Positions 1 to 32,000 of a DNA stretch of 32,000 bases are shown one piece after another. The DNA comes from Acaryochloris marina S15. GTDB taxonomy: Bacteria > Cyanobacteriota > Cyanobacteriia > Thermosynechococcales > Thermosynechococcaceae. Location of the stretch: positions 4,890,001-4,922,000 of the forward strand of contig NZ_CP064923.1 of the NCBI RefSeq assembly GCF_018336915.1. Reading direction: 5' to 3'. A program made the position numbers and the translations under genes. Every line of letters begins with the position of its first letter. Positions within the stretch are counted from its first letter, which is position 1. A model generated the notes under the pieces. It was not told where the DNA came from. It did not search any database and saw only the letters and a program-made list of their open reading frames with translations.

Positions 1-1353
1 GCAGCGGAGGGACTGACCGAAACCCTGAATAAATTAGGGTTTGAAACAGATCGGCTGAAAACCGGAACCCCCGCTCGCGTCGACAAACGGTCTGTGGACT
101 TTAGCGTCATGGAACCTCAGCCCCCGGATCAGCAAGTACGGTGGTTTAGTTTTGATCCTGCCGTTTGGATTGAACGGGAGCAAATGAACTGCTATATCAC
201 CCGCACGACCCCTGAAACCCACAAATTGATTCAGGACAATTTACACCTGTCTCCAGTCTATGGCGGTTGGGTCGATGCCAAAGGCCCCCGCTACTGTCCC
301 AGCATTGAAGATAAAATCGTGCGGTTTGCCGATAAGGCCAGCCATCAGATTTTTATTGAGCCAGAAGGTCGCGATATTCCTGAACTCTATATTCAAGGAT
401 TCTCAACGGGTTTGCCCGAAGCGCTGCAGTTACGGATGTTGAGATCGCTTCCTGGTCTCGAACGTTGTGCCATGCTCCGCCCGGCTTATGCCGTGGAATA
501 TGATTATCTGCCCGCCACCCAGTGTTATCCCACCCTCATGACCAAACGCATTGAAGGTCTCTTCTGTGCGGGACAAATTAATGGCACCACCGGCTATGAA
601 GAAGCGGCTGCCCAGGGCATTGTCGCGGGCATCAATGCCGCTCGATTCGTGAACCAACAGGAAATGATCGTCTTCCCTCGAGCCCAAAGCTATATTGGCA
701 CGCTGATCGACGATCTCTGCACCAAAGACTTACGAGAGCCCTATCGGATGTTGACAGGCCGATCCGAATATCGATTGCTGTTGCGATCAGACAATGCCGA
801 TCAGCGATTGACGCCCTTAGGACGTGAAGTGGGTCTGATTGATGATCGACGCTGGCACTTATTTACCCGTAAGCAGGCCACCATCACAGCTGAAAAAGAA
901 CGGCTCCATGCCACTCGTATTAAGGAGCGTGAGCCAGCAGCCCAGGCCATTGTCCAGGCAACGGGCGAAAAAATCAAAGGATCCATTACTCTGTCAGAGT
1001 TACTGCGTCGCCCCAAGTTTCACTACTGCGATCTTCACCAGCATGGCCTGGGCATAGAGACCCTCGAACGAGCCGAACGCGAAAGTGTCGAAATTGAAAT
1101 CAAATATGCGGGCTATATTCAGCGCCAACAGCGCCAGATTGAGCAGGTGAGTCGGCAAGAGCAGCGTAAGTTACCAGAAAATTTAGACTACGCCAACATC
1201 CAGACATTGTCGATGGAAGCACGGGAGAAATTGGCGAAAGTGCAGCCCCTGACCGTAGGACAGGCATCCCGCATTGGTGGCGTCAATCCTTCAGATATCA
1301 ATGCTTTGCTATTTTATCTAGAAACCTTGGCTCGATTGTCCCCAGTCAGTTAA
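1..1353 (+). CDS. mnmG: tRNA uridine 5-carboxymethylaminomethyl modification enzyme MnmG (GidA), C-terminal ~450 aa; the 5' end lies outside the window
   Basis: Frame 1 is open from base 1 ([34 protein letters not shown]...), so the ORF-track start at 94 is internal. Hallmark MnmG segments are present: [41 protein letters not shown] and C-terminal [14 protein letters not shown]. Confidence 0.93.
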
Positions 1354-1399
1354 AAGCCTGTGATAGGATGTTAAAGTCTTATTGGCAATGAGCCAACAA

Positions 1400-1473
1400 C
1401 GGGATGTAGCGCAGCTTGGTAGCGCGCCTGCTTTGGGAGCAGGATGTCGCAGGTTCGAATCCTGTCATCCCGA
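1400..1473 (+). tRNA. tRNA-Pro (anticodon UGG), no encoded CCA
   Basis: Hand-folded cloverleaf: acceptor CGGGATG/CATCCCG, D arm GCGC-AGCTTGGTA-GCGC, anticodon arm CCTGC-TTTGGGA-GCAGG (anticodon TGG), variable ATGTC, T arm GCAGG-TTCGAAT-CCTGT, discriminator A. Confidence 0.92.
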
Positions 1474-1807
1474 TTTAATCTTTAGAATTAGAGCAGAAAA
1501 GTCTCTGATAGTGAGGGTGATCACCGCAACTCTGAACTATCATGACTTTACTAGATAATGTGATGAAAAAAGGTCTATCTAGACTGTCATCATATCTATC
1601 TCCTGAGTACCCATTCTTTAGGAGTCTACATTGCCACAAACATCAGCAATATAGATTAATCTATGCTGTCAGTTAACGCTTCTGGGTATCAATACACCTT
1701 CAAAAAACTGAGTATTGTTACTCATCCCATATTGAACTGTTTTTAGTGTACAAATCAGTAATAAATGTGATTCATACTCATTAACTGGCTATCCCCAATA
1801 ACCTCAT

Positions 1808-3271
1808 ATGACATTTACGACCTTAACTTTCGTAGTATTTTTACTACTGACCTTTACCAGTTACTGGAAATTAGGAAAAAGGTCATTACAAAATATTTTT
1901 CTGGTTGTTATTAGCTACATTTTTTATGGCTGGTGGGATTATCGCTTTTGCTTTTTATTACTAGCCTCTAGTTCTGTCGATTATTGGATTGGCCTATACC
2001 TAGCTCGAGCAGACTCTGACCGCAAACGGAAACTTTTATTATTCAGCAGTCTATGTATCAATTTAGGGTTACTGGGATTCTTCAAATATTGGAATTTTTT
2101 CTCTCAGAGTTTGGTTGATTCACTCTCCCTAGTGGGATGGAAATTAGACTATGTGGCCCTTAATGTTATTTTGCCCGTTGGCATTAGCTTCTATACCTTC
2201 CAAACCCTGAGTTACACCATCGATATTTATCGGCGTCAACTACAGCCCACCCAAAACTATATTGACTACCTAGCTTACGTTTCCTTCTTTCCTCAACTCG
2301 TAGCTGGCCCGATTGAGCGTGCACCTCACCTACTTCCGCAATTTCTCAACTCCAGGCAGTTTAATTATGAGTTAGCCGTGGATGGATGCCGGCAGATTCT
2401 TTGGGGCCTAGCCAAAAAAATGTTGGTTGCGGACAACCTGGCAGCTATCGTCGACAGCGCATTTGGACAGCCGAGTGAATACCCTGGCCCCCAGCTAGTC
2501 TTTGCGACCATTGCCTTTGCCTTTCAAATTTACTGTGATTTTTCCGCCTACTCTGATATTGCTATTGGCACAGCTCGGCTCTTTGGCTTTGACTTGATGC
2601 GGAATTTTGCCTACCCCTATTTCTCCCAGTCTATGGCTGAATTTTGGCGGCGATGGCATATTTCCTTCTCTTCATGGTTGAGGGACTATGTCTATATTCC
2701 TCTAGGCGGCAGTCGGGTCACCTCCCTCCGCAGAATCGTCAACGTGATGTTGACCTTCTTAATCAGTGGTTTATGGCATGGAGCAGCCTGGAATTTTGTC
2801 ATCTGGGGCGGCATCCATGGTGGCGTCGTGCTCGTAGAAAAGCTGTGGATTCCTGATCAAACCCTGAAAGCAACAGATACCCCCTGCGGAGAGGGGTTAT
2901 TTCCCAAGTTGGGAATTTTGATCAGAGTGCTGATCACCTTCTCCCTCACTTGTCTATCTTGGATCTTCTTCCGAGCTAAAACAATTCAAGATGCTGGCTT
3001 TATGGTGCAGAAGATATTTGTGGATGCACTCCGTCCTGCGGCTTATAAATCTTTCGGAACCATTGTTGCAGATTGCCCCATTGGTAAATGGATTGTTGTG
3101 GTTTTAGCCTGCTTAGTGCTCATTGAATGGCTACAGAGAAGGTATGCCCACCCCTTGGTATTGAAGAAGTTACCCCAAAGTATCAGATGGTCAGCCTATA
3201 CCCTATTGCTGTGGATCACCTTGGCATACGGCACATGGAGTACTGGACAATTTGTATATTTTCAGTTTTAA
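1808..3271 (+). CDS. MBOAT-family membrane O-acyltransferase (AlgI/DltB/PatA-like)
   Basis: 487-aa polytopic protein with family-typical segments FYTFQTLSYTIDIYR, FFPQLVAGPIER, FWRRWHISFSSWLRDYVYIPLGG and GLWHGAAWNFVIWG (contains the conserved His). Confidence 0.88.
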   Translation: MTFTTLTFVVFLLLTFTSYWKLGKRSLQNIFLVVISYIFYGWWDYRFCFLLLASSSVDYWIGLYLARADSDRKRKLLLFSSLCINLGLLGFFKYWNFFSQSLVDSLSLVGWKLDYVALNVILPVGISFYTFQTLSYTIDIYRRQLQPTQNYIDYLAYVSFFPQLVAGPIERAPHLLPQFLNSRQFNYELAVDGCRQILWGLAKKMLVADNLAAIVDSAFGQPSEYPGPQLVFATIAFAFQIYCDFSAYSDIAIGTARLFGFDLMRNFAYPYFSQSMAEFWRRWHISFSSWLRDYVYIPLGGSRVTSLRRIVNVMLTFLISGLWHGAAWNFVIWGGIHGGVVLVEKLWIPDQTLKATDTPCGEGLFPKLGILIRVLITFSLTCLSWIFFRAKTIQDAGFMVQKIFVDALRPAAYKSFGTIVADCPIGKWIVVVLACLVLIEWLQRRYAHPLVLKKLPQSIRWSAYTLLLWITLAYGTWSTGQFVYFQF

Positions 3272-3355
3272 GTACTTGTCAATGATGATTTCAAAGCCTA
3301 ATTACAGTTAGGACTCTCCTAGCCTGACTTATAGATTTATTTAAGTGTTCTCTTA

Positions 3356-4327
3356 ATGAATAAATTTATCTTTCGCCTTCTAAAATTCATATCAGTCCAG
3401 TCTTTAGTTCTGTTAATAGTGCTCGTTTTTTACGTCATGAACCATGACAAAACAGCTAAAACCAACTACTTAGCAGCAACCCTCGATAAACATGCTTTAC
3501 TGGCTAAACAGCAAAAACCTCGGGTAATTTTCCTAGGGGGCTCTAATGTAGCCTTTGGCTTAGATTCTTCACTCATTGGACGTCGCTTAAATCGTAACCC
3601 CGTCAATATGGGTCTACATGCAGCGGTAGGGCTTGAATATATGCTCAACGAAGTGGAGGCCTCCTTGGTAGAAGGAGATATTGTGGTTATTTCGTTTGAA
3701 TATGAGCAATTTTCTAGTCCTTTACCCGACATTCCAGAACGCCTGTATACGGTGATAGAGAATCGTCCCCAGAATCTTCAGTTCGTTCCTTGGTACTATG
3801 CACCCATCATGCTGGACAAAGGCCAGCTCTATCTTGGGGGCGTTATCCGGACAGCGATCAACTCAGTGCTAGGAACCTATGAGATTGATAGAGTTTATCA
3901 ACGCAGTAACTTGAATGAGATCGGTGATGCCACTATCAACAACACCGAAAGTGGGCGAGACTTGACCCAAATCAAAGGGAAACTAACCGTCAATGATGGC
4001 TCAGTGCAAACGGCGATTACCATTTTGAATGAATTTAATCAATCAGCCACCCAAAAAGGAGCCAAGATTTATTATTCCTATCCTTCATTGCTAGACTCTG
4101 TGTTTCGAGATAATGCGGTTGCCATTCACCGCATCGATGATCAACTCAAAAAATCATTAGATTTCCCCCTGTTAGACGGCCCCAAAGATATGGCCTTTAG
4201 CAAAGAGTACTTCTTTGATTCTGAATATCATCTCAATCACAAAGGCACAAAAGTTCGTTCTGAATTAATTTCAAAACAATTATCAAGGCGTTTAGCAGAA
4301 AGTATTGACACCAACAATGGGAGCTGA
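3356..4327 (+). CDS. Membrane-anchored hypothetical protein, possible DltD/AlgJ-like partner of the upstream MBOAT
   Basis: Has an N-terminal hydrophobic anchor (FISVQSLVLLIVLVFYV). The VIFLGGSNVAFGLDS block resembles the block-I Ser motif of DltD/SGNH-like acyl-transfer partners. Its position directly after an MBOAT gene fits this role. The functional call is weak. Confidence 0.45.
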   Translation: MNKFIFRLLKFISVQSLVLLIVLVFYVMNHDKTAKTNYLAATLDKHALLAKQQKPRVIFLGGSNVAFGLDSSLIGRRLNRNPVNMGLHAAVGLEYMLNEVEASLVEGDIVVISFEYEQFSSPLPDIPERLYTVIENRPQNLQFVPWYYAPIMLDKGQLYLGGVIRTAINSVLGTYEIDRVYQRSNLNEIGDATINNTESGRDLTQIKGKLTVNDGSVQTAITILNEFNQSATQKGAKIYYSYPSLLDSVFRDNAVAIHRIDDQLKKSLDFPLLDGPKDMAFSKEYFFDSEYHLNHKGTKVRSELISKQLSRRLAESIDTNNGS

Positions 4328-4384
4328 AGGGTTTAATCTAGACTTGCTATATTTCTCACTTACGAAGGATATTGCCTAGTTACT

Positions 4385-5287
4385 ATGAAGTTTATTCCGT
4401 CAAAAATATGGTTAATCATTCTATTTTTGAGTGGAGTTACCGGTGGGGTGCTTCTGCATAAGTTTCTTTTTAAAGACCGCCTCCAGACGCCTCAAGCCTC
4501 CCAGGCACAAGCATTACCGACTATCCCTGATCCATGGCAAGGAAAAATATCCCTCTATGTTTTAGCTGGGCAATCCAATATGGCGGGCAGAGGCCCGCTG
4601 GATGCTGAGAGTTCAACCACACATCCCCAGGTTTTTGTATTCGGGAATGATTACCGATGGCACCTCGCCAAAGATCCCCTAGATGCTCTAGACGGCCAAG
4701 TTGATCCGATATCCCGAGAAGGCAAGGCTCCGGGGGTGGGTCCCGGTATGACCTTTGCATCAACATTGCTCAAGCATGATGCGGATGCTGTTATTGGTCT
4801 GATTCCCTGTGCTAAGGGGGGGTCAACCATTCAAGAATGGCAACGTAATTTAAGTGAAAACTCTCTCTATGGGTCTTGTCTCAAGCGATTGCGAGCCGCC
4901 TCTTTGATGGGCAAGCTGGAAGGAATATTATTTTTTCAAGGGGAAGCAGATGCTCTGGATCAAAAGCAATTTTCTCACCTCTCTCTATCTCCCCAACAAT
5001 GGTCCAAAAAGTTTGAAAAGTTTGTTGAGAATTTTCGACTAGATACAAAGCAAGAGAACTTACCGATTGTGTTTGCTCAAATTGGGTCCCATGATGCTCC
5101 TGATCTTTTAACAGAGTGGGAAGCCATTAAAAAGCAGCAAGAGAATATTAAATTACCTTATGTATCGATGATTACTACGGATGATTTGGCCCTTCAAGAC
5201 TATGTTCATTACACCACTAAAAGTTATCGTACGATTGGACAGCGATTCGCCAATGCCTATATTAAACTGACTGAGAAGAATCTATGA
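4385..5287 (+). CDS. Sialate O-acetylesterase-like (SASA/DUF303) carbohydrate esterase with an N-terminal anchor or signal
   Basis: YVLAGQSNMAGRG (the GQSNM catalytic-Ser block), CAKGGSTIQEW, LFFQGEADA and a late HYT motif match the SGNH-type sialate O-acetylesterase domain. The N-terminal hydrophobic helix is IWLIILFLSGVTGGVLL. Confidence 0.75.
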   Translation: MKFIPSKIWLIILFLSGVTGGVLLHKFLFKDRLQTPQASQAQALPTIPDPWQGKISLYVLAGQSNMAGRGPLDAESSTTHPQVFVFGNDYRWHLAKDPLDALDGQVDPISREGKAPGVGPGMTFASTLLKHDADAVIGLIPCAKGGSTIQEWQRNLSENSLYGSCLKRLRAASLMGKLEGILFFQGEADALDQKQFSHLSLSPQQWSKKFEKFVENFRLDTKQENLPIVFAQIGSHDAPDLLTEWEAIKKQQENIKLPYVSMITTDDLALQDYVHYTTKSYRTIGQRFANAYIKLTEKNL

Positions 5288-5430
5288 TGTGAATGTCTGA
5301 CAAAATGGGAAATATCAATATATGATTGAAACAATTTTGGATTTTTTAAATAGCCTTTAAATATGTCTTTATCTTGAGTTTTTATTAACCGTTTTAAATC
5401 GATTGTTAGAGTTGTTCATTGAGTGAGCTA

Positions 5431-6231
5431 ATGGAGACAAAACCAAGAATTCCTGTCGCAATTTTATGTGGTGGTAAAGGAACAAGACTCAAAGAAGAAA
5501 CCGAGTTTCGTCCCAAGCCCATGGTCATGGTCGGGGACCGTCCCATGATTTGGCACATCATGAAAATCTATGCTCACTATGGTTTTACGGATTTTCTTCT
5601 CTGCCTTGGCTATAAAGGCGATATGATTCGTGACTATTTCTTTAACTATGATTGGAACCATAGCAATGTCTTATTGGAATTAGGCAATAAAAAAATCACC
5701 AAATTAGATAGCTCCCATGGAGAAGAGAACTGGAGAATCTGGTTAATTGACACTGGCCCTGAAACCATGACTGGGGGACGATTAAAACGTCTATCTCCTT
5801 ATTTCAACGACATTGGTAGTGACTTGTTTATGGGCACCTATGGCGATGGGGTGAGCAACGTTAATATCCAGAAATTGCTGGAGTTCCATAACAGCCATGG
5901 CAAGCTAGCCACCATCACCTCCGTTCGCCCGCCTTCACGTTTTGGTGAGCTTGCCATTGATAACAATTTTGTCAGCTACTTCCAAGAAAAACCCCAAACC
6001 AGCGAAGGCTGGATCAACGGGGGATACTTTGTGTTTCATCGCAAGGTTCTAGATCTAATTCAAGGAGATAGCACCGTTCTGGAAGCCGAGCCCTTTAAAG
6101 CATTAGCGGCATTGGGAGAACTCGCTGTCTATAAACACGATGGATTTTGGCAATGTATGGATACCTATAGAGAACTCGGACTTCTCAATGAGCTATATAC
6201 CTCCAATCAAGCACAGTGGAGGGTTTGGTAA
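5431..6231 (+). CDS. rfbF: Glucose-1-phosphate cytidylyltransferase
   Basis: The N-terminus [24 protein letters not shown] and the overall length are typical of RfbF/DdhA. I prefer the ATG at 5431 over the TTG at 5419 used by the ORF track. Its stop overlaps the next start (TAATG). Confidence 0.9.
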
Positions 6232-7214
6232 TGAGTGAATTTTGGCAGGATCGATCGGTATTGATTACGGGTTGCACCGGGCTGTTAGGGAGTTGGATGA
6301 CCCAAGAGCTGGTCGCCCGTGGCGCTCGTGTCGTTGGATTGGTTAGGGATTGGGTCCCTCAGTCTCGCTTGTTTACGGAAGGGCTCTCCGACAAAATTAC
6401 AACGGTTTACGGCGGCATTGAAGATTTAGGGGTTTTGGAGCGGGCTATCAATGAATACGAAGTGGATACAGTATTCCATTTAGCTGCCCAAACCATTGTG
6501 GGGGTTGCCAATCGCGAACCCCTGGGCACCTTTGAAGCCAACATCAAAGGGACATGGAATGTCTTAGAAGCCTGTCGTCGGGTGGGGGGAGTCAGTCGTA
6601 TTGTCGTCGCTTCCAGTGATAAGGCCTATGGTGATCAAGATATCTTGCCCTACGACGAACAAACACCACTCCAAGGCGAGCATCCCTATGATGTGTCCAA
6701 AAGTTGCGCAGATTTACTGTGTCGGACCTACTATGTGACTTACAACCTGCCCGTCTGTATTACCCGCTGCGGGAATTTCTATGGCGGTGGGGACTTGAAT
6801 TTCAATCGAATTGTCCCGGATACCATTCGATCGACGTTGCGTGACAAACCCATTGTGATTCGCAGTGATGGGACTTATATCCGTGACTATTTTTATGTCA
6901 AGGATGGTGTGCTGGCCTACCTTCATCTGGCGGAACAAATGGATCGGCCGGAAATATTGGGTGAGGCCTTTAACTTTAGTAATGAGCTGCAGATTTCAGT
7001 CTTAGAGTTAGTTCATAAAATCCTAAAGTTGATGGGCAAACCTCATCTGGAGCCGACGATTTTGAACCAAGCTCAGAATGAAATCAAGCATCAATATCTC
7101 TCTGCCGCAAAGGCAAGAAAGCTATTAGATTGGAAATCTCCCTATGATTTGGATGCGGCATTATTAGAAACCATTCAGTGGTATACAGCATTTCTTGAGT
7201 CCACTTCTGCTTAG
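6231..7214 (+). CDS. rfbG: CDP-glucose 4,6-dehydratase
   Basis: [19 protein letters not shown] (Rossmann GxxGxxG), an SSDKAYG block, and YDVSK (YxxxK) are typical of RfbG/DdhB extended SDRs. The ATG at 6231 is translationally coupled to rfbF. Confidence 0.9.
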
Positions 7215-7232
7215 TACTTGTATAGGAAGGAT

Positions 7233-7790
7233 ATGCAACTTCATTCCACCAAAATACCAGGCTGTTTTGAATTAGAATTAAACGTTTTCAAGGATCAGCG
7301 GGGTCGGTTTGTTAAAACCTTTCATGAAGAGATTTTCGCCAGCCACCAGTTAGAAACCCATTTCCCTGAAGCCTATTATTCTTACTCCACCCAAAATGTA
7401 TTGCGGGGCCTCCATTTTCAGATCCCCCCTAAAGATCATACGAAGATGGTTCACTGCGCCCAGGGTGAGATCATAGATGCGGTGGTCGATTTAAGAGTGG
7501 GTTCGCCCACCTATGGGCAATTTGAAGTATTTGAACTCAGCGCCGAAAAAGGCAATTCGGCCTATATCCCCCCCGGCTTAGCCCATGGTTTTTACATTGT
7601 CAGTGAAACCGCCCTCGTGATGTATCAGGTGTCCACGGTATATGCCCCTGGCCATGAACAAGGTCTGTTGTGGAACTCGGCTGAGATTCCCTGGCCGAGT
7701 CCAAATCCGATTATTTCTGAAAAAGATCAAGGATGGAAGACCCTGGCTGACTATGAAAGTCCGTTTGTCTATGAGCCTGCCCACTCATGA
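7233..7790 (+). CDS. RmlC-like sugar-nucleotide 3,5-epimerase (cupin)
   Basis: FKDQRGRFVKTF, RGLHFQ and IPPGLAHGF are canonical dTDP-4-dehydrorhamnose 3,5-epimerase family blocks. The ATG at 7233 is preceded by AGGAAGGA. Confidence 0.82.
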   Translation: MQLHSTKIPGCFELELNVFKDQRGRFVKTFHEEIFASHQLETHFPEAYYSYSTQNVLRGLHFQIPPKDHTKMVHCAQGEIIDAVVDLRVGSPTYGQFEVFELSAEKGNSAYIPPGLAHGFYIVSETALVMYQVSTVYAPGHEQGLLWNSAEIPWPSPNPIISEKDQGWKTLADYESPFVYEPAHS

Positions 7791-8704
7791 CTAATTCCCA
7801 GCCATCACCAACGGTCCTGATTTCCGGAGCCAATGGCTATTTTGGGGGCATAGCCTGTCAGTTTTTTAGAGATCGGTCCTGGACTGTCTTAACGGCAACC
7901 CGCCGCCCAGATGCAGATGTCCCGTTTGATCTCAATCAGCCAGACCAGTTTGCCGCCCAAAAGCTAGAGCAACCTGTTGATGTGTTTATTCATGCGGCCG
8001 CCGCCCATGAAGTGACCTGTCGGGACCAGCCCTATCAAAGCATTTTTCAGAATGTGGCCGGTACCCGGGCCGCCCTGGACTTTTGTGTGGCCAACCACAT
8101 TTCGCGGTTTGTGTACTTATCGACCTTTCATGTCTTTGGCCATCCCACCGGCCGGATTGATGAATCCACGACGCCGTTGCCTGCGAACGACTATGGTTTA
8201 AGTCATTTACAGTCTGAAGATTACTTACGGCTGTACCGCCGAGAGCAGTCTCTACAGACTTTAGTGTTGAGGCCCAGTAATTTTTTTGGTGTGCCGGCGG
8301 ATGTTAAAAGCTGCAACCGCTGGACCTTAACCCCTTTAGGGTTCTGTCAGGCCGCAGTGGAAGAGAAACAGATTGTCTTGAGAACGCCGGGATATCAACG
8401 ACGCAACTTTATTGCGGTCCCAGATATCTGTGGTGCGATCGCAGCCGCGTATCCCCAAATGGACACCCTAGATCTCCTCCATTTGCCAGGGCCAGAAACC
8501 CTCAGTATTCGAGGGCTTGCTCAACTAGTCCAACGGGTGATGCAAGAGCGATTTGATATTGCGATTGATGTCGTCCTGCCGGATGGGGAGCCGATAGAAG
8601 ATACATTTACCTATACCAGCCAAGGATTATCAGCCGTTTATCAACCTCAACTCACCCTAGAAAACTTTGTATTTAAATTGTGTCAACGGTTGTTATCAGT
8701 CTAA
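7787..8704 (+). CDS. NAD(P)-dependent epimerase/dehydratase-family SDR (putative 4-ketoreductase of the CDP-sugar branch)
   Basis: ISGANGYFGG (GxxGxxG). The active-site region DYGLSHLQSE aligns with the usual xYgxSKxxxE block but has His in place of the Lys. An ATGA overlap with the upstream gene indicates coupling. Confidence 0.72.
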   Translation: MTNSQPSPTVLISGANGYFGGIACQFFRDRSWTVLTATRRPDADVPFDLNQPDQFAAQKLEQPVDVFIHAAAAHEVTCRDQPYQSIFQNVAGTRAALDFCVANHISRFVYLSTFHVFGHPTGRIDESTTPLPANDYGLSHLQSEDYLRLYRREQSLQTLVLRPSNFFGVPADVKSCNRWTLTPLGFCQAAVEEKQIVLRTPGYQRRNFIAVPDICGAIAAAYPQMDTLDLLHLPGPETLSIRGLAQLVQRVMQERFDIAIDVVLPDGEPIEDTFTYTSQGLSAVYQPQLTLENFVFKLCQRLLSV

Positions 8705-8781
8705 AGACTGAGCAGCTAGCCCCCTTGGCAATGCTTGTATAGGGACAAGTCAAGGTCGCGATCAGTGGAAAGAAGACAGCC

Positions 8782-9966
8782 ATGGTTTTAGGAACACTCT
8801 CTGGAAATATGCCTGAAACAATCTCTAACGCGTTAAAGCCCATCCTTCGTCCCCTGTTTAGTTGGGCCGTACTCAAGCCTGCGATCGCATATCTGCTCCC
8901 ACGGCAAACCGTGGCTCAGGCTTTTGGCAAGGACCATCCTAAGCATCGGCGCTTCCCCCCGGAGACCATTGATACGCCTGAGATCAAGGATATGCCGCCC
9001 TTTGACGGTCCCTTTGCCTATCTGGAGAGTGAAACCTATACCACCCACGATATTTTCTCAACGGTGTTAGAAAACGTGTTAGTCGAACCGGGCAACGGCA
9101 TCGTCTTAACGCCTTCTCGTAAAGTGATTGCCGAGTCCATGTATCCCCAAATGGACGACATCACGATTTATGGGGCCTTACTCAATAAAAGCTTTATCCG
9201 GCGCCGAATGCTTGAGAAGCCGGTCCAAGAGATTTCGGGGTATGCCAGTATTTATCAAGGATTGCCCAATGGTTACTACCACAAATTTATTGACTTAGTC
9301 CCCCGTTGTTCCCTGCTGAGCCAGCCGGAATATGCAGAGATAGACAATATTCAGCTCCTCTATTCTGATCCTGTGTCGGAGACAGAAACTCTATTAGTCC
9401 CGAAACTGATTCCAGAAAATGTCACATTAACCAAGTTAGAACCCAGTCGGCTTTACCGCGTCGAAAAATTGATTTTGCCGACGTTTCTGACTCAGTTCGG
9501 GTCTGGCTATCTGCCCCAAGCCTATATCCAGCAGCTTCGGCAAGCCATTTTTCCGAAGCGTCCTTCAACCCAAAACAAACGAATTTATATTTCCCGAGCC
9601 CAGTCGGCCAAAGGCCAGAAAAAGCGGCATATTGTTAATGAAGCCGAATTAATTGCAGCCCTCAAACCCTTGGGGTTTGAAATCTATGAGCTGGAAGATT
9701 TCTCCTTAGAAGAGAAAGTTGAACTTTTCTATGACGCTGAAATTGTAGTGGGGGCCTATGGGGGTGGTATCACCCACGTGCTCTTTTCCGAGTCCGTCAA
9801 GATCTTGGAACTGCAGGTCATGGCTAAAACCCAAACCTATTACTATTACTTAGCCAAAGCATTGGGACATGACTATCGCTTCTGGTTCTCGGACAAAGCC
9901 AACAACCGCGAGAACTTTGAAGTTGATATTTCTCAGGTTTTGCAGTTACTAGAAGGTTGGTGTTAA
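8782..9966 (+). CDS. GT61/DUF563-family glycosyltransferase
   Basis: The C-terminal half RIYISRAQSAKGQKKRHIVNEAELIAALKPLGFEIYELEDFSLEEKVELFYDAEIVVGAYGGGITHVLF is the typical DUF563 (EOGT-like) signature. Confidence 0.75.
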   Translation: MVLGTLSGNMPETISNALKPILRPLFSWAVLKPAIAYLLPRQTVAQAFGKDHPKHRRFPPETIDTPEIKDMPPFDGPFAYLESETYTTHDIFSTVLENVLVEPGNGIVLTPSRKVIAESMYPQMDDITIYGALLNKSFIRRRMLEKPVQEISGYASIYQGLPNGYYHKFIDLVPRCSLLSQPEYAEIDNIQLLYSDPVSETETLLVPKLIPENVTLTKLEPSRLYRVEKLILPTFLTQFGSGYLPQAYIQQLRQAIFPKRPSTQNKRIYISRAQSAKGQKKRHIVNEAELIAALKPLGFEIYELEDFSLEEKVELFYDAEIVVGAYGGGITHVLFSESVKILELQVMAKTQTYYYYLAKALGHDYRFWFSDKANNRENFEVDISQVLQLLEGWC

Positions 9967-10182
9967 AACGGAGATGAAGTTATCTAACCCCCAAAAGAAT
10001 AACCCAACCGAAATTGACGAGAGTTGAGAAAAGAGTGAAGTGGCTCCGGCATGAAGGCCATGCACCCCGTTTTCATTCTGTCGGTGTAATGAGCCTTTCT
10101 GACTAAACAGGCTAGGGGTTTTGTACCCACAATAAATAACTCCATAAGATACGCTAGAACTACTAATGAGATATTGATTTCT

Positions 10183-11183
10183 ATGCAATCTCTGATTACA
10201 TCTACCCCAACTACCTTCGCGTCTCAAGTTGAAAAGCTGCTGCTGTTAGAAGCCGAAGCCATTGCCAAAGCGGCGGAGCGATTGCAGCCCGAACAGGTCA
10301 ATCAAGCCGTCGATCTGATGATTAATTGCTCCGGCAAAGTGGTGTTATCCGGGGTGGGTAAATCAGGGATTGTGGCCCGCAAAATCGCCGCCACCCTGAC
10401 CAGTGTGGGAGTGATGGCAGTATTCCTACATCCAGTAGAAGCCCTACATGGCGATTTAGGGATTGTGGCGACCAGTGATGTCGTGGTGGTGTTAAGCAAC
10501 AGTGGTGAAACCGATGAACTGATTGCCATGTTGCCTTGCTTAAAGCAACGCCAAGTTCCGCTGATTGCCCTAGTGGGTAACGTGAAATCGACCTTGGCAG
10601 ATGAAGCGGATGTGGTCTTAGCGGCGACGGTTGACCAAGAAGCCTGTCCCATGAATTTAGCCCCCACAGCCAGTACGACAGTTGCGATCGCAATCGGCGA
10701 TGCTCTAGCCATGACCGTCACCCATGCTAAAGGGGTCACTCCTGAAGCCTTTGCCGTCAATCACCCGGCGGGTCGGTTAGGCAAGCGCTTGACCATTAAA
10801 GTTTCAGATCTGATGCACCAAGGCCCCGAGCATCCTTGTATTTCCTCAGAGGCCAGCTGGCTGGAAATCGTGACGAGCATTAGCCAGGGTGGGTTAGGAG
10901 CCGTTAACGTAGTGGATGCTCACAACCAACTGCTGGGAATTGTCACAGATGGTGATCTGCGTCGTGCCATGGAAAAGGTTCGCCCAGTAGACTTGGAGCA
11001 GATGAACGCAGAAAAAATAATGACTGCCAATCCCACTACTGCTGCACCGGACCAGTTGGCCTACGACGCCTTACAGGTCATGGAAGATCGTCCGTCTCAA
11101 ATTTCGGTATTGCCCGTCGTCGATCAAGACGATCGTTGCGTGGGAGTATTGAGACTGCACGATATTGCTCAAGCGGGTCTTAT

Positions 11184-11187
<4 letters not shown>
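10183..11187 (+). CDS. kdsD: Arabinose-5-phosphate isomerase (KpsF/KdsD; SIS + tandem CBS domains)
   Basis: The SIS block VVLSGVGKSGIVARKIAATL and SNSGETDE are followed by two CBS-like repeats (VVDAHNQLLGIVTDGDLRR; VVDQDDRCVGVLRLHDI). I prefer the ATG at 10183 over the TTG at 10174. Confidence 0.9.
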
Positions 11188-12756
<1,569 letters not shown>

Positions 12757-12757
<1 letters not shown>

Positions 12758-13269
12758 TGAGTACCCTATCAGACCTACAATCCCGACTCACCAACGTGAA
12801 GCTCTTAGCCTTAGATGTGGATGGTGTCTTAACGGATGGCGGGCTGTACTACACCGAAACTGGCGCAGAACTAAAAAAGTTTAATGTCAAAGACGGTCAA
12901 GGCTTAAAGCTCCTCATGCAGGCAGGAGTTGAGGTGGCCATTATTACTGCCAGCGATTCTCCTGTCACCCGACATCGAGCCAAAAAGTTGGGCATTCAAC
13001 ATGTCTTTCTTGGGATTGAAGAAAAGCTCTCGGTGCTCAAATCTCTCTGCCAAACTCTCAACATTGAGCTGTCCCAAGTGGCCTATGCAGGAGATGATGT
13101 CAATGATGTGCCCATCTTACAAAATATCGGCTGTCCCTTCACCGTCAATGATGCCATGCCTGCCAACCGAGGCGCAGCCATTTACATTACTCAGAAAAAC
13201 GGAGGATGTGGCGCAGTCCGAGAACTTTGTGATTTACTGATTCAAAGCCAGGCCGGTTCTTCATCTTAA
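12757..13269 (+). CDS. kdsC: Kdo-8-phosphate phosphatase (HAD superfamily)
   Basis: LALDVDGVLTDGGLYY (the HAD DxD motif), FNVKDGQGLK and YAGDDVNDVP match KdsC. The ATG at 12757 shares one base with the kdsA TGA. Confidence 0.88.
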
Positions 13270-13291
13270 TCCCTGGCAAGGATCCGACAAG

Positions 13292-14620
13292 ATGCAACAA
13301 AAGCTGAAAATCAGATCGCGTCAGGATATTGTCCCCCTTGAAAAAGCAATTCTAGGGCAATATTATTTTCCACTGCAAGACTATTTGGGCTTTGATGAGA
13401 AGCTAGCGATGCTGTTTCAATCGTTACCGCTTCGGCTCTCTCGTTCATCGCCCCAGCCGGAAATCAGCTTCTTTCTCTATTCCAAGGCTTGTGAACGCTT
13501 ATTAATCCCACTGCTATTGCACTTAGCAGAGAGTGGCATTCTTGAGAAAAATGGCATCAAGCTGAATCTGGTTGTTCTACCGGGGATTCATCAACTGCAG
13601 CTCGTTCCCCAAACCCTAGAAAAATTGAGTTCTTTGGGCATCACCCCCCAGGCCAATTATTTAAGCCTCATTCGAGCCTGTTTATCCCCCCAGAATAAAG
13701 GGGTGGTCTTTTGCTTAGATCATCGAGAACTCTATGAATTTCATCGGTGTGGCGTTGATACCGCCGATCAGCTCCGCAAGTTTGGCGTTAAAACCCTCTC
13801 TATTCAACATGGTGGGACTCGCAAGGACTCCGTTAAAGGACTCGCTTCCACGGTTTCAGACCTAATCATGGTTTGGGGTAAGCGGGTGGAGCGGGAATTG
13901 GTCCAGGATTATGGGGTCGATCCCCAACGAATTCGAGTGGTAGGAAATCCGTTACATGACGTCCTCAATACGCTAGATCCCGAAGCTGCTTTGACGACGT
14001 TGCAAAAATGCTATCCCCAGGTTCAACCGCAACTCCCCCATAAAAAAATTGTGGTTTTAGCCGCCTGCCTGCATACGGAATATCAGGGGTATGGGGACGA
14101 AGCCCAGCTCTATCGACAATATATTCAACATATTTATGAAAGCCTGGATTTTTCCAAGGTGTTGTTGCTGATCAAAATGCATCCCAACGATCAAAGAAAT
14201 CCAAATTTATATCAACAGGCTGCCCAGGAATTTGCAGATCTCGATTCAGTCGTCGTGATCGAACCGGAAGTAACAGAACTCAGTGTATATGCCCTGCTTT
14301 CCATCGCCGATTTACTGCTAACACGCAGTTCTACGGTGGCGGAGGAAGCGTTGATGATGGGCAAGCAGGTCGTCGCCTTTGATTTATTTGAAGATGGCCC
14401 CTCCAAAGGCTATAAACATTTAGAAGAGTACGGGGTCTACCAGACGGTCTATGCAGACCCTAAACCGGCTTTAAAGACTGAAATTGAACGTATGTTATTG
14501 GATAGAGACTCAGATCACAGTACAACCATCGATCTTGCAGCAGAATTTACCTATGCCTTAGATGGCCAGTCTACCCAACGAGCTGTTGATGAAATTGTTC
14601 AGCGTCTATCTGTTCGCTAA
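13292..14620 (+). CDS. Putative Kdo transferase of the capsule-synthesis (KpsS/KpsC-like) GT-B family
   Basis: LLIKMHPNDQR and LLLTRSSTVAEEALMMGKQVVAF resemble, from my recollection of E. coli KpsS, the IKHHPMDRG (HP motif) and VVTINSTAG..AL blocks. The gene sits immediately after the Kdo-supply genes. It is not verified by alignment. Confidence 0.5.
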   Translation: MQQKLKIRSRQDIVPLEKAILGQYYFPLQDYLGFDEKLAMLFQSLPLRLSRSSPQPEISFFLYSKACERLLIPLLLHLAESGILEKNGIKLNLVVLPGIHQLQLVPQTLEKLSSLGITPQANYLSLIRACLSPQNKGVVFCLDHRELYEFHRCGVDTADQLRKFGVKTLSIQHGGTRKDSVKGLASTVSDLIMVWGKRVERELVQDYGVDPQRIRVVGNPLHDVLNTLDPEAALTTLQKCYPQVQPQLPHKKIVVLAACLHTEYQGYGDEAQLYRQYIQHIYESLDFSKVLLLIKMHPNDQRNPNLYQQAAQEFADLDSVVVIEPEVTELSVYALLSIADLLLTRSSTVAEEALMMGKQVVAFDLFEDGPSKGYKHLEEYGVYQTVYADPKPALKTEIERMLLDRDSDHSTTIDLAAEFTYALDGQSTQRAVDEIVQRLSVR

Positions 14621-14626
14621 CTCCGG

Positions 14627-14652
14627 TCAACGACCATGATTATGGTCGTTGA
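14627..14652 (+). other. Perfect 11-bp inverted repeat (TCAACGACCAT-GATT-ATGGTCGTTGA) between two same-strand genes
   Basis: Read directly from the sequence. No U-tract follows, so it is more likely an intercistronic stem-loop (mRNA processing or stability) than a strong terminator. Confidence 0.4.
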
Positions 14653-14706
14653 GCAATATGCCGATTCACTCCAATCTCATAAACCCCATTTTTGACGCCA
14701 GTGTCT

Positions 14707-16011
14707 ATGAAAACCGTTGCGCTCGTTGATACCAATCATGGCAGGGGGCATCATCTCACGTATATGCGTTTCTTCAGTAAGACACTGCTAGAAATGGGCT
14801 ATCGAGTGATGTCTTTTTATCCCCAGCCTGATGACGTCTTGCCGTGGATCCAAGAGAATTGTCCAGATAAGGCTGAAAATTTTTATGCCTTTGAAATGCA
14901 GGAATATCAATGGCAAGAACTGCCCGTATTGGGTCGATTACCCGCACTGTTTCCTAAGTGGAACCGATGGCCACAACCTATTTTAATTTTGGGACGCTGG
15001 CAAAAAACGGCTGCCATGATTCAAGAGGCAGCGAAACAAATTGGCCATGAGCCCGACCTGGTTTTTCTCAATTGGTTAGACAACTATTTAAGCTACTACT
15101 TACGCGGCTCGATGATTGATTGGGTCTTCCCTTACCCTTGGTCTGGCCTCTATTTTCGACCCGCAACCTATCGGTTTGGTCAACGCTATCTTCCTATTCT
15201 CAAAACGCCTTTATCCCATCTCGCGGTGGCCCAGTCTGATCACTGCCAAGCCATCACCCTACTAGATGAGTATGAAGCGAAAAATCTGCAGGCAGATATC
15301 GACAACAAACCCGTGATTGCCTTTCCCGACTTTACCGATATCACCCCTCCCGATTTGACCTATTCATTAGCCGCAGACATCAAAGCTAAGGCAGGTAATC
15401 GCACCATTGTCGGGCTGTTCGGCGCTCTGAGTAAGCGCAAGGGACTTTTAACCTTATTGCACGCCGCTGAGCGGTGCGATCCAGATGATTTTTTCTTTGT
15501 CTTTGCAGGATCGCTCTCTAAGGCCATGTTTCATCAAGATTACTCAACCCGATTGAATGAAGACTATGAAATGGTCCAAACCATCGTTGAGTCTTCTCCT
15601 GACAACTGTCTCTTTCATTTTGAATTTATTCCCGGTGAACCTCAATTTAATGCCTTAGTGAATAGCTGTGATGTCATTTTTTCAGCTTATGAAAACTTTC
15701 CCTACAGTAGCAATGCCTTAGTTAAAGCAGCCACGTTCCAAAAATTGGTGATGGCCAGCGAAGGGTATTGTATGGGCAAACGAGTGCAGCAGTTTGAGTT
15801 AGGGGTGACCATTCCGGAAGGGGATGTTGACGCTTGTGTAGAGGCTTTAATAGAACTCAAATCCAGACTCACCCAACCCAAAACTGACCATCAGCCAGAC
15901 TTTGAAGGATACTGCAACCAACACTCCCTACAACAGCTCGCAAAGTCTTTTCAAGATGTGCTCAATCTCACCACTGTTCATCAACAACAGCAAACAACTA
16001 GCCCATCATAG
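14707..16011 (+). CDS. Hypothetical protein, GT-B glycosyltransferase-like
   Basis: The C-terminal half (IVGLFGALSKRKGLLTLLHAAE...FFFVFAGS) looks like the second Rossmann domain of GT4-type enzymes, but I found no clear EX7E motif. I prefer the ATG at 14707 (MKTVALVD) over the TTG at 14692. Confidence 0.4.
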   Translation: MKTVALVDTNHGRGHHLTYMRFFSKTLLEMGYRVMSFYPQPDDVLPWIQENCPDKAENFYAFEMQEYQWQELPVLGRLPALFPKWNRWPQPILILGRWQKTAAMIQEAAKQIGHEPDLVFLNWLDNYLSYYLRGSMIDWVFPYPWSGLYFRPATYRFGQRYLPILKTPLSHLAVAQSDHCQAITLLDEYEAKNLQADIDNKPVIAFPDFTDITPPDLTYSLAADIKAKAGNRTIVGLFGALSKRKGLLTLLHAAERCDPDDFFFVFAGSLSKAMFHQDYSTRLNEDYEMVQTIVESSPDNCLFHFEFIPGEPQFNALVNSCDVIFSAYENFPYSSNALVKAATFQKLVMASEGYCMGKRVQQFELGVTIPEGDVDACVEALIELKSRLTQPKTDHQPDFEGYCNQHSLQQLAKSFQDVLNLTTVHQQQQTTSPS

Positions 16012-16123
16012 GATATTTAGAATAATCATTTTTTAGTGGAGAGAATTATTTCAGGCCATAGATTAATGGTTCGGACCATTGATTAAAGACACTGGCTTTC
16101 TATAACGTGAGGACAAGGGAACC

Positions 16124-17215
16124 GTGGTAGTTATTGAAAAAGTTAAATCTATTTTTTTAGGTAATCCATCGCCATCCACAAAACAAATTCACTCTTTAGA
16201 TGGCATTAGAGGATTTGCAATTTTATTTGTTTTTTTTGATCATGCCAAAGGACAAGGACTAGAGCTATTCCCAGTTCTAAACCCTACTGGCTTTGGTAAG
16301 GCAGGCGTCTATTTATTCTTCGTGTTGAGTAGCTTTTTGTTGGCGGGACAATTCCTGAGGGATGACTGCGAACTGGGGCGTTGGTCCCTTTGGGTAAGTT
16401 ACGCACTCAAGCGAGTCTTACGGATCTATCCGTTGTACATCTTTATTATGTTGCTTTATGGCATCGTACCCAGTTTTAAATACACGGCTACAGATGTCTT
16501 CAGTCATATATTTCTACAGGAAGGAAAAGATCAATTTTGGGCTATTCCTGTTGAATTTAAGTTCTACCTATTTTTACCGATCTTAATGTGGCTGATTGTT
16601 AAAGTTTTGAAGAAGAACCTTGGGCTTTCGACCCTTTTCTTAGGGGCCGTGATGAGTGCCAGTTTCCTGATCACCATTGAACCGGCTGAGGTGGCGCGAG
16701 TCTCCCTCATTAAATATTTACCTATTTTTCTCTTAGGGATATTAGCTGCCTTAATTCATGCCCATTTACAAAATCGTCAAACCCAGTTTCTGGAGTCTGA
16801 CACCTTTGGATATATTGCGGAAGGCGTGGCCCTCCTCAGTTTGATCGCGACGTTTGGCTTAATCACCACGTTGCGGACCAAACCCGATTGGTTTCTCTTA
16901 CAACAGGATTGGTCAGATACCCTAATATTCATCGCCTTTGGAGGGGCATGGTCTTTATTTTTAGTGGCTCAGCTACATGGTCGCGGTCTGATTCGTGGTC
17001 TCTTGAGTCATCCCATTATTCGGTTTGTGGGAACGATCAGTTTTAGTATGTACCTTTGGCATATGGCCCTGATTGGCTATACCAATGCCCATCTCAATAT
17101 GGCTCCACCGATTAAATTCTCGATTATTTTGACGATCACGCTTGGGGTTGCAATCATGAGTTTCTTCGTGATTGAGCGGCCCTTCTTTCGTTTGAAGAAG
17201 TACTTACCTAGATAA
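16124..17215 (+). CDS. Acyltransferase-3 (AT3/OafA-like) integral membrane O-acyltransferase
   Basis: LDGIRGFAILFVFFDH, GVYLFFVLSSFLL, RIYPLY and SFSMYLWH are AT3 family blocks, with about 10 hydrophobic helices. A GTG start is needed to include the first conserved block. Confidence 0.82.
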   Translation: MVVIEKVKSIFLGNPSPSTKQIHSLDGIRGFAILFVFFDHAKGQGLELFPVLNPTGFGKAGVYLFFVLSSFLLAGQFLRDDCELGRWSLWVSYALKRVLRIYPLYIFIMLLYGIVPSFKYTATDVFSHIFLQEGKDQFWAIPVEFKFYLFLPILMWLIVKVLKKNLGLSTLFLGAVMSASFLITIEPAEVARVSLIKYLPIFLLGILAALIHAHLQNRQTQFLESDTFGYIAEGVALLSLIATFGLITTLRTKPDWFLLQQDWSDTLIFIAFGGAWSLFLVAQLHGRGLIRGLLSHPIIRFVGTISFSMYLWHMALIGYTNAHLNMAPPIKFSIILTITLGVAIMSFFVIERPFFRLKKYLPR

Positions 17216-17368
17216 CTGGATACTATCTAGCCAATGGTGAAACAAAACGAGAGGGCGTTTAGGTAGAAGCGGGGGGATGCCGAGTGGAAGATCTCTCATC
17301 CTTAGTTGACAGCCCCGCCAAAAAAGACCTTGATTGTTCCTATAGGACCCTAGAAAAACACAGCGTCT

Positions 17369-18604
17369 ATGAAATCTCTTTTATTGAGTACATCTGACAT
17401 TGAAGGTGGAGCTGCTAGAGCAGCATACCGACTACATCAAGGGCTTTTGGCGATTGGTCATGATTCCCAAATGCTAGTTCGCGCCCGTTTCAGTGGTCAG
17501 AAATCGGTGCTGGCAGAGAAGTCGGCATTAACAAAATTGGGGCCACAGATGAATGGCTGGCCCTTAAAGCTAGGGTCCTATCAAACCAAAACCCTCTTTT
17601 CAAGCCAATGGTTTCCGGATGCGATCGCAAAGAACGTTGCACAGCTCAACCCAGATATCGTCAATATGCATTGGGTTTGTAATGGCTTCCTCAAGGTAGA
17701 AACCTTGCCCAAGCTCAACAAGCCCTTGGTATGGACCCTTCAGGACATGTGGCCGTTTACGGGGGGATGTCACTATGCAGAAACCTGCGATGGCTACCAA
17801 AAAGCCTGTGGCCAATGCCCTCAACTAAATAGCCAAAAAGAATCTGACTTGTCTCGCAAAATTTGGCAACGCAAGCAAAAAGCCTGGCAGGACATTAACC
17901 TCACCATTGTTACTCCCAGTCAATGGATGGCGGATTGTGTCCGGGAGAGTTCGTTATTTGGCCATCGACGGGTTGAGGTGATTCCGTTTTGTCTAGATGT
18001 CCAGAAATATCGACCTGCGAATAAAGGCTTTAGCCGTGATTTATTGGGGCTGCCTTCAGACAAGCTGATCATTCTATTTGGAGCCTTATCGGCGACCGCT
18101 GACTTAAGAAAAGGGTTTCATCTACTACAGCCCGCCCTGAAAAAACTGAGTCAAGCGGGCTGGGCCGACCGGATTGAGGTAGCAATTTTTGGGGCAGATG
18201 CCCCCGCAGAACCGGCCGATCTAGGATTTAAGGCCCATTACTTGGGGAGCTTTGCCGACGATTTAAGTTTATCTATTGCCTATTCAGCCGCTGATGTCAT
18301 GATTGTGCCCTCTCTCTATGAATCCTTTGGCCAAACGGCATCGGAAGGATTGGCCTGTGGCACGCCTGTGGTTGCATTTAATGCCGCTGGGCAGAAAGAT
18401 ATTGTTAGCCATCAACAGAATGGTTACCTGGTGAAGCCCTACGAAGTGGATGATTTAGCCCACGGCATGGCTTGGGTCTTGGAAGATACTGATCGCCATC
18501 GCAAGTTATGTGAGCAGGCTCGCCAAGCCGCAGTCGATCAGTTCTCCCTGGAGATCCAAGCTCGACAGTATCGCACACTCTTCGAAGAGTTATTGGCTGC
18601 ATAA
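17369..18604 (+). CDS. GT4-family (GT-B) glycosyltransferase
   Basis: GGAARAAYRLHQGL at the N-terminus and the EX7E-type block PSLYESFGQTASEGLACGTPVVAF are present. Confidence 0.85.
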   Translation: MKSLLLSTSDIEGGAARAAYRLHQGLLAIGHDSQMLVRARFSGQKSVLAEKSALTKLGPQMNGWPLKLGSYQTKTLFSSQWFPDAIAKNVAQLNPDIVNMHWVCNGFLKVETLPKLNKPLVWTLQDMWPFTGGCHYAETCDGYQKACGQCPQLNSQKESDLSRKIWQRKQKAWQDINLTIVTPSQWMADCVRESSLFGHRRVEVIPFCLDVQKYRPANKGFSRDLLGLPSDKLIILFGALSATADLRKGFHLLQPALKKLSQAGWADRIEVAIFGADAPAEPADLGFKAHYLGSFADDLSLSIAYSAADVMIVPSLYESFGQTASEGLACGTPVVAFNAAGQKDIVSHQQNGYLVKPYEVDDLAHGMAWVLEDTDRHRKLCEQARQAAVDQFSLEIQARQYRTLFEELLAA

Positions 18605-18674
18605 GCGGCTATTGGATACCCCGTCTTAGACGGCTGATTTGATTGAACTAATCGCAAGCTCTTCTTTAACTAGC

Positions 18675-19838
18675 ATGACAGAACAACTGAGTGAACCAGC
18701 AGCAGCAAGTCAGAAATTTTCGCTCCAGCATCTATTCTTTGGTGCGCGGGCGTCTAAGAGTTGGATGGCGTCTTTAGATGGGTTACGAGGGATTGCTGTT
18801 TTACTAGTGGTCATGACCCATAGCAAACGGCTCTTGGGCTTATCTTGGGATCAGGCAATTGTTGGGCATTATTTTCAAGCCGCCGGCACGATCTATGGCC
18901 GCACTGGAGTCTACTTATTTTTTATCTTGAGTAGTTTCCTGCTCACGGGACAAATGTTGCGGGAAACCATCGATTTAAAGCATATAAAAACATGGATTAA
19001 CTATGGGTTAAAACGAGTCCTCAGAATTTATCCGCTGTATCTCTTTGTTTTAGCCGTTTACACGATTTTCCCAGGCTTCAAGTTTACCTTGGGCAATTTC
19101 ACAGCCCATGTCATTCTGCAAGAAGCTTTAAATCATTTTTGGACGATTGTCGTCGAATTCAAATACTACTTATTTTTCCCGTTCGTCATTTTGATCATTG
19201 CTGTTCTCTTAAAGCGAGACTTTAAAGCTTCAGTGCTCTTTTTATTGACTGCCATTATTGCGACGGAGGGGGCCAATAATGTCGTGGACTTTACCTCAAG
19301 ATTATCGATTCTCCCTCATATCCCTATTTTCCTTCTGGGATCTCTAGCCGCGGTGGTGAATACCAAACTGACAGCGGTCTTAGATCCGGCCAACCCCAAA
19401 CAGCAAAGATGGATGTCCATCCTGGCCAACTCCTCTTTAGTGTTGATTGTGTTCAATTTTCCGACTCTACTGAGCCGTCCGCTGTGGGATACGGTATTCC
19501 AAGCGAATTATGTTCGACTTTCAGCCAACCACGGGTTTTATACCTACCAAGCCATCTTGCTATGTATCTTGCTAGTGTCCCATTTACATACAGATGGGTG
19601 GATCAAAAAGGTTCTAGAAAATGTGGCCCTGCGATTTGTCGGGGTCGTCAGTTTCGGAGTCTATCTTTGGCATATTGCGGTTCTTGGATATGTTGAAGCC
19701 TATCTAAAAGCCCCCGGTTTTATCCAGTATGTTGCTGTTTTTGGGGCGACTATCTTATTGTCTTCTGTGACTTATCTCCTGTTTGAAAAGCCTTTTATGA
19801 AAATCAAACTCCGTCCTCAGACCCTTAAGATCCAGTAG
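18675..19838 (+). CDS. Acyltransferase-3 (AT3) membrane O-acyltransferase, paralogue of 16124-17215
   Basis: It has the same blocks as the first AT3: LDGLRGIAVLLVVMTH, GVYLFFILSSFLL, LKRVLRIYPLYLF and SFGVYLWH. The start is uncertain, either the TTG at 18639 or the ATG at 18675. Confidence 0.8.
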   Translation: MTEQLSEPAAASQKFSLQHLFFGARASKSWMASLDGLRGIAVLLVVMTHSKRLLGLSWDQAIVGHYFQAAGTIYGRTGVYLFFILSSFLLTGQMLRETIDLKHIKTWINYGLKRVLRIYPLYLFVLAVYTIFPGFKFTLGNFTAHVILQEALNHFWTIVVEFKYYLFFPFVILIIAVLLKRDFKASVLFLLTAIIATEGANNVVDFTSRLSILPHIPIFLLGSLAAVVNTKLTAVLDPANPKQQRWMSILANSSLVLIVFNFPTLLSRPLWDTVFQANYVRLSANHGFYTYQAILLCILLVSHLHTDGWIKKVLENVALRFVGVVSFGVYLWHIAVLGYVEAYLKAPGFIQYVAVFGATILLSSVTYLLFEKPFMKIKLRPQTLKIQ

Positions 19839-19843
19839 CGTCT

Positions 19844-22663
19844 TTATGGGTAGGGGCTAGTCTCAGCAGATGAGTTGGCCTGCCAGAGCACACGAAATTG
19901 CTCAAAGGACACCGCCTTCGACCAGTGCCATAGCAACCTGTAGGTCGCTTGAACCTGAGAGAGGTGAGGGGACTGGGTATAGACCCATTGGACAACGGAT
20001 ATTGCTTTCACCAGGGTTGGGGGGATACTGTCCTCTTCAGAGGTGATCACCTGTTGGAGATGCAGACCCATCTGTTTGAGATGGGTTTTGCGATGGGTCG
20101 TGGGGAGCAGTTCCAACAATATATCGATGGCTCCCTTGTGGTTGGGTTGCAGGCGTCCCAAACGGCCTGCATAGCGAATGCGAGTCTCAATATCTCGGCT
20201 GTTTTGGAGTTTTTGCTCCAAAACAGGAATAAGCTGCTCCGGGTTCAGGGGGGTTTTGCGAGACCGACGCCGAGAGGACTCTACCGGCAATGCAGAATGC
20301 TGGGGAGCCAATTGTTGCAAAGATTGCAGCGTTTGACGACGGAGACAGGGATCATCCGTTGTTTGCAGGATATGTTCTAGGATTTGGAGCACCATCGGTT
20401 GATCCGGCGCAATAGTGCCGAGCCGATGGGCAGCCTTGCGACGAAGCGTCAGAGAATCATGAGACTGAATAATATCTTGTAAGGTTTGGATGGCTTGGGG
20501 ATGACCTGGCTGAATATCCCCTAGGCTTTTGGCCATCTCAATACGCAGATCCTCATTGGGCGCTTGGGAGAGGAGTTGTTCTAGGGTTGCGATCGCAACT
20601 CCATTCCCCGGATCGTAACTCTTACCCAAACTATGGGCCGCTAACCACTGTTCAAAAGGGTTGGAGGCCTGGGCCACAAACTGTTCAATCGCTGTGGTTA
20701 CGAGGGTGCGATCGCAGTGGGACAACGCTTCCGCTGCAGGTTCGATCCAAACAGTGGGTTTACCTGTCTGCTGCTGAAATCGCCAATGGACCACCTCAGT
20801 CACTAACGCTTCTGCCCCAGCAAATTGGGGATATTCCGCTAAGCCTTTGGTCGCGAGTAACTTCGCTTGAGTGTCATAAAACCCACCACAGCCATCGGCA
20901 AAGTTCACCAAGGCTTGCAGAAAATCTGCCTTATCCACATCAGCAATGTCACTTCGCCCGAGCCATAGCAAAATCACTTCCTGCCATTGCGACCTAAAGA
21001 TGGGATGGAAGGTGGTTTTCGCATTCTGATATTCGATCAACTGATGCCAATCTGCAATCCCTTGGGCCGCAAAATATTCCTGGAACGTAGCGTGATAGAA
21101 GGCATAGACTTTGCCCCCGGTCGTAGGAGACCAACCTGCGGGCTGTAGCCACCCTAATTGCAAGGCGAGCGTGAGTTGGTCTGGGTCTAACTGCTGACTG
21201 ACAAAGATCTCAGGCAAGCGAAACAGCGGCGACGGTTGCGCCATGGCCTGCAAAGCCAGGTGAGCTAAGGCTTGGTTAAGCTGCTGCCGTTGACCCAAGC
21301 TGGTAGGGTGATGATCCTGCTTCCAGTCGTAGAGGGCCTCAACAAACTGCCGATAGAGCATGGCCTTGGTTTCTGGCAGTTGTCCTTGAGTAAGCTGCCA
21401 GGTTCGACAGAGTAGGGCTAAGTGTAAAGGATTCTGGATCAGGGCTTTGAGCCGCCGCATCTCCGGGCGATTAATTTGGTGATACAGCGTATCGCCTTGC
21501 TGGTTATGGAACCAGTTTTGGATCACTGTCTGGACTTGATTACCGCCGTGGCGATAGCTGAAGCTGAGGCTGCGATAGGGGGTGAAGGCTTCCAGAGCAT
21601 TGTGGCCTGTGTCCCAGAGTTGCGATCGCGAAGTCAGTATCACATGGGCTGCTCCCAGCCAGCCCTTCAGCTGCTTAGCCACAAAAGCCAACGCTTGGCT
21701 AGGCACCATCCCCATTTCATCCACCGCATCCAGCAAAAGCCAAACCTTACCTGTGGCAAACTGCTGGGCAAAGGCTTGCTGCTGACTCAACGGAACGGTA
21801 AATACCTTCAGGGTTTGTTTTAGCCAAGTTTCTAGCAGATACGTCTCTAGGGATTGTCCCTCTAGATCGGCTAGGGAGATCCAAATAGGCAGAACCTGTT
21901 CTTGGGCCAACAATTTGAGGGCTAAGGTTTGCAGCAGCGTCGTTTTGCCTGCTCCTGGTGGACCGACAATGGCAACCCGCTGGATCTCTGGTTGAGCCAG
22001 TAAAACGTCTAAAAACTGATCCGGTTGATAAACGATTGATTCTAGGTCAGATTCGGCTGCTGAATCCCCCGTTTGTTTAGCAGCATCGGTCTGGTAAGCC
22101 ACCAACCCCACTGGACAGTAGACATCCTTAAGGTCAAAGGCCAAGCCCGTATGGGCCGTCAGGGGATTAGACGTTAACCGAGTATCCAAAGCTGCCTGAC
22201 AACAGGCTCGCCAAGGGCTGGTAGTCTCTGTTGTTGATAGCTGAGACACCCCTCGATCTGGGCGATGCTGATTCCAAACTTGGTCAAAGGTCTGCTGATT
22301 GGTTTCCTCTTCCCAGCGGTTCTGCCACAAAGTCAGGGTGAAATGCCACTGATCCGACCCTCGCTGACTTGTGCGGTGATCCTCCAGAATGCCCATAAAG
22401 GTTTGGAGATGCTTTAGCCCTGCTTTCACCTGAGCCAGGGTGAGGGGTGTTTCTAAATATTGGGTCAGGGCCACCAAATGCCGAGCCGTGGTCTGTACCA
22501 CCAACCGCTGGTCCGTTTGCCAATGGGTTTTGATATTGCTCCGTAGTCCTGCCAGGATTTTCTCGTCTTCTAGGGCTAAGGAATCATTGGCGAACTGTAC
22601 CAGGCCCATCAGGAGGGTTTGGGTTCTGTGTTGGGTAATGGGACCAAAACTTTGCTTGGGCAT
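19844..22663 (-). CDS. NACHT-domain STAND NTPase with C-terminal PBS-lyase/HEAT-like repeats and an uncharacterised ~215-aa N-terminal region
   Basis: Walker A is VAIVGPPGAGKTTLLQTL and Walker B is VWLLLDAVDEMG. The pre-NACHT segment NPLTAHTGLAFDLKDVYCPVGLV is typical of cyanobacterial NACHT proteins. C-terminal repeats of the type LRIEMAKSLGDIQPGHPQAIQTL / LRRKAAHRLGTIAPDQPMVLQIL are HEAT-like. Confidence 0.85.
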   Translation of the reverse strand: MPKQSFGPITQHRTQTLLMGLVQFANDSLALEDEKILAGLRSNIKTHWQTDQRLVVQTTARHLVALTQYLETPLTLAQVKAGLKHLQTFMGILEDHRTSQRGSDQWHFTLTLWQNRWEEETNQQTFDQVWNQHRPDRGVSQLSTTETTSPWRACCQAALDTRLTSNPLTAHTGLAFDLKDVYCPVGLVAYQTDAAKQTGDSAAESDLESIVYQPDQFLDVLLAQPEIQRVAIVGPPGAGKTTLLQTLALKLLAQEQVLPIWISLADLEGQSLETYLLETWLKQTLKVFTVPLSQQQAFAQQFATGKVWLLLDAVDEMGMVPSQALAFVAKQLKGWLGAAHVILTSRSQLWDTGHNALEAFTPYRSLSFSYRHGGNQVQTVIQNWFHNQQGDTLYHQINRPEMRRLKALIQNPLHLALLCRTWQLTQGQLPETKAMLYRQFVEALYDWKQDHHPTSLGQRQQLNQALAHLALQAMAQPSPLFRLPEIFVSQQLDPDQLTLALQLGWLQPAGWSPTTGGKVYAFYHATFQEYFAAQGIADWHQLIEYQNAKTTFHPIFRSQWQEVILLWLGRSDIADVDKADFLQALVNFADGCGGFYDTQAKLLATKGLAEYPQFAGAEALVTEVVHWRFQQQTGKPTVWIEPAAEALSHCDRTLVTTAIEQFVAQASNPFEQWLAAHSLGKSYDPGNGVAIATLEQLLSQAPNEDLRIEMAKSLGDIQPGHPQAIQTLQDIIQSHDSLTLRRKAAHRLGTIAPDQPMVLQILEHILQTTDDPCLRRQTLQSLQQLAPQHSALPVESSRRRSRKTPLNPEQLIPVLEQKLQNSRDIETRIRYAGRLGRLQPNHKGAIDILLELLPTTHRKTHLKQMGLHLQQVITSEEDSIPPTLVKAISVVQWVYTQSPHLSQVQATYRLLWHWSKAVSFEQFRVLWQANSSAETSPYP

Positions 22664-22682
22664 AGAGAAATTTCACGACAAA

Positions 22683-22702
22683 GTTAGGGGATTCCCCTTA
22701 AC
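22683..22702. promoter_or_regulatory. Imperfect palindrome GTTAGGGGATTCCCCTTAAC in the leader/promoter region of the NACHT gene
   Basis: Seen directly, 20-40 nt upstream of the NACHT ATG (22663). It forms GTTA-GGGG/CCCC-TAAC arms with one extra T. Its function as an operator or 5'-UTR hairpin is speculative. Confidence 0.2.
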
Positions 22703-22837
22703 TTAGATATCTCCCCTCATTCTAGAACCCTCACGCTATCGGCATTTGACTCAAAAACAACTGGAGTGGAATAGGGGGAGAGACGGCCAGTAGATTGGGT
22801 TCAACGATCAGAAACGAGGTTACTTCACTTCAAACAC

Positions 22838-22966
22838 GGACGGTTAGTTTAACGGTAGAACTCCTGTTATATGAATCTCCTTATTCACAACTTTATCCGC
22901 AAGGGTCGAAGAATTAGGGTTATCGCTAAGGAACAGGGGGTAGAGGTTCGAATCCTCTACTGTCCA
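22838..22966 (+). ncRNA. tRNA-like RNA unit 1 (candidate Y-RNA/YrlA-like partner of Rsr), 129 nt
   Basis: Acceptor GGACGGT/ACTGTCC (7 bp, one G-U), D arm GTTT-AACGGTA-GAAC, T arm AGAGG-TTCGAAT-CCTCT, discriminator A. In place of the anticodon stem-loop there is a CCTGTT/AACAGG helix closing a 63-nt extension (22869-22931). Confidence 0.7.
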
Positions 22967-22987
22967 AACCAAAACACCAATATCCAT

Positions 22988-23109
22988 GGGCGGATAGTTC
23001 AAAGGTAGAACATCTTAACCCCCTTGTTCATCACTTATCCGCAAGGGTCGAAGAATTAGGGTTATCGCCTACCACGCGGAAGATAGGGGTTCGACTCCCC
23101 TTCCGTCCA
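22988..23109 (+). ncRNA. tRNA-like RNA unit 2 (candidate Y-RNA-like), 122 nt
   Basis: Acceptor GGGCGGA/TCCGTCC, D arm GTTC-AAAGGTA-GAAC, T arm AGGGG-TTCGACT-CCCCT, discriminator A. It shares an identical 34-nt core (23035-23068) with unit 1 (22893-22926) inside its extension arm. Confidence 0.7.
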
Positions 23110-23115
23110 TCCCTG

Positions 23116-23239
23116 GAGTGGGTCGCTCAAACGGTAGAGCACCATTTTTTGCCCATTAGGGCCGCAGGAAATAAGGTTATCGCTTTTAACGACTTGTCCT
23201 TTATCCATCGGGATGCGGGTTCGACTCCCGCTCCACTCC
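23116..23239 (+). ncRNA. tRNA-like RNA unit 3 (divergent internal arm), 124 nt
   Basis: Acceptor GAGTGGG/TCCACTC (plus a possible extra G23115:C23239 pair), D arm GCTC-AAACGGTA-GAGC, T arm GCGGG-TTCGACT-CCCGC. The internal ~74 nt include the hairpin ATTTTTT-GCCC-ATTA-GGGC-(CGC)-AGGAAAT (23144-23172). Confidence 0.62.
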
Positions 23240-23294
23240 CTTTCCCCATATGGGGTTTCAAGTTTTTATTTGCCCAGTCGGGCCGGAGATGATG

Positions 23295-24893
23295 ATGACT
23301 TATAAATTTTTGACCAACACTGCCCGTACACCTCAGACCCAGCCCATTCCTGGCCGTGACGCTGAAATGGTCCAAGGTCGGTCTGGAGGCTATATGTTTG
23401 ACCTAGGCATTTGGGGTATGCTGCGCCGATGCCTACTGATCGGTACAGCCCAAAGCACCTACTATGCCGATAAGCATGAGCTAACCGATGACTTTATTCA
23501 TGTGATTCAGCAGTGTGTCCATGAGAATCCCCAGCGCACCGCTGAAGAGATCCTCTATGCCAGCGATGGCCGCTCCATCAACAACAGTGCCCCTATCTTG
23601 GCTTTAGTACTCTTATCCATGGGTGAAACCCAGACGGCCAAGCAGGCCTTTGTAGAGCTGTTCCCCCAAGTGGTACGAACCGGAAGCCATTTCTACGAGT
23701 GGTTGAACTACACCAAGTCCTTACGAGGCTTTGGTAAAATCATTCGCCAGTGCGGAACGGCATGGCTCTCTAACCCCGATGCCAAGGCCCTGGCCTATCA
23801 GTTGCTGAAGTACCAGCAGCGTCATGGCTTTACCCACCGGGATGCCTTGCGGCTGTTCCACGTCAAGCCCATCAGTGAAGACCACCAAGCCCTTTATCAC
23901 TGGGTCACCCAGGGTTGGGAGACTTTACCTGAAACTGCTCCTGACGCCTTAAGACAAATTTGGTGGTACGAGCGGGTTAAGCGTCAGCCAGAGGCTACCT
24001 ATGAGGCGATTACCCAAGGTCGCTTAACCCACGAGATGATCGCCCCCATTGGTCAGATGGATCAGCGGGCTTGGCAGCTCCTCTTAGAGGGAATGCCTAT
24101 GGGAGCCCTACTGCGAAATCTGGGGTCTTTGACGGCACTAGGGGTTCTCGCAGCTCATAAGAGCAAGAACCTGAAGCGAGTGGCTGCGATGTTAACCAAC
24201 AAGCAGCGGTTGCGTAAGGCTCGGATTCATCCAATTGATGTACTCAAAGCTTTGAAAACCTATGCATCTGGTGGTCAGGTGGGGCGGAGTCGCAAGACTT
24301 GGACCCCTATCGCCCGAGTCACCGATATGCTCGAAACGGCTCTTGAGCTGTCCTTCGAGACGGTTGCTCCGACGGGCAAAGTGTTTATGCATGCCATCGA
24401 TGTATCAGGATCGATGTCCTACTATACCGTCGGTTCGGTAGGCCTCAGCTGTTGCGAGATTGCCACGGCAATGGCCCTAGCAACGGCCAAAGCTGAGCAG
24501 AATTACGCGATTCGCGGGTTCTCAACCCAGTTCCGTGACTTGGGTATCACAGCCCGAGATAGCTTCCGCGATGCGCTCAAGAAGGCAACGGATAATAATT
24601 TCGGAGGCACTAATGCAGCGGTGGCCTACGAGTGGGCGATTCAGCATCGCTTTTATGCCGATGTCTTCTGCTTCTGGACGGATTCCGAGTCCTACGCGGG
24701 ACGACAGCATCCGAGTCAGGCTCTAGCGGAGTATCGGCGTCTGGTCAATCCAAAGGCTAAGGCAGTCTACGTGACCCTTGCGCCTTGCCAACTCTCCTTA
24801 GTAGATCCTTCGGATCTACTATCTTGGGACTTCGGTGGTTTCGACCCCGCAGCTCCACGAGCGATTCAAATGATTGCTCAAGGAGAGATCTAA
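23295..24893 (+). CDS. rsr: Ro 60-kDa autoantigen orthologue Rsr (TROVE domain + vWA domain with MIDAS motif)
   Basis: The N-terminus TPQTQPIPGRDAEMVQGRSGGYMF and RRCLLIGTAQSTYYA are Ro60/TROVE-typical. The C-terminal vWA domain has the MIDAS motif HAIDVSGSM. Three consecutive ATGs lie at 23289-23297 and GGAG at 23285-23288 favours 23295. The ORF-track start at 23250 begins only 10 nt after tRNA-like unit 3. Confidence 0.9.
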   Translation: MTYKFLTNTARTPQTQPIPGRDAEMVQGRSGGYMFDLGIWGMLRRCLLIGTAQSTYYADKHELTDDFIHVIQQCVHENPQRTAEEILYASDGRSINNSAPILALVLLSMGETQTAKQAFVELFPQVVRTGSHFYEWLNYTKSLRGFGKIIRQCGTAWLSNPDAKALAYQLLKYQQRHGFTHRDALRLFHVKPISEDHQALYHWVTQGWETLPETAPDALRQIWWYERVKRQPEATYEAITQGRLTHEMIAPIGQMDQRAWQLLLEGMPMGALLRNLGSLTALGVLAAHKSKNLKRVAAMLTNKQRLRKARIHPIDVLKALKTYASGGQVGRSRKTWTPIARVTDMLETALELSFETVAPTGKVFMHAIDVSGSMSYYTVGSVGLSCCEIATAMALATAKAEQNYAIRGFSTQFRDLGITARDSFRDALKKATDNNFGGTNAAVAYEWAIQHRFYADVFCFWTDSESYAGRQHPSQALAEYRRLVNPKAKAVYVTLAPCQLSLVDPSDLLSWDFGGFDPAAPRAIQMIAQGEI

Positions 24894-24898
24894 CAAAT

Positions 24899-24950
24899 AG
24901 AGGTTACTAATCACCTTGTTATCAAGGCTTAGTAACCTCTTTCTTTTCTT
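24899..24950 (+). terminator. Rho-independent terminator of the tRNA-like/rsr unit (possibly bidirectional)
   Basis: There is a perfect 12-bp outer stem AGAGGTTACTAA/TTAGTAACCTCT and a 5-bp inner stem CCTTG-TTAT-CAAGG, followed by TTCTTTTCTT. It begins 6 nt after the rsr stop. Confidence 0.8.
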
Positions 24951-24999
24951 AAATATTTATATTCAAATGCACCCATCAAGTGAGTAAAAAACTTAGTAT

Positions 25000-25461
25000 C
25001 TAAACAGCTTCAAATACTCGGATATCTTCAAAAATACCCTTTAGAACAGAAGTATAGTTATCTAGTGAGATGCCGAACATCAGCAGATTGAATGGCAAGA
25101 GAGAGCTTCGCGGATCAGTTTCAAAATCTCGAAATATGATATTGCGATCCCAACTTTGCACTACATTACAGCTAATACAACTGCATCCATATGTTCCGCA
25201 AGGACATACAGCAATCACGCGTTTTTCTGGGTAACCATTGTCCAGTCGAGAAAGTGGCCGCAAAGCGACGCCAGTCTTAAAAAGCCAATAGGGAACGGCT
25301 GTATCTGAAGTACCTGCTATTTCCCCAATAGTTTTTCTATCTACCATCAGTTCGAAGGAAAGACCATTACTTTCTAAACTCTGATAACTTAGAACATTCA
25401 GATCAGCAAGAGAATTATTACGAGTCATATAAGTCATGTTGCTGCTTGCTTCTAAGCACAT
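25000..25461 (-). CDS. Hypothetical protein with a Cys cluster (CPCGTYGCSCISC), no recognisable family
   Basis: It is the only long ORF in a visibly AT-rich stretch. The start is ambiguous (Met at 25461, 25437 or 25428). I recognise no motifs beyond the Cys cluster. Confidence 0.45.
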   Translation of the reverse strand: MCLEASSNMTYMTRNNSLADLNVLSYQSLESNGLSFELMVDRKTIGEIAGTSDTAVPYWLFKTGVALRPLSRLDNGYPEKRVIAVCPCGTYGCSCISCNVVQSWDRNIIFRDFETDPRSSLLPFNLLMFGISLDNYTSVLKGIFEDIRVFEAV

Positions 25462-25790
25462 GGCTACTAGATTTCATGAGAGTCGCCCATCAATACAAAT
25501 ACTGGGTTATTGAGCGATATTAATAATTTACTTTGTCTTAAAAGAGCTATGCCTATATTAAGAATACCCAGTATGGATACAGCGGTTTTCATATAGATGG
25601 GGGACAGCCACAACTCTTAAAAAGCTTGATCAGTAAATGCTCCAGGATTGAATATGTCCCCTACCAACCTACGATCCGCTGTAACCACCCAAATCACGAC
25701 AAGCGAACAACTTTACCAACACCAAGTGACTCCAAACCTCAAGGATTCATCTAATGATGAATGGTAATCATCAACAGTTGCTCCATCGGC

Positions 25791-26336
25791 TTAAGTTTTT
25801 GTCAGCAGAACCACATCGTTTCCTGAAATGGTCAGAGCTGCCTGCCAATGATGGGCCAACCATTCAAACGTCTCAATCGAAAAGAAACACACATGGGTCA
25901 GATCACGTTTGTAATGCCAGTGAGGAAAAGCCGCCTGATCAATAACTTGCTTGGTCATAATCCCCAATACACCCTTGGGCTTTAGGCAAGACCATAATCG
26001 TTCAAGCTCTCGTCGAGGATGATGGAGATGTTCAACCACCTCAGATGCAGAAATAAAATCGTACTGTCGTTGCAACACCTTAGTATCTGGGGCATAGAAC
26101 AGATCGTAGAGTGCCACAGAATGTCCAGCTTCCTCAAACATGCCCGATAGAGTCGGTCCTGGTCCCGACCCAAAATCGAGTCCACAGCTCTGGGGAAGCA
26201 AACACTGGGACAAGGGCAGAAAAAGCCGATTCAGAAAGCGACGATACCCTGCATCCTCAGCAGAATTTTCGTGAGTATCGTATCTAGACTTTTCATCTTG
26301 TGCTGACAAAAACTGATGGGGGAGCACAAAGACCAA
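25791..26336 (-). CDS. Class I SAM-dependent methyltransferase (core as given by the ORF track; an in-frame N-terminal zinc ribbon extends upstream, see findings)
   Basis: The SAM motif I is GLDFGSGPGPTL, with YDFISASEVVEHL and GVLGIMT following. The upstream in-frame sequence CPLCQSGNASLFHQDDRAYFRCSDC (26342-26416) belongs to the same protein family architecture. Confidence 0.8.
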   Translation of the reverse strand: MVFVLPHQFLSAQDEKSRYDTHENSAEDAGYRRFLNRLFLPLSQCLLPQSCGLDFGSGPGPTLSGMFEEAGHSVALYDLFYAPDTKVLQRQYDFISASEVVEHLHHPRRELERLWSCLKPKGVLGIMTKQVIDQAAFPHWHYKRDLTHVCFFSIETFEWLAHHWQAALTISGNDVVLLTKT

Positions 26337-26610
26337 AAGACAGTCAGAGCAACGAAAATAGGCCCGATCATCTTGGTGAAATAGGCTCGCGTTACCTGAC
26401 TGGCATAACGGACAACACTGATCTAGAAGAGGAACGATATGGGTGGTCTGCGAAAGCTGATGAGTAGAAATGAGCGATTTGCTCCGATGACAGGCACTGA
26501 AGAATCATACTGGGTAGGCACGCCAATCTCACAGCAGGATAGATCAGATCTAAACATTTCATGATGCCCCAATAGTCTGAGGGGCAAGGATTACATGATG
26601 GCCTTGTCTC

Positions 26611-26642
26611 TGTAGTTGGGTTGCGATCGCAACCCAACTACA
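26611..26642. repeat. Perfect 32-nt palindrome centred on a HIP1 site (TGTAGTTGGGTTGCGATCGCAACCCAACTACA)
   Basis: I checked the reverse complement by hand and it is identical. The palindrome lies between two minus-strand methyltransferase genes and can form a hairpin of about 14 bp. Confidence 0.85.
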
Positions 26643-26774
26643 CCCACCCCCCAAAACACCCATCGCGCCAGCGCCATACAGCTCATAGCTTTTCTCCAAC
26701 AGCATGAGTCACCCTAGGTCTTGAAAATTCCACTGGCAACAGCATTCATGATCCATACAAACACTGACAGCCAA

Positions 26775-27500
26775 TTATCTGCCTAAAGTCAGTTTCTGAT
26801 ATCCCATAAGTCTGCGAATCCCCTTAAGCACACCCGAGGGCAGCTTTAGCAAAACATGGTGATGTATGAGCATCAGGCTATCAGGGAGCAATTTCTGCCC
26901 ACGTGTAGACCACCGAGCCAAGGTATCAGTCACTGTCTGGGCAAGCTCTTTGGTGGCATAGGTCGTCGTACCCGTAAACCCAATATTCTTAAATGCCTTG
27001 GATTGAAACAGGTATTTATCCACCACTCGTTTGGGTCCTAAATAGCCCATAAGCTGATTGAACGGGCTACTCGTCGAATCATGAAAGGCAATCGTTCCCC
27101 CTTCTACAACAAAAGGAGACCATAGCAAATAATCCTGCTCCACCATGTCATGTTCATGGTTCCCATCAATAAACAGCAACCCTATCGACTGGGTCCATCC
27201 TTCACAGGCCTCGGCTGATGTTTTAACCATCGGAGTCACTAACTCCCTAACACCAGCACTCGATACATTATGTTCAAACTCTTGATAAGAGTCTTCTTGG
27301 TGGGGGTCAACAGCATAGATAGGAACATTTTCGCCTGCCGCTGAGCCTTGGCTGAGGCAAATCGTTGACTTGCCTTTCCAGGAACCGATTTCTACGATGA
27401 CTGTTTCAGGGGGACAGGCCTTGGCTCTCGTATAAAGGAATTGTGCTTCTGTATCAGTAAGCCATCCCTTCACATAGTTAGGAATGTTGGGAATATTCAT
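26775..27500 (-). CDS. Class I SAM-dependent methyltransferase (Methyltransf_24 / cephalosporin-hydroxylase-like fold)
   Basis: VIVEIGSWKGKST (glycine-rich SAM loop), IYAVDPH, LLFIDGNHEHDMV and GGTIAFHD are typical of this subfamily. Confidence 0.72.
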   Translation of the reverse strand: MNIPNIPNYVKGWLTDTEAQFLYTRAKACPPETVIVEIGSWKGKSTICLSQGSAAGENVPIYAVDPHQEDSYQEFEHNVSSAGVRELVTPMVKTSAEACEGWTQSIGLLFIDGNHEHDMVEQDYLLWSPFVVEGGTIAFHDSTSSPFNQLMGYLGPKRVVDKYLFQSKAFKNIGFTGTTTYATKELAQTVTDTLARWSTRGQKLLPDSLMLIHHHVLLKLPSGVLKGIRRLMGYQKLTLGR

Positions 27501-27985
27501 AAGTCAAAAAGTGTTTGGTGGACAAACAGGCACTAGTATCTTGCTAGCTTCACTTGCTACTCTTTAACTGAAAAATTATGATGTTAGCTAACTAGACTAC
27601 AAAATCATCATAAATACAAGCCACCAAGACCTTGGTAATCTATCGCACATTGTTAATATTTTTAATAACTCAAAAATTATCTATCTCCGATCAAACCCAC
27701 ATACTCTTTTGACTCATAAGTTTGGTATGAAGAGAGAAAAATTCAATCTATAGATTTGTTCCTATAGTCCTTACTGCTTGTCCATTCCAGGTCTAGTCAG
27801 GCTACAACTTTATCCTTAGACAAAACCATATAGATTCCAATAAGATGGAGCTAAAAATCAGATAAAGCTCTTATATATCAATACTTTTGAGCAATAAATA
27901 GCCTTAAGTATAAGGGTATACATACTTGAAAGTATAATCCGTAGCATTCATTCTACAGAAGCATCAAAGCACATAAACATACAGA

Positions 27986-28013
27986 TTGAAGAGAATATTT
28001 CCATTCTCTTCAA
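27986..28013. other. Perfect 11-bp inverted repeat TTGAAGAGAAT-ATTTCC-ATTCTCTTCAA in an ORF-free spacer
   Basis: Read directly from the sequence. There is no flanking U/T tract on either strand. Confidence 0.35.
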
Positions 28014-28095
28014 CTAATAGCTTTCATCTATCTCAAGTCTAATTCAACGAATACAATTATTTTTCCAATCTCAGTGAATTTGCCTAGAACGATCC

Positions 28096-28143
28096 TAGCA
28101 AACTTGCTTGAAGTACCTCATACTTTTTCAGGCAAGTTTGCTA
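28096..28143 (-). terminator. Long stem-loop immediately downstream of the GT39-like gene (candidate terminator or processing site)
   Basis: The perfect 12-bp stem TAGCAAACTTGC/GCAAGTTTGCTA can be extended by T-G, TGAA/TTCA and G-T pairs around a 12-nt loop. It begins 18 nt past the stop at 28161 on the minus strand. There is no clear U-tract. Confidence 0.35.
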
Positions 28144-28160
28144 TCTGGGCTAAATCCCGA

Positions 28161-29627
28161 TCAGTCTGACTTCGGCGTTAGTAAGAACAGATCTACATCT
28201 TCGAACTCTTGCTTCTCTTGGAGTTGGAATTTATCGACGACTGCCTGTCGAAAGCGGTCATGGCCTTCATCCGTGACAAATGCCGTATGTTCATAGGTCA
28301 GCCACAGACGCGATTCAAACGTTGGAATATCTTCTAAGACCTGATCAATCTCTTCGAGTGTTCTATTTTTACTGACAATGTCCATAAATTGGGTGGGAGC
28401 TGAACCCTGGTAATAATACTTGAACACGGTTGGGTTAGCATGAACCGCAATCTGATCACCCGCCTGCACTTGCTGAGAGAGGGTTTGGACAACACCACGC
28501 CAGTCCGATCGATGAGTGTCAGCATAGTAGCGAGACAGCCCGCCACCCACAACAATGGAATAGAGAATGACAATCCCCAGGGCAACAGACCATTTCCACT
28601 TCCAAATTCGGGTAAACCCTGCGGCCAACATCACTAATGCATAGGGAGCGGTAAAGAGTAAATACCGTTCAATCCATAAAGAACTAGTGAGATAGGACGC
28701 TACAAAAACGGCTGACTGAGGAATAAACCACCAGACAATCACCCAACCAATCGATGACTTCCAAGGTTTGGTTGCGATCAGAAAAACAACCACTCCCACT
28801 AACACTAAGGTATAGATATTAATCAGCGGCCCTAACCAAGAGATATCAAAAGGCGGTTTTACCGACCAAATCGTAAACCGGGTTAGCATCCCCGGCAAAC
28901 TCTTCAGACCTGGACGAGGTTGATAAAGGGCCCAAGTTTGCAGAACATCTCCGCTCCCTTTAGCCGTAATTAAAAAAGTGGGTAAACAGGCAGCCCCCAG
29001 AAATAACGCACTGATACCAAACATCATCAGCAGTTTGTGATGTCGCCGAAAATGCCACCCTACCAGCAAAAAATCAGCAAATATCATCGCGATATTTAAG
29101 GGCGCTGTCAAAAACATCAACCACCGCGCAATCGCCCATGCAAAGACAGGGGCAACTTTATGCTCTTGCAAGGCTTGCGTGAGCGCTAATGTCCCGGCTA
29201 AGGCAAGACAAGTTCCCAAGGTATACATGCGGATTTCTTGGGCATGGTTGATAAATAAGGGCGAGAGCGTTAAAAGGAGTGCTGCCGTAACCCCTGTGAC
29301 TTTGCTATCCAGCCGAGTCCCTAATACATAAATTAAGCCAACACTGGCTAATGCAAATAGAACTGATAAACTCCTCATCCAAAACTCATTCGTTCCCAAT
29401 TGCATCCAAACGTGCAATATCAGAAAGTAGAGAGGGCGTGAGATTTTAAATTTAGTTCTAATATTAGTAGCATCTCGAATGCTAAAAGCCTCATCATTCC
29501 AAAGGCTTTCACTATCTAATTGATAGAAAAACAGAAAAATTGCGAGGATAAAAACAATGCCAAACGGCAGGAATTCTCGGATCGATTTATTGCCACTAAA
29601 TCTAGTGTCTAAGGATGATCTTTGCAT
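28161..29627 (-). CDS. GT39/ArnT-like (PMT_2) integral membrane glycosyltransferase with a C-terminal soluble domain
   Basis: The protein has many hydrophobic helices. The first-loop acidic motif ESLWNDEAFSI is typical of GT-C (GT39/GT83) enzymes. About 130 aa at the C-terminus are non-hydrophobic. Confidence 0.72.
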   Translation of the reverse strand: MQRSSLDTRFSGNKSIREFLPFGIVFILAIFLFFYQLDSESLWNDEAFSIRDATNIRTKFKISRPLYFLILHVWMQLGTNEFWMRSLSVLFALASVGLIYVLGTRLDSKVTGVTAALLLTLSPLFINHAQEIRMYTLGTCLALAGTLALTQALQEHKVAPVFAWAIARWLMFLTAPLNIAMIFADFLLVGWHFRRHHKLLMMFGISALFLGAACLPTFLITAKGSGDVLQTWALYQPRPGLKSLPGMLTRFTIWSVKPPFDISWLGPLINIYTLVLVGVVVFLIATKPWKSSIGWVIVWWFIPQSAVFVASYLTSSLWIERYLLFTAPYALVMLAAGFTRIWKWKWSVALGIVILYSIVVGGGLSRYYADTHRSDWRGVVQTLSQQVQAGDQIAVHANPTVFKYYYQGSAPTQFMDIVSKNRTLEEIDQVLEDIPTFESRLWLTYEHTAFVTDEGHDRFRQAVVDKFQLQEKQEFEDVDLFLLTPKSD

Positions 29628-29693
29628 TAGCTTCTATATCAGTAATCAGTTGCACTGAAATCGGTGGTTCAGTGGGCAGTTCGTGGGTTGCTG

Positions 29694-29702
29694 TGGGGGG
29701 GG
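29694..29702. repeat. G9 homopolymer (C9 on the coding strand) 67-75 nt upstream of the GT39-like start codon
   Basis: I counted nine consecutive G in gctgtGGGGGGGGGacac directly from the sequence. Confidence 0.9.
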
Positions 29703-29966
29703 ACACTTTTTATTCTCCTAGACCATAATATCTAGCAAGGTGGAGTTATGTCACGAAAACAGATCTTAACTACATCTCCTTTGCAAAACTGAGCGCAGAA
29801 TAAAGAAGACTAATTAATATTAGCTAGCCAATAAAAAGTCTACTTGTAGATTATCTTTAATCAGGCGCCCATCTTAGCTTTCACAGTAAAGGTTGAGCCG
29901 ACATAAATTTGCCACATCAGGAGGACAGGCTGGGAGCAGGGCTACTTTTGGAAGTGCAGACTTAAG

Positions 29967-29999
29967 GGATAGAGAGTTGCGATGCGCAACCCTCTATCC
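29967..29999 (-). terminator. 15-bp stem (one A-C mismatch) GGATAGAGAGTTGCG-ATG-CGCAACCCTCTATCC downstream of the GMC/DUF1080 gene
   Basis: Read directly from the sequence. The 3' arm CAACCCTCTATCC (29987-29999) is repeated at 30018-30030. No U-tract follows on the minus strand. Confidence 0.4.
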
Positions 30000-30047
30000 A
30001 TCCTCACTAATACCAGGCAACCCTCTATCCCCACTCATCAATAAGGA

Positions 30048-30074
30048 AGAGATCAACCGTATAAGCTGATCTCT
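30048..30074 (-). terminator. 8-bp stem-loop AGAGATCA-(11 nt)-TGATCTCT just after the stop of the GMC/DUF1080 gene
   Basis: Read directly from the sequence. On the minus strand it is followed by the moderately U-rich UCCUUAUUGAU. Confidence 0.35.
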
Positions 30075-30105
30075 GTTCTCAACGTTCAGGCAGAACGACT
30101 AAGCT

Positions 30106-32000
30106 TTATAACGGTCGGATCCGAATATTCCGAAACTGCACCACTTCGGTATGGCACTGCAAACCAATAAAGCCATCCGATCGCTTTGTGCCATTGGTAT
30201 TAGGTGCATTTGCTTGTCCCGGCGGCTGCAGCTCAGGAAACGTACCTTGACACACCAGCTGGTCGTTGAGTTTCACCTCAATCTGATTCCCTTCTAGCCT
30301 AATTTCATAGCTATTCCAGAAATCCCGACCATTGCCATCACGAGAGCTAATCTGCTTCGCAGCCCATTGCTGTGCCGGGAAGACTTCATACACGGCTCCC
30401 GTCCGATGAAACGGACTGCCATAGACGCTATTGGCAGGACTAAACTGTAAGCCCCGCTCATCAATTTGAACTTCTATCGATGAATTATAGAAGTTATCAC
30501 TGTCAAGAATTAGTGGCCTCGGGATGCGGAGAAAAATACCGGAATTGGCAGTAATATCAAAGCTTCTCCACTCTAACTTGAAGACAAAGTCCCTAAAGCT
30601 AGTGGGGGTATACCAAAGGACCCCAAGCACACTATTAAACCCAGGATTTTCAATACCAGCGCTCAGAATGGCTTGATCCCCATTGACATCGAAGAAGGGG
30701 ATTTGGCCATCAAACTGCCCCCCTACATATTGCCAACCATCGGCAGCATAGTTGCCAGTATAGAGGGGCTGAAACCCAGCTTCATCGGTGCTGGGCATAG
30801 CAGGCTGATACCGTTCCACAATCGAGCGGGCTACCTTACGGGCTAAGGCCAGACCGGTGGGTACGGGATTAGCGGATCCAGCCGTAGGGAATAGGGCTTG
30901 ATCGGCGCAATAGGCGTTGTAGATATGGTGAAATCTGCCATTTACATCCGTGACTGAGTTGCGGAAGTCTCTACCCATCCAGAGGGAGCCGCACTCATGG
31001 TAGGTGGTGCCAATGCCATCTTCGTCACTGGTCTCCCGATCCGGATCGAAATACTGGATATTGCCATTGGCATCGGTATCATCCGCACTCGCAAGAGGTT
31101 GCCCCGCTAAGGTAGAAATAAACTTAAAGGCGGAGCCGGACTGATCTTCTCGCACTTTTTTGTCAGCGGGGGTTTCTACAAATCGAACAAAAGCTTTAGG
31201 AACCCGCAATTCTTGGCCATTTTCAAAGTAGAGATCATCCCCAGTTCCCCCAAAGGGATTGACGTTCATCCAGCTGGTGGGGGAATTGATATTGCCAACA
31301 GCAGCGGTTTTATCCCCGAACATTTCCCCGCAGGTACGAATGCCGATAACGATGCGATCGCTAATCGGTCCTGAAGTTTGTGCTTCCAATATCTTGTCCA
31401 GCTCCTCAAAGTTAGGCACCATCCGGTAAAGGAATTCTTCGGGATTATTGGCGGCTCCGGGAAAGGCCGGGGTATTCATATTAGGAGCTGCATAAAACTG
31501 GAAATGAAACTGTCCTTCGCCCGCAGGGGTATTCGTTTTGCCTCGAATATTAAGGGCAGCCGTTTGCAGTTCAGTCTTGAGCTGGTCGGGCACCCCTAGG
31601 AGGTCACGCTTCACTTTCCAGACAAAGTTGCCGCGCACATGGGCCATTAAGTTGCGGCCCATCAGTTCTCCATTGGGCGCTAAGGCCGCAGGTCGCGGAA
31701 AAGAATTGAGGGCGAGGCGAGTGGAGTTGATGGTATTCCCAGCCAAGACAACGGAGGCACTAGGCTGGAGCGGCAACCGGACCACTTGGGCCTGGGTGGT
31801 GTCCTTAGGATTATCAGCAAACTGATTTTTCAAGGCCACCACGATTTCCGTGACCACCCCATTTACCGTTTCGAGTTTCAAGACTTCGGCATTGGGAACC
31901 AGAAACAGGCGGCGGGCATTATTATTGGCATTGGTTTGGTCGTTATCTTGGCGAATATTATCCAACAGCAAAGGCAAGCTGCTGAACTTATCCAGACTAA
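30106..32000 (-). CDS. GMC-family FAD oxidoreductase (pyranose/glycoside-oxidase-like) fused to a C-terminal DUF1080 (3-keto-disaccharide-hydrolase-like) domain; the N-terminus lies outside the window
   Basis: The GMC C-terminal block is TTYHECGSLWMGRDF..VTDVNGRFHHIYNAYCADQALFPTAGSANPVPTGLALA. The DUF1080 blocks are FVFKLEWRS...NSGIFLR, TGAVYEV and GFIGLQCHTEVVQFRNIRIRPL. The frame stays open upstream of the TTG at 31977 to the window end, and the FAD GxGxxG region is missing, so the gene is truncated by the window. Confidence 0.75.
   Translation of the reverse strand, partial: SLDKFSSLPLLLDNIRQDNDQTNANNNARRLFLVPNAEVLKLETVNGVVTEIVVALKNQFADNPKDTTQAQVVRLPLQPSASVVLAGNTINSTRLALNSFPRPAALAPNGELMGRNLMAHVRGNFVWKVKRDLLGVPDQLKTELQTAALNIRGKTNTPAGEGQFHFQFYAAPNMNTPAFPGAANNPEEFLYRMVPNFEELDKILEAQTSGPISDRIVIGIRTCGEMFGDKTAAVGNINSPTSWMNVNPFGGTGDDLYFENGQELRVPKAFVRFVETPADKKVREDQSGSAFKFISTLAGQPLASADDTDANGNIQYFDPDRETSDEDGIGTTYHECGSLWMGRDFRNSVTDVNGRFHHIYNAYCADQALFPTAGSANPVPTGLALARKVARSIVERYQPAMPSTDEAGFQPLYTGNYAADGWQYVGGQFDGQIPFFDVNGDQAILSAGIENPGFNSVLGVLWYTPTSFRDFVFKLEWRSFDITANSGIFLRIPRPLILDSDNFYNSSIEVQIDERGLQFSPANSVYGSPFHRTGAVYEVFPAQQWAAKQISSRDGNGRDFWNSYEIRLEGNQIEVKLNDQLVCQGTFPELQPPGQANAPNTNGTKRSDGFIGLQCHTEVVQFRNIRIRPL

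What the first reader, a model, noticed from the sequence alone, without database searches (positions are those of the whole stretch)
22838..23239. Tandem array of three tRNA-shaped RNAs with the anticodon arm replaced by a 60-70 nt extension, directly upstream of rsr (Ro60)
Each unit folds by hand into a near-canonical tRNA frame. Each has a 7-bp acceptor stem (GGACGGU/ACUGUCC, GGGCGGA/UCCGUCC, GAGUGGG/UCCACUC) followed by a 2-nt linker and a 4-bp D stem whose loop contains GG. Each also has a 5-bp T stem with a UUCGAAU or UUCGACU loop, an unpaired discriminator and no encoded CCA. None has a 7-nt anticodon loop. A unit-specific helix (CCUGUU/AACAGG in unit 1) opens instead into a long structured insert. 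The units are separated by 21 nt and 6 nt. The last one ends 50-55 nt before the rsr start, and no terminator intervenes. Bacterial Y RNAs of the YrlA class are known to be encoded next to rsr and to contain a tRNA-like domain, so partnership with Rsr is the obvious hypothesis. A three-copy array with authentic-looking open acceptor ends, which are potential RNase P, RNase Z and CCA-adding substrates, is not the textbook arrangement as I recall it.
Basis: partly seen in the sequence, partly recalled or inferred. Interest (0 to 1): 0.85.

Follow-up and report, generated by a model that had tools for sequence, protein, structure and literature searches.

The report
Tandem tRNA-shaped Y RNAs beside rsr
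Just upstream of the Ro60 (rsr) gene this cyanobacterium encodes three tRNA-shaped RNAs that each carry an extra Ro60-binding-type arm, and they look like a rewired (circularly permuted) version of the known bacterial Y RNA YrlA that keeps the open, tRNA-like ends.

Summary
The three units are real: 22838-22966, 22988-23109 and 23116-23239, same strand as rsr (Ro60, 23295-24893). They belong to a family found upstream of rsr in all 80 cyanobacterial loci examined, 1 to about 8 copies each.

Covariation supports a full tRNA frame plus an extra arm. That arm is a Y-RNA-type bulged helix carrying the GNCGAAG Ro60-binding motif, capped by a tetraloop. It is grafted into the anticodon stem.

Motifs match canonical YrlA from a mycobacteriophage and Nonomuraea, but the connectivity is permuted:
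- Here the acceptor stem is open and the Ro60 helix is closed.
- In YrlA the acceptor is closed and the Ro60 helix holds the RNA ends.
- Where alternative partners differ, 3' acceptor strands pair with their own unit 63 times and with the neighbour once.
- About half of related units encode CCA at the expected 3' end.

Most likely mechanism (inferred): co-transcription with rsr, release by RNase P and RNase Z, CCA addition, then Rsr binding.

Expression and binding are untested. Multiple Y RNAs beside rsr are already known; the connectivity appears new. I rate this a new variant of a known kind.

The parts
22838..22966 (+). Unit 1 (type A variant). Acceptor 22838-44 with 22959-65. D arm 22847-61. 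Anticodon-type stem CCUGUU 22863-68 with AACAGG 22932-37, enclosing the Y arm. T arm 22942-58. Position 73 = A at 22966.
   Evidence: Rfam tRNA 48.9 bits. R1 93 bits. The enclosing stem shows compensatory changes in A. marina MBIC11017 (UCUGU/ACAGA) and IP29b (CCUGC/GCAGG).
22878..22925 (+). Y arm of unit 1. Upper stem UCCU(U) 22878-82 with AGGG 22916-19. Lower bulged stem CUUUAUCC 22891-98 with GGGU[C]GAAG 22903-11. Cap GCAA 22899-22902. GNCGAAG motif 22905-11. Invariant GGGUUAUCG 22917-25.
   Evidence: Lower stem covaries in the family (GC:101/AU:28 and UA:111/CG:23). The cap is GNRA in 119 of 137 units. The motif is defined in PMC4201824.
22967..22987 (+). Spacer 1 (21 nt).
   Evidence: Has a 9-nt indel relative to the two other Acaryochloris genomes, while the units are 88-96% identical. 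Family spacers range from 6 to 126 nt.
22988..23109 (+). Unit 2 (type A). Acceptor 22988-94 with 23102-08. D arm 22997-23011. Split anticodon stem: UC 23013-14 with GA 23079-80, plus CGC 23066-68 with GCG 23076-78. 7-nt loop CUACCAC 23069-75. Variable loop AGAU 23081-84. T arm 23085-23101. Position 73 = A at 23109.
   Evidence: R1 115.4 bits. The split stem is 98.9% paired with CG:72/UA:64 at one pair. Loop signature: U33 in 110/110, R37 in 109/110.
23021..23065 (+). Y arm of unit 2. CCCUU 23021-25 with AGGG 23058-61. Lower stem CUUAUCC 23034-40 with GGGU[C]GAAG 23045-53. Cap GCAA 23041-44. GNCGAAG motif 23047-53. Junction UUAU 23062-65.
   Evidence: Same evidence as the unit 1 Y arm. A 34-nt block (23035-23068) is identical to 22893-22926 in unit 1.
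23110..23115 (+). Spacer 2 (6 nt).
23116..23239 (+). Unit 3 (type B). Acceptor 23116-22 with 23232-38. D arm 23125-40. Lower Y stem UUUUUGCCC 23146-54 with GGGC[C]GCAG 23159-67, cap AUUA 23155-58. AAGG 23173-76 with CCUU 23198-201, enclosing hairpin UCG-CUUUUAA-CGA 23180-92. Weak closing pairs CC 23142-43 with GG 23210-11. T arm 23215-31. Position 73 = C at 23239.
   Evidence: Rfam tRNA 35.1 bits. R1 56.3 bits. In the type-B alignment A3 the acceptor, D and T stems covary, while the lower stem and mini hairpin are mostly invariant.
23240..23294 (+). Leader between the last unit and rsr. Hairpin GCCC-AGUC-GGGC 23272-83. Shine-Dalgarno GGAG 23285-88.
   Evidence: Conserved in three Acaryochloris genomes. 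No terminator by scan. The palindrome CCCCAUAUGGGG is not conserved.
23295..24893 (+). rsr (Ro60 orthologue: TROVE plus vWA_Ro60 domains).
   Evidence: Pfam vWA_Ro60 E=3.5e-35 and TROVE E=1e-19. About 70% identical across cyanobacteria. The start is placed by conservation of the third ATG only.
24899..24950 (+). Terminator-like hairpin AGAGGUUACUAA...UUAGUAACCUCU followed by a U-rich run, after the rsr stop.
   Evidence: Read directly from the sequence. The consensus scan did not report it, probably because its loop exceeds the scan's 3-8 nt limit.

Best explanation
The three units are genes for Y RNAs of the YrlA lineage, built with native tRNA connectivity.

What is shown:
- Each unit is a cloverleaf: a 7-bp acceptor stem open at the ends, U8, a D arm with G18G19, a variable loop and a T arm.
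- Each carries an additional arm, a Y-RNA-type helix with a bulged nucleotide and the GNCGAAG motif. Its distal end, where every described Y RNA has its 5' and 3' termini, is closed by a tetraloop.
- In unit 2 this arm branches from the 5' strand of a 5-bp anticodon stem that still carries a 7-nt U33/R37 loop. In unit 1 it sits inside the anticodon-type stem. In unit 3 the same helices are joined in a different order.

What is inferred:
- The array is transcribed with or just ahead of rsr.
- RNase P and RNase Z release RNAs of about 120-130 nt, and the CCA-adding enzyme adds CCA. This is the route for CCA-less tRNA genes in cyanobacteria, stated from my own knowledge.
- Each RNA binds the Rsr ring through the bulged helix. 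It presents the tRNA elbow, acceptor end and anticodon-like loop as the effector-binding module, as proposed for YrlA.
- The RNP acts in structured-RNA or ribosome quality control, by analogy with the D. radiodurans and Salmonella Rsr/Y RNA/PNPase complex.
For: 1. Context. Model R1 gives 316 hits at E<=0.01 in the window plus 80 cyanobacterial rsr loci. All 300 listed hits are on the rsr strand, and every locus has at least one unit. Neighbouring genes are not conserved and no rtcB is nearby, so the array is the only constant partner of rsr. Two further strains have 3 units each in the gene-free gap upstream of rsr.
2. Structure. Over 137 distinct units 94.2% of cells are paired, against 39-52% when partners are slid, and 25 of 33 pairs change on both sides. 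No shuffle out of 500 reaches this (for A1). RNAalifold independently finds the acceptor, D, T, upper Y stem and the cap-proximal lower Y stem.
3. Connectivity. At positions where the own and the neighbouring 5' strand differ, the 3' strand pairs with:
   - acceptor: own only 63, neighbour only 1; 43 versus 0 on A2;
   - outer anticodon helix: 11 versus 0;
   - lower Y stem: 7 versus 2.
   Inter-unit acceptor pairing (5.52 of 7) equals the family background (5.39). Spacers run from 6 to 126 nt, while the Y-stem cap is GNRA in 119 of 137 units.
4. tRNA-type 3' end. CCA is encoded directly after position 73 in 35 of 128 distinct 3' ends, and one nt later in 27. Chance expectation is about 2, and other offsets give 0-5. 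The 35 cover 20 acceptor/discriminator combinations in 25 loci.
5. Homology to YrlA. The same motifs occur in open-ended YrlAs of mycobacteriophage Rizal and Nonomuraea, in permuted order. These are GGCCGA[A/G], CGGUUAUC, a 3-bp/7-nt mini hairpin, a variable loop of AGGUC or a close variant, and the D arm GCUCAG..GGAUAGAGC. Cross-checks mirror each other. The YrlA model scores 98.4 bits on R. etli but only 23 and 20 bits across junctions here. R1 scores 93-115 bits here but only 33-49 bits across junctions there.
6. Ro60-binding motif. GUCGAAG is present in units 1 and 2 (motif from PMC4201824). The strand GGUCGA-7 nt-GGGUUAUC has the same blocks and spacing as human RNY4, GGUCCGA-7 nt-GGGUUAUC.
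7. Precedent. M. smegmatis YrlA has a 7-bp acceptor stem, is cut by RNase P and receives CCA in vivo, and is processed with YrlB from one precursor upstream of rsr.
Against: - No expression, end-mapping or Rsr-binding data exist for any member.
- The sigma-70 scan found no promoter upstream of unit 1.
- Every characterised Y RNA has its termini in the Ro60-binding helix. Here that helix is capped only 4 bp beyond the bulge, and Ro60 binding to such a hairpin is untested.
- Unit 3 has GCCGCAG, one mismatch to the motif. The commonest cyanobacterial form, GCCGACG, also deviates from it.
- The closing helix of type-B units is weak (C-G plus A.C). The upper-stem register is ambiguous.
- The Rfam YrlA model stays far below its gathering score.
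- The mature 5' end is uncertain, because -1:73 can pair.
Confidence: 0.75

Rival explanations
1. Canonical, permuted YrlA RNAs read across unit junctions. Here the T arm and 3' acceptor strand of unit n, the spacer acting as an acceptor loop, and the 5' acceptor strand and D arm of unit n+1 would form one molecule. Its ends would lie in a Ro60-binding stem formed between the two inserts. This is how cyanobacterial hits appear to have been read before, as having a 'much longer acceptor stem'.
For: - The Rfam YrlA model aligns full length across the unit 1/2 junction (22916-23044, 23.2 bits) and partly across the 2/3 junction.
- Neighbouring strands can pair: 6 of 7 acceptor positions, and GAACAGGGGG of unit 1 with CCCCCUUGUUC of unit 2. 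That junction segment folds with z = -3.1.
- Chen 2014 and Wang 2018 mention cyanobacterial YrlAs with longer acceptor stems.
Against: - Own-versus-neighbour tests favour own-unit pairing: 63 to 1, 43 to 0 and 11 to 0.
- Inter-unit acceptor pairing equals the family background.
- Spacers vary from 6 to 126 nt and carry indels between close relatives.
- The Y stem is closed by a 4-nt GNRA loop. CCA is encoded after the 3' acceptor strand.
- Arrays begin with a complete 5' half and end with a complete 3' half, both superfluous under this reading.
- True YrlAs show long, RNA-specific terminal helices that are absent here.
Confidence: 0.04
2. A cis-acting structured leader of the rsr mRNA. The units would stay attached and serve as Rsr-binding autoregulatory or mRNA-stabilising elements, rather than as released RNAs.
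For: - The last unit lies at a fixed distance from the start codon: 37 or 34 nt in most Nostocales loci, 53 nt to the homology-match start in Acaryochloris (55 nt to the conserved ATG).
- No terminator lies between the array and rsr.
- A conserved hairpin sits next to the Shine-Dalgarno sequence.
Against: - Selection maintains 7-bp acceptor stems and encoded CCA, which are features of processed ends.
- Some loci have units more than 1 kb upstream of rsr, and R1 also hits downstream of it.
- In M. smegmatis the Y RNAs are cut out of a precursor encoded upstream of rsr.
- The two roles are not exclusive. Processing could also define the 5' end of the rsr mRNA.
Confidence: 0.1
3. Degenerate or intron-containing tRNA genes, or tRNA-derived repeats, that lie near rsr by chance.
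For: - The Rfam tRNA model is the only family above threshold.
- The units keep a 7-nt U33/R37 loop.
Against: - ARAGORN calls none of them.
- The insert interrupts the anticodon stem and is far too short for a group I intron (from my own knowledge). It is itself the most conserved part, with AGGGUUAUCG nearly invariant.
- The anticodon-like triplets take 30 different values and differ between close relatives: ACC, AUC and UCA.
- Linkage to rsr holds in 80 of 80 loci.
Confidence: 0.02
4. Free tRNA mimics whose main partner is not Rsr, for example decoys or cofactors for tRNA-targeting nucleases or RNA-repair enzymes. The Y-type arm would have another role.
For: - The complete tRNA frame, CCA and a tRNA-His-like -1:73 pair would suit tRNA-binding enzymes.
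- Burroughs and Aravind proposed tRNA-like cofactors for RNA-repair modules (cited).
- TROVE and SPFH genes are co-induced by erythromycin in Chlorogloeopsis.
Against: - The strict linkage is to rsr, not to ligase or repair genes.
- The arm carries the Ro60-binding motif and helix.
Confidence: 0.08

Closest known systems
YrlA (Y RNA-like A; Rfam RF02553; Chen et al. 2014, PMC4201824; structure in Wang et al. 2018, bioRxiv 10.1101/312249)
   Same: - Encoded beside rsr on the same strand, often in several copies.
- Has a Ro60-binding helix with GNCGAAN0-1G.
- Has a tRNA-like module with the same D arm (GCUCA..GGUAGAGC), T arm and variable loop.
- In the actinobacterial and phage members examined here it also has CGGUUAUC and the 3-bp/7-nt mini hairpin.
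   Different: The connectivity is circularly permuted.
- In YrlA the order is Ro strand, T arm, closed acceptor hairpin, D arm, Ro strand, with the RNA ends in the Ro60-binding helix.
- Here the acceptor stem is open and the Ro60-type helix is closed by a tetraloop.
- Scores are 20-23 bits against a gathering score of 69. R. etli YrlA scores 98.4.
Mycobacterium smegmatis YrlA (RNase P-cleaved, CCA-tailed, two-piece form)
   Same: [quoted passage not shown] It is processed from a precursor upstream of rsr.
   Different: There the primary transcript has YrlA connectivity, and cleavage gives two fragments (82 and 65 nt) held together by the Ro60-binding stem. Here one continuous RNA would result, because that stem is a capped hairpin.
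Deinococcus radiodurans Yrn1 and metazoan Y RNAs
   Same: - Both strands of the bulged Ro60-binding helix are recognisable.
- The 5'-strand blocks GGUC(C)GA and G(G/A)GUUAUC, with a 7-nt spacing, match human RNY4 and RNY1.
[quoted passage not shown]
   Different: Their termini lie in the Ro60-binding helix. According to the text read, a tRNA-like module is not apparent in metazoan Y RNAs and is only partial in Yrn1.
Permuted tRNA genes of red algae and archaea; dimeric-tRNA origin model for YrlA (Sim and Wolin 2018, as cited)
   Same: Tandem tRNA-like units in which reading across a junction gives the permuted order. The cyanobacterial arrays are physically the arrangement that the model postulates.
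   Different: Those are precursors of real tRNAs, or a hypothesis. Here the un-permuted units themselves are under selection and carry the Ro60-binding arm.

Membership tests
YrlA (Chen 2014 / RF02553) | Encoded within about 4 kb of rsr on the same strand | tested here: met
   The window units end 55 nt upstream of rsr. All 300 listed R1 hits in 81 sources are on the rsr strand.
YrlA (Chen 2014 / RF02553) | Helix carrying the GNCGAAN0-1G Ro60-binding motif | tested here: met
   GUCGAAG at 22905-11 and 23047-53. Unit 3 has GCCGCAG, one mismatch. The helix covaries.
YrlA (Chen 2014 / RF02553) | tRNA-like module with T arm, D arm, acceptor-type stem and tertiary-interaction nucleotides | tested here: met
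   U8 in 137 of 137 units, GG in nearly all listed D loops, T loop UUCRANU.
YrlA (Chen 2014 / RF02553) | Connectivity: T arm 5' of D arm, acceptor stem closed by a loop, RNA termini in the Ro60-binding stem | tested here: not met
   Own-unit versus neighbour pairing 63:1, 43:0 and 11:0. GNRA cap on the Ro60-type helix. Encoded CCA after the acceptor stem. Controls with true YrlA topology.
YrlA (Chen 2014 / RF02553) | Rfam gathering score (69 bits) | tested here: not met
   23.2 and 20.5 bits, both across junctions. No hit in 15 other cyanobacterial loci. Positive control R. etli scores 98.4 bits. Phage and Nonomuraea YrlAs also fall below the gathering score (36 and 51 bits), so this test is narrow.
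Y RNA (broad sense) | Bound by Ro60/Rsr in vivo | not testable with these tools
   Needs Rsr immunoprecipitation or a gel-shift assay.
Y RNA (broad sense) | Ro60-binding stem formed by pairing of the RNA's 5' and 3' ends | tested here: not met
   The stem is a hairpin capped by GCAA, GCAA and AUUA in the window, and by GNRA in 119 of 137 units.
tRNA (RF00005) | Cloverleaf frame scoring above the Rfam gathering score | tested here: met
   Units 1 and 3 score 48.9 and 35.1 bits against a gathering score of 29. Unit 2 is not reported by Rfam.
tRNA (RF00005) | Contiguous anticodon arm and a conserved, decodable anticodon | tested here: not met
   The stem's 5' strand is interrupted by a ~50-65-nt arm. 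There are 30 different triplets, which vary between close relatives. ARAGORN is negative.
b7a-tRNA (Burroughs and Aravind 2016, cited) | tRNA-like RNA next to Band-7/SPFH and RtcB genes | not tested
   The paper is not held. No Band-7 or rtcB gene was seen in the window ORFs scanned or in two other loci.

The most novel reading that the evidence does not exclude
Cyanobacterial Y RNAs are complete five-armed tRNAs that mature with CCA ends. They would represent the un-permuted state of the lineage. On this view Y RNAs arose when a Ro60-binding hairpin was grafted into the anticodon stem of a tRNA. Canonical YrlA then arose from tandem copies by moving the processing sites from the acceptor spacer to the tip of the Ro60 helix. 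As CCA-ended tRNA look-alikes tethered to Rsr, they could also engage aminoacyl-tRNA synthetases, EF-Tu, ribosomes or tRNA-specific nucleases. In that case Rsr would be linked directly to translation stress.
Probability: 0.3. Interest if true: 0.8.

Novelty: new variant of a known kind. Interest (0 to 1): 0.62.

Why it matters
Y RNAs are defined by a Ro60-binding stem made from their own two ends. How the tRNA-like YrlA class arose from tRNA is an open question. This family shows the same modules wired the other way round: open, CCA-type acceptor ends and a capped Ro60 helix, in arrays that physically match the proposed 'dimeric tRNA' intermediate.

- It predicts one-piece, RNase P/Z-processed Y RNAs in a phylum where few YrlAs were found.
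- It offers testable systems in Nostoc, Picosynechococcus and Acaryochloris.
- It suggests that earlier cyanobacterial 'YrlAs with long acceptor stems' may be junction readings.
- It also gives a ready covariance model for annotating about 300 currently unannotated or mis-called loci.

Tried and rejected
- ARAGORN finds no tRNA in the units.
- Single-sequence folding is not significant and often mis-folds the D arm.
- My first regex for D arms failed because of greedy matching and was rewritten.
- The Rfam YrlA model at gathering score finds nothing in 15 cyanobacterial loci. This turned out to be a narrow test, because phage and Nonomuraea YrlAs also score below the gathering score.
- The promoter scan found nothing upstream of unit 1. 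Conserved TTGACT (22746-51) and TAGATT (22791-96) are only candidates.
- The palindrome CCCCAUAUGGGG after unit 3 looked like a terminator but is not conserved.
- The Logan contig carrying the identical Rsr (L087) breaks inside the 34-nt repeat shared by units 1 and 2, so it says nothing about transcripts.
- Literature: Burroughs and Aravind 2016 and Sim and Wolin 2018 are not held. Chen 2014's supplementary tables are not held either. I therefore could not see how A. marina or Stanieria were drawn. No held paper describes un-permuted cyanobacterial Y RNAs.
- The upper-stem register (CCUU/AGGG or UCCU/AGGG) and the type-B closing helix could not be settled.
- The G3:U70 pair in unit 2, an alanine identity element, is not conserved in A. 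marina MBIC11017, so I make no claim of charging.
Full report
**What is in the window**

The stretch 22838-23239 holds three head-to-tail units on the + strand: 22838-22966, 22988-23109 and 23116-23239. The spacers are 21 and 6 nt.
- The Rfam tRNA model matches units 1 and 3 from position 1 to 71, with 64- and 67-nt inserts in the anticodon region (48.9 and 35.1 bits, gathering score 29). ARAGORN calls none of them.
- The ORF that follows is a Ro60 orthologue (vWA_Ro60 E=3.5e-35, TROVE E=1e-19). Comparison with two other Acaryochloris genomes leaves only the ATG at 23295 conserved, so rsr is 23295-24893 and unit 3 ends 55 nt upstream.
- No consensus terminator lies between the array and rsr. 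A long hairpin plus U-run follows the rsr stop codon.
- The genuine tRNA-Pro gene of the window lacks an encoded CCA, like the units.

**A conserved family**

The window is from Acaryochloris; its Rsr is 95% identical to that of A. marina MBIC11017. Rsr is about 70% identical across cyanobacteria.
- I fetched 80 cyanobacterial rsr loci. Simple pattern scans already showed 1-5 units upstream of rsr in nearly all of them.
- A covariance model (R1) built from 32 diverse units gave 316 hits at E<=0.01 in 730 kb. All 300 listed hits are on the rsr strand, with up to 8 in one locus (L015). The three window units score 93, 115 and 56 bits.
- Every one of the 80 loci has at least one unit. Two further strains, Picosynechococcus PCC 7117 and Gloeothece PCC 7822, have three units in the gene-free gap upstream of rsr.
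- Flanking genes differ between loci and include no rtcB. The array is therefore the only constant neighbour of rsr.

**Structure**

On 137 distinct units, 94.2% of cells form standard pairs, against 39-52% when partners are slid by 1-3 columns. Twenty-five of 33 pairs change on both sides, and no shuffle out of 500 reaches this (for the seed alignment).
- All seven acceptor pairs covary (99.5% paired), as do the D and T stems.
- RNAalifold, run without my structure, recovers the acceptor, D, T, upper Y stem and the cap-proximal lower Y stem.

The insert is not an amorphous extension.
- Its core is a helix of the type CUUGCCU / AGGC[C]GA(N)G, with one bulged nucleotide. This helix covaries (GC:101/AU:28 and UA:111/CG:23).
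- It is closed by a GNRA tetraloop in 119 of 137 units.
- Its 3' strand carries the GNCGAAN0-1G motif that Chen et al. defined as the Rsr-binding signature of bacterial Y RNAs (PMC4201824). In the window this is GUCGAAG at 22905-11 and 23047-53, and GCCGCAG in unit 3.
- After the helix comes a nearly invariant AGGGUUAUCG.
- The strand GGUCGA-7 nt-GGGUUAUC has the same blocks and spacing as human RNY4 (GGUCCGA-7 nt-GGGUUAUC) and RNY1.

**The anticodon arm is kept, not replaced**

In most units the last three letters of AUCG(N) open a 3-bp hairpin with a 7-nt loop. This hairpin stacks on two pairs formed by positions 27-28 and 42-43.
- That outer helix is 98.9% paired and covaries strongly (CG:72/UA:64).
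- The result is a normal 5-bp anticodon stem whose 5' strand is interrupted by the Y-type arm, forming a three-way junction.
- The loop is 7 nt in 110 of 137 units, with U33 in 110/110, a pyrimidine at 32 in 102/110 and a purine at 37 in 109/110.
- The three 'anticodon' letters take 30 different values and differ among the three Acaryochloris genomes: ACC, AUC, UCA. The loop shape is conserved, not a codon specificity.

The three window units differ in how the arm is attached.
- Unit 2 follows the common pattern: UC/GA plus CGC-CUACCAC-GCG.
- Unit 1 is an Acaryochloris variant in which a continuous stem, CCUGU/ACAGG, encloses the arm. Compensatory changes occur in both sister genomes.
- Unit 3 belongs to a second type, also found in Pseudanabaena and Leptolyngbyaceae. 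The capped lower stem comes first, and AAGG...CCUU then encloses the UCG-CUUUUAA-CGA hairpin. Its tRNA frame covaries, but its closing helix is weak.

**Which connectivity is selected?**

The Rfam YrlA model gives only sub-threshold hits, and they straddle the unit junctions (22916-23044 at 23.2 bits, 23078-23143 at 20.5 bits, gathering score 69). YrlA has the order T arm, closed acceptor hairpin, D arm, with the RNA ends in the Ro60-binding stem. A tandem array could in principle be read either way, and neighbouring strands here can pair.

I tested this at positions where the unit's own 5' strand and the downstream neighbour's differ.
- Acceptor: the 3' strand pairs with its own only in 63 cases and with the neighbour only in 1. 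On the model-based alignment the counts are 43 to 0.
- Outer anticodon helix: 11 to 0.
- Lower Y stem: 7 to 2.
- Inter-unit acceptor complementarity (5.52 of 7) equals the family background (5.39).
- Spacers range from 6 to 126 nt. Spacer 1 has a 9-nt indel between Acaryochloris genomes whose units are 88-96% identical.

Independent support comes from the 3' ends. CCA is encoded directly after position 73 in 35 of 128 distinct 3' ends, and one nucleotide later in 27. About 2 are expected by chance, and other offsets give 0-5. The 35 cover 20 acceptor/discriminator combinations in 25 loci.

The open-acceptor, capped-Y-stem connectivity is therefore the one under selection.

**Controls with true YrlA**

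- In a Rhizobium etli plasmid (rtcR-rsr locus), the Rfam YrlA model scores 98.4 bits, with two more copies in tandem.
- In mycobacteriophage Rizal and in Nonomuraea, reading the sequence shows two or three open-ended Y RNAs upstream of Ro. Their terminal helices are long and specific to each RNA, for example GGAGGCAGGCCGAGA / ACCAUGUCUGCCUCC. Their acceptor hairpins are closed.
- These RNAs contain the same modules as the cyanobacterial units, in permuted order. The modules are GGCCGA[A/G] or GGGUCGAA, CGGUUAUC, the 3-bp/7-nt mini hairpin, a variable loop of AGGUC or a close variant, the T arm, and the D arm GCUCAG..GGAUAGAGC.
- The cross-hits mirror each other. My tRNA-order model gets only 33-49 bits there, across YrlA junctions. 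The YrlA model gets only 20-23 bits here, across unit junctions.

The cyanobacterial units are thus homologues of YrlA related by circular permutation. Tandem multiplicity in itself is ordinary.

**Mechanism**

Shown: the structure, the connectivity, the linkage to rsr, the Ro60-motif helix, and the encoded CCA in relatives.

Inferred:
- The array is transcribed with or ahead of rsr.
- RNase P and RNase Z cut at the acceptor ends, and CCA is added where it is not encoded. That this is the route for CCA-less tRNA genes in cyanobacteria is from my own knowledge.
- The precedent is M. smegmatis YrlA, which has a 7-bp acceptor stem, is cut by RNase P, gains CCA in vivo and comes from a precursor upstream of rsr.
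- The released ~125-nt RNAs bind Rsr through the bulged helix and expose a tRNA body as the effector-binding module, as proposed for YrlA.
- A role in RNA or ribosome quality control would be consistent with the strong induction of a TROVE gene by erythromycin in Chlorogloeopsis (PMC6424891). That observation concerns the protein gene only.

Main uncertainties:
- No expression or binding data exist.
- No promoter was found.
- It is untested whether Ro60 accepts a helix capped 4 bp beyond the bulge.
- The exact 5' end is unclear, because -1:73 can pair in 100 of 113 distinct units.

**Novelty**

- The papers I could read describe YrlA as a permuted tRNA mimic with a closed acceptor stem. They note that few YrlAs were found in cyanobacteria, and that some have a longer acceptor stem. 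They also discuss a dimeric-tRNA origin.
- None of them describes un-permuted, GNRA-capped units. Rfam 15 has no family for these beyond tRNA.
- I file this as a new variant of a known kind. It works like a YrlA-type Y RNA but fails the family's defining connectivity.

Noticed in passing
window 19844-22663 (- strand): Divergently upstream of the array lies a 939-aa STAND NTPase with EAD4, NACHT and HEAT domains. This is a conflict-system-type protein. Its linkage to rsr was not examined.
   Followed up: no
L075:5673-5810, L046:5660-5772, L031:5681-5788 and about 25 other Nostocales loci: Weaker R1 hits (33-55 bits) lie just downstream of the rsr stop codon, so some genomes also have a unit after rsr. 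The window has none.
   Followed up: partly
window 22987/23109 and 23115/23239; family-wide: The nucleotide before the acceptor stem can pair with position 73 in 100 of 113 distinct units (G:C 70, U:A 17, plus other pairs). This gives a tRNA-His-like 8-bp acceptor stem. 'AUG' precedes 64 of the units. The mature 5' end is therefore uncertain.
   Followed up: partly
window 22990 and 23106 (unit 2): Unit 2 has G3:U70 plus A73, the alanine identity set (from my own knowledge). A. marina MBIC11017 has A3-U70 instead, so it is not conserved.
   Followed up: partly
window 22893-22926 and 23035-23068: A 34-nt block is identical between units 1 and 2, which are otherwise 77% identical. This suggests gene conversion or strong constraint. 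A public short-read assembly contig starts about 253 nt upstream of rsr, roughly at this repeat.
   Followed up: partly
window 23272-23288: Hairpin GCCC-AGUC-GGGC lies directly before the rsr Shine-Dalgarno GGAG and is conserved in three Acaryochloris genomes. It may be a feature of the 5' end or of translation of the rsr mRNA.
   Followed up: no
window 24899-24950: A long inverted repeat, AGAGGTTACTAA...TTAGTAACCTCT, followed by a T-rich run lies after the rsr stop. It is probably the operon terminator. The consensus scan missed it.
   Followed up: no
alignment A2 (three units from related loci): Three units have a ~19-nt insertion inside the T loop, UACCCUACGGGAAGCAAGCUACAAAU.
   Followed up: no
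L090:2760-2780 (Nonomuraea YrlA): The closed acceptor hairpin of one actinobacterial YrlA has the loop CCACCA directly after the 3' acceptor strand. A CCA is thus encoded inside the loop, which fits the RNase P plus CCA processing reported for M. smegmatis.
   Followed up: no
L039:603-679: A CyVA-1 RNA (RF02965, 75 bits) lies about 3.3 kb upstream of rsr in a Gloeocapsa MAG. It is probably unrelated.
   Followed up: no
literature (PMC6424891): In Chlorogloeopsis fritschii PCC 9212, transcripts of a TROVE-domain gene and an SPFH/Band-7 gene rise dramatically after erythromycin. This dataset could show whether the upstream units are expressed.
   Followed up: no

Follow-up and report, generated by a model that had tools for sequence, protein, structure and literature searches.

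A tetraloop-capped Ro-like hairpin on tRNA-like RNAs encoded beside cyanobacterial rsr, a candidate Rsr-binding module

Three tandem tRNA-like units lie directly 5' of rsr

We analyzed 32,000 nucleotides of the Acaryochloris marina S15 genome (contig NZ_CP064923.1, positions 4,890,001 to 4,922,000 of the forward strand), referred to as the window. Three tandem tRNA-like units occupy positions 22838-23239 on the + strand directly 5' of rsr, the gene for an orthologue of the Ro60 protein, and the array ends 56 nt 5' of the rsr start. The features used below are as follows, where R1 denotes our own covariance model of the family.

22838-22966, +: unit 1 (type A1), tRNA-like RNA with a Ro-like module in place of the anticodon loop
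22838-22844 / 22959-22965, +: acceptor stem of unit 1; D arm 22847-22861, T arm 22942-22958, discriminator A22966
22863-22937, +: arm of unit 1 singled out by the original prediction; closing stem CCUGUU (22863-22868) / AACAGG (22932-22937)
22879-22886 / 22911-22918, +: helix X of unit 1, CCUUAUUC with GAAUUAGG, from RNAalifold and family-wide pair counts
22891-22911, +: hairpin h of unit 1, CUUUAUCC-GCAA-GGGU(C)GAAG (5' strand as DNA, CTTTATCC)
22905-22911, +: motif GUCGAAG of unit 1, an exact match to GNCGAAN0-1G
22918-22926, +: GGUUAUCGC of unit 1, 3' of the capped hairpin
22988-23109, +: unit 2 (type A2), 118.3 bits with R1
22988-22994 / 23102-23108, +: acceptor stem of unit 2, with G3:U70; D arm 22997-23011, T arm 23085-23101
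23020-23029 / 23053-23062, +: helix X of unit 2
23034-23053, +: hairpin h of unit 2, with GCAA loop 23041-23044 and motif GUCGAAG 23047-23053
23065-23079, +: anticodon-like stem-loop H2 of unit 2, UCGC 23065-23068, loop CUACCAC 23069-23075, GCGG 23076-23079
23116-23239, +: unit 3 (type B, strand-swapped), 35.1 bits with Rfam tRNA and 53.6 bits with R1
23116-23122 / 23232-23238, +: acceptor stem of unit 3; T arm 23215-23231
23151-23162, +: hairpin GCCC-AUUA-GGGC of unit 3, then the motif-like GCCGCAG 23161-23167 (one mismatch to GNCGAAN0-1G)
23167-23176 / 23198-23206, +: X' strand and X strand (CCUUUAUCC) of unit 3, with GGUUAUCGC at 23175-23183
23180-23192, +: H2 of unit 3, UCG-CUUUUAA-CGA
23244-23271, +: small hairpin CCCC-AUAU-GGGG with a U-rich tract on its 3' side, 3' of unit 3 and 5' of the rsr leader, read from the sequence
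23270-23288, +: rsr leader hairpin UU-GCCC-AGUC-GGGC-CGGAG, built like hairpin h
23295-24893, +: rsr, Ro60 orthologue with TROVE and Ro60 vWA domains (Pfam PF05731, PF25045)

Over its full length the rsr product matches Ro60 (PDB 1yvp, E = 1e-75) and Rsr (2nvo, E = 2e-74), and it shares 95-97% identity with Acaryochloris Rsr. Translation probably starts at the third ATG, which gives MTYKF.

The units share a tRNA body and differ in where the module sits. Unit 1 scores 48.9 bits with the Rfam tRNA model, with a 64-nt insert, and 76.8 bits with R1, and its acceptor pairs at seven of seven positions inside the unit. In this unit the module stands where a tRNA has its anticodon loop. In unit 2, as in most relatives, it forms a fifth arm at position 26/27, before an intact anticodon-like stem-loop, so that the extended anticodon arm of the original prediction describes unit 1 only. 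In unit 3 one strand of the module has moved to the 3' side; the MFE fold of this unit has z = -2.56, and RNAalifold run on 26 type B units predicted h, H2 and the AGG/CCU part of X'/X.

A consensus scan of the array region returned no promoter, and a terminator scan called a single terminator-like site, at 22600-22622, 5' of the array. The hairpin at 23244-23271 was not called; possible roles for it are a weak terminator and a processing signal. CCCC-N4-GGGG elements of this kind also follow type B units in loci L004, L039, L044, L051 and L054.

The capped hairpin and the pairing of its arm

A repeat search confirmed that a 34-nt core is identical in unit 1 (22893-22926) and unit 2 (23035-23068). 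Its motifs exceed chance: CGAAG-N5-9-GGTTATC occurs twice in the window compared with 0.01 copies expected, and GGTTATCGC three times compared with 0.13 expected. RNAfold placed both the bulged-C hairpin and the CCUGUU/AACAGG stem of unit 1 in the MFE as well as the centroid structure, with weak single-sequence z-scores of -1.0 to -1.9. The closing stem shows compensatory changes within Acaryochloris, reading UCUGUU/AACAGA in L001 and CCUGC/GCAGG in L002. The sequence statements made originally about this arm all hold, including the pairing of CCTGTT with AACAGG, and the GCAA-capped hairpin is real and conserved in cyanobacteria.

The interior of the arm looks different from what had been drawn. 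CCTTA (22879-22883) and TAAGG (22927-22931) are both present, but the proposed helix between them finds no support outside this sequence; the family-wide alignment favours helix X, in which CCUUAUUC, and with it CCUUA, pairs with GAAUUAGG. At -10.1 kcal/mol compared with -11.4 kcal/mol for the helix X alternative, the CCUUA/UAAGG helix is no more stable. It can form in Acaryochloris (5-6 bp in the window, one mismatch in L001, a shifted 4 bp in L002), and other same-class units, L006:1958 among them, lack it. A. marina carries CCUGA, which weakens the CCUUA/UAAGG helix and improves the alternative one. The single-stranded tail assigned to the arm was likewise drawn wrongly. The single bulged C is found in the unit 1 fold, but the family rule is an unpaired, near-invariant CG. 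Both bases of this CG are unpaired in most relatives, and unit 1 shows one bulged C because it contains an extra U.

Conservation, covariation and tRNA order in cyanobacteria

Of 80 cyanobacterial loci, nearly all have the module 5' of rsr and on the rsr strand. Loci carry one to seven units, and some Nostocales units lie 3' of rsr. R1 gave 282 matches, all on the + strand. Over 141 distinct units 93.1% of cells were paired compared with 80.6% in shuffles, a value that none of 500 shuffles reached, although these pair counts come from an alignment fitted to R1 itself and thus favour that model. The upper stem of the hairpin was 95.6% paired in the 141 distinct units and all four of its pairs covary (GC 76 and AU 40; UA 84 and CG 45). 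Its lower pairs (UU/AA) were 74% paired and showed no covariation. For the acceptor stem, 99.2% pairing and covariation at seven of seven pairs agreed with RNAalifold. Structural tetraloops cap 107 of the 141 distinct units (GNRA in 101, UNCG in 6). The most conserved bases are the unpaired C and G together with GGUUA, present in 136-141 of 141. The strict motif GNCGAAN0-1G occurs in only 62 of 173 units, the others having GNCGCAG or GNCGACG, and the conserved 3' strand as a whole reads R-G-G-N-C-G-A/C-A/C-G-A-A-(U)-U-K-A-G-G-G-U-U-A.

We found no copy of the insert in the rest of the window, on plasmids away from rsr, in the phage collection or in viral contigs. An unbiased pattern scan of metagenomes returned 44 loci, 29 of which have rsr beside the motif on the same strand. 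Among the 15 without rsr, 12 were discarded as chance matches in what seems to be coding DNA, with neither hairpin nor tRNA scaffold; the other three (L109, L114, L117) carry units, two of them near a contig end and L117 with no detectable rsr downstream.

We also examined the order of the arms. At single-unit loci the D arm is 5' of the T arm. Acceptor 5' and 3' strands of the same unit pair at a mean of 6.93 of 7 positions, a figure biased upwards by the choice of units for acceptor pairing, compared with 5.36 when the partner is the next unit and 4.87 for random units. In 38 of 173 units the discriminator is followed by an encoded CCA, and most of 28 more have C|ACCA, about a third in all. 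The single-unit loci and the encoded CCA indicate normal tRNA order and not the permuted order of YrlA RNAs. The bases that make tRNA tertiary contacts are retained (U8 in 168, A14 in 170 and the D-loop GG in 169 of 173 units; T loop GUUCRANNC). Rfam labels the units tRNA and not YrlA: units 1 and 3, like many units elsewhere, exceed the RF00005 threshold of 29 bits. In 22650-23350 an Rfam search at E <= 10 returned tRNA, weak YrlA matches and noise, with no hit to Y_RNA or any other curated family.

With inserts of 50-64 nt, and with no anticodon loop in unit 1, the units depart from tRNAs of normal length with a decoding anticodon arm. The 98 units that have a 7-nt loop present 34 different 'anticodon' triplets on a fixed AUCG anticodon-stem strand, with acceptor stems that recur among them, which together argues against decoding identities. 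G3:U70 of unit 2 was considered as a general alanine identity element and set aside, as only 12 of 173 units have it.

Relation to Y RNAs and a predicted role in Rsr binding

Most of what is known about bacterial Y RNAs comes from Deinococcus, Salmonella and Mycobacterium, and few have been recognized in cyanobacteria (Chen et al. 2014). [quoted passage not shown] 2014, PMC4201824). YrlA (RF02553; Chen et al. 2014; Wang et al. 2018, structure 6CU1) resembles the cyanobacterial units in adjoining rsr (the YrlA criterion being a distance within about 4 kb), in a GNCGAA(N)G strand followed by a G-rich strand and YUAY (consensus GGCGAAUGCUUGGGGAACUACGCC compared with GCCGAAGAAUGAGGGUUAUCGCC in cyanobacteria), and in D and T arms with tRNA tertiary bases, the arm sequences of the units being near the YrlA consensus. 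YrlA is, however, a circularly permuted tRNA, in which the T arm precedes the D arm, the acceptor is closed by a loop and the two RNA ends lie in the Ro-binding stem. The cyanobacterial units keep tRNA order, have an open acceptor and a loop-capped Ro-like helix, mostly carry an anticodon-like stem-loop, and stand in tandem arrays of one to seven. In M. smegmatis the YrlA RNA, with its 7-bp acceptor, is a substrate of RNase P and acquires CCA (PMC4201824), so a Y RNA can be treated by the cell as tRNAs are. There, in permuted order, cleavage opens a closed acceptor, whereas the cyanobacterial units have their open ends encoded, about a third with CCA.

D. radiodurans Yrn1 likewise adjoins rsr, has a T arm and the order D-then-T, and both strands of its Ro-binding helix can be recognized. 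In Yrn1 this helix, formed by the RNA ends, takes the place of the acceptor, and the anticodon position is filled by a 5-bp stem with a 6-nt loop. The cyanobacterial units, by contrast, have a true acceptor stem made by their ends, and their Ro-like helix is a capped hairpin inside the RNA.

Metazoan Y RNAs, which are Pol III transcripts with La-binding tails, are not known to have a tRNA body. Like the units, hY1 and hY4 (1YVP) have an unpaired C in the helix and an orthologous partner protein. Unlike in the units, their stem is made by the 5' and 3' ends of the RNA; in A. marina the helix is GCAA-capped and the ends form the acceptor, which departs from the terminal stem of RF00019. Human Y RNA strings were checked in papers, and the human Y1 string given originally proved to be genuine. 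To the conserved Ro-contact strand of metazoan Y RNAs, GGUCCGA..., the core bears a similarity of 14 of 22 positions with hY1 and hY4, by plain string comparison. Two blocks stand at the same 7-nt spacing in the 5' strand of vertebrate Y RNAs, as in hY4 (CGA-UGGUAGU-GGGUUAUC), and in cyanobacteria (CGA-AGAAUGA-GGGUUAUC).

These data suggest that the hairpin is probably the Rsr (Ro60)-binding module of cyanobacterial Y RNAs that are built on an ordinary, non-permuted tRNA scaffold. The suggestion of a Ro-type motif is borne out by the presence of GNCGAAN0-1G, the adjacent rsr, cyanobacteria-wide conservation and stem covariation. The open acceptor, too, has withstood scrutiny through within-unit covariation, single-unit loci and encoded CCA. 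An open acceptor combined with a loop-capped Ro-like helix makes the topology the reverse of that in YrlA and Y RNA. Of the two wordings offered originally, the better fit is a tRNA scaffold that displays a Ro-binding aptamer, with Rsr binding predicted.

The three units would be transcribed on the rsr strand. Their excision would most likely follow the tRNA route, with RNase P acting at the 5' end and with trimming and CCA addition at the 3' end. The products would be L-shaped RNAs of about 120-130 nt with an open 7-8-bp acceptor stem and one long side hairpin, which has a structural tetraloop and the conserved element as its 3' strand. Rsr may bind this strand and helix as it does the terminal stem of a Y RNA or YrlA, and the tRNA-like body could act as an effector or tether domain, as proposed for YrlA.

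The rsr leader itself carries a look-alike hairpin, in which the Shine-Dalgarno sequence GGAG (23285-23288) takes the place of the GAAG of the units. This hairpin was found in 67 of 80 distinct leaders compared with 6.5% of random segments, with the stem variants GCCC/GGGC (35), UCCC/GGGA (16) and GCCU/AGGC (9), and an almost gapless alignment of 34 leaders contains two covarying pairs. Its inclusion of the Shine-Dalgarno sequence suggests autoregulation of rsr: free Rsr might repress its own translation through the mimic hairpin, and the Y-like RNAs might titrate Rsr.

The same leader hairpin, which resembles the module, also bears on a different view of the array, namely that it is mainly a cis-acting leader of the rsr mRNA, a platform that binds Rsr or stabilizes the transcript to control rsr, and yields no free small RNAs. 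The array does lie on the rsr strand immediately 5' of the gene, and no consensus terminator was called between them. We nevertheless consider this unlikely. The 7-8-bp acceptors, the tertiary bases and the encoded CCA suggest that tRNA-processing enzymes excise the units, and RNase P cuts M. smegmatis YrlA, which has a 7-bp acceptor. In addition, unit number varies, some Nostocales units lie downstream of rsr, and unit 3 is followed by the small hairpin and its U-rich tract. Control of rsr in cis would be compatible with the units being Y RNAs.

We judge it very unlikely that the units are canonical permuted YrlA RNAs. Each RNA would then begin midway along one arm, pass through the T arm, a spacer 'acceptor' hairpin and the D arm of the next unit, and finish midway along the arm that follows, with the conserved strands of neighbours forming an open Ro-binding stem. 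Identical strands in units 1 and 2 would allow such inter-unit pairing, and Rfam YrlA matches weakly in this frame, spanning two units, at 22916-23044 (23.2 bits) and 23078-23143 (20.5 bits). Both scores fall far short of the gathering threshold of 69 bits, however, and 20 further loci gave no YrlA match. Single-unit loci have no downstream D arm to use, acceptor pairing with the next unit is near random while that within units is almost complete and fully covarying, and unit-specific closing stems such as CCUGUU/AACAGG pair inside their unit. CCA follows many units, tetraloops cap the helix, and three units would give two RNAs only plus two orphan halves. Cyanobacterial YrlA candidates with 'much longer acceptor stems' have been mentioned (Chen et al. 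2014, PMC4201824; Wang et al. 2018); they may represent a permuted reading of these same arrays.

Least credible of all is that the units are tRNA genes or pseudogenes with an intervening sequence or repeat insertion that lie near rsr incidentally: Rfam tRNA does score units 1 and 3 above threshold, and type A2 minus the hairpin is a complete cloverleaf with a 7-nt anticodon-like loop, but ARAGORN called no tRNA gene among the three units, triplets vary on a fixed AUCG strand with recurring acceptors, the insert is conserved phylum-wide and always near rsr on its strand, and we know of no bacterial splicing system for such inserts.

Another tRNA-like RNA occasionally found beside Rsr is the predicted b7a-tRNA, closely tRNA-like and linked to RNA-repair genes (Burroughs and Aravind 2016, cited in Wang et al. 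2018). Its hallmark is a tRNA-like gene beside Band-7 and RtcB genes, and the accounts consulted do not mention a GNCGAAG hairpin in it. None of the 8 neighbouring ORFs scanned in the window (16124-29627) encodes a Band-7 or RtcB domain.

If the Y RNA reading is right, most rsr-bearing cyanobacteria have between one and seven Y RNAs that are built differently. These would combine tRNA order with open, often CCA-encoded ends, would usually keep the anticodon-like arm intact, and would present the Ro60 site on a side hairpin closed by a cap. It would further suggest that the Ro60-binding strand is conserved from cyanobacteria to vertebrates, and would predict a simple feedback loop through the mimic hairpin over the rsr ribosome-binding site. 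A bolder joint reading, possible but on balance doubtful, holds that cyanobacteria retain the ancestral form of bacterial Y RNAs, namely tandemly arrayed, complete and CCA-ended tRNAs with a Ro60-binding hairpin, that permuted YrlA arose from them via inter-unit read-through pairing, that the motif strand (CGA-N7-GGGUUAUC) is homologous to the Ro-binding strand of vertebrate Y RNAs, and that Rsr regulates itself through a Y-RNA-mimic hairpin over its ribosome-binding site; the dimeric-tRNA origin model would then gain living intermediates.

In the literature available to us no paper linked Y RNA or Rsr to named cyanobacterial genera, and an earlier description elsewhere is possible. On plasmids, all matches to the family adjoin a TROVE gene. 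Picosynechococcus sp. PCC 7002, a cyanobacterial strain in wide use, carries one such locus (L081, 3998-4400) on plasmid pAQ7.

Organization of the tRNA-like array ahead of rsr

Directly upstream of rsr, the Ro60/Rsr gene, three tandem tRNA-like units were recognized using the Rfam tRNA model, by eye and with R1, a covariance model of the units. The features of the window are as follows.

22838-23239, forward strand: three tandem tRNA-like units (Rfam tRNA, eye, R1)
22838-22966, forward strand: unit 1 (Rfam tRNA, 48.9 bits; its anticodon loop holds a 64-nt insertion)
22879-22886/22911-22918, forward strand: helix X of unit 1, CCUUAUUC with GAAUUAGG, the family-wide pairing
22988-23109, forward strand: unit 2 (spotted by eye, later matched by R1)
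23116-23239, forward strand: unit 3 (Rfam tRNA, 35.1 bits)
23270-23288, forward strand: rsr leader hairpin, UU-GCCC-NNNN-GGGC-[C/U]GG(G)AG, just before the start codon

ARAGORN called none of the three units in the window. R1 scored unit 2 at 118, unit 1 at 77 and unit 3 at 54 bits, and a genuine tRNA-Pro in the window at only 44.9 bits. The array ends 56 nt ahead of an ORF encoding a full-length Ro60/Rsr orthologue with TROVE and Ro60 vWA domains. Its product matches X. laevis Ro60 (E 1e-75) and D. radiodurans Rsr (E 2e-74) and is 95-97% identical to Acaryochloris Rsr. Mechanically the ORF opens at 23250 (MGFQVF...), and three consecutive ATGs lie at 23289-23297; homologues starting with MNYKF or MTYKF and the position of GGAG favor the third ATG (23295) as the probable true start.

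Between unit 3 and the leader, 23244-23271 reads CCCC-AUAU-GGGG followed by a U-rich tract. Similar elements occur after type B (strand-swapped) units at the rsr loci L004, L039, L044, L051 and L054. The hairpin and U tract might act as a weak terminator or as a signal for 3' processing; a consensus terminator scan made no call at 23244-23271. The divergent gene upstream of the array (19844-22663, reverse strand) encodes a 939-aa STAND NTPase whose EAD4-NACHT-HEAT domain combination is characteristic of conflict and defence systems. This linkage is perhaps incidental, because the neighbors of rsr differ in PCC 7002.

Conservation and linkage to rsr

Using an alignment of Rsr homologues, we fetched 80 cyanobacterial rsr loci. 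Nearly all of them carried one to seven T-loops upstream of rsr, with GGTTATC approximately 30 nt ahead of each T-loop and often a GNCGAAG-like motif 10-14 nt ahead of GGTTATC. A script extracted 173 distinct units with a 7-bp acceptor and a 4-bp D stem in ordinary tRNA order. R1, built from 21 units, gave 282 matches in 81 sources, all on the rsr strand. Pairing was assessed on the 141 distinct best matches in an alignment fitted to R1 itself: 93.1% of cells were paired versus 80.6% after shuffling (0 of 500 shuffles reached 93.1%), and slid partners gave 43-54%. The acceptor was 99.2% paired with covariation at all seven pairs, and the upper stem of the motif hairpin was 95.6% paired with covariation at 4/4 pairs (motif N position GC in 76 and AU in 40; closing pair UA in 84 and CG in 45). 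The two lower U-A pairs of the hairpin did not covary among these 141 units. RNAalifold recovered the same helices from an independent MAFFT alignment. The hairpin loop is GNRA in 101 of the 141 and UNCG in six, and conservation is highest at the two unpaired motif bases, C and G, and at GGUUA. It is almost certain that the units form a structured RNA family that is conserved and linked to rsr.

We considered whether the module is a generic repeat found away from rsr. This was not borne out in the window, where it occurs only in the three units. The phages and viral contigs searched held no module, and a plasmid search matched only four Picosynechococcus plasmids. On pAQ7 of PCC 7002 the TROVE gene immediately follows the array. 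This three-unit array and its TROVE gene (L081; NC_010474.1, 3998-6058) are flanked by transport genes for phosphonate and siderophores. Scanning metagenome contigs for the pattern gave 44 loci, 29 of them with rsr adjoining the motif on the same strand. Twelve of the others were rejected as chance matches in apparent coding DNA, lacking hairpin and tRNA scaffold. L109 and L114 do carry units, which lie near a contig end. The metagenome locus L117 has an array and leader hairpin, but no rsr was detectable downstream. In L117 (629-800) the array has four units, and the ORF after it starts with MNYKF but soon departs from Rsr, to which tblastn finds no match; this ORF may represent an rsr that has decayed or been replaced.

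Some loci, mostly of Nostocales, carry an extra unit of ~108 nt just downstream of rsr (L052 4181-4288, L079 4162-4273, L059 4162-4278, L088 14309-14416, L109 4922-5029). Those of L109 and L088 comprise acceptor stem, Ro-like hairpin and T arm, and the L109 unit, read in detail, is without a D arm. The window has no unit downstream of rsr.

The leader hairpin was found in 67 of 80 distinct leaders, compared with 6.5% of random segments. Its build is that of the motif hairpin's upper part, the Shine-Dalgarno GGAG taking the place of the units' GAAG, and its stem covaries (GCCC/GGGC, UCCC/GGGA, GCCU/AGGC). Several taxa retain a true GNCGAAG in the leader, such as L022 (GGGACGAAGGAG). From its build we infer a candidate Rsr-binding mimic for translational feedback. 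The genes neighboring rsr are not conserved, and the conserved block runs from array through leader to rsr; that the array itself is a purely cis-acting rsr leader seems unlikely to us.

Structure of the inserted arm

The original prediction described the extension arm of unit 1 as made of the helices CCUGUU/AACAGG and CCUUA/UAAGG and a GCAA hairpin with one bulged C. Its sequence statements were all correct, the 34-nt core common to units 1 and 2 is an exact repeat, and motif combinations in the window lie far above chance (2 seen versus 0.01 expected; 3 versus 0.13). RNAfold placed the bulged-C GCAA hairpin and the CCUGUU/AACAGG stem in both the MFE and centroid structures of unit 1; single-sequence z-scores were weak. 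The single bulged C depends on an extra U present in unit 1; the majority of units leave the C as well as the G unpaired.

CCUUA/UAAGG is not the helix that is conserved. Instead, the family forms helix X, in which AUCCUUGUUC pairs with GAAU(N)AGGGU immediately 3' of the motif (89.7% paired; double changes in 6/10 pairs). Since helix X of unit 1 occupies 22879-22886 and 22911-22918, the tail AAUUAGGGUUAUCGC is not single-stranded. CCUGA in A. marina disrupts CCUUA/UAAGG and turns the U.U mismatch of helix X into G.U; the two folds (-10.1 versus -11.4 kcal/mol) are not discriminated by energy.

Most units, including unit 2, continue after GGUUA with AUCGN-7 nt-N'CGRG, which folds into an anticodon-like stem-loop; a variable loop of the normal kind (AGGUC) and the T arm come next. 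At least three of four stem pairs form in 123 of 141 units. The loop has 7 nt in 98, with U33 in 92 of these, R37 in 91 and 34 different triplets. As this stem-loop is intact in most units, the hairpin is there a fifth arm inserted at position 26/27; it replaces the anticodon loop, as an extension of that arm, solely in units of the unit 1 kind. Unit 3 represents a third class, type B, with an CCUUUGUUC-like strand 3' of the anticodon-like hairpin and not 5' of the motif hairpin. Its CCUUUAUCC strand is the pairing partner of the motif strand, and unit 3 has a degenerate motif, GCCGCAG. Type B is the rsr-adjacent unit in several lineages, e.g. Acaryochloris.

Scaffold orientation and relation to Y RNAs

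Two readings of a tandem array were compared: tRNAs, or RNAs of the permuted YrlA type that each extend over two units. At the single-unit loci L033, L045, L028 and L041 the D arm is upstream of the T arm and nothing tRNA-like lies downstream; the same holds for the rsr-adjacent unit of L079. Acceptor pairing is 6.93/7 within units, a selection-biased value, versus 5.36 with the next unit and 4.87 with random units, and own-unit pairing was independently confirmed by the 141-unit statistics. The closing stem of unit 1 pairs inside the unit, with compensatory changes among Acaryochloris. Of 173 units, 38 encode CCA straight after the discriminator, and most of 28 further units have C|ACCA, apparently with an eighth pair G-1:C73; CCA is not encoded by any of the three units in the window. 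Nearly every unit has U8, A14 and the D-loop GG, the bases of tRNA tertiary contacts. At Rfam gathering thresholds, tRNA was called in 20 loci and YrlA never. According to Wang et al. 2018, YrlA resembles a circularly permuted tRNA whose acceptor is closed. The six observations above favor the tRNA reading and make an open acceptor and a capped Ro-like helix very likely here, the reverse of YrlA, as originally predicted.

Loci with encoded CCA include L003, L017, L050 and L056, and many Nostocales units have an apparent 8-bp acceptor (G-1:C73) followed by ACCA. The unit 2 acceptor contains G3:U70 (22990 with 23106), an alanine identity element of tRNAs; as a family feature it was rejected (12/173 members).

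Rfam Y_RNA did not match the window units even at E <= 10, and the two YrlA matches reached no more than 23.2 and 20.5 bits against a threshold of 69, each in a frame joining one unit's T arm to the D arm of the following unit. We regard this permuted YrlA frame as very unlikely. Chen et al. 2014 (PMC4201824) and Wang et al. 2018 mention few YrlA candidates from cyanobacteria, and the acceptor stems of some are long; these may be permuted readings of the arrays.

Chen et al. 2014 define the short motif GNCGAAN0-1G, located close to the 5' end in bacterial Y RNAs, where it overlaps sequences required for binding Rsr, and GUCGAAG in the hairpin 3' strand of units 1 and 2 matches it exactly. The human Y1 string quoted in the original prediction is genuine and found in papers, and so is the 5' end of hY4. 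The core agrees with the Y1 string and with the hY4 5' end at 14 of 22 positions each, and hY4 (CGA-UGGUAGU-GGGUUAUC) and the cyanobacterial consensus (CGA-AGAAUGA-GGGUUAUC) share two blocks at the same spacing. Bacterial Y RNAs with tRNA-like domains adjoining rsr are already known; the build of these units differs from that described for YrlA, Yrn1 and metazoan Y RNAs.

Intron-bearing or decayed tRNA genes would be a scarcely credible explanation of the array. In the best-supported account, which we consider likely, each unit is a Y RNA built on a tRNA scaffold of ordinary, non-permuted order, with Rsr bound via the hairpin. They would be processed as tRNAs are; in M. smegmatis, YrlA has a 7-bp acceptor, is cleaved by RNase P and receives CCA (PMC4201824). 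Rsr would probably contact the motif strand of the capped hairpin, a putative binding site, and the tRNA body would have the effector function that has been proposed for this domain in YrlA. The pAQ7 array of Picosynechococcus sp. PCC 7002 offers a place for testing these predictions.
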